Shown here: piece after piece, positions 1 through 64,000 of the stretch | Numbering within the stretch: position 1 is the stretch's first letter | Layout: every line of letters begins with the position of its first letter | Assembly: GCA_036785375.1 (NCBI GenBank) | Contig: JAWMAR010000049.1 | Location: 5,270,001-5,334,000, forward strand | DNA length: 64,000 nucleotides | Reading direction: 5' to 3' | Origin: Leucoraja ocellata | Lineage: Eukaryota | Program-made: the position numbers and the translations under genes | The notes under the pieces: model-generated | Seen by the model: the letters and a program-made list of their open reading frames with translations, nothing else | Databases searched by the model: none | What the model was told of the DNA's origin: nothing

Positions 1-40
1 TCCTGGCAACATTGGAAGGATCCCAAACCTAAACATCACA

Positions 41-350
41 GGGCAGCATAGTAGTACAGCGATAAAATTGCTGCTTCACAGTGCCAGAGACCCGGATTCA
101 ATCCTGACCTTGGGTGCTATCTGTACAGAGTTGGAATGTTCTCCTTGTGACCGCATTAATTTCCTCTGGGTGCTTTGGTTTCCTCCTCCATTTCAAAGAT
201 GTGCAGGTTTGTAGGTTAATTGGCTTTGTAAATTGCCCGTAATGTACAGGATGCAAAGGTGAGATAACGTAGAACTAGTGATCGATGGTCGGTGTGGACT
301 AGGTGGGCCGAAGAGCCTGTTTCCAAGCTGTATCTCTAAACTCAACTAAA
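41..350 (+). mobile_element. tRNA-derived SINE (V-SINE/HE1-like) with CR1-type 3' tail
   Basis: tRNA-like head with B-box-like GGATTCAATCC, central GGTTTCCTCC..CAAAGATGTGCAGGTT block, tail GGGCCGAAGAGCCTGTTTCC..CTAAACTCAACTAAA; same family recurs at 14227, 32915, 47784, 62385, 63400. Confidence 0.8.
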
Positions 351-747
351 CCTATCCATTCGCTCCACAAATGCTGCCTAACCTGCTGGATTACTCCAGC
401 ACTTTGGGTTTAGCTCAAGGTTTGAGCATCAGTAGTTCTTTGTGTCTCTAAGTTGCTGGCTTAGGATGCTGTTACTGCAGACGGCTTTTCAGCAGGTTAG
501 AACAAGCTCAACATCAATGAACAGATATGTTATGAGGCAGAATTTCCAGTGATGACTGAAGTGGTCATGGACAAGGAGCTTTGTTTCTCAAGCAGAACCC
601 TTGATTAATCGTATCAGAGCCTGTGCACCATCATCAACTCTTAAATATGGGAGTGGAGCCAACTCTGGCGCTGAACTAGGAACTGACATGATGCACAGGA
701 CTGGTAGTGATGATAAACATTATGCTCCCACTCCAAGCACAATACTT

Positions 748-998
748 TATAGGTTCAAGGTGAGGGGGAAAAGATTTAATAGGAATCCAAAGGGTAGCTT
801 TTTCACACAAAGGGTGGTGGGTGTATGGAACAAGCTGCCATAGGAGGCAGTCGAGGCTGGGACTATCCCATCACTTAAGAAACAGGCAGGTACAAGGATA
901 AGACGGGTTTGGACGAGTGTAGCTGGGATACTGTTGGCTGGTGTGGGCAAGTTGGGCTGAAGGGCCTGTTTCCACACTGTATCACTCTATGACTGTAG
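748..998 (+). mobile_element. CR1/HER1 LINE 3' fragment
   Basis: Encodes the CR1 ORF2 C-terminus (FKVRGKRF..FFTQRVVGVWNKLP) followed by the CR1 tail GGGCTGAAGGGCCTGTTTCC. Confidence 0.8.
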
Positions 999-1434
999 AA
1001 TGGATGCTTGGAATAGGATCAACCACCCTCGTGGGGTTCCCTACATTCTTCACAAAAGAAATTCCAAGCCCCTGACTGCATTGCAAAGCTTTAAAGTATT
1101 TAGCCAAAACATCAGTTCAATAGTTGCAGACTTCAACAGTTGCCATTACGTGGAACAGTTTTGGATCAGATACAAGACACGTGAGCAAATTTTAAAGTCC
1201 AGGAATTTTTTTTAAATTCGAATGAGCTGGCACTATGATGTCACCGGACCACCCTTTTAATGTGATATTGAATACGATATACTCCAACAAGAAAAATCCA
1301 TAGAACGTATCAGTTAGGATATTTCCAGCAAATAATATCCTGAGGAACTTTATGAGACCCATTACTCTACAGTTAGTAACATCAAGTGTGAGTGGTAGAT
1401 GGAAAAAGTGAAGCTAATAATGATCTAATCTGGA

Positions 1435-1890
1435 ACAACCTTCCTAGTTCACAACTTCTATTTCAATTCCTTCCACTTTCTATAAATCAAAGGTGCAGCC
1501 AAGAGTACTTGTATGGACCCCGCTCCCCTTGTCTCTTTGTAGTAACAAGAAACTGCAGATGCTGTTAATACACAAAAGGACACAAAATTCTGGAGTGACT
1601 CGACAGAAGGGTGTCGACCTGAAACATCAACCTATCCATGTTCTCCAGAGATGTTACCTGACCAGCTAAGTTACTCCAGCACTTTGTGTCCTTTTGTGAA
1701 CGCTTGTCTTTGTTGGCTCATGAAACGGATCTTTTTCCAAACCTACTCTGGCACTCCCCATTTCTTTCTCCATTACATCGATGACTACATTGCTTTTGCC
1801 TCCTGAACTGTTGCAGAACTTGTCAATTTTATCACCTTTGATTCCAACTTCGCCCTGCTCTCAAGTTCAGCTGGACCATTTCTGACGGTT
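1435..1890 (+). mobile_element. Degenerate Penelope-like RT fragment interrupted by a short PLE-derived fold-back element (~1545-1700)
   Basis: Decayed translation resembles NNFxFNSxHFLxIKG..MGP..CLF on the left and CAT TAC ATC GAT GAC (HYIDD, the RT catalytic motif) ..LVNFI..ALKFSWTISD on the right. Confidence 0.6.
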
Positions 1891-3174
1891 CCAACATCTG
1901 CAGTCTCTTGTGCCTCCTTTAAGTTCACATTGTTATGTCCAAATATACACTTGAGTAAAATAATGAATAAATATGTTCCATCCATTTTACAAATCCACTT
2001 TCAAACTGAAATAATATTCTCCAATAAATGGACAAAAGAGGAATTATGTAATTTGAAACATCTCTCTTATTATGTGGGTGGACAGAGTAAATACTGACAT
2101 GATTGCTGCTCAAGCGTCGAGAACCAGAGATCACAGAAGTCAAACTGAAGGTCAATCATTCAAGATTAAGATGAGCAAAATATTCTTGATCTGCAAGGTG
2201 GCGAATCTTTGGAATTCTCTACCCTAGATAATTGAGTCTCTTGTAAGGGTCCAGACCACACGCATTGCTTATCCATATCCTCTGGAGATTCTGCAGACCT
2301 GCTGAGTTAGTCCAACACATTGTGTCATTTTCCCCAACAGAAAAGTTGCCTATCCATGCCCTCCACAGATAGAGTTCAAGTTCAAGTGAGTTTATTGTGT
2401 CCCTGTATAGGACAATGAAATTCTTGCTTTGCTTAAGCACACAGAAAATAGTGGGCATTTACTACAAAACAGATAAATGTGTCCATATACCATGATATAA
2501 ATATATACACACATGAATAAATGTGTCATAGTCATACAGCGTGGAAACAGGCCTCAACTTATCACACCGACCAACATGCCTCATCTACATTACTCCCACC
2601 TACCTGAATTTGGCCCATATCCCACTAAACCTATCCTAAGCATGTGTCAAAGTTTGTTTCTTAAAAGCAGATAGCAACAAAAACTGTTAAAGGTAAAACC
2701 ATGGCAATCTTGAATTGATTCGTGAGATGGGATTGGCGATCTACAATGAGCACAAACGTTGCTCAGTGCTTCTTCGGCTCCCACTCACAAAACAAAGAAG
2801 AGTTAGGACAATTATACATTTTTCTTATCAGTAAAACACTCCTACCAAGTCTGAATATTGCATGACTGAAAGATTCTGCAGCCTTTCAGAAGATAGGAAG
2901 GCTAGGTCCAAATCAAGCTCATCCAATAACAAGTTATTACTTATCTCTGGAGCGTCAGCTATTTTTTCAATCTTGGCTTCTTTATGGCCTTGAATGAAGC
3001 ACATGTTATTACTGCACACTGCCATCTTAATGTCTTTATTAAAAAGACAACCTGCCCTCCATATTGTGTTCCATATAATGTACAAAGTCATTCTGACTTG
3101 GCACCATTCTTTTGTTCTACTAGATCATGCTTTTGTAGAAGATCTCCATTTTAGATTTGACTATTAGCTCTTTC

Positions 3175-3530
3175 ACATGTACCTGTCTAAATGTTCCTTA
3201 AATATTGCGATAGTCCCTGACTCAACTACCTCCTCCAACAGCTTGTTCCATACACTCAACACCTTTTGTGTAAAAAAAGTTACCACTCGGGTTCCGATTA
3301 AATCTATCCCCCTTCACCTTAAACTTATGTCCTCTGGTTCCCTTATCCTCTTGTGCTTTAAGGAATGGAGTCCTAGCCTGCTTGAATACTCCCGAAACTT
3401 CAGGCCCTTGAGTCCTGGCAACATCCTCATAATTCTTCTCTGCACCCTTTACAATTTGACAACATCTTTACTATAACATGGTGTCCATAACTGAACACAA
3501 TATTTTAAATGTGGCCTTACCAACGTCTTA
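3175..3530 (-). mobile_element. CR1 LINE ORF2 fragment (older copy, internally deleted)
   Basis: Reverse complement matches CR1 C-terminal motifs (FFTQKVL..WNKL; LVRPHL..CVQ-type). Confidence 0.6.
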
Positions 3531-3532
3531 TA

Positions 3533-6180
3533 CATAGACATATAGAGGAAATAGGTGCAGAAGTAGGCCATTCGGCCCTTCGAGCCAGCACTGCAATTCA
3601 ATATGATCATGGCTGATCATCCAAAATCAGTACCCCGTTCCGGCTTTTTCCCCATATCCCTTGATTCCCTTAGCTCTAAGAGCTAAATCTAACTCTCTTG
3701 GAAACATACAGTGAGTTGACCTCCACTGCCTTCTGTGGCAGAGAATTCCACAGATTCACAACTCTGTGGGTGAAAAAGTATTTCCTCATCTCAGTCCTAA
3801 ATGGCCCATATCTTAAACTGTGACCCCTGGTTCTGGACTCTCCCAACATCGGGAACATTTTGCCTGCATCTACCCTGTCCAATCCTCTTAGAATTTTATA
3901 TGTTTCTATAAGAATCCCTCTCATCCTAAATTCCAGTGAATACAAGCGCAGTCGGCCCATTATTTCATCATATGTCAATCCCGCCATCACGGGAATTAAC
4001 CTGGTGAACCAACGCTGCACTCCCTCAATAGCAATAATGTCCTTCCTCAAATTGGGAGACCAAAATTGCACACAATATTCCAGGTGCGGTCTCACCAGGG
4101 TCCTGTACAACTGCAGTAGGACCTCCTTACTCATAAACTCAAATCCTCTTGCAATGAAGGCCAACACGTCATTAGCCTTCTTCACTGCCTGCTGTACCTG
4201 CACACTTACTTAGAGACTGATGTACAAGCACACCCAGGTCTCGTTGCACCACCCCTTCTCCTAATCTGACACCATTCTGGTATTAATCTGCCTCCTGTTC
4301 TTGCCAACAAAGTTGATAACCTTACATTTACCCATCTGCCATGCTTCTGCCCACTCACCCAACCTATCCAAGTCACCCTGCAGCCTCATAGCATCCTCCT
4401 CGCAGCTCACACTGCCACCCAGCTTTGTCTCATCCGCAAACTTAGAGATGTTACATTTAATTCCCTCGTCTAAATCGTTAATATATAGAAACAACTGGGT
4501 CCCAGCACCAAGCCTTGCGGCCCCCACTAGTCACTGCCTGCCATTCTGAAAAGGACCTGTTAATTCCTACTCTGTGCTTCCTGTCTGCTAACCAGTTCTC
4601 GATCCATGTCAATAACCTATCCCCAATACCACGTGCTCTAATTTTGCACACTAATCTCTCATGTGGGACCTTGTCAAAGGCTTTTTGAAAGTCCAGATAC
4701 CCCACATCCACTGTCTCTCCCTTATCCATTCTACTTGTTACATCCTCAAAAAATTCCAAAAGATTGGTCAGGCATGATTTCCCTATCATAAATCCATGTT
4801 GACTTTGACCGATCCTGTCACTTCTTTCCAAATGCACTGCTATAACATATTTAATAATCGACTCCAGCATCTTCCCCACGACCGATGCAATGCTAACTGG
4901 TATATAATTCTCTGTTTTCTCTCTCCCTCCTTTCTTAAAATGTGGTTACATTGGCTACCCTCCAGTCCACAGGAACGGATCCAGAGTCGAGAGAACATTG
5001 GAAAATGATTACCAATGCATGCACGATTTCTAGGGCCACCTCCTTGGGTACTCTGGGATGCAGACCATCTGGCCCTGTGGATTTTTCTTTCTTGTTCCAA
5101 CAGTTTACCTAACACCATTTTCCGACTAATGTAGATTCCGTTCAGTTCTTCTCTCCCACTAGATCCACGGTCCCCAAGTATTTCCAGGAAATTGTTTGTA
5201 TCTTCCTTTGTGAAGAGAGAACCAAAGTACTCGTTTAACTGTTCTGCCATTTCCTTGTTTCCCCATAATAAATTCACCTGTCCCTTTTCCTTTTTACGTA
5301 CCGATAGAAACTTTTACAGTCAGTTTTAATATTTCCCGTAAGCTTTCTTTCATGCTCTTTCCCCCACCCCCCCCCCCCCCCCCCCCTTAATGTACCCCTT
5401 TGTCCTCCTCTGTTGAGTTCTAAATTTCTCCCAGTCCTCTGGTTTGTCGCTTCTTCTGGCCAATTTATATGCCTCTTCCTTGACTTTAACACTTCCCTTG
5501 TCAGCCACGATTGAGCCACCTTCCCAGTTTTATTTTTTCGCCCGGCAGGGATGAACAGAACGTGTTGGTGCGGTTTTTAAATCTTCTCCATTCCATCTCC
5601 ACTGCCAACCCTTTAAGTATAATTTGTTAGTCTATCCTAGCCAATTCCCGTCAAAGTCTCCAAAATTGGTTTAAAAACCCATATTCCAAGAAATCCTCCT
5701 CCTCAGCACTGTTACCAATTTGGTTGGCCCAATCTATATGTAGATTAAAGGCACCCATGATAACCGCTGTACCTTTGCTGCACGCATTCCTAATTTTCTG
5801 CTTGATGCTATCCACAACCTCTCTACTGCTGTTTGGTGGTCTATATACCACCCCAACAAGTGTTTTCTGCTCTTGGCTATTTCACAGTTCTACCCATGCC
5901 AATTCTACAGCATCCAAGCTGATGCCTCTCCTTACTACAGCATTAATCTCCTCTTTAGCCAGCAATGCCACCCCACCTCCTCTTCCTTTCTGTCTATCCT
6001 TCCTGAATATCGAATACCCCTGCATGTTTAGCTCCCAGCCTTGGTCACCCTGGAGCCATGTCTCCGTAATTCCAACTATGTCATATCCCTTAAATACTAA
6101 CTGCGCATTCAATTTATCCACCTTATTTCGAATGCTCCTCGCACTAAGGCACAGAGGTTTCAGGTTTGTTTTTCTTATCT
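3533..6180 (-). mobile_element. CR1/HER1 LINE, near-complete ORF2 (APE + RT), frameshifted and 5'-truncated
   Basis: ORF pieces: YDIVGITETWL and VYRPP (AP endonuclease), QHGF..SCLTNLLEFFE..LDFQKAFDKVPH, ISKFADETKLGG, LVRPHLEYCVQFWSP, FFTHRVVNLWNSLP; CR1 3' tail at 3533-3620. Confidence 0.92.
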
Positions 6181-6184
6181 CTTA

Positions 6185-6320
6185 GTCTCCTCTATATCCT
6201 ACTCCAGCATCACTTCTTCCCATTCCTTCTCTCCAGAGATGCTGCCTGACCTGCTGAGTTACTCCAGCATTTTGCGTCTATCTTCGGCGTAAACCAACAT
6301 CTGCAGTTCCTTCCTGTACA
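6185..6320 (+). mobile_element. Short Penelope-derived element (3' part)
   Basis: CCCATTCCTTCTCTCCAGAGATGCTGCCTGACCTGCTGAGTTACTCCAGCA..CATCTGCAGTTCC, the same block that follows the PLE endonuclease at ~45322. Confidence 0.75.
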
Positions 6321-6339
6321 TAGGAATGGGAAGTTGAAG

Positions 6340-6970
6340 TGTTTGGCCAAGCGCGACAGCAGCGCGGCGAGGGGCCGAACGGCCTGCACTGGAAGAGTTA
6401 AAGCTCGCGGGAGATCCCATTGTTCCCGCCCACCGCGTGCGCGGCAGCGGCTTGGCCAATCAGTGGGTGGATAACGCCATGCGGGCGAGGGGCGGCCAAT
6501 GGGAAGCGGTGTTTGATGCCGCTGCTTCAATCACCGCCGAGGCGCACGGTGGGGGGGGTGGGAGAGGTTTGAGGGCAGCAGGGGAGGGAGAGAGACAGAC
6601 AGAGATGAAAGCCAGCGGGACGACATGGCCGTGAGGACGTTGAGCGGCCGGCGGGCAGGCAGCGACAACCGGAATCTGCAGTCCCGCCGCGGCCGGTGAG
6701 TAAGCCGCCGAACACCCCACCCACCCTACCGATCGACGGAACGATCTTGAGCAAACCCCAGCCGCGCGGGCGATCAGCGGTTGGGCTCTGGGTTTAAATA
6801 ACAACGGCGGGTGGAAGCTCGAGCGGGCTCCCGCGCCCGTGCGTGTTGGGCACGAGCCGCGGGGGCGCCGCCCTGGTGCGCGCTCTCGCTCGCCCACCCA
6901 CCGGCGCGGCGGCGGGGCTGTTAGCCCCCAGAGCGTGTGTGTGTTTACATTGGCCGCAAACCCTCCCCGA
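6340..6970 (+). promoter_or_regulatory. CpG-island promoter of TPST1 with two CCAAT (NF-Y) boxes and GC boxes
   Basis: The only strongly CpG/GC-rich non-TE segment; GGCCAATCAG (CCAAT 6456-6460) and GGCCAATGGG (CCAAT 6496-6500) 40 bp apart; CCCGCCC 6425-6431 and GGGGCGG 6489-6495. Confidence 0.8.
6520..6695 (+). other. TPST1: TPST1 exon 1 (5' UTR); start approximate
   Basis: Strong donor CCG|GTGAGT (GT at 6696-6697) just downstream of the CCAAT boxes; vertebrate TPST1 has a non-coding first exon. Confidence 0.65.
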
Positions 6971-6979
6971 CTGGGGTTT

Positions 6980-7520
6980 AGTGTAAGTTTATTGTTACGT
7001 GCACCGAAGTACAATGAAAAGCTTCTGTTGCGTGCTATCCGGCCAGCGGAAAGACAATACTGTAATGATCACAATCGAGCAATCCACAATTATTCCCCTT
7101 ACGCAATAAGGGGAATACCGTTTAGTGCAAGGTAAAGCCCGCAAAGTCCGATCAAAGGTAGACCGAGGGTCTCCAGTGTGTTTACAGACAGATACGCAAT
7201 AAGGGGGATAACGTTTAGTGCAAGGTAAAGCCCGCAGAGTCCGATCAAAGGTAGACCGATGGTCTCCCGTGACATAGGTCGGTCAGGACTGTGCAGGAAG
7301 GCACTTCACACGCTGGATTAGACCGAAGATAGATACAAAAAGCTGGAGTAACAGCGGGACAGACAGCATCTCTGGAGAGAAGGGAATAGCGGGTTTTCGG
7401 GACGAAACCCTTCTTCAGACTGCTTCGGTTCAGTACTGCTCTCTAGTTGTGGTTGGATAGTTCAGTTGCCTGATGATAGCTGGGAAGAAACTGTCCCTGA
7501 ATCTGGAGGTTTTCATACTC
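6980..7520 (-). mobile_element. Rex1/Babar-type LINE 3' tail with an internal ~75-bp duplication and a nested PLE short element (7290-7422)
   Basis: TTTATTGTTACGTGCACCGAAGTACAATGAAAAGC tail type also at 10190-10385; TACGCAATAAGGGG..GGTAGACCGA..GGTCTCC occurs at ~7100 and ~7193. Confidence 0.55.
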
Positions 7521-7884
7521 TGTGTCCCGCCGCCTCTTGCCCTTTTATATACCCAATAAACATTGCACCGTTTTTTTTTCACTCACTCGGGAGACTTTTT
7601 TTACTGAAGCTGGGCTGCGGTTCTTTATTAACCCTGCGTGCTATTTGTCTGGGTGTCATCGTGGCTGCCTAACCCCCCCTACGCATCCACTGTTAGATGC
7701 CGATAACGTTGCAAAGTTGGTCGTTTGCTCTTGTTGGAAATGTTGCAAAGTTGACTTCTGCTAATGCTGCAAACATTGCACACTTGGTTGTCTTTCTTTG
7801 CCAACCTATAGTTTTTTTCATCCACCTATCTGAAGATGACACCATCTAAGATTATTGGGATCAACCTGGGATTACATCAGACAT

Positions 7885-9376
7885 GATGTGTCTGTACTCT
7901 TCAGAATTCGTTATGTTACTACCTCTTCAGAATTCATTATGTTACTACCATCAGCAGTAGTATCATCAATGAAGATAAGTCAGGGGCTGTCCCACTGCGG
8001 CGACTGAATCCACGAGTTCTGACGAGTTTGCCCTCGACTCCTACTCGCAGCATGGTTGACATGAGGTCCTAGGAGGTCTTTGTACCTCTCCTTCATGCTC
8101 GAGAGTAGTCCCCGCGTACTCGAGACCTCAGCTAGATCGCGGCGTATTTTTCAACATGTTGAAAAATGTCCACGAGTAAAAAAAGGTCACCATGGAAAAA
8201 ATAGATTATTTTTTTAATCGTAGGTTTAGTCGAAGTAGGTCGGCATGTTATTCGTAGGTAATCGAGGGTAGTCTAAGGTAGTCGTAGATATAGTCGAAGC
8301 GAGGTCATCTTCACTCTCCACTATTTGGTGTCCATTTTCCTGAAGCTAGTCTTCAACATAGTCAAAGGAGGTCTTCAACATGACATTTTTTCAAACTCTT
8401 CTAAACTCGCCAATTAGGTCACTGCAGTGGGACAGACTCTTACCTTCAGCAGCCATACATGCCCAGGCTAAACACCCCCACCACCGTGTTTCACAGATGA
8501 GGTGGTATGCTTTGGATCTTGGGCAGTTCCTTCTCTCCTCCACACTTTGCTCTTGCCATCACTCTGATACAAGTTAATCTTCGTCTCATCCGTCCACAAG
8601 ACCTTTTTCCAGAACTATGGTTGCTCTTTTAAGTTCTTCTTGGCAAACTGTAACCTGGCTATCCTATTTTTGTGGCATTGCATCTTGCAGTGTAGCCTTT
8701 GTATTTCTGTTCATGTAGTCTTCTGCGGACAGTGGTCATTGACAAATCCACACCTGACTCCTGAGGAGTTTTTCTGATCTGTCGGACAGGTGTTTGGGGA
8801 TTTTTCTTTATTATAGAGAGAATTCTGTCATCAGCTGCAGAGGTCTTCCTTGGCCTGCCAGTCCCTTTGCGATTAGTAAGCTCACCAGTGCTCTCTTTAT
8901 TAATGATGTTCCAAACAGTTGATTTGGAGCCGCAGGTTTGGCTGATGTCTCTAACTGTTTTATTCTTGTTTCTCAGTCTCATAATGGATTCTTTGACTTT
9001 CATTGGCACAACTTTGGTCCTCATGTTGATAACCAACAATAAAAGTTTCCAAAGGTGATGGAATGACTGGAGGAATGACTAGGTGCTGAGAGCTCTCTTA
9101 TACCTGCATTAAGGAGGCAATTAAACACACCTGAACAATTTCAGACAGCTGATAATGTGTCCCAAACATTATGGTGCCCTGAAATGGGGGGGGGGGGGCT
9201 ATGTATAAACACAGCTGTAATTTCTACATGGTGAAACCAACATGTGTAAAAGTAGCCTTTAATAAAACATGAAATGTGCACTCTAACTATTTTTCTATTA
9301 CAAATCTCAAATTGTGCAGTACAGAGGCAAATAAATAAATGATTGGTCTTTATCCCAAACATTATGGAGGGCATTG
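7885..9376 (-). mobile_element. Tc1/mariner DNA transposon remnant (IR/DR type), interrupted by a MITE
   Basis: Transposase N-terminal HTH region (..ISQT..SKSTVWNII..GRPRKTS..TVRRRLHEQ), VLWTDETKINL, KHGGG and LIFIDD..MNSE fragments; terminus reads TA-CAATGCCCTCCATAATGTTTGGG on minus, with inner repeat TCCCAAACATTATGG at ~9160 and ~9353. Confidence 0.85.
7983..8439. mobile_element. PIF/Harbinger-like MITE
   Basis: ~50-bp imperfect TIRs (GGGGCTGTCCCACTGCGGCGAC.. / ..GTCACTGCAGTGGGACAGACTC); central palindrome TTTTTCAACATGTTGAAAAA; splits the Tc1 transposase. Confidence 0.7.
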
Positions 9377-10189
9377 TAGTTTGCTTTCACAGCTATTTGC
9401 CTAGGGATGGAATTTTCCTTAGTATTGGAAATATATTTGAACTTGGTGTGTTATTTTATACCACAAAGTGAATTATATATTTGCATTAAAAAGCTATAAA
9501 ATATTTTGAAGGATCACTAATTTGTAATATCAGTCTAGTTTTGCAATGTGTCATGTACATGCAAGTCTGCTTTATAGAATAAGTGTAGCTGCCAATATAT
9601 TAGTACAATCTGCTTGTTTTAACGTAGATTTGAAATAAATTGAAGTCCACTTTAAAAAGGATTTTTGAACCGTTTTACTGTAATAGATAAAGAACAAACA
9701 CTCGTTTCTCCCTGTTCACTTGAAGATGACTACTGTTCTAATAGCACAGCTGCAAGTTAATCCGAGGACTAAACACAATGTCCATTGTTCCTGTGTAAAA
9801 AGGCAGATAGTGAATATGTCGTCCATAATTTGGCTAGCATCTGCCAATTGGATTATTTATTAACATAAGTTGTTCTGAAGGTGTGACATACCAGTCACAC
9901 AATCTCCATGTAATGGAGACCAATTTGAACCCAAGATGAAGCTCAATAATCACATCCATATCCCTCCATTAAATGTCATCCCTAATCTTAAATTAATCGT
10001 TCATATCTCTTGAAGCATTTCTTCGGCTTAAACTAGGCACTGCCAGAGGTGGCATATCATAGATGCACTGAACAACATATTGATGTAACTATTCATACAA
10101 TTTATCCTCTGCAATAATACCAACATTGCTCTGCAAGTAAATCCTCAACAAAACTGAACCTGATGTCTTGGAGATTAGACCATAATAAT

Positions 10190-10385
10190 GTTTAGTTTAG
10201 TTTATTGTCAAGTGTACCGAGGTATAGTGCAAAACATTTTTGTTGCGTGCTAGCCTGTCAGGAGAAGGAATATACATGATTACAATCAAGCCGTCCACAG
10301 TGTACAGATATAGGATAAAGGGAATAACGTTTAGTGCAAGGTAAAGTCCAATTGAAAATAGTCCAAGGGTCTCCAATGAGGTATT
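10190..10385 (-). mobile_element. Rex1/Babar-type LINE 3' tail
   Basis: (TTTAG)n-TTTATTGTC tail, similar to 6980-7270. Confidence 0.55.
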
Positions 10386-11889
10386 AATTGCTTTATCATG
10401 ATTAATTACCAGTCATCCCAGTTTATGTTGTATAATTTGCTTTATGTAGATGTTATTTTTCTCTTGCATCCTTAGCTCGGCATGTGCAGTTGCACAAGTA
10501 CAACCAGTAACTACCACTGTACTTTGTTATGAAGATCAAATTTAAACCTTTTTGATTTGTATGGCTAGGGTATATTAGAAATATACAAAACGAGTGCATA
10601 TCTAAATTCTAGGACAAGTCTAAACATGATTTTAAAACATTATGTAACACTGTGGTTGTGGATTTGAAAGTAGATAATTAAGATCGATAATAAAGATCGT
10701 TCCGTTTATTATCCTAGCCCATTTTGAAAAGTACAAATACTTATGTTTCTTCAGATGCTTAGAATTGAATATAATTAGTGACTTTGGAGTTGATACCATA
10801 AACATCAGGAGTTTTATATTTGGGAATATTTTCTTATTTCACTTCTGCACAATATTTGCCTAAATAGGAACACATATCATTGATCTACAGCTCCGAGTCC
10901 AAAATAGACTGCCAGATGCAATGAATGGATGTTAGTTTCTATCTAGTCATAGAAACTGTCTCTTTAGCCCATCTGCACCAACCGTCAAGCATCCATTTTT
11001 TCACTAATCCCTCCCTTGTGTGACTAAAACACAAAAATTAACTCGTGTTTATTTGTACCATGGATTATGAGAACCATACATAGAAAATTCTGCCATTTTG
11101 TGATTTATTGTGGAGATGCTGTGTTAAAATTTTAGAAAACTAGTTCATAAACCCAAAATTCCCGAGTCATCTGTTCAGAAGAGTTTACTGCAGAAAAATG
11201 AAATTTTTACTTGTATATTTTCCTATTAAATAAAACTCTAGTTTTAGTTGACAGTATTTTCAACATACATAATGAATCGTCTGAAGGATGAATATGTAAC
11301 CAAACCAATTTGACTGGGCTGAATGCTGATGATACTGAAAGTGTCTGTTTACTGTTTTCAGCTGTGTTCTTCTTGATTTGTACTTGTTTAAAATCAGAGT
11401 TTGGGGCAAGCTGCAGGGCAGTCATCAATGCATCTGAGCATTCCCTTCATTGTCAGCCTCTTGTGTGAAGAAGGGCTGGATTAATACGGCCACCAATCCT
11501 TTTAATTCAAATTTTGAAAGGGGTAATTAACTGTATAGCGAGAGGTGTTTGCTCGAATAATTTTTCTTCACTATTTCAAATGTTTTTAATCGGAATCCAT
11601 TTGAATATTGGTATTTAAGTATTAAAGGCATTCAGGGGTGAGTGCTTCTGGATAGACTGCCTGCTCAGAATCTTTTGCCTTTCGAGATGTCTTAGGATGT
11701 GGAGCGTCAGCTTGTTCAGCTGTACACATAAGGAAAAACCAAGATGAGTGATCCTATGAAGCAGTGTGGAGATTAGGAGGATCTTGCTCAATATTTTTTG
11801 CATAACAGGATTTCATTTACAAGCATGATAAGAATAATTGTGAAGTAGGCATACCTTGAGGAGATTTCGCAGTGGAGTAGACAAAATGT

Positions 11890-12020
11890 TTAAGAAGGAA
11901 CTGCAAATGCTGGATAATCGAAGGTAGACAAAAGTGCTGGAGAAACTCAGCAGGTGCGGCAGCACCTATGTAGCGAAGGAAATAGGCAACGTTTCGGGCC
12001 GAAACCCTTCTTCAGACTGA
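11890..12020 (-). mobile_element. PLE-derived short element with minimal hammerhead motif
   Basis: Minus strand reads CTGAAGA-A-GGGT-TTCG-GCCC-GAAA-CG-TT; lies ~120 nt upstream of the exon 2 acceptor. Confidence 0.7.
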
Positions 12021-12244
12021 GGATATACATTGCTCTGTTTAAGAAGGAATGTTTCAGTTGTGTAATGAAATCTGTTCTTGGTTTTCAGAACAGATGTAAT
12101 TTAATTCAAATTATTCATCAATTTTTGTTTTTCTTTCAGATGTGCGTGCTATATTTCTGGTGCCTTGGAATTGATGTAAAGAAAATTAAAGTGGACTATT
12201 TTGGAAATCTGGATCAACGTCAATTATAGTTGCGATACTTCAAA

Positions 12245-13098
12245 ATGATAGGCAAATTAAAACACAACTTGCTTTTAGCATGTTTAGTGATTAGTTCACT
12301 CACAGTGTTTTATCTTGGCCGGTATGCATTAGAATGCCACCATAAAATAGATCACAACGGGAAACTTCTACAGGTATTAAGTAATGGAAGATCACTAAAT
12401 TATGTTTCGGGAACTGGATTAAAAAATAATTCAAACAGATTTGTTTACAACAAAGACATGCCATTAATATTTATTGGAGGCGTTCCACGAAGTGGCACCA
12501 CACTCATGAGGGCTATGCTCGATGCTCATCCTGATGTTCGCTGTGGCGAAGAGACCAGAGTTATTCCTAGAATTCTAGCGATGAAGCATATGTGGAGCAA
12601 ATCCGGCCGGGAAAAGCAGCGACTGGATGAAGCTGGTGTTACGGATGAGGTGCTGGATTCAGCCATGCAAGCCTTTTTACTAGAAATTATTGTTAAACAT
12701 GGGGAACCCGCTAAATACTTGTGCAATAAAGATCCGTTTGCCCTTAAATCGTTGACTTACTTAAGTAAAATATTTCCCAATGCAAAATTTATTCTAATGA
12801 TAAGAGATGGCCGTGCTTCAGTTCATTCTATGATTACTCGGAAAGTTACCATAGCAGGATTTGATCTCAGCAGTTACAGAGACTGCTTGACCAAATGGAA
12901 CCGTGCCATTGAGACCATGTATAACCAGTGTTTAGAAACTGGGTTTAATAAGTGTTTGCCAGTGCATTATGAACAACTTGTTTTGCATCCAACTACATGG
13001 ATGAAAAATGTTCTGAAGTTCCTAGACATACCTTGGAATACAGCAGTTTTACATCATGAAGAAATGATAGGAAAAGTTGGTGGTGTTTCACTTTCTAA
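12245..13098 (+). CDS. TPST1: Tyrosylprotein sulfotransferase 1, coding part of exon 2 (exon 12140-13098)
   Basis: [25 protein letters not shown] (type II anchor, TPST1-type N-terminus), 5'-[25 protein letters not shown], 3'-[11 protein letters not shown]; acceptor TTTCTTTCAG|A at 12140, phase-2 donor AA|GTAAGT. Confidence 0.97.
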
Positions 13099-14226
13099 GT
13101 AAGTATAAATTTACTTTAAATGTTTAAATACTTATAAAAGTGATTTGTATAAAGTATTATTTTAGTATTGTTTCATTAATGGTAAATAAAGTATACATGA
13201 CTTTGAGCCCCCATGTAGTTATTGTGGTTAGGACAAATAATAATAATAATAATATATTTTTTATTGTCATTGCACATAAGTGCAACTGAGCAGAACTTCT
13301 GTAATCCTGAGCAGAAATACTGAGCAGAATGTCTGTAATCCTATTGCAAGTTGTATGTATTTTAGTTTTGCAGGATATCTATACACATTTACTTTTATGA
13401 TGCAAAATCATTATTCATTCATTATCGTTGAAAACATTAGCGACGCAGTGGCGCTGGTTTCCAACGGGAACGGTGATGGACACACCACACATCTCTGTCC
13501 TCCTGTTACTGCAGACTTCCGCCGCTGGAAGTATAGGATTTTGGTGTGTGTGCTTTATCATCATTCCTTACAATGCTATGGATGACAGTGATCACAACTT
13601 CTACTGAAGTGTGAGTGGCCGTTGGCTCGCTAGAAGCTCAACCACCCTTTGACAGGTCTTGTTTTTGGTCCTGCTGGGGGTCCACAGCCCCCTCCTCACC
13701 TGGCAAACCAGGTGGGGGAGACGGTTTAGTCGCTGACTATCCCACCATGGAGCAGGTAGCACGGGATTACATGGTGCCTGTGGCAGGGGTCTCTTCCCCC
13801 CCCCCCCCCCCCCCCCCAACCTGATCTGAACGCAAAATGCTGTTACTTATTCATATGACTAAACGTATTCATTCATACTATGACAATTTGGATGTTCCCC
13901 TTATTTACATAGTCATATTTTGGGCACTAGAGCTCTTGATTTGGTTAAGTTTGTTCTGTGTATTATTCTCTGCATTCCATCTTTAAGCTTGGATCTCAAC
14001 AATTGAAATTTATAGCGTTAATAATCTGACCATGGAATTATGGTCTAACAACCTATAAAACGTTAACACCTTGGGATAGTCCAAACCCAGCATTATTCTG
14101 CTTAACTTTTAAGTAACTTTGTGAAGTCAATCTTCTCAAATGTGTTTTAACTTCCGCCCTTAAGTGACACATGATGAATTATTTATGGATGTTGAATGAA
14201 TCATGAGTATGGGTAGAACCCCATGC

Positions 14227-14610
14227 CCACAGCATAGTGGAACAACTGGTCGAGCAGCAGTCTCTCAGTGCCAGGGACCCAGGTTTGATCCCGACCTCTG
14301 GTGCTGTTTGTATGCAGTGTGCATGTTCCCCCTGTGACCACGTGGTCTTCCTGTGGGTTCTCCGGTTTCTTCCGAACATTTCAATGACGTGTGGTTTTGT
14401 AGGTTAATTGATCTCCATAAATTGGCCAGAGTGTGTCGGGAGTGGATGCCATGGTGGGATAACATAGAACTAGTGTACACAAAAATGCTGGAGAAACTCA
14501 GCGGGTGCAGCAGCATCTATGGAGCGAAGGAAATAGGCACCGTTTCCGGCCGAAACCCTTCTTCAGTATACCTTACCCAGTATAGAACTAGTGTAAACTG
14601 GTGATAAATG
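14227..14610 (+). mobile_element. V-SINE/HE1-like SINE with a nested PLE-hammerhead insertion (14478-14581, minus)
   Basis: SINE head and core; insert flanked by the 14-bp duplication ATAGAACTAGTGTA (14464-14477 and 14582-14595). Confidence 0.8.
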
Positions 14611-14936
14611 ATAAGCCAGTTAGGCAGCACCGGTGGAAGGTATGGACGGGGGACGTTTTGTCGGGACGTTTCAGATCGTAATCAGAAATGTCGATGTTTT
14701 GCAGGGATCCTAAATAATTAATTATTTTGAAATGCAAAAGCAAGCTGGAGTAGCTGAGCTACCTTTTATCCCTTGCCCAGGAATACCAATATATGCACCA
14801 TTTTCCTAATAAAAGCTTTGGGGTTACACAGTATATCCTGTAATGTACTTGCATACAACTAATTTTCAAACAATTTCAAATGTAATTTACAGCCCAGATT
14901 TATATGATGAGCACTGAAGGATCAGATTATGTCACC

Positions 14937-15038
14937 CATAAGGTCATGTGAAAGGAGCAGAATTAGGCCATTTGTCCCATGTTGTCTACTCCGCCACTCA
15001 ATCATTGCTGATCTATCTCTCCCTCCTAACTTCATTCT
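14937..15038 (-). mobile_element. CR1 3' tail fragment
   Basis: GGAGCAGAATTAGGCCATT..TCTACTCCGCCACTCAATCA is the reverse complement of the tail at 51980-52040. Confidence 0.65.
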
Positions 15039-15112
15039 CATGAGGTGGTATGTTTTGGATCGGGCAGTTCCTTCTCTCCTCCATACTTTGCTCTTGCCAT
15101 CACTCTGATATA

Positions 15113-17426
15113 GATAGATATAGATATAGATATGCCATTTATTGTCACTATACATGTACAGTGAAACTGAAAGCTGCTCGTACTCAGTGCATACATACAA
15201 TTTTACACAAAAAACAAGAAACAGAAAAACAAAACAGAAGGGAGATGGGGGGGGGGGGGGAATAGGTGCACAAATTCTACGGCGCTACATACATATATAC
15301 ATATATACAGATGGAAGTCCGTGTTGGGCGGTGTAGTCAGTGCATGTGTGGATTTGAATTTATGGTAGATATAATTCTCGGGAAGCAGCTATTCCTGAGT
15401 CTGTTTGTCCTGGATTTGATGCACCTATAGCGCCTTCCAGAGGGCAGCAGGTCGAACAGTCCAAACGCAGGATGGGAGCTGTCTTTGGTGATCTTCTTTG
15501 CCCTGCTAAGGCAGCGGGAGGTGTAGATGTCCATCAGGGAGGGGAGAGGGCAACCAATGATCCTCTGCGCTGTCCTGGTTACCCTCTGAAGCCTCTCCCT
15601 GTCTGCCATGGTGCAGCTGCCATACCATGCTGTAATGCAGTATGTCAGCAGGCTCTCGATGGACGAGCGATAGAAGGTCAGCAGCAGGTTAGAGTCCAGG
15701 TTGTGCTTCCTGAGGACCCTCAGGAAGTGCAGCCGCTGCTGAGCCTTCTTGATGACCGCTGTCGTGTTGTCCGTCCAGGAGATGTCAGCCGCGATATGGA
15801 CGCCGAGAAACCGGAAGGTGTTGACCCTCTCCACACACTCGCCGTTAATGTGTAGGGGGATTAAGTCGGTGCTGTGCCTCCTGAAGTCGACAATGAGCTC
15901 TTTTGTTTTCCTGGTGTTCAGAGCCAGATTGTTTTCTGAGCACCAGGTTGTCAACTTCAGGACTTCCTCTCTGTAGGCTGTCTCGTCTCCCTTTGAAATA
16001 AGTCCGACCACAGTAGTGTCGTCAGCAAATTTGACGATGCGGTTGTTGTTGTGGGCCGGACTACAGTCGTAGGTGTAGAGACAGTATAAGAGGGGGCTTA
16101 GCACACAGCCCTGTGGGGAACCGGTACTCAACCTGCGAGTGGAGGAGAGGTGGGGGCCAAGTCTCACAGTCTGGGGCCGGTTTGTGAGGAAATCCTTAAT
16201 CCAGGCACATGTGACAGTGGGGAGGCCGAGAGTGACCAGTTTACCAATGAGGATGTCCGGGATGATTGTGTTAAAGGCTGAACTAAAATCCACAAAGAGC
16301 ATCCGGACGTAGCTCTGCCCCTGCTCCAGATGGCTCAGCACAGAGTGGAGAGCTACGGTGATGGCGTCTTCTGTGGATCTGTTTTGGCGATAAGCGAATT
16401 GGTGGGGGTCGAAGTCTGGTGGTAGATAGTCCTTGATGTGCTGGAGGACCAATCTCTCGAAGCACTTCGTGATTACCGGAGTGAGGGCAACAGGACGGTA
16501 GTCATTAAGGCTGGTGATGGGAGACTTCTTCGGCACAGGGACGATTGTGGCTGATTTTAGGCAGGACGGAATAACTGCCTGGGCCAGGGAGAGATTGAAA
16601 ATTCTGGTGAAGATGGCAGTGAGCTGGTGGGCGCACGCTTTGAGCACCTTACCAGGGACTCCATCTGGGCCGGTAGCCTTCTTGGGGTTCACTGCCAGGA
16701 GCACCCGTCTGACATCGTGTTCCCCGACAGTGAGTGGGGTAGTACAGGAGCCAGGTGAGGGTGGGAACAGGGCTGTAGCAGGTGAGTGCTGCTGTTGTGA
16801 TGTTTCAAAGCGGGAGAAGAAGCAATTTAGCTTTTCTGCCAGCGGCGCACTCAGGTCTTCTGACTTTGTGGCACAGCCTCTGTAGTTGGTAATGTCTTGT
16901 ATGCCCCGCCATACCTCCCGTGTATTATTGCTGGACAAGTGGGACTCTATGCTCCTCTTGTGATCCGCCTTGGCCTTTTTAATACCACTTTTCAGGTCGG
17001 CTCGAGCAGCCCTGTACAGAGCTCTGTCACCTGACCTGAAGGCAGCATCGCGGGCTCTGAGGAGTGTGCGGACCTGACTGGACATCCAGGGTTTCTGGTT
17101 TGGGAAAACCCGTATGTTTTTGTCTACAGTCACATTTCCGATGCAGAACTTGATATAGTCCAGCACCGATTCTGTGAGAGATTCCAGGTCCTGGTGTTCG
17201 AATATGTCCCAGTTTGTCTGGGTAAAGCAGTCCTGTAGATTGGAGAGTGCATTTTCAGGCCAGGTTGTAACAGATTTTATGGTGGGCCTGGCACTGCGTC
17301 TGAGGGGGGTGTAGGCTGGAGAGAGCAGGAGGGAGAGATGGTCTGACTGGCCGAGTTGGGGGAGGGGGATGGCTCTATACGCGTGCTTGATATTGGTGTA
17401 AACATGATCCAGCGTGTTCACCCCTC
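15113..17426 (-). mobile_element. Rex1/Babar-clade LINE, 5'-truncated and young
   Basis: Intact RT frame, 3' UTR ending ..GACAATAAATGGCAT plus (ATCT/ATATCT)n tail at ~15113-15133; TATA duplicated at 15109-15112 and 17427-17430. Confidence 0.9.
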
Positions 17427-17448
17427 TATAAGTTAATCTTCGTCTCAT
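15337..17448 (-). CDS. Rex1-type reverse transcriptase ORF (C-terminal APE remnant + RT), 703 codons without stops
   Basis: TLDHVY..LGQSDH (end of APE), PNQKPWM, YRPVALT..KCFERLV, QFAYR.NRSTEDAI, FVDFSSAFNTI, GSPQGCVLSPLLY, KFADD, FRFLGVHI..W. Confidence 0.9.
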   Translation of the reverse strand: MRRRLTYRGVNTLDHVYTNIKHAYRAIPLPQLGQSDHLSLLLSPAYTPLRRSARPTIKSVTTWPENALSNLQDCFTQTNWDIFEHQDLESLTESVLDYIKFCIGNVTVDKNIRVFPNQKPWMSSQVRTLLRARDAAFRSGDRALYRAARADLKSGIKKAKADHKRSIESHLSSNNTREVWRGIQDITNYRGCATKSEDLSAPLAEKLNCFFSRFETSQQQHSPATALFPPSPGSCTTPLTVGEHDVRRVLLAVNPKKATGPDGVPGKVLKACAHQLTAIFTRIFNLSLAQAVIPSCLKSATIVPVPKKSPITSLNDYRPVALTPVITKCFERLVLQHIKDYLPPDFDPHQFAYRQNRSTEDAITVALHSVLSHLEQGQSYVRMLFVDFSSAFNTIIPDILIGKLVTLGLPTVTCAWIKDFLTNRPQTVRLGPHLSSTRRLSTGSPQGCVLSPLLYCLYTYDCSPAHNNNRIVKFADDTTVVGLISKGDETAYREEVLKLTTWCSENNLALNTRKTKELIVDFRRHSTDLIPLHINGECVERVNTFRFLGVHIAADISWTDNTTAVIKKAQQRLHFLRVLRKHNLDSNLLLTFYRSSIESLLTYCITAWYGSCTMADRERLQRVTRTAQRIIGCPLPSLMDIYTSRCLSRAKKITKDSSHPAFGLFDLLPSGRRYRCIKSRTNRLRNSCFPRIISTINSNPHMH

Positions 17449-20279
17449 CTGTCCACAAGACCTTTTTCCAGAACAGTGGTTGCTCTTTTAAGTACTTCTT
17501 GGCAAACTGTAACCTGGCCACCCTATTTTTGTGGCTAACCAGTGGTTTGCATCTTGCAGTGTAGCCTCTGTATTTCTGTTCATGAAGTCTCCTGCGGACA
17601 GTGGTCATTGAAATCCACACCCGACTCCTGAAGAGTGTTTCTGATCTGTCAGACAGGTGTTTGGAGATTTTTCTTTATTGTAGAGAGAATTCTGTGATCA
17701 TCTGCGGAGGTCTTCCTTGGCCTGCCCGTCCCTTTACGATTAGTAAGCTCACCTTTCTTCTTAATGATGTTCCAAACAGTTGATTTTGGTAAACCTAAAG
17801 TTTGGCTGATGTCTCTGTTGTATTTGTGTTTCTCATACTCATAATGGCTTATTTGACTTTCATTGGCACAACTTTGGTTCTCATGCTGATAGACTGCAAT
17901 GACAGTTTCCAAAGATGATGGAAAGACTGGAGGAAAGACTAGGTGCTGAGAGCTCTCTTATATTAAACACCTGAGCAATTAAACACATATGAGCAATTAC
18001 AAACATCTATGAAGCCATGTGTCCCCAACATTATGGTGCCTTGAAATGGAGAGACTATGTATAAACACAGCTGTAATTTCTACATGGTGAAATCAAAATG
18101 TATAAAACTGGCCTTTAATAAAATCTGACAACGTGCACTTTAACCACATATGATGTTTTCTATTACAAATCTCAAATTGTGGAGTACAGAGGCAAATCAA
18201 TAAACGGTGGGTCTTTGTCCCAAACATTATGGAGGGCACTGTACGTGCTTTATATGTGCAGGTACAAAACGTCCAGCTTTTGTGCATGCAACTGAAGCCA
18301 AAATTCCTATCAGATCCTGGTGCACACTTTGAGCAACTACAGTCAATACTGTAAGGACTTGCAGAAATGGCTGGAGTTGCTCAATGTGTGAGCCAGGATC
18401 TGACAGCAATTTTGGATTTATTTGCATGTATAAAAGCTGGAAGCTGTATCACTCTTACAGTGAAAGTTTGCTTCCTTGCTGCTGGCTTTGGCAGATGTTT
18501 TTTTTTAAAGCTTCCCAATACGATTTACAGTATAGGAGAATTGGAAGTCCGCTCAATGCGAATGCTCCTTTTGGAGCTGTACTTGTACTGCCTGTTATAT
18601 GCTTATAAATATTTTTTGACTTTATTCGGTTTGGAAGTATGTGCTACCTCAGACACCACGGGGTTCGGGAACAAAATGTCGAAGCAAAACAAGAACATGG
18701 CTAGTAATATAAAATATCTTGGCAACTGTTTCATTATTATTTTACAGGGAATAAAATAAGTTTTGCATTTGTATCAGACTTTTTTGGATTTCTTTTAGAA
18801 TGTTAATCAAGTATGTTGTGGTCAGTAAATTACTTCCAAAATGTAAACACCATTCTGATGTGGAAATAAAGCAGGTAATTTTGTCTGCTACTCATGTACA
18901 GATGTATGAGAATGATCAGGTAATATTTTGAAGATGGGGCAATATTTACGAGGAGGTAAATTAATTGTGAATTCTTTGTGACCTTTTGGAGACCAGATAT
19001 GAGATGATCATCAAGTTCATCAAGCAATTATGATGGTATGTTGGTCTTTATTCCAGGGGGATTTTCGGATGTGCGTCCTCACCAAGATCTCTTGTTCCAA
19101 TACTATGGGGTCCTGAAGTGCTTGTATCTGGAATATTGCCTACATTTGTCCCTACTCAAATGTGATGGAGATAGAACAGTGCGGATTGAACAGACTAATT
19201 CCCGTAATGGTGTTTGAAAGGGTTGGACCAGTTCAGGAAAGTGAGAGGGTATCTGATGAGCACAACCTAGTCCTATCCAGGAACCTCAGTCTCGATTTAA
19301 GACAACAATTATTCTCCTACCTTGTTACTAGGTAGTAGAATACCATTATACCAAAGTGCAGTTACTTGTTGGGAACCTACATGAGAGCATAGAGCGAATA
19401 AATCTTGCAACCCAAAAAACCTGCTCTATCATTCAGCAAGGAAATAAGTAATTGTGCCTTGCCCTTTTCCCACCTGTTCCCCATAACCTTTGACATCCCC
19501 ATAGATCAGAAATTGTATTCTTAATGATTAATGCTACGGCAATTAATAGGAATAGAATTGGCCACAACCTTTTTTCCCCATACTGTTAGGCTCACAGATA
19601 TAAAATGATTCCTACATCTAGGTTATCATCTTCGAGGAAGATGAATATTGTGTCATGAAGTTGCATATGCTGGAATTAAAATCTGACCTGAAGCCATGTG
19701 CTGTCTGTATTTGTTCTACAGTATTAATTGGAGTTTGGTAACCAGTATCAAAGCCATAGAAAAAGGCAACGTCTGCCACCAGAATTGCGAACAGGAAAAC
19801 CAGTTTGAATATGTAATGTGGATGTTTCTTTGAAGATAAAGTATGAAGACCCACAGAGCTAGGCAAAGCAAGTAATGAAATTGAAGAGAGGGAGTGTAAG
19901 AAATGAGGAGGGTGCCGAGAACCAAACAAAATGTTGGATTTCCAAGGCCGGACCAGGAGCTGATTTTGACCTATGCCAAAGCTGAAACACAGTGCTTGTA
20001 AAACAGTGTTTTGATAGTTATGCAAATTACAGGTGGAGAAGCCAAAGTCTCAACTTCAAATGAATTTCCATGCCCAACGCTGATGTCATGTCACTTGTGC
20101 TTTTCCTCCTGTTTTCTATAATCTTATTAATGTTGCTTAAACCATTCAGTGGTTACAATTTATTTTTAAAATATCCTTTTTTCATTGCAACATCAACCAC
20201 CTCTAGCCAAAACCAAATTTAGTTTGTGAAAAGAAGGAAGTAGCTTGAAGTGGAGCAGAATGCGGGCCGTGAGTGTGCA

Positions 20280-20299
20280 ACTGTGCCACCTGCTGGTTA
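20280..20299 (-). promoter_or_regulatory. Candidate CTCF-binding site
   Basis: Minus strand TAACCAGCAGGTGGCACAG fits the CTCF core CCASYAGRKGGCR and sits in unique intronic sequence. Confidence 0.45.
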
Positions 20300-20720
20300 A
20301 AGCTCTGATTATGAAGTGACCATTTTTTAAAATTTGACCTGTAACTATCATTAACATGTACGGCATATGCAGAAATTGCATTTATATTTGTAAATTGGTT
20401 CATAATTACATGTTAAGCTTCATTGTTAAAGTTTGTAGAACTCTGCTGTTGGCCATCCATTTAGTTTAGTTTGTTTTTGCAGCTGCTTTTAGTATTTAAA
20501 CTAAGATGGTGTTCCACTGAACAAGTAGAAATCAACTAATTTTACCTTGTTCTAATGAAAATGTCAGTTTTAAGGACTAAGTATTGAGCAGGGTGGTTTT
20601 AGGACGCTAGAACTAACTGTTGAACCTTCCAGAGGTGTTGTGGGCCTAACTCAATAAAACATCAGTGAAGGGAGGTGCCCACCTAATAACCCCAATGATA
20701 TACTAACATCTACATTCCTA

Positions 20721-20930
20721 AGATAGACACAAAATGCTGGAGTAACTCAGCAGGTCAGGCAGCATCTCTGGAGAAAAAGAATAGGTGACGTTTCGCATTG
20801 AGACCCTTCTTCAGACCTGAGACGTCACCTATTCCTTTTCTCTAGAGATGCTGCCTGACCCGCTGAGGTACTCCAGTATTTTGTGTCTATCTTCAGTGTA
20901 AACCAGAATCTGCAGTTCTATCCTACACAT
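20721..20930. mobile_element. Fold-back PLE-derived element with hammerhead motif
   Basis: ~70-bp inverted arms (AGATAGACACAAAATGCTGGAGTAACTCAGC..ATAGGTGACGT / ACGTCACCTAT..GTACTCCAGTATTTTGTGTCTATCT) around minus-strand GGTCTGAAGA..GAAACGTCACC. Confidence 0.8.
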
Positions 20931-20979
20931 CTATGTGCTAGTTTTTGTTGTCCATGGTTTAACTGTGTAAAAGTATTTT

Positions 20980-21505
20980 AATAGACAATCGGTGCAGGAG
21001 TTGGCCCTTCTGTACCCCGTTCCTGCTTTTTTCCCCCATATCTCTTGATTCCCTTCGTTCCAAGAACAAAATCTAACTCTTGAAACAGGTTATTATACAG
21101 GTTAATACAGTACAGGCATATTACTACCAAAGTGGATAACCTCACATTTATCCACATTAAGCTGCATCTGCCCACTCACCCAACCTGTCCCAGTCGCCCT
21201 GCATTCTCATAGCATCCTCCTCACAGTTCACACTGCCAACCAGCTTTGTGTCATCTGCAAATTTGCTAATGTTACTTTGAATCCCTTCATCTAAATGATT
21301 GATGTATATTGTAATAGCTGTGGTCCCAGCACCGAGCCTTGCGGTATCCCACTAGTCACTGCCTGCCATTCTGAAAGGGACCCGTTAATTCCTATTCTTT
21401 GTTTCCTGTCTGCCAACCAATTTTCTAGGTCAGCACTCCACCCCCAATACCATGTGCCCTAATTTTGCCAACTAATCTCCTATGTGGGACCTTATCAAAT
21501 GCTAG
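20980..21505 (-). mobile_element. CR1 LINE fragment, internally deleted
   Basis: CR1 tail plus RT segment (AFDKVPHRRL, SKFADDTKL). Confidence 0.75.
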
Positions 21506-21873
21506 ATTCTCATGTGGCATTGGGATTGAGATTCTTGATTAAACATTTAGCTTATGGGTTTGTTAACATGTAGAGATGGCTTATTACTGAATATGTTAAA
21601 TTAGTTATTGTCCGAAAGTATAATAAGTGTGTATAGTTTAGATACTACTTTGGCATTGGGCTTATTTTTCTTGGTTGGGCGCTGAACCTGATGGTATAGC
21701 ACATATACTTTGTGTTTTAACAGAGATCAATGTTTTTCAATGAGTAAAGGATTTAATATTGTTGATTCCTGAAATCAATAATGGGTGAAAAAAGTATTAT
21801 TGTATGTATGGTTCTATATTTACAAGCATCTATGATCCAAAAGCTAAACTTTACAATGTTTTTAATGTTACAG

Positions 21874-22072
21874 GGTTGAACGATCTACAGATCAAGTCAT
21901 CAAACCTGTCAATATTGAAGCCTTAACAAAATGGGTGGGGAAAATTCCGCATGAAGTAGTTCGCGAAATGCCAGTGATTGCCCCAATGTTAGCAAAACTT
22001 GGATATGATCCATATGCAAACCCACCAAATTATGGAAAACCAGATCCAGCAGTTATTGAAAACACTAAAAGG
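21874..22072 (+). CDS. TPST1: TPST1 coding exon 3 (199 nt)
   Basis: TTACAG|G acceptor; (K)[66 protein letters not shown]; donor AGG|GTAGGT; phase matches exon 2. Confidence 0.96.
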
Positions 22073-24959
22073 GTAGGTGTAAGAGTTTAAATATCTGGGG
22101 CATCCTTCTCAAATAACCGAGATTGTGATTGTTCTTGATAAAGTAGTTGATAATATTTAATTATTTCTTGATCTGTGGAGTCTTGAGTTTTGTCATTTCT
22201 TTGTATGCATCTGTTGCATCTTCAGTGTCTTTGTAATTTGGCATCTTCTGAATTACTTAATGAACAGTTGGCTTAAGGGAATAGATGCAATGTCTTAATT
22301 TTGTTTAGGTGTATATAAAACCAAAGAAATCTAAGCAAATCATTTTATTCCTAATAATTTTGTATAACCGAACTCCTTAAACTCCACTCTGATTTGACAA
22401 ATGAAAATGTTGTCCTTTTTATAGCAAATTTTGTTCATCTTAAAAATAAACAAATATTAAGCTAAAACCATGGATTCAAATCTGTTTCTTGTGTCCAGAA
22501 AAATGTTATAATTTGAGCTGTACAGATTAATATTGACTTGAGTTTGTAATTCTTTAGCTCAATTTGAAACAAATGGTTATCAAGCATTTATAAGTAAATA
22601 TTCCAGTTAAACACATGAAGGAAATATTAATCTTCTAGAGAGAATACACTTATTAGTTGAACATAATCTTGGGAAACTACGTACCGGAATAGATGACAAG
22701 GTTACATTCCAGTGAACTTGAACTTATTCTACTGGAATGTGACCACTTTTAAAATATTTCCATTTACATTGGTTAATAGTTTAAGTTTGTTAATGAGATG
22801 GGCACAAAGTGAGTCAGCCCATGTATCATGTTAAATTTCAGAATTATTACAGCTTAGTTTAAAATGAATTTGTAGTTCATCAGATTTCAAATTAAAGTAT
22901 GAAAATTATTTTAAATGTGTTCTAAAATTACATCCGTCATTTTTATATTAATCTAAAAAAAAAACTTGTTTTTACATGCATGTTTTCAACGTCACTGAAA
23001 AACATTTTACAAATAGGAAGGCCAGTCTGGCCCTTTTGGAAGTTTTTAATTACTTCTGTAAAACTAAATTGCATTTAAATTGATGACAAGTAATTATTAT
23101 GACAGTGTTGAAATTAAGAGGAATAATTAAATGGAGTTTTTTGTGTGTTTATAAATGTATGATTTGTTTGATTAAAAATTGAGCATCACTTTGCTATTGG
23201 AAAGCTGGGATTTCCTGCACTTTTAATCCAATCGCTGTCTGCAAGGAATTGTTTATTTTCTCTTTTTAACTGCACTTTTTTTTTTTAAAAAGCAAACTTG
23301 CTGCAGTTTTTTAAATTGGAATGTGAATAAAAGTATTATTCAGAAAATATATTGCACATTAAGCTTTAAGCAACCTTGCCAAAAGTAGTGAATTGTTCTG
23401 CAAAGTTGAATCACCTTTGCTACAAGTGGTTAATGCTTTTAGGAATATTGGATTGTCAGCTAACTACAAAGTAGAAAATCAGAACTTCCCCTCTAAATAA
23501 TTCATGCTGCCTTGTTTTAACCTCCTCTAAAGATGAAACAGACTTGAGTTTTATTGAAATTGGGATCATTTTATGGACCAGAGAAAATGCAACTTTGTAT
23601 TAAAACCATTTTTACAACAATGCAATAAAATGTCTTGGATAACATGCAATTATTTAAAAGATTGCGACTCATGTGGTAACCATATCATAGTTTCTTCCAT
23701 TGTCTTGTTCAATCTTACAAATAAGTCAACGTGACTTACCACTAATATGAAACATCAATGCTGAATATCAAAGTTGCATAAATCTGTTCTAATCTGTTTG
23801 CCGTCATGATTCCAACTTATTTGAAACTCTTCTTCAATTGCAACAAAAATAGAAATTATGCATTCATTTTTTAATTAATTCATCCTTGAACATTTTTAAG
23901 AAAGTTGCTCCCCAGGACCAATTGAAGACTTTAGCATTTGGAGCTTTCTATGAAACAAATGGTGGTAAACTGCTATATTTACCCACGAAATTCAGTAAGG
24001 AAAATGTTCTAGGGTTCTTCGTATGTACTGTTCCCTCGTGTATTTAAACATTTTGTATTGCCCATTTAAATGTGTATATACAGCTCTTTCATGTACTGGT
24101 GTAAACGTCTGGGAAAAGATTGCTACATAATTAAAACATATAGACCACAATAATTTTAGTTCATTGTATGAAATCAGACTGTAATGTCATTTTTTTTTGT
24201 ATTGTGCAATTTTTGAAAAAAAATAAAGTCACTGAAAATGCTCAAGACTTGGAATTTTATTTGTTGAGTTCTTTTCAATTAAATCAGGATTAGTCAAATT
24301 AACTAGTCAAATTCAGAAGCCAGGGAGAATTTAGTCAAAACTTGGTCTTCGAAGGTTCCGAAGTTAGCACGGGGATTGCAAGAGTACAACTAGAAACTAC
24401 AACCTGTTTGTAATCTCTTTGCTTTACGTTTGTATTTATCGAAAGTGAAAATGCATATTTTGATTAATTAATGTTTATGAGGTGGACAGGGATGAGCAAA
24501 ACTTTTTGAATGTCAGAATAACCAATGTTAGTCCCCAGGGATCTGTGTTGGACTCTTCGTTTGACTTGGTGATAGTTTGTTTATACAGCCAAGTAATGCT
24601 ATTTCAACTTGAAAATGCAGTTGGAAATTTTTAAGCTACCAGTGATTTGCTAAATATGTAATCTCAACGGGGAATCCTGCTGTTCATCTGAGGGTGGAAT
24701 GAACATTGTATTTTGGGTGTTTCCTTGGATTTGTAAAGTAGAAACATTTTAGGATGGGAGAGGAAATAGGCTGATATTATTTCACCTGGAAAAACGCAAT
24801 ACTGCAAATATTGGAAATCTAAAACATGTACAGAAAACACCGCATTAACAGTTAAAGTGGATAAGCCTTAACTAACTTTCTGCCTGCGCAAATACTGCCT
24901 GACCCCTTGTGTATTTCCAATATTGCCTATTTTAATTTTTCCTTTGGCTTTGTTGCTTA

Positions 24960-25400
24960 TATCAGCTTTGGCTCAGTTACTCGCATTCTTGCCTTACAAG
25001 TTAGAAGATGATCAGTTTAAATCCTTGTATCATTTGCACGTTGATGCTGGAATGCCATTTAAAAATAAGGGAGTGCTATAGTATTCCAGGTATCATTGAG
25101 ACATTGAACTGTACTGCATGGAGACGGACTCGTCAGCCCACCTTGTCCATGCCTACCAAGCTGGCATTCTGAGCTGGTCCCATTTGGCCCACATCCCCTC
25201 TATCCACATCTGTCCAAATGTATTTTGGAAGAGCCAGAGCTGTGCAGCATTTGTTCAAAGGCTAAACTAAGACCATTTCTGCCCCTGGGTTGATATGAAT
25301 GATCATGAGACAGTATTTCAAAGAGAAGGGGAATTTGCTGCGCTGTCCTGTCCAATGTTTTAATTCATCAGTCTACATCACCGAAATGCATTAACCTGGA
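24960..25400 (+). mobile_element. Ancient DeuSINE/SacSINE-like SINE with a CR1 tail inserted (~25100-25230)
   Basis: tRNA-like head GGCTCAGTT..GCATTCTTGCC..GTTTAAATCC and Deu-domain-like block CAGTATTTCAAAGAGAAGGGGAATTT..TGTCCTGTCCAATGTTT; recognised from memory and degenerate. Confidence 0.4.
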
Positions 25401-26299
25401 TTTTGCAGCAAATGCAATTACAAAAAATACCTGTGCCTGTGTAACTGATAGCATCTTCATTCTTTTTGAAAATGAACATAGAATTGAGGAAATTCTGTTG
25501 GTAACCTAATGTAGCTTCATGTATGTTATTTTTGGGTCCCTCCAGAGAAATTGATGCAAAGTCACCCGCTATATATGGATTTAGTCTTCTTATAAACTTT
25601 CCCTACTGAAATATCATGAAGAGCTTGCAATTAGTTACTTGCAATCTGTGGGATTTTAATTGGCAAACTACCTCACCCTAAAAAACATGAGATTTTAAAG
25701 TACTTGTGTAATTATTATGTCTTCATTTTCTAGTTTAATCTGCATTTGCTTGTCTCTTTAGCACCATGGAGTTAAAATGCTTATTGCTTTACTGTAGGAA
25801 ACATCTCTAATATGACTGGCTGTTCAGCCAGCTTGATGACATCAAAACTAGTGGATGCCAGAATTGGCACAATGTCAGTAAGTACCGCAGAGATTGCAAG
25901 GTCCTTGTCAGGAACGTATACTGTTGCAGAGATTGGAAGTGCTGTTGCTTCACTACTGACAACAATTCTGTGTCGGTGTCCCGTCATTAAATGTGGGTGT
26001 TTGTGAAAACTTGATTTTGGCTACTACATTTCCTGTTATTGCAGTAATGCTTATTACTTAGTCCTTTAAAAGGATTGCAAAATTATTCTGGTAAGTGCTA
26101 TGCATTAATGTTGGATACTCTTTCTGATTACTTGCTTTCAGACGTACCTGCTTTGGGAGTGAATGGTAGATGGAGGTAAAATACCTGTCGTGCTCAAAGT
26201 TGAATTCTAGCTGAGAATTTGGATGAGGATCAGTCTCTGAAATATTACTCTTTGTAGTGTACAATTCTTATGATAACTACATTGTACAACTTCAAAAAA

Positions 26300-27250
26300 G
26301 ATGATAAAGTCCTAGGGAAGCTTGGCAGGCGAGGCACCATCCATGGCGAGAAATGGTTAAATGATGTATCTAATCTGGACTCTTCTTCAGACTGAGAGAG
26401 TAGAGGGGAAAAAGGTGGTGAAGAAAGGTAAAATAAAGCAGTGAAGCAAAAACTAGAAAATGATGGGTGGGTATAAGTGAGGGGTGATTGGCAAGTGGGT
26501 CGAAACAATAACAAAGGCTAGAGGTGAAATGGAGATATAAGGATGCCGGATAAGGAAGGAAGTGAAGGAGTGAAATGTAAAGTGAGAGGACAGTGGATAG
26601 AAAGGGGTGGGGGTTGGTTTGAGGTGGGAGTGTGTTGAGGAGTGATAAATAAGGAAAATAAGAAATTCTGAGTGGAGGGGGTGGGGGAAGCACCTGGGGT
26701 AACGGGTAGAGGGAGAAAGGTGTGCGCACATTGGGTGGGGTGGGGTGGGGGGAGTGGTCAAAATGGTGGATAAGAACGAGGGGCCAGGAGCTTTACCTGA
26801 AATTGGAGAAATCAATATTCATGCCATATGGGGTTTAGGCTACCCAGGAGAAATATGAGGTGTTGTTTGTCCAATTTACACATGGCCTCATTGTGGCAAT
26901 GGAAGGAGAGTTAAAATGGCCTGCAACTGGGAGCTCCAGCTGGTCGTGGTTAACAGAGGGTAAATGTTTGGTGAAATGGTCATCTAGTCTGTGCTTTGTC
27001 TTACTGTTTTAGAGGATGCCACAACGGGAGCACCAAATGCCAGAGATGAGGTTGGAAGAGATGCCAGTAAAACTTTGCTGCACCTAGCAGGGTTGTTGGG
27101 ATCCCTGAATGGAGGCGAAAGGAGGTGTTGCATTAAGGGGAAATGCCCAGGAGGGAAATGGGTTAGGTAGGAAGGAATAAGCGAGCCAAGGGTTTACAGA
27201 GAGGGAGATCTCTGGAAAGGGGAGAGGATGGGAAGATGTAACTGGTGGAA
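26300..27250 (-). mobile_element. Degenerate Penelope-like element (GIY-YIG region and 3' end)
   Basis: Reverse complement of the 44820-45380 element (CTGAAATTGGAGAAATCAATATTCAT; GAGATGAGGTTGGAAGAG; GGATCCCTGAATGGAG) with decayed CTTCTTCAGAC hammerhead end. Confidence 0.7.
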
Positions 27251-28309
27251 TCACATTGACGGATGTACATTTAGTGGGCAAGATATTACTGAGACAATGT
27301 TTTCTATTTCCGAAACGCATTCTTGTGGCTTACCTGCAATCTCGCTCCAATGTGATAGTACATCTTGCCAGAACCAGTTATGAAGGACCTATTTTGAAGC
27401 GTCTGAACAGTAAAGCATCAGCTCAGTCAGCATTCTAAGCTGTATGTTGTTTAATGTTTTTCATGCTTGGCATTCAGAGTACTTAAAAATGATTAAAATT
27501 GAACTGTAATTAGATTTAATTACCAAATATTTAAGTAAAAACACATACAATGGTTAAAAATAAATGTTGAAAAGATTTTGGTAAGGAAAGGAAAATTGCT
27601 TTTTTTCATTCCCAAATACCAATAATCTTGTAATCAATGTCTTTTCCTACGCCAGGAAAAGTGGCATCCATGTGACCTTTTCCCCAGCCAAAATCAAGGT
27701 AATACAAGCAAAATAGAGCTATATCGTTAGCTTCCATTTTGAGTCAGTGGCAGACCATCAGCAGGTCTTGGCCTCCTGCTTTTGACAGCCCATACAAGCC
27801 CTGGACTCCAACTTAAAAGTAAATGCTTTTCTTGTATCTTTTCTCAGAGTCTGCAAGTTTTGATAAATATAAACAAAAATCATATTCTGCACCTTGTGCT
27901 GTAAAGATTTGAAAATTGTTTTCTGAGACACTTCTCTTCCATTTATGATGATACAAGATGAATGATCCCTTGTGATTTGTTACAAATGTGGTTCTCACAT
28001 TAACTCATTCCAGGAAATGCTAGCCAATATTTCACAAAGTACACTTATTCTCTTCATAAATCAAATAACCAAAAAAAACATATGCTAAAACAAGCCAGTT
28101 TGAAATTTAACTAATAGTAGTTTGGAAACTCTCATCCCTGGAATTTGAGGCGTAGTGAGAAGTATTTAATTGTTGTAGATATTTGTCATTTTAATTTGGC
28201 TTATTTTAATATATTCCAAGCATTGAACAGTTTAAGGATTAGGAGCTTTATTGCTAAATTTTCCAGACCTAAGGTTTCCTTTCCAAAATGATCATTCCCC
28301 TGTATTGGA

Positions 28310-28530
28310 GCTGCTGCCTTGACTATGGGTGCTGTCTGTTCAGAGTTTGGGTGTTCTGGTTTCCTCCCATACATCAAAGATGTACAGGATTGTGGTTAAT
28401 TGGCTTCAGTAAAAAAAATTGTATATTGCTCCTGTTGTGTAGGATAGTGTTAGGGTACGGTGTGATCTCTGGTCGGCGCAGATTCGGTGGGCCAAAGGCC
28501 TTATCCAGCGCTGTACCTCTAAAATCGATA
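28310..28530 (+). mobile_element. V-SINE fragment
   Basis: GGTTTCCTCCCATACATCAAAGATGT core and GGTGGGCCAAAGGCC..CTGTACCTCTAAAA tail. Confidence 0.65.
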
Positions 28531-31149
28531 GTATCCAATCTGTTACAGCCAGGTTTAAAATTAGCTGAAAAAGCAGCTTAAAACAAGGGAGTTTTTGACC
28601 AGGTTTTGATTGGGTATGATAGTTCACCATGTTAAACACTGCATATGCACACAAGTTTTAATAGTACCACAGCATATACCATATGCTGCTGGTTGTGAGG
28701 CTGAATGAATATTGGACTGCATTAATTCAAACCTAACAGCCAGTAAATTCTAATAAATTCTCAGGATCTGTGGGATGAGATTGCTGGGAATTTCCAAATT
28801 AATTTTATTTCATGAAGTAAACTTATCTGTAAGCATTGGTAAAGTCCATTAGCAAGCTACTTGATTGGTTGTATGGAGTGGAGTAGACAAAAAGTGGGAT
28901 AAACCTGTGAAGCAGATCAGTCTGCACCAGTTAGACCTAATGGTGCTATGTCAGTATTTACGCTTTCTGTGTTATTATGCATCATGTCAGGACAATATTA
29001 GAGTTTATAGATTTAGTAGAGTTCACTGCATGAAAGTTGATAGGTTCATTGTGCTTAATGAGGAATCGCTTCATAATTTTAGCGTAGCCGGGTGCCTGCT
29101 GCTGCTTGAAATTTAACATGGTAAAAATTGTGGTTATGTTATGTGTATTCTCATCTGATGACTGACTGATTTTAATAATTTATTTTAAAACATAATCTGC
29201 ATTTATTCGCATTCCATGATAGGGTTGCATACAGATGCATGGGCAGTCTGTTTTAGTGTAAAATCTTGCCACATGTTTTAATATTACTAAATTTCCAGGT
29301 TGATCCTCATTGTTATGATTAGACTGTTGATTGAAGATGAGACTCCAGCTATTTAGTACAGCATTTTCAAAGTTGAAATTCATTTGGAGACAATCTTCCA
29401 GAATGTAGTCGGTTTAAATTGAAAGCTGAAAGTGATTACTAAACCTTGAATTCGCTGACTTGTATTCATCAAATGCACCTGGGACAAATGAAGAACCATT
29501 CAACAGGATTGGAACTTGGATTTGAGCTCCTCAAAGATTGCTGTTAAATATAATATGTGCTGAGTCATCAGATCACAGATTTCATTTCTAGGACTCAACT
29601 TTAAAAACTATTATTAAAACCACAGGTTGGAACACTGATATTCTCCTTTAGTTGCTGATGTATATGGGTTAAAATCTGTTTATGTTTCCACTCTGGATTG
29701 TTTTCCAGTGATGATATTCCATTCATTTAAGTAACTTGTCAGCAGTCATTTGGATATAAAGAAAGGCAATTTGAACAAAGAATCTTAAAGAGTGAGCTGT
29801 TATCTGTAAGGCTGACAACATATTGGACTGCATTTCGAGACTTTCAGTCAGATTTGGAATGGTGTCTGCTATTTTCGGCACCACATCTTCCAAATGTTAA
29901 AGAGAGTGCAATCTGTTGCACAACTCCCATCCAGCTTTTATTATCCCACTACCATCTGGTTTTCATCATTCTACCTTCTGTACATTTGAGGTAATCCAAA
30001 ACATCACTCCATTTTCCAACTTAATGCCCAAGACATCCATCGCCCTATGCCCGTGGACTTGTATTGGCTTCCAGTTTAGCGATAGCTTTGATTTTTTAAT
30101 TCCTATCCTAGCTTTTGCATCATACTGTGGCCTCATCCCTTCCTAACTTTGAAACCCTCCATGAAATGTCAATTCGATTCCAATTTTTGTTGAAGGGAGT
30201 AGCAAATAGCTAACTATAATTTCCTGCAAATCTATTTCCCTAACTAAAATATGCGGGCTATATGATAGGGATGATTAATTGTCTTCTTGAGGGTAAAATA
30301 TCAAAGTACATAGGAGAAGCTCAAGTCTGCTTCCTACAATTTGTTTTGGCAATGACAACTTATTGAATACTAACCCATTGTTGTGAGCAATTTAATATTT
30401 TGAAAAATTACTCAAAAGATTACTCTGAAGAAAAATAATAAACCAAATTGTCTGTCCAAGTACTTACAAGAACTTGGCACATTTTTATGGGTTAGAGTTT
30501 GGACTAGAATTCCCAAACTGTTAAACACAATATATGGCTGACTTTACTGAGTACACATTTAATTTCCCAGTCTTAGCTGAGAATAGTTATTAGAACAGGG
30601 TGTTTAAGAGTGTCCTGTCCATAAGAAGCAAGACAAATCTAATCTGGTAAATTACTATTCCATTCATATACTTTAATTCATCAGCAAAGTGATGGTTGAT
30701 CAAAAGTGTTGCCAGCAGTGTTATTGAAATGTTTTTAATCCTCAATAACCTTCAGGAAAATTGAATATGTCCAGATTCAGCAATTCCATAAGAATTTGTT
30801 CAACGAGAGTCTATCATCACTTGCCAGTTCTAGTTGCTGGAATGTTTGATGGTGTTCTAAGTTAGCAAAAACTAGCTAGCAAGACAACCTAACAAGTAAT
30901 GATCCAGAGATTTGCTAATATGTAGAGATTATATCTAAATAGAGAAAGCTCTGTGTCAGAAGCGAGCTACTCAATTAACTGATGTGGCCTTAAGTTACCT
31001 TTTAGCCAGTATCAAGCAGCACCACCACCATCCATGGATATATTGCTTCCCACTAGCAGGATTGATCTACTGAGGTGTACACTTAAGCAGTACCACAATT
31101 AACAGATCAGATCAAAGCTGGAAAGGGACATATTCTAACCATACCCATC

Positions 31150-31530
31150 CTCAATAATGGTCGAGCAAGTGAGTAAAGAATGTGAGGTTGGAGGATTTGC
31201 ACCAATCTAGACCCAGAACTGGAGGAACTTCATCACTTTGGAACCCATACTTCCAATACAATTTGCTCCAAACTATATCAAGAAAAGGCTGACAACTGGA
31301 TGCAACTAAAACAATGGAAACTGCTGACATCCTTGCATTAGCAATTAATTCGTCCAAAACCAGCCATCTTTCCAGTCAAGCTGATATGGTGCAACTATAA
31401 TACTGACCTCTCCCTAATAATACGTTTGGGAATACTCTGTCCACAAAACAAGACAAATCCAATCTAGCCACTTAGCACTCCACTGATCCACTTTCAATCA
31501 TCAGTAAAGTATCATATGATGGAAAGTCAT
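31150..31530 (+). mobile_element. Old CR1-group LINE RT fragment
   Basis: Decayed HKxQDKSNxA..PLSIISKV-type motif near 31440-31525. Confidence 0.45.
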
Positions 31531-32673
31531 TAGCATTATTAAAATGCTTTTACTCACCAAAAACGTAAACTTTAATTCCTTAACATTAAGTAGGTAAGCC
31601 TCGCCACCTGAAAATTGTATTTTAAGGTATACGTCATTTTGGAAATATTGTTGTTCCTTAATTATTACTGGATCAAAATTCCTGAATACCATGCCTAAAA
31701 GTACAGGAAGCAAACGTGGTCAGCAGTGGTTCAAGAAGACCATAATCAACCTGCTTCTCAAAGCCAAAGATGTCCACTTCCCACAAATTGAAAAGACCAA
31801 CATTTATTTAATATTTATCTTGTTGACAATAGAACATATTTCTAAACAATTTTATAATGTTTCAGCTGTTTACAATAAGATAAAAGTGGTAACAGTAGAC
31901 CAAATACTTAAAAATGAGTGACCTGTACGTTGAAGTTGCAATTCTTTCCTTGTGATACTGCTTGAGACTTGAATGTTAAATTTCATTTCCAGGAAAAAAA
32001 TGAACTTTAAAAACGAATATTGTGCACAAAATATTTATCACCCAGCACAAATATATTTAATAACTAGAGTTTGTAGGTGGAGTAGGTACCTGCAATGTCT
32101 TTATCATATTTTCGTTCAAAAAATAATTTGAATTTTTTTTATAAAATAGTGTAATTCATTCAGTCTCTTGTACTGCTCCATTGTAAACAAATTAATGCTA
32201 ATTTTAATTCAATAAATATTCAAAAAAACTTCATCTATTTCTTGGAGCTTTTTTTCTTAAATGTCATAATTCAGTTTTTATTGCCTCAAGTTGGTAATAT
32301 TTTGTTGTGGTAATCCTTAGTATGTTCTTGCAATATGTTTTCCTTTGTTTGTGGAGTTTATGATGCTTGTTATTAAGTAGAATACATATTACAATTCATT
32401 AAACTTCTCTTTTGTTTAAGTGTTTAGTTTAATAAACGGTCTATGCAAAGACTCAACCAGTTTTAGATGTGAAGTGGAGATTTGTTTTCAGGCATTGTTA
32501 GCTTGGTTAATCATCAGGCTTTCTTGGTAAAATAATAATATAATTTACCCGTCAACATCCCTGCATCAGCTCTTTGCAATGATCCATTTCCCCACCATTT
32601 TTATTGTAGAGTATAGCCAAAGATGAATGAATTAAAAAAAATAAAAATTTAAGTGTACACCTGTCATGTAATA

Positions 32674-32844
32674 GACACAAAAAGCTGGAGTAACTCAGCG
32701 GGACAGGCAGCATCTCTGGAGAGAAGGAATGAATGACGTTTTGGGTCGAGACCCTTCTCTCCAGAGATGCTGCCTGTCCCGCTGAGTTTCTCCAGCTTTT
32801 TGTGTCTATCTTCCGTTTAAACCAGCATCTGCATTCCTTCTTAC
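32674..32844. mobile_element. Fold-back PLE-derived element with 17-bp TSD
   Basis: Near-perfect inverted arms; ACACCTGTCATGTAATA at 32657-32673 and 32845-32861. Confidence 0.85.
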
Positions 32845-32914
32845 ACACCTGTCATGTAATAAATCACAATGGGTATCTTTTAACAGTAATTCCTTTAAGT
32901 TCTGGTTTTTAAAT

Positions 32915-33165
32915 CAGAGTGGCACAGTGGTGGCACTGGTAGACATCCTGCCTCACAGCACCAGAGACTGGAGTTTGTTCGTGACCTTTGGTTCTGTCTG
33001 TGTGGAGTTTGTACGTTCTCCCTGTGACTGAGGGTTTTCTCTCGGTGCCTGCAAGTGTGTAGGAAGTGGATGAGAAAGTGCAATAACACAGAACTAGTGT
33101 GAACTTTTGATCAATGGTTTGCATGGACTCAGTGGGCCAAAGATGCTGCATCTCGCATATAAACA
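32915..33165 (+). mobile_element. V-SINE/HE1-like SINE
   Basis: GGCACAGTGGTGGCACTGGTAGA..GCCTCACAGCACCAGAGAC head; GGACTCAGTGGGCCAAAG tail. Confidence 0.7.
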
Positions 33166-33504
33166 AAATCTTTTTATGATCACATAATTAGAAACTTTTT
33201 TCTCAAACATATTCCATAGTGTTGTGCATTCAATAATTTGCAGGTGAGCAGTAATCTATTTTCCTTATAGCCTTATTTTTCCTTATAGCCTATTTTCCTA
33301 CAGCCTTATTTTCCAAATGTAGAGTACAAAGGGATGTAGACCAAAGGTGGGTAAGTACAGATGGACTGGGAGTTAGCAATGCTGACACTGGGTTGAATGG
33401 TTGTTTCCTTGTCCTTTTCCTTTATCCCTAGATAACCACTTTATTGTTATTTACCTGATGTGATCAAAGTATTTTGGAAGGCTGAACTAAATATGCTTTA
33501 CAAA

Positions 33505-33810
33505 AAGCACAAAGCTCTGGAGTAACTCATTGGGTCGGGTAGCATCTCTGGTGATAATTCGGGCCAGGACCCTTCTATGTCGGGACCCAAACAATCACTT
33601 AATCCATGTCCTCCAGAGATGCTGCCTGACCCACTGAGTTACTCTAGCGCTATGTGTTGGAAGGGTGAAGGTGAAGAAGGGTCTCGACCCGAAATGTCAC
33701 CCATTCCTTCTTTCCAGATGCTGCCTGTCCTGCTGAGTTACTTCAGCTTTTTGTGTCTATCTCCAGTGCTAATTTTTTTTATAAACCAGCATCTGCAGTT
33801 CCTGGTGTCA
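33505..33810. mobile_element. Cluster of inverted and tandem PLE short elements with a hammerhead remnant
   Basis: One minus arm then two plus arms; GTGAAGAAGGGTCTCGACCCGAAATGTCACC at ~33672. Confidence 0.7.
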
Positions 33811-33914
33811 ACTAAATATGTTTTAATGTATTTGCTTGAGATTGATTTAATCAAAATCTGTTGCATTCAATAGCTTTGTCATTTTATGATTGGGTTTGAT
33901 ATTGTTGAAGATGT

Positions 33915-34608
33915 AAGCTGGCAAAGGTGAAGCCCATTCTCGAGCGGCAGCATTTTGAAACAGTAATCCATGCCTTTATTTTATCTTGGCTGGATTACTG
34001 TAACGCGCTCTACTCTGGAGTCTCACGAGCTTCGTTGGCTCGTCTCCAGTTGGTCCAAAATGCTGCCGCTCGCCTTTTAACCGGAACTCGAAAGAGGGAG
34101 CACATTACGCCAATTTTGGCCTCCCTTCCCTGGCTCCCAGTGCACTTTCGAGTTCATTTAAAAATTCTTTTATTTGTTTTTAAATCATTGAATGGCCTCG
34201 CCCCGCCTTACCTCTCTGAGCTGCTCCACCTATATGCTCCTACCCGGTGCCTCAGGTCAGCGGATCAACTGCTCCTTGAGGTACCAAGGTCTAAGCGGAA
34301 GCTCAGAGGGGATAGAGCCTTTTCTGTTGCTGCCCCGGCACTCTGGAACACCTTGCCGCTGCAGATCAGACAGGCCCCTTCACTGTCCGTCTTTAAATCC
34401 TCCCTAAAAACTCACTTTTATTCACTGGCTGAGACATTGTTCCTGTTTTAGTGCTTTTAATGTCTTAATTTTTACTGTTTTTATAGTCCTGTCGTCTTAA
34501 TGGTTTTAGTAGTTTGTAATTAATTTTTGTTGACTTCCCATGTACAGCACTTTGTGGTAACTGATGTTGTCTAAAAGCGCTTTATAAATAAAGTTATTAT
34601 TATTATTT
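33915..34608 (+). mobile_element. L2-clade LINE 3' end, young, frame intact
   Basis: VIHAFI.S.LDYCNAL..LQLVQNAAARLL..HITPIL..WLPV.FR..LAPPYLSELL..GDRAFSVAAP.LWN.LP..FKS.LKT; tail TGTACAGCACTTTG..AATAAAG(TTA)n. Confidence 0.88.
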
Positions 34609-34919
34609 TCATGGAGGCTATCTGAATTTTGTATTGAATATATTCTTATTGTCATTTTTTTATTTTTTATTTTATTTAATTGTATAACATGACTTTCTGT
34701 CACTGACTTTTCTCTCCTGATTTATTTATTTATCTTATTTGTTTATTTATTTATTTATTTATTTTTTAACCCACCGCTCTCTTTATCTCCTCCACTCGGA
34801 GCAAAAAAAAAATTGACACTATTTGATAGAACTAGAATACCATATTTTGTTTTGATGTATTTTATCCACAGAAACTTAGTGTATGTTTAAAGGAAATTAT
34901 TTCTTTTTTTTTCCCCCAG

Positions 34920-34970
34920 GTCATAAGAGGTTTCTTTCAGCTACCAGAATTTCTTCAAGAACATCCAGAG
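34920..34970 (+). CDS. TPST1: TPST1 coding exon 4 (51 nt)
   Basis: Strong acceptor TTTTTTTTTCCCCCAG|, VIRGFFQLPEFLQEHPE (cf. mammalian VYKGEFQLPDFLKEKPQ), donor GAG|GTAGGT. Confidence 0.92.
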
Positions 34971-35374
34971 GTAGGTTTTATAATGTCTACTTGGGTTTTA
35001 ATAAGTTGGTTAAATGTGAAATGCCTGCAAACTTGTGCTGTTATGTACATTAAAATTTGTTGCAGAGTATCTGGGAATATAATTGATTGGGAAAATTGTT
35101 CAATTTGCAAACTTTAGTTTGGCCTCATTTGTCGTGTTGGTAAAATATCAAAATGTCTTGCTTGGAGAGTAATATTCACAGAACTTTTAGGTAACCAAGT
35201 GGATACTTGGGCATGTAAAAAAAAATGCATGTAAAAATAAGGGCACAACCTGGAAGTTGTGAAGACAATATAATCAAATCAATTGTGGGAAATTAATAAA
35301 AGTTGACATCAAATAAACTTGGTGGATAAAACAGTTATTATTACACTGGCAGGAAATCTACAAGTTGGGAGTAA

Positions 35375-35703
35375 CGGGCCTGTCCCACTTAGGCGATTTT
35401 TTTTAAGCAGCTACAGGCGACTAGTTTGTCACCACATGTTCTCCGGTGGTCGCCGGGAGTCGTCTCCTCAGTCGTGCAAAAAGTCGCAGCGTCTTTCTGG
35501 TCGCCGCTAAATTTTCAACATGTTGAACATTTTTTGGCGACAGTGGGTTTGACGTCAGTGAGCGTAGCTTGACTTCTCTTGTCGTAGGTGCTGTCATAAG
35601 TTGTCGCCAGGATATGTAGGTTGTTGCCAGTTTTTCGGTGACTTGCTACGGCTATGACAGTCGTGGGCAGTTGCCTAAAATATCGTCAAGTGGGACACGC
35701 CCG
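35375..35703. mobile_element. PIF/Harbinger-like MITE with TAA TSD
   Basis: TAA|CGGGCCTGTCCCACTT .. AAGTGGGACACGCCCG|TAA; central TTTTCAACATGTTGAA palindrome. Confidence 0.8.
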
Positions 35704-38700
35704 TAACAGTAAGCTACATCAAAAAAAAACACATCGGAAAAGTACTTTAATAAGTCAAGGGTTGGGTAAAAGAGTGTAGATTAGTATGAAAGAACTTTTC
35801 CTTGATTTTCTTAGGGCGATGAATATCAAACAAAAGCTCGTAATGTTGGTCTATGAGGATGGACATCGGGGGACTTCAGGGTGGGATTTAAAGTTGCTCT
35901 CATTATTTTGTCCAGATTAAAGCGGTGCCAGATCACCAGTTGCTGGAAAATCAGTGGTGAACTTGTATACAACTTCAATTCACGTTAATAAATGCTGGTA
36001 CTGATAGTTTAGTATAACTAGTCTTTAAATTATATTTTTTCAATGAAAAAAAAAGAATGTACATAATACGAATAGAAAACCTGCATACTATCACATTTTA
36101 AAATCACCTTGGGATGCAATGTGAACTTCAATAGTAGAGTAGATAAATAGCTTGGAATAAGTTTTTAATTACTTACCTTAATTAGGTTGCTTTCCATATA
36201 TTGCAGGTAAAGTAACATTTGAACTTGGCTTTATTAAAGTGGAATTTCAAGTATTTAGTCCTTGGAAAGTTTAATGAGGTTGAGAAAATTGGACGAGAGA
36301 GGTATAATCTGGATGTAAACATGAATAACCTTCAGTTATAAATAAAGTGTGAGGCAAAGAGTAGCAATGGCAATATCAAATTGAAATGAAAATATTCCCC
36401 AACAATAAAACCAATATCAACATAAATTTGAATTTTCAATCTAAACTAGACATCTAAATTTGTAAGCACCAAAGGAAATATTTGAAGAGCCAATTTGAAT
36501 GCAATGGTCAAGAACGTCTCTGGAGAGAAAAACAAAGTTAACATTGTCAGGTTGATGACCTATTATCAGCTCTGTTGCTTTCTCCACAAATGTTGCTTGA
36601 CTTGCAGAGTATTTCTAATATTTTGTTTTTATTTCATGTTTGCAGCACGTGCAGTATTTTTCTCATGGATTTCAATAGTATTTCATCATGTTTTGATTAT
36701 TGGCTTGTAGATGTTGTAAAGCCTCTATGGGATCCAGAGGTGGGCCATTTAAGAGTATTTCCAGCTCTTCCCTGCTTTGTGATTACCTAGACTAGGCCAT
36801 TGAATTCTTGAGGCAATGTTCAAATGATTTCATGCTCAAATGACTTCTCTCGATAGTTGGTACCAATGATGGTGTGGATGGTTCTGATGTTTTTTTGTTG
36901 TTCCCTAATTCTCCTTTAAACTTGAAATTTTCTCTTGATTGGCTTCATGACAGTCTAGCATTTCAATGTTACCACTATTAACATATGACTTTAATTTTGT
37001 CTTTTTTAATAGCTTGAGTTAAAATTCACCACCTACCTTGGTGGCATTCAAACATGTTTTCAGATAAATAACCTGGCCCTTTGGATATTAATTCAACAAT
37101 TTCCCTCCACTGCTATTGTGATCCTAAAACTGAATATGGCAGGGTGTGAGAAAGTAGTAGTTTCAGGTAAAATAAAGATTTTATTGATGTGTCTATTTGA
37201 GTAGCGGTGACAAATGACAAAGTATTTGCTTGCAGGAGGGATTGTTGCTGTGTTTGCTCAACTTTACAGGCACAGGGGAAATGCTTTTATTTTGTAGCAG
37301 AAATTGATTTGCTGCACAAATGGAAAAGTGAGACAAACATAATTGATGTTAATGGACAGAATTTATATTTAAAATTCAAAATTGTTGCTGCTACGATTTA
37401 AGCCGGCATTTTATTATTTTAAATTGTGTATTATTTAGTTGTAATCCCAATTTCAAGATACATCATAGGGTCATTTAAATTTTTTTGCCAAATCTACAAC
37501 GACTCTTTTAATGGCATTAGGCCACTTCACACTACCTTAGGTTTCACACAGGGGCAAACAAATAAAACTAGTCATTTATTAGGAAGTGACAAATTAACAC
37601 CACTGTGCAAACTGTAGTATGCTACTTGTTTAAAAAAATCCAAAAAGAGGTAGTGCCCCTGTATTTTGAGGTCAGAACTTTGCTTTATTTTATACGACCC
37701 ATGGGTAAAAGGAGAGAGTTGAAAAATAGGAACTATTATTTCTATAGGTCTCAGAAATGTCCATATAGTGCTGTTCAAAACCAGACAAAAGTCTGGAAGT
37801 AATTTTAATTTTCCTGCCAAACTGAATTGAGGATTTTCATTTTCATCTCTTGTATAACTAGAGGAGTGAGAATAACAGAGGGTGGGATGCAAGAGAGGGC
37901 TATCTTTTGTATTAAATGATCAGCAATTGTCACCAACACCTAGTTCTTTTCATTTATGAAAAGAGATTGGTGAGGCTAGATTGTTTTACTTCGGGCGGAA
38001 AGAGGACCTGACTGTGGTATTACAAACTTATGAGGGGCAGGGACAGGGTGGATTGCAGGATTTGTGTACATAAGAGGTGACAAAAACAAGATGTCTGTAA
38101 CATATGGGGAAAGAGATTTGGAGAGGATCTGAGAATATTTTCACCTCGAGGTTAGTTGGCATCTGTAAAAGCATTGCCTTAATGAGTGCTGGAAGTGGGT
38201 ACTCCCACAGCATTTAAAACATATTGAGACGTATTGAATTGTCATGGTGGATTATGGTGGATGGGAAATTGATGGTTGGCATAGATGTACTTAGCCAAAG
38301 GTGTGCTATATGACTCACTCCAGTTTTGACTGTAATGTGCGAAATGATTATTAATTGTCCTTGTTGTAATTTGTGTAATGTTTTCCTCCCAACCAATGCT
38401 TTATTCGGGTGATAAGTCGGTTTAATTCTTGCTCATGGGAATTTACTGTCCATAGGTTGGCTGTTTGTGTCCAATTATATTCATGGACATGAATGGCACT
38501 ATCTAAATCCAAATCTTTCGGAATTTTCTCGTATAATATCCGTCTTCACAACCACCCCTCCAAGAAAACTATCTCCAATAAAAAAAGGCACTTTTTAGAA
38601 ATGTGAGCCTTTAATCTGATTAGTCGCCTGGTGTTAAGTTTCAAGGGGTTTATGGAATATTTTAAACATATGGTTTCAGACATTAGAAACAATGGTGCAG

Positions 38701-39718
38701 AAAGTAATCACAGAAGACATGACAGACTTGAAGAATCTTTAAAAGAGGAAGGCTGTTTAAAAGAGGTAGACTAAAAGAGGTAGATCTGTGATTGTGATGG
38801 TTAGAGAGTCATTAGATTTTTATTATCTGTGTGCAGAGACCAAAGATAGCAACCTGAATGGCAGATCACCATCTGCTCATTTCACTCGTAGAGATAAAAT
38901 ATAGTGCAGAGAAATATGAAATTATAGAAAGAGAATATGGCGCACACACATAGTAAAGAGACTTAAACTGGAAAGCCACAGGAAGCAAGTGCAATGTTGT
39001 TTGCCTGTATCTGTTCAACAGAAAGCAGTCAGCCCATCAATTAAGTGCTGCCTCAGCATTCTAATGATTGCCATGTGCAGCCGGTACCAACTTACTGCTT
39101 ACTAACTGCATGCACTAACAGGGTCCCAATGTCACTTATAAGCAGGACTTGAAGTTTGTCTGGATAAAGCTGGGTTTCACATCGTAAAAGGGAAATATAT
39201 TGTGGTTGCAGGAAGAGCAAGATTAATTTCTAGAAATGAAAATGACTTGTGGAAGAATGATCAATGGATGATATTCTACATCTTTGGAGTGAAGAAGATG
39301 GATGTGGCTGGACTTGGCAGAGGCCCTTCAGCCACATAATGGGACTGAATGTTGGCACTTTATTAAGATTAAGTAGATAGAAAATTAACATTGTTGTGAC
39401 TTGTGCATTGAGTCACTCGGAGACTGAAGCTGGTGGGATATGAAAGGTCATTCTTCATCATGACAAGCAGACATTCTTGTGCAGACCCTTTTAGAAGTAT
39501 CTCCCCAAAATCAAAGTACAGTTTTTAATACTCTTGGCAGCAAAGATCACAGCAGGTTATTCAATTTCAATAGCTGCAATGACATAATTTACTTTTGAAT
39601 TTACTAGCCTTGAAGTATTATTGAGCTGTTTAATTATTCTTGAAGTGTTGAAGCTTGCGTAATGAAGAATCGCGACCAGTATCTTGCAGATATAACAGTT
39701 AGACAACCTTCCCTGTAA

Positions 39719-40125
39719 ATAATAATAATAATAATAACTTTATTTGTTAAGCACCTTAAAAAACAACCAAAGCTGACCAAAGTGCTGTACAGAAAAAAGA
39801 AAACAAGCAAGACATCATAAAACAGGCAGAACAACAGAACATACAGCTAACACGAGGCGCATAAATTACATACGAAAATCCAAACAATAAATTAAAATAC
39901 ATAAAACACGAGTACGAACCCCGCAGCAAAACCAAGCAAATAAAGTAAATAAACAATTCAACACCTTACTGGTCTACAAAGGCCACGGAGAATAGATATG
40001 TCTTCAGGAGCGACTTAAAAACAGCTAGAGAAGGTGCCTGTTTAACGTGCAGAGGCAATTCATTCCACAATCTCGGAGCCGACACAGCAAAGGCACGGTC
40101 CCCTCTGAGCTTCCGCTTAGTCTTG
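39719..40125 (-). mobile_element. L2-clade LINE 3' end
   Basis: KTKRKLRGDRAFAVSAPRLWNELP..FKSLLKTYLF; TGTACAGCACTTTG..(ATT)n tail. Confidence 0.85.
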
Positions 40126-41197
40126 GAGGAATTTTTGAATATCTTCAAAAATAAAATGTCTAAGTCTCCAATTGATCTGGAAAAAATAAGGGAAAAATGG
40201 TGCATTTAAACAGTCCATCAGGGTCAAGGGTGACGGTTCATCTTTAGTTCTGTGGTTTTTGATGGGACAATGAGCCCAGTGTCAGATTCACAGATGCTGT
40301 CACAAATCAAGGAGCAGGTGCATGTTGGAGTGGATGGCTGGGCAAGGCTCTACCATGCGCTCTCAATAGCGAAAGTGGAGAGTGGAAATAAAATAAAAAA
40401 TAAAAATATCAATGCTATTCCGGGTACTCCTCCAATTCTGATCAGTAATGGTCTCGGGAGTCCCACTTAAATAATTGCTTCCACAACATCCTTGAATCAT
40501 TCTCTGCATTCTCCTGGTAATACAATAATATACAATACAATGATACTTTATTAGCCAAGTATGTTTTGCAACATTCGAGGAATTTAATTTGCCAAGTCAG
40601 TCATACAAATAAAAAGCAACAGAACACACAAAATACATTTTAACAAAAGCATCCACCAGAGTGACTCCTCCACATTCCTCACTGTGATGGAAGGCGGAAA
40701 AAAAAATTCAATCTTCCCTTCTTTGTTCTCCCGTGGTCAGGGGCCTCGAGCCTTCCGTTGACGGGACGATCTTAACTCCCGTAGCCGGCGACGTTTAGGC
40801 CCTCCGCATCGTGGCGATCAGCTCCCGCATCAGGGGGGATGTCAGCTCCCCCGCGCCGGCCGATCAGATCCCAGGTCGGGGCGTTGAACCTCTGCGTCTT
40901 TGGAGCTGCCATGACAGAGCTTGTAAGTGCCTGTTTTGGGAGTCCAATGTCAGACATGCAAATAATGTGGCACACTGTTGGAGCCAACTGAGTTAGTTCG
41001 AGCTTTAATGCCAATGGTATTTGCCTGAGAAGAGACAATGATTTTCTTATCAAGTCAGGACATTTGGAGGGTTTTATGGAGACAGCTTTGGTGCTACTTT
41101 TCCAATACTTGGAGATACCTTTTGTAAGTAGTCCATGATTGAGGCATGTTCAGAAAGAGGGAGGATCCCTTTTCTTCAGATGGCCAAAATCTTTGCT

Positions 41198-41295
41198 GGC
41201 TGAAGAAGGGTCTCGACCCGAAACGTCACCCATTCCTCCTCTCCAGAGATGCTGCCTGTCCCGCTGAGTTACTCCAGCTTTGTGTGTCTTTCTAC
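41198..41295 (+). mobile_element. PLE short element with intact hammerhead core
   Basis: CTGAAGA-A-GGGT-CTCG-ACCC-GAAA-CG-TC at 41200-41227. Confidence 0.75.
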
Positions 41296-44200
41296 AGTAG
41301 TAGGAGTGATGTTGAATTTCATTATCATAATTTGCCTTCATTGAGAGATGATGCCCAAGACATGGAAAGTGATCTACATTGTCCAGGGTCTTGCCTGAAC
41401 CAAACTTGTTGATTATTGCTCTACAGTACAGGCAGGTAGGATGATGACTTGGTTCACTAATATTTTGTATAATGTGAGAGGTCGTAGAATCATGCTCATC
41501 CCTGATAATTTATTCAACCACATGTAGCAAATCTAATGTGGATAAAGTCCAAAGCTGATCTAATTACAGTGAAAACTGGACGGCTTTATACCCTTTGTTC
41601 TTGCTTTTGCAAATATCTTGCATTGTTTTTGTCTCATGATAATTGATAGAATCAATCATCCGCACGAGTTATTGCAACATTCCCTGACCAAGAAATGTTC
41701 CTTTATTAGAGCCTTAATAAGGCTTATAGCTGAGCAAAATAAAAAGCTCTTTGTGTATAAAGTCCATTCTCTCGCATGCTTCAGTGAACAAATCGACGAT
41801 GTGTCCACTGCAGAACCGATGGCGAGCGAATCTCAGCATTGGTATGCAGATAACATTTGCTTACGAGCACATTTGGAGACACCTGTTTTCCGGAGAGCAA
41901 GGCTGTGCACCAGTTCTTGAAAAAGAATAAACTGCAGGTGCTAGAAATATGATGCAAAAATGCTGAGGATACAGAGCAAATCGAGCAGCATCCATGGAGA
42001 GAGACACCAAGTTAGCCTTGAAGGTTGGCAACTCAACATCAGAAATGGTGGCCATATCTTTCAACACACCTGGAATCACCATTGATCTTATTAAATGGCC
42101 TATATTTCTTTTTCCATTTTAGCACGGGCATTAATCTGTGTTGAACGCAAAAAATAGGACTGCCACTGTCAGTGCAAGGTAGATTAATAAGGTCGCTGAA
42201 ATGCTTCCCCAAGGAGCAGTAAATTATTTTTTCTCAGGATGACAGCATTCATTATCTCATCACTGCGACGCTGCAAGTGTCCTTCCTGGTGCCCTCATCT
42301 GGTCAGCTCGGACGTCCCCTGTCACATCAAGCTGTTTTGGCCCAAAGCTACTTGAGGTAATGCACTGAAAGGCAACAGCCATCCATCGTTCACTCTAGGA
42401 TAGTTTCTTGTAAAAATGCCAGGATACTAAGAGATCAGGCACTGTTATCAAGTTAGTTTTGTATACATTATGCGGTGATATAATTTACAAATTAGCTTTG
42501 TTTGCTTATTTGGTATTTTATTTTAGTTTTTTATTGTAAACCAAGAGGTCAATATTTTTGTCAGTGGCAAAAGGAATGGAAGGAATGTGACCCTTGATGA
42601 ATAACAAATTGGGATTGAACTTGCCTTTATTGGACTTTTACTTGTATAGCTCACTGGAGAGGGACTGTTGGAATGGCAACTTCCCATTTCTACTTCTGAA
42701 TGTCCTCATAATCTTGCCCATGAGAGATGCTAAGACCTGTTTTGCATGATGGTGAGGTATTCTAACTGGCAGAGACCTCCATGAATCTTGAGACCCGCTC
42801 TGCTGAGTACCATAGGACTCCCCAGTAACATCTAGACAACAGAAGCATTGCCTTGACATATCTATCATTGGTCTGCACCGCCATGTTTCTTCACTCACGT
42901 TGGGTGTATGCTGCATAGATCTCTGTGAGTTGCTGCCTGACCCACTGAATAACTCCAACACTTTGTGGTCTTCTTTTGCAAACCAGCATCTGCAGTTCCT
43001 TGTTTCTACTATGTGTGTATTAGTCACTCTAGCTTTGTTGGCAGATTGTAATGGCTGGTGTAGTGGTCTGCTGCATCATAAATAAGGTGAATTCTACCCA
43101 CCCTTTGTGTGCGGTGCATCATGAGTATTTGGAATTCTTCCTCAAAGGGTTTCTGTCAGCAGAGGCTTTATATATTTTTAAGGTAGATTGTGTTCATGAT
43201 AAGCAAGGAGGTGAAAGGTGACTAAGAATGGCTGGAAATATGGAGTTGAGGCTGCAATCATGTCAGCTGAAGGGACTTCTTCCTTCTTACGTATGGCGTG
43301 CAGAGCCTAAAGTTGTAGGACAACTTGTTCCATTTGATCTAGCTGAGTAGTCGAGTCTTGCTTTTAATTTGTTTAATGGCTAAAAGAGTAAAGGGAAGTT
43401 GGTGAGTAAATAAGTTGCTGGGGTGCAGAAAAATAAGGAGAGTAAGACTAATGCGATTTATTCCCTGGGAGTTAGCACGGTCCTTATAGACTGAATGACC
43501 TCCTTCTGGTTATAAGATCGAGTTATGGTTTCAGCATTTGGCAGAAAACAATAACTCCCAGAGTGAAATACAGACATATTAAATACTGGAGGTCATTGAG
43601 ATTTCTTTCACGAGTTGGTCTCTCTATATTGTTATGGCCGTTTACCAAGAATTTCCCTTTCAAGCACTTTAGGCCAGTTTAAGAAATCTTGAATGTGCAT
43701 TATAATTGATGGATTATATGTGAAACTTTAGAGGTAACTACAGCAGCCACTTTCCAATCATTACGATCGCACACACAGCAGACTATACAATTACTTACAT
43801 TTGTTATGACGGTGATGTTCATGGGATTAAGGATAGGCAAGATGCCAGAACACATGCACTTTTTCCCCTTTATGTGACATGGTTGAATATTTTTATTTGA
43901 TCTGATCAAGTAGACAGGTTTCAACTGAGATTATTGCTTAAGTAAAAAGTTTAATTTTATTTTGACATTGCTGAAGAGTAAATATTCAGAACTCTAAAAT
44001 GCAGCATTTTATTTCGGAATGGAAACTGTGACATGACTCATTATGCTGCCAACTGAATCAAACTAACAAGTGTGGAAAATAAAGGTTCCACTCATTGAAA
44101 AACTTACTGCACATAGATTTTCTTATTCATTCACAGGATGTGTATGTTACAGGCAAAGTCAGCATTTAATATTCACTCCCACTTCCCCCTTGAACCGAGA

Positions 44201-44819
44201 GAATTGTTGGGCAGACCAGTCAAATGACAGATCCCTTTGACATCCGTGAGCCAGTTGGGATTTTACCACAATCATGACTGGTGAAAAATTTGCAATTCCA
44301 GATTTAATTGATTAACTGGATTTAAATTCCACAGCTAGCTTAAAATGATTCATATTTGTATCTCTCAAATAATAGTCCAGGCCTCTGAATGTTAGCCTGG
44401 TAACCTTACTGCTGTGCTACCGGATTCTTTTGGTATCTTATTACCATCACAAGATGAAATCATTTTTTTCCATAAGTAGCACATGAAATTATTAATCGCA
44501 GAGAATGTCGGAAGCAGTGACTATAATCAATTAGAATGTAATTTAATAATATTTGAAACAGAAAAGTTATTGATAATATGGGGTAAAGCAGAGAAATACT
44601 AGGTGACCCCTAACAATTAGCACAGCAATGGATCCATAGCCACATATTGTATATCTTGCCCTTTACCATCTTGCTCGTCCATCTCCCTCTACCCCAACAT
44701 CATACATAGGTCATCTGTTTTCTCTGGCTCCTGCCTGTCTGACAATAGCCACAGCTCCAACCTCCTTTACTTTTAGAAAATAAACTTCTGGGAGGATACT
44801 TGTCACTTTACCTCCCCCC

Positions 44820-45385
44820 CCCCCCCCCTCGACTCCATCCAAGGCCCCAAGCAGTCTTTCCAGGTGAGGTAGAGGTTCACCTGCACCTCCTCCAACCTCA
44901 TCTATTGCATCCGCTATTCTAGGTGTCAACTGCTCTACATCGGTGAGACCAAGCGCAGGCTTGGCGATCGGTTCGGCCAACACCTCTGCTCAGTTCGCAT
45001 TAACCAACCTGGTCTCCCGGTGGCTCAGCACTTCAACTCCCCCTCCCATTCCGAATCTGACCTTTCTGTCCTGGGCCTCCTCCATGGCCAGAGTGAGTCC
45101 CACCGCAAATTGGAGGAGCAGCAGGTCGTATTTCGATTGGGTGGTTTACACCCCAGCAGTATGAACATTGACTTCTCCAATTTCAGGTACTCCTTGCTTT
45201 CTCCCTCCTTCCCCTCCCCTTCCCAGCTCTCCCACAGCCAACTGTCTCCGCCCCTTCCTTTCTTCTTCCCGCCCACCCACCCCCACATCGGTCTGAAGAA
45301 GGGTCTCGACCCGAAACGTCACCCATTCCTTCACTCCATAGATGCTGCCTCAGCTGCTGAGTTTCTCCAGCTTTTTGTCTACCTT
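44820..45385 (+). mobile_element. Penelope-like retroelement 3' end: GIY-YIG endonuclease plus hammerhead-containing terminal region
   Basis: Translates QGPKQSFQVR*RFTCTSSNLIYCIRYSRCQLLYIGETKRRLGDRFGQHL..VAQHFN..RKLEEQ..FRLG.LHP..MN (IY..YIG, R, E, N of GIY-YIG; one stop). Confidence 0.9.
45290..45323 (+). ncRNA. Minimal type I hammerhead ribozyme motif (PLE-associated)
   Basis: GGU-CUGAAGA-A-GGGU(CUCG)ACCC-GAAA-CG-UC/ACC: stem I GGU/ACC, stem II, conserved core, palindromic ACGU in place of stem III. Confidence 0.72.
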
Positions 45386-46254
45386 CTGGGAGACAATGTC
45401 ATCTTCCAAATATTTGACCAAACTTTCTCAAAATTCCATTTGTTCACAAAATTCCGCATTCTTCTGCCACTTTTTCCCATGGTGCTAAAATGCACAAGCC
45501 TAATAATCAATGAATGAAATAATTGTTACCATGGTGAATTTATTTTTTCATCTTCATCAACTTTATTGGAACATGCCAGGCAGCTGGCTGTTTTCTCCTT
45601 CCAATGCTTCTCTGTATTCTGATCTCATTCTGCAGCTGTGACTATACTTAATAAGCTGTAAATTGCTTTGGGACTTCCTGACCAGGTGGAATGCTCTTCA
45701 TAAACTTAAGCCATTATTGTTTTCCTTTCTCTTCTCCCTATAGAATCTCAGGGCCTTCCTATGAAGCTTGGATTTCCCAAAAGTAACCAAAGAATACAGA
45801 ACAGTGGCTGCTTTCCCTACCTCTTTTTCCAACGTTGAGATCGCAAAAGCATTTTGTTTGGCCATTTCTCTCTTATTAACATCATGCTTCTAAACGGCAC
45901 GATGAGCAAACATGGGTCATTCTTTAATGTGCATATTGACCCAACACTATCCATCCACCATTTCGAGCAACATTTCAATGCTAAATATAAAACAAATCTT
46001 GTCTGAAATTAATGTTGGATAAGATGATAGTCTAGGCTCATTTGCTGATGAAAGAGACTTAACCACTCCAATGTATTCTTGGCTGGTTTCCATAAATTTG
46101 AAATCATTCAATACTGTTGCTCATCTACTATTTTGTACTGACTTCATTTCAGTTGCCCTTGTTACCCTACATCGAACCCCAGTTATGTAACCTCTCATTT
46201 TCTTTTACATTGCCTTCTCTTCAAAACCCTCGCTGAGCTTGCGGTTCTCTACTC

Positions 46255-46555
46255 ACCACCAGGACTCAGGAGCAGCTTCTTCCCCTCTATTATCAGATTT
46301 CTGAACTGTCCTTCCACAAGCTAGGGTTCTGTCCGATTCACCTCTACCCCACTGGATATTTGACCTCATCTATGAAACAAATGCACTACAATGCTGAGAA
46401 CTATATTCTGCACTCTGCATACCTACCCCTTTGCTCTATCTATTAAACGTGTTTGACTTGATTGTATTTATGTGTGGCATACCTAATCTGCTTGGATAGC
46501 AAGCAAATCATAGCTGTACCTCAGTACGCATGACAATAATAAACCTAAACCTATA
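46255..46555 (+). mobile_element. Rex1/Babar-type LINE 3' end
   Basis: ACCACCAGGACTCAGGAGCAGCTTCTTCCC (TTR.R.SFFP-type end) ..GTACCTCAGTACGCATGACAATAATAAACCTAAACCTA tail. Confidence 0.6.
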
Positions 46556-47688
46556 TTTCTTTATCCTCCAATCCTTGCGTTAGGCTCGTCTCCAAATATA
46601 ATTGTTCCGCTATTGTCACATCGCATTCAACTGCTGAACTCTTCATCTCTAGTACTATCCCAAATCACCCATACTTCTTCAACTCTCCTTTGTTCTTCAA
46701 GATACTCCTTGAAACCTATCTCTTTGAGATTTCAGTCATATGTCTCAATATTTACTTTGATAACCTAATGACAAATGTTTAGCTCTGTTAGAACCAATGA
46801 AGAATTCATCTTCTCAGGCATTCCCTCGTGATCAAGGCTGATTGCTTCCACTCTAGTTTAGAAGGTTCTGAGGTGACGAGGGCTAATGTGGGAACTACAG
46901 ATGCTGCCACTGATAGGGCAGGAGGTACCTGACAGTGCCCGTGGGCAGGTAGTTTATTAGGTGTGCCCCTACTGGCTATAGAGGGATCCTGCACATTACC
47001 AATGCATGGACTTGATGTTCTCAATATCATTCTGCACACTGAGTAGACTTTGGTCAAAGATTCCCAAGAGTCAGCTGGGGACCTGGAAATCTCTTCCCAT
47101 AGCAAGGCTCAGAAAGGTTTTCTATTTCGTGGAGTATGCAAATAGCATTTTTGCATATCTGACACCAGGCACCTGAGACGGGTGGTCTATTCTGAGCTCT
47201 GGCACAGGAAGAGACTGTGTATTTAGGGCTTCAATGCTGAAGATGAACCCCTGGTTATTCTTCAGTGAATTTGGAGTATTATGCAGTGTCACCTTTGTGC
47301 ATTCATTCAAATGCCTTGAAGTATCTGCTGCAGGTGGTCCAGGTCGTGGAAGCAGTTTAGATCCCTGTCTGTTAGACTGTGTTCAGTCTGAGATCTTGCT
47401 CTTCAAACTTTGCTTTCCTCAATCAATCAAAAACTGAAGGTAAAAGCCAATGTAATTATCAATATCTATGATATGGGAAGTGATGCACATTTTCCAGGGT
47501 CACAAGTAGTATTTAGGATTACTTCTTTAATACCCCCTGCCCTTCACTTCCAAAAAGGTTAACTTTTCAACTTCCTTTTCTTTAACACTTCCACAGACTA
47601 TCCGATTTAAGTTTTCAGTCACCTCTTGCTGGCAGTCTTGAGACTTTTTTTGGCAGAGTAACAAATTACTTGAACTCTTTCATTTTAG

Positions 47689-47737
47689 GTTGAGGTAAAG
47701 AAGATCAAAGAAAGGGTCAGAAATGTTCCTCAAAAAG
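47689..47737 (+). CDS. TPST1: Probable TPST1 coding exon 5 (49 nt)
   Basis: CTCTTTCATTTTAG| acceptor, open VEVKKIKERVRNVPQK in phase with exon 4, donor AAG|GTAAGA. Confidence 0.62.
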
Positions 47738-47783
47738 GTAAGAGATAGAAATTTGAATCTTAATGTGAAATTCTTAAGATTAA

Positions 47784-48095
47784 GGGCGGCACGGTGGCGT
47801 AGTGGTAGACCTACTACCTTATAGTGCCAGAGACCCGGGTTCGATCCTGACTACAGGTGTCTGTATGGAGTTTGTACGTTCTCCCCGTGACCTGTGGGTT
47901 TTCTCTGAGATCTTCGGTTTCCTCCCACACTCCAAAAGACGTACATGTTTATAGGTTAATAGGTTTGGTATAAATGTAAAATTGTCCCTAGTGTGTGTTG
48001 GATAGTGTTATTGTGTAGGCATCGCTGGTTGGTGCGGACTCGGTCGGCCGAACGCCTGTTACCATGCTGTATCTCTAAAATAAACTAAAAAACTA
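47784..48095 (+). mobile_element. V-SINE/HE1-like SINE, well preserved
   Basis: GGGCGGCACGGTGGCGTAGTGGTAGA (A box), GGGTTCGATCC (B box), core and (CTAAA)n tail. Confidence 0.85.
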
Positions 48096-49599
48096 AATGA
48101 TGTCCATGTGCTTGTCCTGGGTACAAATGCCTGTGATAGTACAGTACTAGGATTTGTATTGTACCTATACCTCACCATACCTGTGTAGATGACACTAAAC
48201 TCAACTTGGCTTGAAGTGGAAGCAGTCAAAAATGAAGCCTGGGAAAATCCAGGAGGAACTTTGATTAGAATCGAAACAAAGTACGAAAAGAAACGTACCA
48301 CTTGTTTTTGCTCCAGTTCTCATTATGTGAAGGAAATGAGCTGACAATGTTCAAGATGAAAATTATTTTTAACTAAATGAGCCAGATGTGGCTGATGTAT
48401 GACTGATTGAGGTAGAAGGAGCACAGGTGCAAACAGTTTGGGTAATACAGTGGTGCAGCGGTAGAGCTGCTGCCTCACAGCACCAGAGCACCACCTTTTA
48501 TACCATAGAGTTTGCTTAGTATCTTTCTGTCTGTCATAGTGATTAAGTTCTACCCTTTCTTCCATCCCCTGTGTTTCTGCTATTGTTGGCAGAGTCTCTT
48601 CCACTTTGGAGACAACTTCACCATGAGCCACATATATATTGTGGCTATATGAAAAGAATAGACAGTTGAACTAGCGTTGATGATAAGTTTGGATTGAGTA
48701 AATTCTGGCAAAAACAGAGGGGGAGTGGGTAGGTAGCTATGACAATCGCCCCCATCAAATCAAATTCCATTCATGTCAAGTTACTTATCCAGTCATCCAC
48801 TATAGATTTATGAACAGTGGGGTCCCTTGTTCCTTTGTAAATAGACTTATTCAAGTCCTGACCTTATTGTGTGGTTGAAAAGGAGTTCTGGGGCAGCGAT
48901 GCATGATTCAAACTAAGCCAATGAGGTTAAGAGGTGTTAGAGTTATATGTTTACAGTTGCAGATATCAATGCTGGAATGAATATTAGGCATATTACTGCA
49001 GAAGGTACACACCACAGATGTTTTTCAGGAAAGATTACCAAGAATATTCTGGCCAAGCCAGCCAGAAACTGCCTGCATCCCATGATATCACAGAGATGTT
49101 CAACCTCAAACACACAGTTACAACCTCCGATGGGCCTTTTGTTTGCTGCAAAAAAGCTCCATTAACCAGTTCATATCTAACCCTGAAACAAGATTGTCAC
49201 TGTACCTCGATACATGTGGCAATAAATAAACTAAACTAAGCTAAAGATTTAAAAAATAATCTATATCCACCTATCTGAATTCTTGAGTGGCCCACAGAAT
49301 GGACGGATAAATATTTGAATAAAAATAAACTTTCGTTGAGATGTTTTTAAAAAAAAACAAAAAAACAAAGGAAATATTACGAACTGAATGCTCTATGGTA
49401 GCAATAGTACATTGTGCAGAAGGGTGCAATGTTATGTTATACTGTTCTATGATTCTTAGCCTACAGCCGAGGCTAGCTATTCTCAAGAGAGAAACTCATT
49501 CCCTAGCTTTTCGTTAAATACATTTGTATTGTTTAATTCTATACAAAGCGACCCAGTGATGCAAGTTCATAGCACCCTGGAAATCATGATAGGGAAATA

Positions 49600-50035
49600 G
49601 TAGATGGGGTAGTGAAGAAGGTATTTACTTGCTTTCCTAGACAGGGATATCGAGTATAAGATTTGGAACATCATGTTGCAGCTGTACAAGACATTTGTTG
49701 GGCCACACTTGGAATATTGTGTGCAGTTCTGGTCACCAAACTTTAGAAAATATGTGATAGCACTAGAAAGAGTGCAGAAAATGTTCACCAGAATGTTGCA
49801 CACAACGGAGGTCTTTAGTTACAGGAGCAACTGGATAGGCTGGGATTGTTCTCCCTGGAGTCTGATGGATGTGCTTGCAGAGATTTATAAAATTGAGGGG
49901 AATGGTGTCAATAATCAGAGTATTTTCCTCAAGGGTAGGGAGTTTGAACCTAGAAGGCACAAGTTTAAGATGAGAGAGAATATTTAAGAGATCGTTGGGA
50001 CAAGTTTTTTTTTTTAAACAGAGAGTAATGGGTAC
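49600..50035 (+). mobile_element. Old CR1 fragment
   Basis: MLQLYKTFVGPHLEYCVQFWSPNFRK..LERVQK.FTRML. Confidence 0.75.
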
Positions 50036-50192
50036 AATTGCCTTTATAACATGGTTTTCTATAACATTAAGTTTCTTAGGAACACAACCAATGCATTACA
50101 GCAGAACTATCTGTACATTTATCTATAGCTGGAAACCAATAGCTTTTGCACAGAATCTCTAAAACACTATTTTACATTTTATTTTCCTGCAG

Positions 50193-50215
50193 ATATGCGC
50201 AAAACTAAAGAGTGA
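50193..50215 (+). CDS. TPST1: Probable TPST1 terminal coding segment (D)MRKTKE*, followed by 3' UTR
   Basis: TTTTATTTTCCTGCAG| acceptor, phase 1 matches exon 5; joined CDS is 1176 nt = 391 aa + stop. Confidence 0.55.
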
Positions 50216-50860
50216 ACAAGATGTCTGTCGTCATGATTCTCAAAAAAGCAAGCAGTTGTGATCCTTTGTGTCTAGAACAGCATTTTTGTTTTGCTTATAC
50301 AGATTTTGTAATATACCAATGTTGTGGTCACATGAATATGAAATAAAGCAATTATTATTTTTGTATATTCTCCCACTTCCTTTGGTGGGTTATTCCTATT
50401 TTCTAATGTCTGAGGATACATTTATGGTACAGTATGAGGAGTGCATGTAACTGTTCTCAATAGCAGCAATACTATTGCCTTAATTATAGAAGTATCAACA
50501 AATGAAGGTTAAATGTGTGTTTATTCGCCCTTGAGGCTTATTCATAACAGAAAGGTCACCATGGCTGAATTTTTTTATTTTTTTTGTGTGGTTACAATTT
50601 AATGACTGAGGATTTGTAACTGATCTCTGACGGGTGTTTGAATTAAACACATCCTTTTTTCCTAAATCCTTTGAAACGTTCATTGTGTTCATAGAATGCA
50701 ATAAATTTTTTATCATTTTGCCTAGATAGCTCCATGTGAAATACATAATTTAGTACTGGAACCTGAGCAAATGCATAATGTTATTTGCATATGTAATTCT
50801 TGATTTATTTGTATGATTGCATACAAAGATTTTGGTGTAAATCCTTGGTTATTTATTGCT
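50216..50860 (+). other. TPST1: Probable TPST1 3' UTR with poly(A) signals
   Basis: Repeat-free, U-rich sequence; AATAAA at 50342-50347 and 50700-50705. Confidence 0.5.
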
Positions 50861-51894
50861 TTGGACCACGGACCTATTTCTCATGGCCTGCTCATTTCAA
50901 CATCCAGGTAGTGCTGACTGCCTTGTTCATTGGCTCAACACTTCAACAGAGTTCAGATATTATGGTGGTGCAACATAGCTGTATTCAATCCCGACCTCAG
51001 CTGCTGTCTATGCAGAGTTTGCACATTCTTTCTGTGACCATTTGGGTTTCTGCTGGGTTCACCGCTCAGCTCCCACATCCCAAAGATGTGCTCTCGATTA
51101 AGTGACTCTTGTAAGTTACCCTACAGTGTAGGTGAGTAGTGCAAGGAGTTGATGGAACGTGAGAGAGAATAAGTTGCAAGGCTACATAAAAATAAGGAAG
51201 CAGGATTCAGATTGCTGGGGTGGTTGTGCCAGGAGCCAACATCGACTTAGCCTCCTCTGTAGACTAATGTCTTCCTTTGTTTATTCATCTCTTCCACAAA
51301 TGCTGTCTGGCCCATTGAGTTACTCAATTTACTGTCTGTGGTCACACCAGTTGAATGTTGCAGTGGAATCTCTTGTAGCTGTACACAGTACTGTGTAGCC
51401 TGTACCAGGGAGAATCCTGTAATACTCTCCTCCAGAGAGAGGATGAAATCCAGCATAGAGAGCTTCAGTAACTTCCCATGAGTGAATGTGAAAGGTAGTA
51501 CATAGCGGTTGTGTCGTCTGAGGAGGAGCCAGACTTATCAAAGTTAATTGCTGCGTTACATTGATGCCCCCTTGCACTGTAATACCAAGTCTCCTCTGAA
51601 TTTATGGCTATAGCACTTTTCAAATTTCATTGTGGTCCATTTTATTGAAGCAAAAGCATATTTACCTGTTAGACACAAAGTGCTGACATGACTCAGCAGG
51701 TCAGGCAACATCTCTGGAGAAAAAAGGATGGGTGACATTTTGGGTCGGGACCCTTCTATGCTGAGATTCAGATTAGATCATTCCGTTTTCCCTTCCATTC
51801 TCTTCCACAAGCTCTTTACAGGTAATCCTGCCTCATATGCTCACTTTTGTTCATAAAGTGGTGACATATTCTGTGGGAATATCTACTGATTTTC

Positions 51895-52050
51895 ACCAGT
51901 ACTTCTTGATAAGTACGGGTGCCAGAGGTTATGGGGAGAAGACAGGAGATTGGGGTTAGGAGGGAGATACACTGTAGATCAGCCATGATTGAATGGCGGA
52001 GTAGACTTGATGGGCCGAATGGCCTAATTCTACTCTTATCACGTGCTCTT
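51895..52050 (+). mobile_element. CR1 3' tail
   Basis: GGTTATGGGGAGAAG..GATCAGCCATGATTGAATGGCGGAGTAGACTTGATGGGCCGAATGGCCTAATTCT. Confidence 0.75.
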
Positions 52051-52970
52051 ATGATTTGTCTTTAGCTGGGAACAATTCATTTTTCCTGAATCCTTGAAAT
52101 TAGCAAATCTCTTCTGTTTTTCCCACTTCATGGCCTATCATCTGATGCAACATGAAACAACTATAGGAAACACTAACTACTTATGGCATAGCAGCTACAG
52201 CCAGAAATTCATCAAGCATCAACTATTTTGATTGTAGCTGCTCTTTTAAAATGATATTTGCGAACAACAAAATAATTTATGGATATTTCAACATCAATTT
52301 CTATTCAAATACAATATCTAGTCGAAGCACCTATCGGCAATTCCAAGAGTGAATGAAAATAAGACCTGAATGGTTGCCAAATGAGTATGTGTAAAACACT
52401 TAATTATACATTGTCTGCTTACAAGCTTGCAAACACTTCAATGTAAAGTTAGCATATCATGAGTATGAAGAAAGGTCCTGACCCAAAACGCCACCTCTCC
52501 ATGTCCTCCAGAGCTGTTGCCTGACCGGCTGAACTACTCCAGCACTTTGTGGTTTTATTTAATTGCACACAACAATCTGATAACTGTTTGTGTTTTCTAA
52601 ATATAGGAAACGCTGAAACTACAATATAAATTTGCTGCCCATAATTCTTGCCAGGCATGAAGATCAAACATGCTGTCCAAAAGTATGTATGCGGGCAGCA
52701 TGATTGTGGCCTGGTGGGAAGGCTACTGGAATGATGGCTGCCTCTCTTGTTTCAGATCGAATCTGTTTTAAGTGATTTCAGGTCATAATAGTAATAATTT
52801 ATGCAGAACAGCATACGGTGAGCATAGTTGTGACCTTTCATTATTTAAAAAAAGTGGGGCAACACTAATTCTGATTTGGGGAAAAAAATTATGAATTTTG
52901 GAGGGGGGGTACTTTCCCAAACTTACAAAGAAGGCAGGATACTTTCTACAGTGCACATGTAAACGTTTGT

Positions 52971-53610
52971 TAGAAACATAGAAAATAGGTGCAGGAGTAG
53001 GCCATTCGGCCCTTCGAGCCTGCACCGCCATTCAATATGATCATGGCTGATCAACTCAGTATCCTGTACCTCCCTTCTTACCATACCCCCTGATCCCTTT
53101 AGCCACAAGGGCCACATCTAACTCCCTCTTAAATATAGCCAATGAACTGGCCTCAACTACATTCTGTGGCAGAGAATTCCAGAGATTCACCACTCTCTGT
53201 ATAAAAAAAATGTTTTTCTCATCTCAGTCCTAAAAGATTTCCCCATTATCCTTAAACTGTGACCCCTTGTTCTGGACTTCCCCAACACCAGGAACAATCT
53301 TCCTGCATCTAGCCTGTCCAACCCCTTAAGAGTTTTGTAAGTTTCTATAAGATCCCCCCTCAATCTTCTAAATTCTAGCGAGTGCAAGCCGAGTCTATCC
53401 AGCCTTTCTTCATATGAAAGTCCTGACATCCCAGGAATCAGTCTGGTGAGCCTTCTCTGTACTCCCTCTATGGCAAGAATGTCCTTCCTCAGATTAGGAG
53501 ACCAAAACTGTACGCAATACTCCAGGTGTGGTCTCACCAAGACCCTGTACAACTGCAGTAGAACCTCCCTGCTCCTATACTCAAATCCTTTTGCTATGAA
53601 TGCTAACATA
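52971..53610 (-). mobile_element. CR1/HER1 LINE 3' end, young
   Basis: MLAFIAKGFEYRSREVLLQLYRVLVRPHLEYCVQFWSP..RRLRGDLIETYK..SRTRGHSL; full tail. Confidence 0.88.
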
Positions 53611-54843
53611 ACATGGAATATTACGAGACATAACAAATCTTTCTGAACTTCTAAGAAAAGAGAGGCGCTATCTTCTTCTTCATTACATCTATCGGTTGGG
53701 CCCAGGGCATATCATCTGAGATGTTAACACCCAGGAATTTGAAACTGCTAACCAAAGATACTAGTATCTTTGCTGCTAACTCTCTCCACCACCAACGAAA
53801 ATTGAAACTGGTGAAAGTTGAATGGTCACCGTGGATGGAAAGGATTTGGAGAGCCTGATGCTGAACACTCAGAATTTCCAAATAATTGGAGAGCAGGTCA
53901 TTATAGTTTTATTGTATTTGGTGAATTATGCTTCATAAATGAATGTACTGTGAAACACATTAACTGGCATTGGGGGAATCACACTGCTGACTGCCGAATT
54001 AATTTGAGGACTCTTTCAGCTTTGGGCCTCATAAGGTCTGCTGCTTAAGAGACCATGAACAGCAATTCTTCCAATCACTTAAGTTTGTCTAAAATGTTTT
54101 GAACATCCAGGAAGAGGAACGGCAACCATATCATATTTTTTGTACTTTAATACCATATGACAGGAGGCCATTTGGACCATCGAATCCATGCCAGCTCTCA
54201 GAGTAATCCCATCCCCCCCCCCCCCCCCCCCCCCCTAAGTTCACAGTGACCTGTTGTTTCACACATGCCCTTTAACATACCATCCACATCCCATCCCCAA
54301 TTCTCCTACAATCCACCTAATCCAAGGATAATTTACAGCACCCAACCCACATGTCTTTGGGATGTGAGAGAAGGAGAACATTTAACCTCCACACACACAA
54401 CACCGCAGGTCAGAATTGAAAATGGGTTGCTGGAGCTGTGATGCAGCTGCACTACCTGAAGTACCACTGAGCCACACTGTATCAACAGAGTCCTACAAAA
54501 GGTCCTGGTTGACTTCCACATTACTATTAAGAGAACCTCTGTTCCAGGACCTGTGTGCTGTGAGCAAGACTCCACTGAACTCAATCTCTTGGATTCCACA
54601 ATACATTTACTAATCACTGGAAACACCACCGAAGATTCAGGGTGCGATAACCATTGCACAGACTTCAACTACCTCTGATCCTTAATGCTACACTGTCACC
54701 AGCAATCCTGGGTATGTAGGACAAACTGGCCAACAGGAATTGATACAATGTTTGACATAATTCTCAGAACAACGACAAGTATGTACAATTTATCCTCCCA
54801 GATCCCCATCTTAATTGATTTTAAAGGTCTGTTCAGCTGCTAG

Positions 54844-55369
54844 TGTTGATTCACGTTTCTCTCTCACATCGGTTGTTTCGACAATAATCGACCAGGCACC
54901 GGGGTTGCTTTAAACGTACGTTTATTGAGCAGGAGTCCTCACACAGGTTACAACCTGGCAAAGAGTCAAGCTGCCTGCCCTTAATTGCAAGGCTCTTTAT
55001 ATGTTAATGCCACCGTTTAGCACCTCCCACATTCCCCCCGATCAAAGGACCAACACGTTGGGAGAAACAGGAAACCAAGTATGTCCATATAAGGGGATGT
55101 TAGAGGAACCACGCATAATCTCAGACCAGTACATTCCTTAGTCTTTCTGGCTGGGGGGGGTTGTGTATTCCTCAATCTTGTCAGACTGGGTCTGTGATCC
55201 TTTATTCATGATACACAGTAATTGCAAGACATTGTGATTTCCTTAATTGCAGCCGGTTCCAGCAAGTCTGGTCAGCAGCCATCTTATGTCCTTTGTTTCA
55301 GTCTACCTGGCCAACCATTTTGTCTTTCAGAACAATCTTATAACATTGATTCAGAATTTCTATTCATCA
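54844..55369 (-). repeat. ERV 3' LTR (526 bp)
   Basis: TG..CA termini; no differences from 59204-59729 found by eye. Confidence 0.95.
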
Positions 55370-55382
55370 TTCCCCCCTTTTG
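55370..55382 (-). other. ERV polypurine tract
   Basis: Minus strand AAAAAGGGGGGAA immediately before the 3' LTR. Confidence 0.85.
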
Positions 55383-55946
55383 CCATTCTTATGGCAACAC
55401 TCATAGTCCATTTAAAAGTCCCATTCGCCGAAACTCGTAACCTTTTAGTTCCCTGGCCAAGGCTTCTTGGACCGTCCAACCTTTATCCCCAATTCTCCTT
55501 CCTCACGCACTTCATCGTTTTCGCTGTCGCTGGGGAATGGTAACAGTCTCTGCTGCTCACGCTGTAAGACCATCATTCGTACAGAACTTTTAGCTTCCTC
55601 GGGGGTGGTCCCCAAACCCAATAAGGCCACCATTAATCGGGCTTGACAGGGACCGGATTTTTGTCCTGGCACTTCACCAGTCGTTCAGTTCTGCCCCATG
55701 CAGGGGATGGGGTAAACAGGGAGGTAACTGATGTCATTTGTGGATAACAAACCACTTGCCCCTTCCCGAATAGCTCGTTGTGTCCCTGGATGAATAAATT
55801 GGAGTTTTCTCGTTCCCCTCTCTTTCCTCGTTTGTTCCGTCCGTATTCAGGCTTTGTCCATTTCCAGCCAAAACCGATTAACCTGGCAGTGGTCGCCACA
55901 CATATTAATGCCACAAAGACCCTGATCTCAGTGAATTATTTCGTAT
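55383..55946 (-). pseudogene. env-like remnant preceded by a splice acceptor
   Basis: Minus TTCTTTTCTTTTTCACTCCCTTGTCTTCACAG| at 55947; hydrophobic VFVALICVATTA then RNKRGKR; position between pol and PPT; short and disrupted. Confidence 0.45.
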
Positions 55947-55998
55947 CTGTGAAGACAAGGGAGTGAAAAAGAAAAGAACGTGCAATTTCATGGCAAAA

Positions 55999-57330
55999 TT
56001 AATTTGTGCCCTGCTTTCCGTGGACTGGATCCCCCTCCCTGACCTCGACCTCCCCCCTTTGCTTGGTGTCACCAACCACTTTGCAATGGTGCAAATGCAC
56101 CCATGCCGATCGTCCTTCTACCTTTACTGCGGTGGGAGTGGTGAGGAGAACCTGGAAGGGGCCCAACCATCGAGGAGAAAGGGTGTCCTTACAAATCCAA
56201 TTCTTAATCAACACATAAGAACCCGGGGTGATCCGTCCATTAACGGGAAATTCTATGTCGCCCACATAAGCGGCCTTGACCTCCCCATGAATCTCACGCA
56301 GGGCCCTTGTAAGGGCAGGGACGTAGGGGACCATCTCCTCCGTCATGTGATGCAACGTCATTGTGGCCGGGATAATGTCTGTCCAGGGTTTGCACAGAGG
56401 TCGGCCATAGATGATCTCTGCAGGAGACAACCTTGTCTTCCCTGCTGGAAGGACTCTGATCTGGAACAAAGCAACGGGCAACATTTTAACCCAGGTGGAG
56501 CCTGATTGGTCCACCAGCTTGGCAAGCTTGGTCTTCAGGGTCTGGTTCAAACGTTCCACCATTCCTGCAGCTTGTGGGCGATAAGCACAATGCAGCCGCT
56601 GGGTTACGCCCAGCTGTCTGTACAATTCTTTATTGATAGCGGCAATGAAGTGAGGGCCGTTATCCGAACTGATGGTGTTTGGAACCCCGAAACGAGGAAC
56701 AACCTGCCGTAATAAAATAGACACCACCGTAGAGGCAGTGCAATCAGTGGTTGGAAAGGCTTCAATCCACCTAGAAAACACATCAACAATAACAAATACA
56801 TGTTTATAACACTGACACTTAGGCAAATCAATAAAATACATCTGTAAGGTTTCAAACGGAGCAGTAGGTAATGCAGTACGACCCGTCTGGCAGACAACTC
56901 CTTTACCAGGGTTGTGTGTAGCACAGGTGAGGCACCGCGCACTAGTTTGGGCTGCCAAAACCTTAAGTTGAGGATGCCACCATGCCTGTAAGAGAGCGCC
57001 TACTAGCAAGGTGGCCCCACAGTGAGTGGCTAAATGTAGGCAATCAACAACCCAGGTCGCTAACTGGTCTGTCATACAGGTCTGTCCGGCCGGCGTGAGC
57101 CACAATCCAGAGTCAGCCTTCCGACAGCCCAGCTGCTCCCATTCCATTATAACATTAGCAGAGGCGTCCCCCTGTAAGAGCTATACATCATTTATGGTTG
57201 GCATAGGTTTCTCAGATTCAGACGAGCCCATATAAAGGTTTTTCACCTGCCTCATCATACTACCCACCACTTTAAATCTACCGCGTGAAGCACACTTAGC
57301 CGCATCGTCAGCCAACCTGTTACCGAACAG
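55999..57330 (-). pseudogene. pol: ERV pol remnant: RNase H C-terminus + integrase
   Basis: GNRLADDAAK (end of RNase H), one in-frame TAG at 57181-57183, HLATH..CLTC zinc motif, LQMYFIDL / SDNGPHF / GMVERLN core, WLGPFQVLLTTPTAVKV..WVH (GPY/F-type C-terminus). Confidence 0.9.
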
Positions 57331-57885
57331 GACTGGCAACGGGGGCAGTCTGGTTCAACGGGGGTGCTCCACGGACTCCCCAAGGATAATCCTCTACCTC
57401 CTCCTCGTCATCACCTCCCAAATCTATGCCAGCCACCGACTTACGTAAGTCTTTATCTACCTTGGCCATATTTTGTCTCTCTCTCTCTCCTGACGATCCT
57501 TACTTTCTTTAGCATGCCTGCATTCCTGTTTTAATACTGTCACTGACTTCTCCTGACCCCCCTCGGTCAGGGGTATTCCTGTTTCAAGGCATTGCTCTGC
57601 CAACTGGCCGTTAAAGACCGTGCCTTTTCTTTGTTACAATGATCGATCCACAACTGAATGGCCCTTTTACATTTTTTTATTTTTTTTTTTTAATCCGTTC
57701 TCCATATTACACTTTGGGCTCTTGATAACACACTCATAACCCCCTTCAGGCCATTCATCCTTCCCCAGTTTATGAAAGAGTCCTCCCGACATACGCCTAA
57801 AGGTCTCCTCCATTTCTGGATGCAAGAAACATAGCTGATGTAATGGCCGGTCTGGGTGACAACTGGTGTCCATACCATTACCCAT
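57331..57885 (-). pseudogene. gag: ERV gag N-terminal remnant
   Basis: MGNG start (myristoylation-like), WPEGG motif, position after the leader; frameshifted and joined by deletion to the RNase H end. Confidence 0.6.
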
Positions 57886-57899
57886 TTTTAAACTTATTA

Positions 57900-58880
57900 C
57901 TATTACACACAATATTTCAGGGTTAACCACGAGTCCTTGGTTCCACCGTATCTCACTCGGTCACTTCAATTCCTGACCTTCGCGTGGAGGATTTCCTCTC
58001 TTAACAACCAGTCTAAGGCGGACTTTCTGTGAGATACGGAGGTACTTTGGTCTCGGCTAACACTCAATACTTGCTAACTCTTTCAGGGTTAACCTAGAGC
58101 CCTTGGTTCCTCCGTATCTCACTCGGCCACTTTAAAGTGGACTTTCTGTGAGATATGGGGGTACCTTGGTCTCAGTTAACGTCTCAATACTAGTTAACTT
58201 TATTACACAAATATCACAACAAAATTTCAGGGTTAACCGTGAGTCCTTGGTTCCGTCGTATCTCACTCGGCCACTTTAAAGTGGACTTTCTGTGAGATAT
58301 GGGGGTACTTTGGTCTCGGCTAACACTCAATACTTGCTAACTCTTTCAGGGTTAACCTAGAGCCCTTGGTTCCTCCGTATCTCACTCGGCCACTTTAAAG
58401 TGGACTTTCTGTGAGATATGGGGGTACCTTGGTCTCAGTTAACGTCTCAATACTAGTTAACTTTATTACACAAATATCACAACAAAATTTCAGGGTTAAC
58501 CGTGAGTCCTTGGTTCCGTCGTATCTCACTCGGCCACTTTAAAGTGGACTTTCTGTGAGATATGAGGGTACTTTGGTCTCGGCTAACACTCAATACTTGC
58601 TAACTCTTTCAGGGTTAACCTAGAGCCCTTGGTTCCTCCGTATCTCACTCGGCCACTTTAAAGTGGACTTTCTGTGAGATATGGGGGTACCTTGGTCTCA
58701 GTTAACGTCTCAATACTAGTTAACTTTATTACACAAATATCACAACAAAATTTCAGGGTTAACCGTGAGTCCTTGGTTCCGTCGTATCTCACTCGGCCAT
58801 TTTAAAGTGGACTTTCTGTGAGATATGAGGGTACTTTGGTCTCGGCTAACACTCAATACTTGTTAACTCTTTCAACTAGT
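57900..58880. repeat. Tandem array of 7 hairpin monomers in the ERV leader (119/144-bp alternation, 263-bp higher-order unit)
   Basis: TTTCAGGGTTAACC at 57915, 58081, 58225, 58344, 58488, 58607, 58751. Confidence 0.95.
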
Positions 58881-59182
58881 TAACTTCCTATACACAGTGC
58901 ACTCCTCTTATATACCGTCTACGGTCCCCCTCTACGGGGTGTTTTATCCGCTCGATCAGACTAGGATAATCCTCGAGACGGCCCTATCCCCGTGCCCACA
59001 ACCGGAATGTTCGGATGTCGTCCCACCAACTGACGCAAGTCAGCGAATTACCCTGCTACGCCGGGATACGAGGAAGGACCAAGAGGAGATTTAACTAAAT
59101 CTACTCACTTGGCTGCGCACCCTTCACATCGATCCCGTCGCCCAGTGGATTCACTCGCCGGCTCGATCAGTCGCTGGTTGAC

Positions 59183-59200
59183 ATCCCACTTCTGACACCA
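59183..59200 (-). other. Primer-binding site, tRNA-Leu(CAA)
   Basis: Minus TGGTGTCAGAAGTGGGAT, complementary to the 3' end of vertebrate tRNA-Leu (..ATCCCACTTCTGACACCA), 3 nt from the LTR. Confidence 0.85.
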
Positions 59201-59203
59201 AAA

Positions 59204-59729
59204 TGTTGATTCACGTTTCTCTCTCACATCGGTTGTTTCGACAATAATCGACCAGGCACCGGGGTTGCTTTAAACGTACGTTTATTGAGCAGGAGTCCTC
59301 ACACAGGTTACAACCTGGCAAAGAGTCAAGCTGCCTGCCCTTAATTGCAAGGCTCTTTATATGTTAATGCCACCGTTTAGCACCTCCCACATTCCCCCCG
59401 ATCAAAGGACCAACACGTTGGGAGAAACAGGAAACCAAGTATGTCCATATAAGGGGATGTTAGAGGAACCACGCATAATCTCAGACCAGTACATTCCTTA
59501 GTCTTTCTGGCTGGGGGGGGTTGTGTATTCCTCAATCTTGTCAGACTGGGTCTGTGATCCTTTATTCATGATACACAGTAATTGCAAGACATTGTGATTT
59601 CCTTAATTGCAGCCGGTTCCAGCAAGTCTGGTCAGCAGCCATCTTATGTCCTTTGTTTCAGTCTACCTGGCCAACCATTTTGTCTTTCAGAACAATCTTA
59701 TAACATTGATTCAGAATTTCTATTCATCA
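59204..59729 (-). repeat. ERV 5' LTR (526 bp) with TATA box and poly(A) signal
   Basis: Minus TATAAA at 59356-59361 and AATAAA at 59281-59286; candidate donor AA|GTGAGT at 59108 downstream. Confidence 0.95.
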
Positions 59730-59744
59730 CTAGTCTTATCCATA

Positions 59745-59892
59745 TCCTACTCCAAAGGTCTCCTCTATAGCCTACTCCAGCATCACTTCTTCCCATTCCT
59801 TCTATCCAGAGATGCTGCCTGGCCCACTGAGTTACTCCAGCATTTTGTGTCTATCTTCGGGGTAAACCCGCATCTGCAGTTCCTTCCTACTC
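59745..59892 (+). mobile_element. Short PLE-derived element
   Basis: Closely similar to 6185-6320. Confidence 0.7.
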
Positions 59893-61199
59893 ACTCTTGA
59901 CCTCGTCATTCTTGCATCTTCTGCCCTGATCAAGAGTTTGGTCAACTGGTCCAGTATCTTACAATGAGATTCCATGTCAAATATAGATTGTTAACATTCC
60001 TGTGAGGAGATTTATAATGTCTTATTAAAGATACAGTGGGATTTGTTGCTATATCATTGAAGTTAGTGTGTTTCTCAACTGTCCACAGTAAATTATTCAA
60101 AAAAAATGTTGGATACATAACAGGATCGGATGTCCACTGTAAATAATGTCAATGATTACTATGTTAGCAGAACTGTTTACTAAATCAACTTGAGGATGTA
60201 CGAACTGTCATCATCATTGTGACGCATGTTGGGATCAGCAGCCAAACTCCTCAAATCCTCTTGCCAAGAAGATGCTCAGGAGGAGGATATGTCATACATC
60301 TTGACAAATGGCAAACAGTGATAGAATTCCCAGAGAACACCTGCGCCAGGTAAAATAAAATTTGCATTAACAGATAGTTTAATACATCGTTGTCAGTGAT
60401 GATGATGCAAAACAAATTAGAGGTGGAGAATTACTGTAGTGCTGTAGGAATGGGGCAATAATTGAAATTATGTGGTTTTGCAATGTATTCAGATGTCTTT
60501 GATGCAAAGAATGATAAAGAGAGCTAACCATTGATTTGGGCTTGAGGACTCAATGATTGTTCTTGCAGGCTTCATTTCTGTTGTGGAAGAGAAACTTTAA
60601 ATGTATTTGCCAGTCAAAGCCAGTGGTAGAACTGAGAATTTTAGCCCAACATTGAACCTGGAGATTGTGAGTCTTACTTCACAATCCCAACAAGAAATGA
60701 TTTGGCAACTTTACACCTGCCTTTTTAAAAAAAAATACTTGCATTTAATTCAATGCCAAACTGAACTGAAAACACTGCTGTACAAAATTCTGCATGTCCT
60801 TCACATTTTGTTCTACTAAGGGCCTTTAAATACTGAAGTATTTAATATTATAACAAAAAGTTCATTGAAAACATTGCTGTATCTCATTGACATTTATTAC
60901 TTAAGTTATTTGGCAAGACGTGGAGCTTAAATCAGTAGTCCCAACAAAACATGTACTTGTAATGGAATATCTGCATGTATTGGAGCTATTTTTCCAGAAA
61001 ATTAAGTTTTAGTGCAGAACAGGCAGAACTGCCTTCTAGCGAAAGGCAGAAGTTGCAAGCTCTGAGGTTGCTCACAATATGATTTATTGTAATACTTGCT
61101 CATTTCAAACCTATTTACGATTAAAAAGACAAGCTGAATTAGGAGCTGATCATCCTACACTTACTACAAAAAGCAAGTATGCTCAAACATACAGAGAAA

Positions 61200-61930
61200 A
61201 AAAAGACACAAAGTGTTGGAGCAGGTCAGGCAGCATCTGTGGAGAACATGGATGTGACATTTCCGGTCAGGACCATTCTTCAGACTAATTCTAGTGGGGT
61301 CGGAGAGAAAGCTGATGAAAGGAGGGCCACAACAAAGTCTGAAGAAGGGCCTCGACCCAAAACATCACCCATTCCTTCTCTCCAGAGATGCTGCCTGTCC
61401 TGCTAAGTTTATCCAGCTTTTTTTGTCTATCTATGGTTTAGACCTGCATCTGCAGTTGCTTTTACACATCTGTCAAGTAATAGATGGATACAGATTATGT
61501 GGGCTTTTGATCAGCAGATGGTTAGACAAAAACCAGAAGTGTAAAGACAAAAGGTGTGTGATAAGGAGAGAAGTGCTGTGAATTGTGAAGTCTAGAGGAA
61601 ATAATTATAGGTGGATTTTGGGGGGGGGGAGGGGGGGGGGAACAGGTGAGAGACCAGGTGGGGCACAGGGAAGAGAGGGGAGGGTGGAAGAAAGGAAGGG
61701 CTGTTTGTAGGTTAGCTACCAAAACGTGGAGGATTCAATGTTCATACCACCAGGTTGGAAGTTACTCAAGCAGAATATGCTATTTCCCCAGTTTGCATGC
61801 TGCTAGTAATGGAGGAGGCCCAGGACAGAAAGGTCAGTAAGGGGAATAGGAAGGGGAGTTAAAACGATTAGCAACCAGGATAATCCAGCAGGCCTTGGTG
61901 GACCGAACGCAAAGGTTTGGTAAAACGATC
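61200..61930. mobile_element. PLE cluster: fold-back short element (61200-61470) and minus-strand GIY-YIG fragment (~61700-61930)
   Basis: Inverted arms with decayed CTGAAGAAGGGCCTCGACCC; GGAGGAGGCCCAGGACAGAAAGGTCAG is the reverse complement of 45058-45085. Confidence 0.7.
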
Positions 61931-62384
61931 ATTGATCATCAGCTGATCATTGTAGCTATATAGAACCATAGTCATTTTGTTTAGATAAAGTACCTCCCAA
62001 AGTGAAATCAGTCAGAATCTCTTTTTGTGATCATTCAAATGTACTGCATATGTGTGCAACGTGTAATACTTACTAGCTTTCTTTGTTTTTATTTCTGAGC
62101 CTCACTCATTATCCAAATGAGCTCTGTGTTTTGGTAACAATTTGTGAGTTCCACCTCACTGGCAGTCATGTTATCCCACTCAGTATCTCCCAATTTAACA
62201 ATGAATTCCTTCATATTTTCTTTACTAATTCATGAACTATCATAGTTCACCTCACGGATAGTTCAAACAACTTCTAAATAACCACACTTTGCATCTATTT
62301 GCATATGGAATTTGGCTGATCCTTTGAATTAGCGCCACCATTTCAAATCACAGATGTTATTTTCTTTTAAATCGCCCCTATTTT

Positions 62385-62690
62385 TAGTTTAGTGTAGAGA
62401 TACAGCGTGGAAGCAGGCCCTTCGGCCCACCGAGTCTGCGCTAACCAGCAGTCCCTGTACACTAGTACTATCCTGCACACACTAGGGACAATTTACAATT
62501 TTACCAAGCCAATTAACCTACAAACCTGTTCATCTTTGGAGTGTGTTGGAGGAAACCAGAGATCCCGGAGAAAACTAACTCGGGTCACGGGGAGAACGTT
62601 CAAACTCTGTACGGACAGCACCCGTAGTCAGGATCAAACCTGGGTCTCTGGTGCTGTAAGACAGCAACTCTACCGCTGCGCCACCGTGAC
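62385..62690 (-). mobile_element. V-SINE/HE1-like SINE
   Basis: Reverse complement of the 47784 family. Confidence 0.82.
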
Positions 62691-63399
62691 ACTAATGTCC
62701 ATCTTTTCACTCTTTTTGGGGAATGTCCTCTCAGCTTTGTCCCAGACTTTCATTCTCCTCTCCTGCTGCCTTCCGAAGCTGACTCCCACTTAGATATGCC
62801 GACAGCTTTTGTCCCTTATTCTCCAGTTGGCCCAATGAGACATTTAGCATTGCCTCATTAACATACATCAAACTGGCCCATCTTACTTTCTTTCCAATCC
62901 AGTGCACAAGCTAGCCCTAATCTTAGTAATGAATTCATAGATACATAGAAAATAGGTGCAGGAGTAGACCATTCGGCCCTTCGAGCCTGCACCGCCATTC
63001 AATATGATCATGGCTGATCATCCAACTCGCCTTACCTGTCTCTTACCTTGTGGACTCTGCCAGCGGATCAACTAAATTAGCTAAGATGGCTCTGCACCCT
63101 GAAAGTGGCAACCACAAGTAGAAGGAGCGGCAAAGATGCTTGCCTTCATCGGTCAGGGCATTGAGTATAAGAGTCAGTTAATCATGATTCAGCTCTATAA
63201 GACTTTGGGACTGGGTCAGTTCCCCTTCTGAATATCAATCTGAAGAAGGGTCCCAACCCAAAATATGGTCTGTCTATTCCCTCCACAGATGCTGCCTGAC
63301 CCACTGAGTTCCTCTCGCACTTTGTGTTTTGCTTAAGATTGCAGCTAATTCCAAAATTATATAATTGTTTGAGAGGAAGGTATGTGCGTTAGAGTTTTG

Positions 63400-63692
63400 T
63401 GATGCACTGTGGAAACAGGCCTGTCAGCCCACCGAGTCCATGACGGCCATCGATCACCCATACACTACTTCTATGTCATCTCACTTTTGCATCCAACACA
63501 CTGGGGGAAATTTACAGAAGCCAATTTACCTACTAATCTGCAAGTCTAGGGAAGTAACCGGAGCACCCGGAGAGAAGCCATGTGGTCACAGGACGAATGT
63601 GCAGACTCCATACAGACAGCACCCGTGATCAGAATCGAACCCGGGTCCCTGGTGCTGAGAGGCAGCAACGCTACTGCTGAGCCACTGTGCTG
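63400..63692 (-). mobile_element. V-SINE/HE1-like SINE
   Basis: Reverse-complement head (GAATCGAACCCGGGTCCCTGGTGCTG) and CR1-type tail. Confidence 0.75.
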
Positions 63693-64000
63693 TCCTGTAG
63701 CCACAGGAGACTCCTACTCTATCTGCCTGCCTCTCCTGGCAATCGCCCATCTATCTGGCTAAAACGGTGTGACCCCCTTCCCGTAACTACTGTCTCTAAC
63801 TCTCTCTACCTCCTCCATGTTCCTCAGTGTGTCCACCTGCTGCTCCAACCAATCCATGGGGATCTGAGAGGAACTGCAACAGAACCTTTCCTGCAGATAG
63901 AGTCATCAGGGACACTTGACTGCTCGCTGATCTGCCACATCTGATAGGAAGAGCAGACACCCCAATGACTGGCAAAACCCCCCTTAATACAAACTCAAAT

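Follow-up and report, generated by a model that had tools for sequence, protein, structure and literature searches.

The window analysed, a 64,000-nt stretch of Leucoraja ocellata DNA (assembly GCA_036785375.1, contig JAWMAR010000049.1, positions 5,270,001 to 5,334,000), carries a class I provirus of 4,886 nt on its minus strand, with the following features.

54840..54843: target-site duplication CTAG, left copy
54844..55369, minus strand: 3' LTR, 526 nt, with a poly(A) signal at 54921-54926
55370..55384, minus strand: polypurine tract (PPT), ending 2 nt before the 3' LTR
55404..55642, minus strand: remnant of the env cytoplasmic tail, corresponding to residues 482-561 of the little-skate Env (561 aa); the frame breaks near 55487
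55639..55926, minus strand: env N-terminal remnant, 96 codons, start codon lost
55940..55985, minus strand: splice-acceptor-like site (pyrimidine tract, CAG) upstream of env, function putative
55999..57180, minus strand: integrase frame (zinc-binding motif, rve core, MLVIN_C), behind a stop
57181..57326, minus strand: last RNase H residues and linker, ending in the stop at 57181-57183
57326..57327, minus strand: joint between gag and RNase H left by a deletion that took capsid, protease, RT and most of RNase H
57327..57885, minus strand: putative 5' part of gag, with a Met-Gly start, matrix-like and then acidic and Pro-rich
57909..58874, minus strand: leader tandem array, 263-nt unit repeated 3.3 times
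59183..59200, minus strand: primer-binding site, 18/18 complementary to the 3' end of tRNA-Leu(CAA)
59204..59729, minus strand: 5' LTR, identical to the 3' LTR, with a TATA-like box at ~59356-59363
59730..59733: target-site duplication CTAG, right copy

The LTRs have TG...CA ends and were identical at 526 of 526 nt at an offset of 4360, as a sequence-only reading of this DNA had described, and the CTAG duplication, tRNA-Leu primer site and PPT that it listed as intact were all confirmed. The primer site is the 18 nt that follow the 5' LTR and a 3-nt spacer, and these 18 nt equal the 5' part of the tRNA-Leu(CAA) probe given in the accessible part of PMC7997516. At the family level, transcripts were polyadenylated at 54905 (102 reads with a T-run before 54905 in run X23, organism A), which places U5 at about 54844-54904. 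The cis elements of the provirus, namely the LTR promoter, poly(A) signal, primer site, leader, PPT and LTR ends, are intact. The leader array extends over ~0.95 kb, in which 119- and 144-nt sub-units alternate, each folding as a long hairpin (unit number as assembled), and Rfam returned no matches up to an E of 5 across 54800-59800, the array included. This tandem array of hairpins was absent from the sequence-only reading.

The match between little-skate pol models and the element begins at model residue 884 (window 57336 and below); protease, RT and all but ~15 RNase H residues are therefore absent. No match to the element was found for the capsid region of the family protein P0090, which itself matched Gag_p30 (E 7e-4, below Pfam's cut-off). 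The deletion of capsid, protease, RT and most of RNase H proposed from the sequence was thereby upheld, whereas the proposed fusion of gag to GNRLADDAAK near 57330 held only for the position: the joint lies at about 57326 and is out of frame, and a protein fusion was rejected. We assign 57327..57885 to gag provisionally, from its position and from the homologous Logan protein P0099, which aligned along the piece with one frame change; a Pfam search of the piece gave no gag match. The reported frameshifting of gag was evident as several breaks, near 57738, in the A-run 57672-57691, and near 57580 or in the dinucleotide run 57476-57489. Among the three HMMER matches for this piece, P0097 was rejected as a TPR-repeat protein; P0113, a cluster mate of P0098, proved unrelated; a short-word gag search yielded three candidates, none useful, and the ESM Atlas no usable match.

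Downstream, the reported pol stop proved to be a single one, and the integrase behind it matched MLVIN_C (E 1e-14) and lacks the first acidic residue of the DDE triad, with Tyr at codon 56836-56838 where 4/4 little-skate models have Asp. Judged from its sequence, the element has no capacity to encode capsid, RT or active integrase. We also found env to be vestigial, as claimed, with Env residues 97-481 of 561 (385 codons) deleted and the joint 55642/55643 out of frame. Three RefSeq pol models have a short end tail resembling translation behind the splice-acceptor-like site.

The host was confirmed as a rajid skate, in agreement with the chondrichthyan lineage proposed earlier, and the same ERV family includes uncharacterised Leucoraja erinacea RefSeq pol models (XP_055501356.1, XP_055504911.1, XP_055521816.1 and XP_055505961.1), L. 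erinacea env models (XP_055521933.1, XP_055499867.1 and XP_055486501.1) and Amblyraja radiata models (XP_032884936.1 and XP_032872649.1). Little-skate pol and env models with open frames were 93-97% identical to the element (320-322 of 333 residues for three pol models; 89 of 96 for the Env N-terminus). Frames for protease, RT, RNase H and a full Env, lost from the window copy, are retained in the RefSeq skate models, and the little-skate open frames comprise three protease-RT-RNase H-integrase models and a capsid-bearing one. With a spliced tail closing three of the pol models and another one truncated, the integrase C-terminus is not covered as an open frame in the little skate. The three 561-aa little-skate Env models were identical to one another at 553-558 of 561 residues. 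Undeleted sequence was also present in read contigs, in X7 for gag and env and in X10 for env; among the little-skate models and read contigs, none represented one provirus open in gag, pol and env alike. P0002 and P0091, pol models on different large contigs, were identical at 1222 of 1225 residues.

The element fits a class I (gamma/epsilon-like) ERV by its ends and primer site, an MLV-type pol and a gamma-type env in the family. P0091 scored 458 bits against the best PDB RT entries, which we take to be MLV/XMRV where not so labelled, versus 186 against the next, foamy-type, group, and the family Env P0092 matched TLV_coat and HR1-HR2. In an integrase tree of 33 rows, which left out three short rows and included no reference epsilonretrovirus, the window element joined the skate RefSeq models with support of 100/99. 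Its integrase clustered with sequences from skates and Heptranchias, apart from the mammalian gamma-like clade and thus outside Gammaretrovirus; the nearest non-chondrichthyan rows were teleost ERVs and unnamed records, with the tree fork not settled. The window family resembles, as class I ERVs of a fish-type lineage, the anamniote ERVs with gamma-type Env of a preprint (bioRxiv 10.1101/2021.11.23.469661) and the elephant-shark CmiERVs (PMC4422223), as far as the available portions of both describe them, although the CmiERVs are there dated to >50 Myr, unlike the window copy. The statement that chondrichthyan retroviruses are sparsely described was only partly true, since that preprint has env-bearing ERVs in six cartilaginous fishes, three of them with >500 copies, and names lineages, one of which is ERV-GA.a-Ara.

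We then searched sequencing runs for copies with the same lesions. The comparison with reads covered the left flank, the 3' LTR and the interior as far as gag; X23 depth at 54130-54259 and 57640-57769, together with joints from 54207-54218 to 57672, reflected poly-T artefacts on A/T runs and was dropped. Run X1 (organism A; RNA by guess) contained one 2,752-nt contig collinear over 55344-57887, which crosses both deletion joints and the gag breaks without the pol stop of the window, and differs from it by 22 letters and two gap letters, placing this sister 0.86% away. At the gag/RNase H joint an X7 contig departs from the window sequence at 57327, whereas that of X1 spans it, and at the env joint the undeleted X7 and X10 contigs depart at 55643. 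Sisters with the same deletion, sought as a check on the sequence-only reading, were also represented among Logan proteins: P0098, which probably derives from the same record, a Logan contig of the same length as the X1 contig, reads through a gag frame break common to the window, and P0095 and P0096, which differ from each other at 2/97 residues, end at the env-joint stop of the window. Run contigs end inside the LTR and the X1 contig gives no flank, such that the sisters are known from their interiors. Family size was put at ~100 or more copies from rough depths (1,916-2,213 for a single X7 contig vs 9-15 on the flank). The window and X1 shared non-majority alleles at seven of the 40 variant rows listed, and non-majority letters amounted to ~950-1,000 depth units in X10 at three shared-allele sites, against 25.5 on the single-copy flank, which suggests roughly tens of such copies, summed depth not being copy number. 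The window flank differed from organism B at 5 of 809 nt and from organism A at 15 of 838 nt, and given these distances the sister contig and the helper-like models may belong to species other than that of the window.

The order of lesions and insertion was assessed by comparing changes in the interior with those between the LTRs. At 10 of the 21 X1 differences listed (of 22 in all), X1 and the X7 and X10 majority opposed the window, as they did in part at four more, and these 10-14 window-specific changes, if made in place, would predict 4.2-5.9 LTR-LTR differences where 0 were seen (Poisson p = 0.015-0.003; conditional binomial p = 0.03-0.008; both moderate, and based on contigs from which rare variants are lost). 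At site 55191 the window letter departs from that of at least 99.7% of the family's contig depth (X7, X10) and of 6/6 X23 reads, yet the variant is present in both LTRs and was therefore copied from a donor LTR. A sister with both deletions, env-truncated proteins and the excess of private interior changes bear out the proposal that the lesions predate the insertion. That the copy was mobilised in trans, as also proposed, is supported by the sisters and by open pol and env frames in close skate relatives. We conclude that the copy is very probably a member of a doubly deleted, multi-copy class I ERV subfamily of rajid skates mobilised in trans.

Single-copy contigs of X7 (depth 15.4) and X10 (25.5) tracked the left flank to 54844 and continued with 53 and 25 letters, respectively, unlike the LTR; filled and empty alleles would be expected to diverge at precisely 54844. 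The end of the X7 contig coincides with that expected of an empty allele, 30 nt inside a dispersed repeat. An empty site at this locus is thus probable in both runs, which represent two organisms that may not be of the window's species, as judged from the departure at 54844, the letters beyond it falling outside the 20 of 267 loose ends listed. With the shark rate assumed in PMC4422223, LTRs of 526 nt without a single difference set an age of at most ~12.9 Myr (95% upper bound), and with the measured epaulette-shark rate one of at most 4.1 million generations, such that the absolute age may be up to several Myr. LTR identity was accordingly rejected as stand-alone proof of recency. Neither the "very recent" insertion nor the recently or still active helper of the sequence-only reading was established, as identical LTRs permit up to ~13 Myr at shark rates and no complete open provirus was found. 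Compared with an invading ERV (ERVi, PMC10435555), the copy shares the identical LTRs but lacks another of the defining properties.

Slow shark clocks, which allow old identical LTRs, also bear on the reading that the insertion is older, that its LTR identity is a polishing artefact or the product of LTR-LTR gene conversion, and that the point lesions were made in place. The LTR identity rests on assembly letters, and the ~0.4-0.6% of window-specific interior changes resemble post-insertion decay; polishing toward the family would, however, have removed the 55191 variant, and the probable empty sites in both organisms speak against an old fixed insertion. We consider this improbable, and since the two deletions are common to the sister they would predate the insertion in any case. 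It is decidedly improbable that a full-length provirus inserted alone and that ectopic gene conversion or recombination with an older deleted copy later exchanged its interior. Such a history would likewise leave identical LTRs flanking an older interior shared with sisters, and donors are plentiful in a family of this size, but it takes two steps, with a 3.8-kb conversion tract that spans two large indels, and the LTR variant at 55191 is also non-majority, as expected of a single aged donor for both LTR and interior.

In another reading the X1 contig, which comes without flank, would be the same locus, orthologous or segmentally duplicated, and the deletions would have occurred once after insertion. 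X7, a DNA run with the same organism label, appears empty at the site, flank depth is single-copy, P0096 is a further variant, and 10-14 window-side changes after the split would have left LTR differences, which makes a shared locus very remote. The window is rich in LINE-type RT frames (family names from reading translations), but with both LTRs complete, no poly(A) tail and a 4-nt duplication, as retroviral reverse transcription and integrase typically leave behind, the likelihood that host LINE machinery made a processed copy, as for HERV-W, is close to negligible.

Under mobilisation in trans, an ancestor would have lost gag-pol and env segments, and its descendants would have kept all cis elements while neutral lesions accumulated at donor loci. 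Donor RNA may then have been packaged, reverse-transcribed and integrated by the Gag-Pol of intact family members, either within the cell or by way of reinfection, with reverse transcription resetting the two LTRs to identity and integrase making the 4-nt duplication; the leader may have had a role in mobilisation.

That ERVs spread by complementation in trans is textbook knowledge and the mechanism is not new; mouse ETn/MusD, IAP I-delta-1 and VL30, and deleted HERV-H, are defective subfamilies with fixed deletions spread in this way. Hitch-hiking defective ERVs are familiar from mammals and, it seems, so far undescribed in skates: for these fishes a mostly open-access literature yielded neither a report on a defective ERV subfamily nor one on ERV insertions that are polymorphic. 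According to the accessible text of PMC10924933, the D-type of ERVK[2-1-LTR] in cattle is, like the window copy, shortened, without functional genes and mobilised by competent relatives; it accounts for most new insertions, with de novo mobilisation measured, and is a class II element of a mammal, whereas the window copy is a class I element of a skate for which mobilisation is inferred and undated. recKoRV, in the part of PMC6112702 available, is likewise a defective subfamily spread in trans, but carries foreign sequence, while the interior of the window copy comes from the helper family itself, less two deletions. In contrast to the mouse, HERV-H and recKoRV elements, the window copy has the leader array of hairpins. 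The locus supplies markers (two joints, one flank) for testing whether a mobile retrovirus is present in the slowest-mutating vertebrates, and lets the helper-parasite dynamic of cattle and mouse be asked about in cartilaginous fishes. It also cautions that in sharks and skates identical LTRs alone do not mean a recent insertion.

A bolder proposal, which we think unlikely, is that a class I family is still mobilising in skates today, the first in cartilaginous fishes, and that its defective, hairpin-amplified subfamily outcompetes the helper in expression and packaging and has moved with it from one skate species to another. One hint is that cartilaginous orders are missing from the accessible text of a pan-vertebrate survey of invading ERVs (PMC10435555), for which the little-skate assembly was at contig level. 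Further hints are the mere 3 differences in 1,225 residues between two pol models on different contigs, the 0.86% between the X1 sister and the window copy compared with 1.8% between host flanks (Fisher p = 0.034), and the reads of a single-cell RNA run, of which 136 of 195 covering 57777 and 10 of 10 covering 57410 were without the family-majority letter.

Identity between the two LTRs of the provirus extended over all positions (526/526), CTAG was found at both element ends, the primer site equalled a published tRNA-Leu(CAA) probe at 18/18 letters (accessible text of PMC7997516), and a purine tract preceded the 3' LTR, all of which bears out the sequence-only reading of identical LTRs, a CTAG duplication, and an intact tRNA-Leu primer site and PPT. 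Integrase was the sole long frame (rve and MLVIN_C matches), and a Pfam scan gave matches above cut-offs in 1 of 10 frames. A gene on the opposite strand encodes a sulfotransferase, which we take to be TPST-like; its last coding exon found lies ~20 kb from the element, and the provirus is downstream of and antisense to it.

Features in and around the provirus
54844-59729, minus strand: provirus, 4,886 nt
57909-58874, minus strand: leader array separating the primer site from gag, in which a 263-nt unit is repeated 3.3 times (count from the assembled sequence)
12230-13102, about 21878-22050 and about 34920, plus strand: sulfotransferase exons (Sulfotransfer_3, E 9e-59)

The best two relatives, among 86 longer proteins of 8,000 scored, belonged to Leucoraja erinacea (97%) and Amblyraja radiata (91%), and in the first protein cluster a single model of the thorny skate joined four of the little skate. 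Two pol models (P0002 and P0091), differing at 3 of 1,225 residues, cover protease, RT, RNase H and integrase, while the env remnant matches a 561-aa little-skate Env present as three near-identical copies. In an integrase phylogeny, which the earlier reading had called for, built from 33 rows with 3 short ones excluded, the window grouped with skate sequences (support 100/99), adjoined Heptranchias and lay outside the mammalian gamma-like clade. These relatives and the tree identify a fish-type class I ERV family of a rajid skate.

The pol models aligned to the element only from residue 884 onward and the capsid region of a further protein (P0090) had no match in it, indicating a single deletion that runs from capsid through almost all of RNase H. 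A second deletion takes Env residues 97-481, the env start codon is lost and the env tail frameshifted, a stop codon precedes the integrase frame, and the first catalytic Asp of integrase, present in 4/4 little-skate models, is missing. The element cannot encode any replication step of its own. These results confirm the losses read by eye (capsid, protease, RT, most of RNase H; a pol stop; vestigial env), except that gag is not fused to the RNase H remnant, as this joint is out of frame. A few pol-matching codons on the gag side of the joint (57327-57336) suggest short homology, as in template-switch deletions, a reading drawn from pol protein matches.

We compared 4 of 24 listed sequencing runs over 54000-57887, a span that takes in the left flank and 3,044 nt of the 4,886-nt element. 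One 2,752-nt contig of run X1 (organism A, RNA by our guess, zero depth on the flank) was collinear with 55344-57887, with 22 letters differing and 2 gap letters, and spanned both deletion joints, providing the sister copy that the sequence-only reading had sought. The contig lacked the window's stop ahead of integrase. Two unnamed Logan proteins, which differ from one another, terminate at the stop that the window has at its env joint. Of 40 variant rows shown (a further 80 rows lie outside this set), 7 had a non-majority allele common to window and X1. Among 21 X1 differences shown, X1 and the majorities of X7 (organism A) and X10 (organism B) all stood against the window at 10 and partly so at 4, while 7 were private to X1. 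If these 10-14 window changes had accumulated in situ, the two LTRs would be expected to differ at 4.2-5.9 positions, compared to none observed (Poisson p 0.015-0.003; conditional binomial 0.03-0.008). At site 55191, both LTRs carry a letter unlike that of nearly all family contigs. The simplest reading is that an aged, already deleted donor copy was transcribed and that reverse transcription of its RNA would have reset the LTRs to identity. Mobilisation in trans is well supported and, in our judgement, probable; the shared joints and the LTR test uphold the earlier view that the lesions predate insertion, while 'very recent' and 'still active' were not established.

LTR identity says little about absolute age. 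With 2.2e-10 per year, the rate assumed in the part of PMC4422223 available, the 95% upper bound comes to 12.9 Myr; the rate of 7e-10 per generation in the accessible text of PMC10587355 puts it at 4.1 million generations. Single-copy contigs of X7 and X10 tracked the flank to 54844 and ran on for 53 and 25 non-LTR letters, respectively; filled and empty alleles have base 54844 in common and diverge at the next, and the end of the X7 contig falls at the point, 30 nt inside a dispersed repeat, at which an empty allele would stop. From where the contigs depart from the filled sequence, we infer a probable empty site in both runs. The flank differed at 5/809 positions from X10 and 15/838 from X7, placing the window's host nearer organism B than organism A. 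At 54705-54712, the X7 flank contig has a 32-nt palindromic insertion with an 8-nt duplication, both absent from window and X10; it is a tiny hairpin, perhaps left by a DNA transposon.

In undeleted contigs the match to the window breaks off at 57327 (X7) and at 55643 (X7 and X10), and single-contig depths suggest, roughly, of the order of 100 or more family copies in X7. In single-cell RNA run X23, of which about 1% of reads were read, 102 reads carried a T-run before 54905, 16 nt beyond the poly(A) signal, indicating that transcripts of the family receive their poly(A) tail within the LTR. The majority letter was missing at two gag sites in 136/195 and 10/10 reads, a hint at good expression of the deleted subfamily, though internal priming at the A-run may bias this. 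Two observations speak against an active helper: the family models and run contigs included no one provirus in which every gene was open, and the little-skate pol models end short of the integrase C-terminus. The bolder reading, a currently mobile skate retrovirus whose parasitic subfamily is shared across species, is in our judgement unlikely. Three little-skate RefSeq pol models finish in a short tail like the translation after an acceptor-like site at 55940-55985; this tail, skipping the integrase C-terminus, could reflect either a splice product that truly exists or a way for the gene model to bypass a lesion.

The element has the features of a non-autonomous ERV for which we tested. ETn, IAP I-delta-1, VL30 and deleted HERV-H are parallels. 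It works like these and like defective elements in cattle, which dominate new insertions there according to the accessible part of PMC10924933. Complementation in trans is one of three ERV amplification routes in the available text of PMC10435555, where 13 cartilaginous fishes were screened, the little skate from a contig-level assembly, and no cartilaginous-fish order appears among the hosts listed there for invading ERVs; the element, lacking intact genes, does not qualify as such an ERV. Env-bearing ERVs are abundant in cartilaginous fishes according to the accessible part of an anamniote env preprint (bioRxiv 10.1101/2021.11.23.469661), which may include the present family.

The 263-nt leader unit comprises two related sub-units. 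Six full sub-units formed long hairpins on the sense strand (z −2.1 to −5.6), while a seventh, degenerate one scored −1.0. Among 130-nt windows, six in a row within the array ranged from −2.3 to −3.6, and 3 of the 31 others reached −2. The array holds 5 of the element's 8 perfect 14-nt palindromes and had no match in Rfam. Our guess is that it may be a multiplied dimerisation, packaging or export signal.

Elsewhere in the window, a 716-codon open LINE-type RT frame (15337-17487, minus strand) is perhaps a young non-LTR element. A stretch with a transposase fragment, assigned as Tc1-like by reading the translation, is present in two copies (8559-9102 and 17418-17962) that are 88-92% alike. A GIY-YIG fragment at 44873-45517 (E 6e-4, below the Pfam cut-off) is presumably Penelope-like, and a similar motif seems to occur near 54715, in the element's left flank.

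Follow-up and report, generated by a model that had tools for sequence, protein, structure and literature searches.

A tandem array of palindrome-tipped hairpins in the leader of a young, internally deleted class I endogenous retrovirus of Leucoraja ocellata

Introduction

The leader of an endogenous retrovirus (ERV) of Leucoraja ocellata contains a long hairpin in seven tandem copies, five of them carrying the same palindrome at the apex. The question raised by this locus is what such an array would do for a retrovirus, and whether its copies are useful at all. A preliminary description of the 64,000-nucleotide stretch of DNA analysed here (the window) proposed an amplified cis-acting RNA module retained while most of the coding sequence was lost. 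Repeats in the leaders of fish ERVs have been listed without a function (PMC3382231; bioRxiv 2021.01.21.427598), and a review of dimerization and packaging covers alpha-, beta-, gamma-, delta- and lentiviruses, with no epsilon section in the excerpts available (PMC5874298). The array bears on whether such leader repeats are packaging modules or sources of small RNA, and its modular, palindrome-tipped hairpin is a short and concrete RNA for studying genome pairing and selection in retroviruses of cartilaginous fishes. Published sources are cited throughout by accession and from excerpts of their text.

Results

A very young provirus and its relatives

A 4,886-bp, internally deleted provirus was delimited on the minus strand of the window (54844-59729; Table 1). 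Both LTRs are 526 bp long and 100% identical, with TG...CA ends, and a 4-bp target-site duplication, a primer binding site (PBS) and a polypurine tract are all present, in agreement with the earlier assignment to a young ERV. The PBS is presumably of the leucine-tRNA type. Residues 1-883 of the skate Pol model and the later part of gag, with its capsid/nucleocapsid part, are missing from this copy, in line with the earlier statement that most of the coding sequence was lost. The pol remnant has one in-frame stop near 57.18 kb and is devoid of protease, reverse transcriptase (RT) and most of RNase H. Two short open reading frames (ORFs) in the remnant upstream of the polypurine tract had no Pfam match, and their designation as env is inferred from position.

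The first ORF downstream of the leader, starting at 57885, received no gag identity from Pfam, word search or language-model search, and a 1,816-amino-acid skate model gave no alignment to the gag remnant. One relative aligned from its own residue 1 at 57885, and its language-model features weakly suggested a resemblance to retroviral matrix clusters; the ORF may on this basis be matrix-like. A TPR-repeat protein, the top match of a deep search with the gag remnant, was rejected as spurious.

The integrase is of the gamma/epsilon type, and the closest named relatives are Leucoraja XP_055501356.1 (97% identity) and Amblyraja XP_032884936.1 (91%). At least three further Leucoraja models matched it at 96%, and these models keep RT and RNase H. 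The RT relatives were found among class I ERVs. When 16 named rows were placed in an RT tree, those from skates and sharks, four in all, grouped in one clade with full support; the tree contains no named epsilon reference row and leaves the genus within class I unassigned. On these sequence grounds, we classify the provirus as a class I ERV that is very young and has suffered internal deletion, from a family with RT-bearing members in skates. The hairpin unit occurred nowhere else in the 64-kb window, where the best match outside the array was 14 nt, and it was absent from plasmid records. A scan of genome contigs for relatives returned one contig, of 3.8 kb, that encodes a distant integrase but has neither a leader nor an array. 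A fish-ERV-like integrase was encoded on a contig of a bacterial metagenome-assembled genome assigned to Brevinema (L001:402-1493), which is probably host contamination of that assembly.

Table 1. Features of the provirus and its hairpin array (positions in the window).
Feature	Position	Strand	Remarks
Target-site duplication, left copy	54840..54843	.	4 bp, matching bases at both provirus ends
3' LTR, 526 bp	54844..55369	-	100% identical to 5' LTR
Polypurine tract	55370..55381	-	Purine run adjoining 3' LTR
Short remnant in env position	55400..55947	-	Begins at acceptor-like site near 55947 (pyrimidine tract and AG)
pol remnant: RNase H end and integrase	55999..57336	-	rve and MLVIN_C; Leucoraja Pol residues 884-1219 at 96%
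gag 5' remnant, possibly matrix-like start, split over several frames	57340..57885	-	ATG in strong context at 57885
Hairpin unit M1, gag-proximal, 72-nt loop	57922..58061	-	No perfect palindrome
Hairpin unit M2, type A	58088..58180	-	Palindrome 58127-58140
Hairpin unit M3, type B with one A-type base	58232..58324	-	Palindrome 58271-58284
Hairpin unit M4, type A	58351..58443	-	Palindrome 58390-58403
Hairpin unit M5, type B	58495..58587	-	Palindrome 58534-58547
Hairpin unit M6, type A	58614..58706	-	Palindrome 58653-58666
Hairpin unit M7, type B, PBS-proximal	58758..58850	-	One-base palindrome variant at 58797
Non-repeated structured leader	58880..59182	-	Donor-like site at 59108; short GC-centred palindromes
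Primer binding site	59183..59200	-	Starts with TGG, three bases past 5' LTR
5' LTR, 526 bp	59204..59729	-	TATA-like at 59362; AATAAA at 59286
Target-site duplication, right copy	59730..59733	.	Pairs with 54840..54843

A host gene for protein-tyrosine sulfotransferase 1 has exons on the plus strand of the window (12230-13102, 21884-22071 and about 34920), and a GC-rich stretch at 6.0-7.1 kb may be the promoter of this gene. The provirus may lie in an intron of the gene or downstream of it, in antisense orientation. The window also contains near-perfect fold-back inverted repeats at 32670-32810 (-116 kcal/mol), 20750-20860 (-77 kcal/mol) and 18300-18410 (-62 kcal/mol), the first two of which are built of a short interspersed repeat common in the window, and an open 716-codon frame on the minus strand (15337-17487), assigned by eye as LINE reverse transcriptase-like.

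Seven units of three types

The anchors of the seven units were recomputed at 57917, 58083, 58227, 58346, 58490, 58609 and 58753, which reproduced the spacings of 166, 144, 119, 144, 119 and 144 bp in the preliminary description. The 263-bp higher-order unit was recovered as 3.3 copies with 99% matches, and the 14-nt palindrome was found, as claimed, in five units, with a one-base variant in a sixth. The array was likewise confirmed to lie downstream of the PBS and a donor-like site and upstream of the gag ATG. The hairpins are 93 nt long, or 140 nt in M1; their arms measure 33 and 35 nt, and the spacers between units 26 and 51 nt. The loop of the gag-proximal unit is 47 nt longer than that of the others (72 nt vs 25 nt), again as reported, and the extra bases are inserted at the centre of the palindrome equivalent.

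The three 263-bp AB units differ mutually at 1, 2 and 3 sites. Since they are nearly identical, the seven copies provide only three independent sequences, M1, A and B. A pure assembly artefact was rejected for the three distinct types; this rejection does not extend to the exact number of AB units, and the copy number of seven is that of the assembly, from one provirus copy. On the plus strand, the 26-nt spacers at 58057, 58320 and 58583 look like a 3' splice site with its branch point and pyrimidine tract, a resemblance that might be relevant to any host transcript running through the array. In the loop of M1 (58010-58021), ten bases are complementary in the viral sense to what we take to be a D-arm motif of leucine tRNA, presumably the primer; the estimated probability of such a match by chance is roughly a few percent. 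There was no Rfam tRNA signal in 57800-59300, and a tRNA scan was empty.

Folding of the units on both strands

Folding was compared with 300 dinucleotide shuffles on both strands, a check that the preliminary description had called for. No shuffle folded as well (0/300) in 26 of the 28 tests, and in the remaining two, those of the gag-proximal unit in the viral sense, 1/300 and 2/300 were as good. The viral-sense z scores ranged from -3.4 to -5.4. A long imperfect stem was retained from the preliminary description, and its strand was corrected: the arms as first written are those of the plus strand, antisense to viral RNA. The stem, first given as about 35 bp, comprises 33 pair positions and a 2-nt bulge, with 25-27 positions paired in the viral sense and 27-28 in the antisense. 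The palindromic apex also stood, with a different fold from the UUUAAA loop first drawn: within the 25-nt loop it is predicted to fold as a sub-hairpin of its own, with 5 bp and in most cases a 4-nt UUAA loop.

In the viral sense, the folding energies were -36.3 kcal/mol for the A units and -27.5 to -31.8 kcal/mol for the B units. Among GC-matched 93-nt windows of the same strand elsewhere (n = 2296), 10 reached -37, 29 reached -32 and 150 reached -28 kcal/mol, and the type B units fell within the top 1-7% of GC-matched windows of the region. The units are good, not extreme, hairpins in the viral sense. The cores of M2-M7 were 9-11 kcal/mol weaker in viral RNA than in the antisense because G-U wobbles of the antisense become A.C mismatches. 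Elsewhere in the provirus the sense strand folded better on average, and an antisense gap of at least 8 was reached in 10/202 windows. The array is A-rich in the sense orientation (33% vs 23%), and 67-74% of the unpaired bases are purines in the viral sense; owing to this composition, the antisense gains G-U pairs where the sense has A.C mismatches. The one-sided changes gave the same count on each strand, two keeping the pair and two breaking it. The sense strand is the natural substrate, and the strand asymmetry leaves room for an antisense role.

When the whole array was folded (sense, 200-nt span), the probability of forming its own hairpin was 0.95-0.99 for the end units and 0-0.75 for the five middle units, which often paired with a neighbour. 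An alternative register, in which the 3' arm pairs with the 5' arm of the next unit, was possible and weaker in sum. The region next to the array, the non-repeated leader and adjoining sequence at 58880-59335, formed long-range stems (z -4.2, with 0/100 shuffles as good).

Distribution of changes among unit types

In the sense register, M1, A and B showed 8 changes on 12 unpaired nucleotides vs 6 on 56 paired nucleotides (binomial P 0.001), and in the antisense register 5 on 10 unpaired vs 9 on 58 paired (P 0.04); the test is partly circular, as the unpaired sites were defined from the same three sequences. Two of the six paired-site changes in the sense register make up one two-sided change, C-G to U-A, two keep a wobble and two break a pair. 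One position is mismatched in three different ways, and each of the three types has its own 2-nt bulge sequence. Between A and B there are no differences in the 25-nt apical loop and nine in the 68 stem nucleotides (P 0.03-0.05). The apex is the most conserved part of the unit between these two types, either because selection has held the apex constant or because units have exchanged sequence, a process that may have left its trace in M3. Taken together, the array is real, non-random and probably constrained in structure.

Self-pairing of the apical palindrome

The self-duplex of the 14-nt palindrome was computed at -20.2 kcal/mol. The gain on homodimer formation was 11.6 kcal/mol for the palindromic units vs 6.7 and 7.8 kcal/mol for the two units without a perfect palindrome. 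Loop self-pairing amounted to +1.8 kcal/mol for UUAA and 0.0 kcal/mol for UUUAAA, compared with -10.9 and -7.9 kcal/mol for two GC-rich DIS hexamers. DIS loops are described as carrying a GC dyad (PMC12789967). The apex is thus a self-complementary loop in a 5' leader without an exposed GC-dyad hexamer or stable loop-loop pairing, and because the loop is A/U-only and pairs weakly with itself, it is not a classic kissing-loop DIS. In MuLV, the stem-loops SL-A and SL-B, with palindromes of 10 and 16 nt, expand to extended duplexes with NC, and template switching prefers such palindrome contacts (PMC5874298). By analogy, an extended duplex like that of SL-A/SL-B would fit the skate array better than a kissing loop.

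Palindromes of 14 nt or longer are not rare in the window, which contains seven other distinct ones, two of these within the provirus. The two, both perfect and 14 nt long, are located in the LTR just past the polyA signal (59271-59284 and 54911-54924) and in the gag remnant (57438-57451). The non-repeated leader has its own GC-centred palindromes of 6-8 nt.

Discussion

A proposed dimer-linkage and packaging module

We tentatively favour the explanation that the array is an amplified dimer-linkage/packaging module of a class I skate ERV, similar to that of MuLV and multiplied by template switching. The units sit between the donor-like site and gag, so the array is carried only by unspliced genomic RNA, and packaging signals downstream of a donor are known to be removed by splicing (PMC12789967). 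Under the proposed mechanism, the palindromes of two co-packaged genomes would convert, with the aid of nucleocapsid, into extended intermolecular duplexes, with no need for a stable loop kiss. Unpaired purines in the stems and loops would offer contacts for Gag; such purines are reviewed as a Gag-binding kind of site (PMC12789967). The hairpins would also pause reverse transcriptase while the two genomes pair out of register, and template switching would then duplicate and delete units, an older round giving rise to the A and B types and a very recent one tripling the AB pair.

Several observations count against this module. Tandem palindromes can pair within one molecule in the predicted folds, which would compete with pairing between genomes. 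Because the non-repeated leader is structured and has GC-centred palindromes, the true DIS may lie there. In addition, the loop is built of A and U alone and lacks the GC dyad of DIS loops, no GACG tetraloop tops the units, the M2-M7 cores fold better in the antisense, type B units reach just the top 1-7% of GC-matched windows in the sense, palindromes of this length are not rare, exchange between units could account for the shared apex of A and B, and there are only three independent sequences. Of the preliminary proposal, the amplified cis-acting RNA module is supported by its position in the leader, by folding better than shuffles, by changes at unpaired sites and by the conserved loop of A and B, and its kissing-loop version is weak. 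The further suggestion, of an array maintained because it aids a parasitic element in competition for helper Gag, found no support. This copy also kept 1.3 kb of pol, the divergence of A and B predates this insertion, and ZFERV, whose map shows ORFs for gag, pol and env, likewise contains a repeat region on the leader side (PMC3382231).

Alternative explanations

The hairpins could instead be polycistronic Microprocessor substrates, each cut to a pre-miRNA of 67 nt and a duplex of 22 nt; the source would be either, in the sense, the intron removed from env RNA or an antisense transcript, whose guides would match seven sites in unspliced RNA. We regard this as unlikely. miRNA clusters have a similar spacing and A/U-rich spacers, and here the units are 119-144 nt apart with spacers of that composition. 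In a 13/11 register, the 22-nt duplex ends exactly at the apical junction and the pre-miRNA is 67 nt in 6/7 units. The antisense cores are more stable, and in the antisense 5p arm, which begins with U over mismatches, positions 2-8 are the same in 7/7 units; an unchanged 7-nt stretch is, however, expected by chance at this divergence. Judged by mammalian pri-miRNA rules, the 33-position stem lies inside the 33-39 optimum, with the 2-nt bulge 7-8 positions from the base in a bulge-enriched zone (PMC5340965). By the same kind of comparison, however, pairing reaches 74-79% in the sense and 79-82% in the antisense vs a reported cut-off of 82%, the structured 25-nt loop exceeds the enriched range of 8-16 nt, and a tandem mismatch at positions 19-20 from the loop falls in a bulge-depleted zone. 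A basal UG at -14/-13 was present in 4/7 sense units and 0/7 antisense units, and neither CNNC at +16-18 nor an apical UGU was found (0/14 strand-unit tests each); many real miRNAs lack such motifs. The pattern of conservation is the reverse of that in miRNA families, in which the arms are more conserved than the loop. Seven cut sites would destroy genomic RNA. A Drosha-dependent miRNA from the ALV-J genome indicates that a retrovirus can tolerate such processing (PMC3911700). A Pol III layout of the BLV type, with an A box in the 5p arm/loop, a T4-6 terminator at the hairpin's 3' end and a downstream B box (PMC4267658), was rejected: the A-box pattern is misplaced at the loop/3p junction, T4 follows 3/7 units and no B box is present. 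A more elaborate version, which we consider improbable, combines both functions: an antisense microRNA-like cluster, transcribed from the 3' LTR or by host read-through on the plus strand, would yield guides that start with U and share one seed in 7/7 units; fully complementary to seven sites of the unspliced viral RNA, these would silence that RNA and spare spliced RNA, while the same hairpins would pair genomes in the sense. If true, a fish retrovirus would thereby carry its own switch for silencing its genome.

A multimerized element controlling the fate of unspliced RNA, through CTE-like nuclear export, splicing control or control of gag translation across the 1.3-kb leader, appears less likely than a plain miRNA source. 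Its presence only in unspliced RNA suits this reading, as do the irregular long stems with A-rich internal mismatches, the distance of 1,296 nt with few upstream ATGs from the PBS to the gag ATG, and the donor-like GTGAGA opening the 3' arm in 7/7 units, although that motif is paired within the stem. RSV exports its RNA via direct repeats and MPMV via the CTE, and the export elements covered in the excerpts of that review are found outside the leader, within pol or env or close to the 3' end (PMC12789967). No Rfam family, export and IRES families included, matched 57800-59300 at E up to 10 and none reached the gathering score in the whole window, which counts against this reading and the miRNA one alike; control of RNA fate also leaves the palindrome unexplained. 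A DNA-level element, in which the units would serve the provirus as transcription-factor sites or as a row of Pol III promoters, is very improbable. Palindromes suit dimeric factors, and 6/7 units (sense) contain a perfect match to the Pol III A-box pattern, compared with 11 such matches in the other 63 kb on both strands. The six A boxes, however, are one event copied, they lie at the loop/3' arm junction, not near the 5' end as in BLV, and the array has no B box on either strand; the conserved bulge, the wobbles and the two-sided change point to RNA structure. Finally, and with a probability that we also put low, though close to that of the miRNA source, the array may be a neutral unstable repeat in which one hairpin is functional or incidental and switching or slippage makes the copy number drift without benefit. 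Between the 263-bp units there are only 1-3 base differences, so most copies must be extremely recent, M3 carries a base of the other type, and ZFERV has a leader-side repeat of unrelated size (9 units, 517 bp; PMC3382231), which suggests that such leaders expand repeatedly. Stem-loops raise template switching between direct repeats and promote their rearrangement, while reverse transcription deletes direct repeats at 41% per cycle for 110 bp and 16% for 250 bp, less so as they diverge (PMC3187697). Because deletion depends on divergence, the A/B pair should be fairly stable and the three near-identical AB units unstable; these units are either very recent, or selected, or arose in host DNA. 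Long persistence of near-identical repeats would need selection, and the A, B and M1 types have diverged yet kept the stem, both of which weigh against neutrality. If the copies are neutral, the array is merely a tidy case of repeat expansion through template switching.

Comparison with known systems

Leader repeats in fish ERVs were already known, as the preliminary description noted. Shen and Steiner reportedly located the repeat region of ZFERV in the leader in 2004. In this epsilon-like ERV of zebrafish, 9 direct repeats together span 517 bp (PMC3382231), in a region shown separately from gag, pol and env (bioRxiv 2021.01.21.427598). It resembles the skate provirus in being a young fish ERV with a tandem repeat region; unlike the skate units, its repeats average about 57 bp, too short for a 93-nt hairpin, and the excerpts assign them neither a structure nor a function; the likeness is one of description. 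No precedent was found in the open full-text literature for a hairpin or miRNA array of this kind in the leader of a fish ERV, although an earlier account is possible; the excerpts of PMC8672886, PMC4422223 (shark ERVs), PMC4977317, PMC9967133, PMC8278194, PMC2717909 and PMC4616055 contain nothing on such arrays. Among retroviral miRNAs, the ALV-J E(XSR) miRNA and the BLV cluster are also hairpins in non-coding sequence, clustered in BLV, but as described neither is in a 5' leader or a tandem repeat. The skate and shark class I ERVs (XP_055501356.1 and XP_032884936.1) have an integrase 91-97% identical to that of this copy, and their models keep the RT/RNase H that this copy has lost.

The kissing-loop DIS of HIV-1, ALV (L3), MMTV and MPMV shares with the skate units a self-complementary hairpin apex in the 5' leader. 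It is described as a single-copy, exposed hexamer with a GC dyad, whereas the skate loop is A/U-only, predicted to be 4 nt and multicopy. The likeness to SL-A and SL-B of MuLV is closer: both lie in a class I leader between the donor region and gag, both involve a palindrome folded into a hairpin and convertible to an extended duplex, and the MuLV leader, too, is reported to contain several palindromes. MuLV has the adjacent GACG-tetraloop hairpins SL-C and SL-D, a tetraloop seen in none of the predicted folds of the skate units or leader, and the skate case is a computed one. Where MuLV uses different palindromes, the skate array repeats one of them five times, each atop a stem of 33 positions and with a loop made entirely of A and U.
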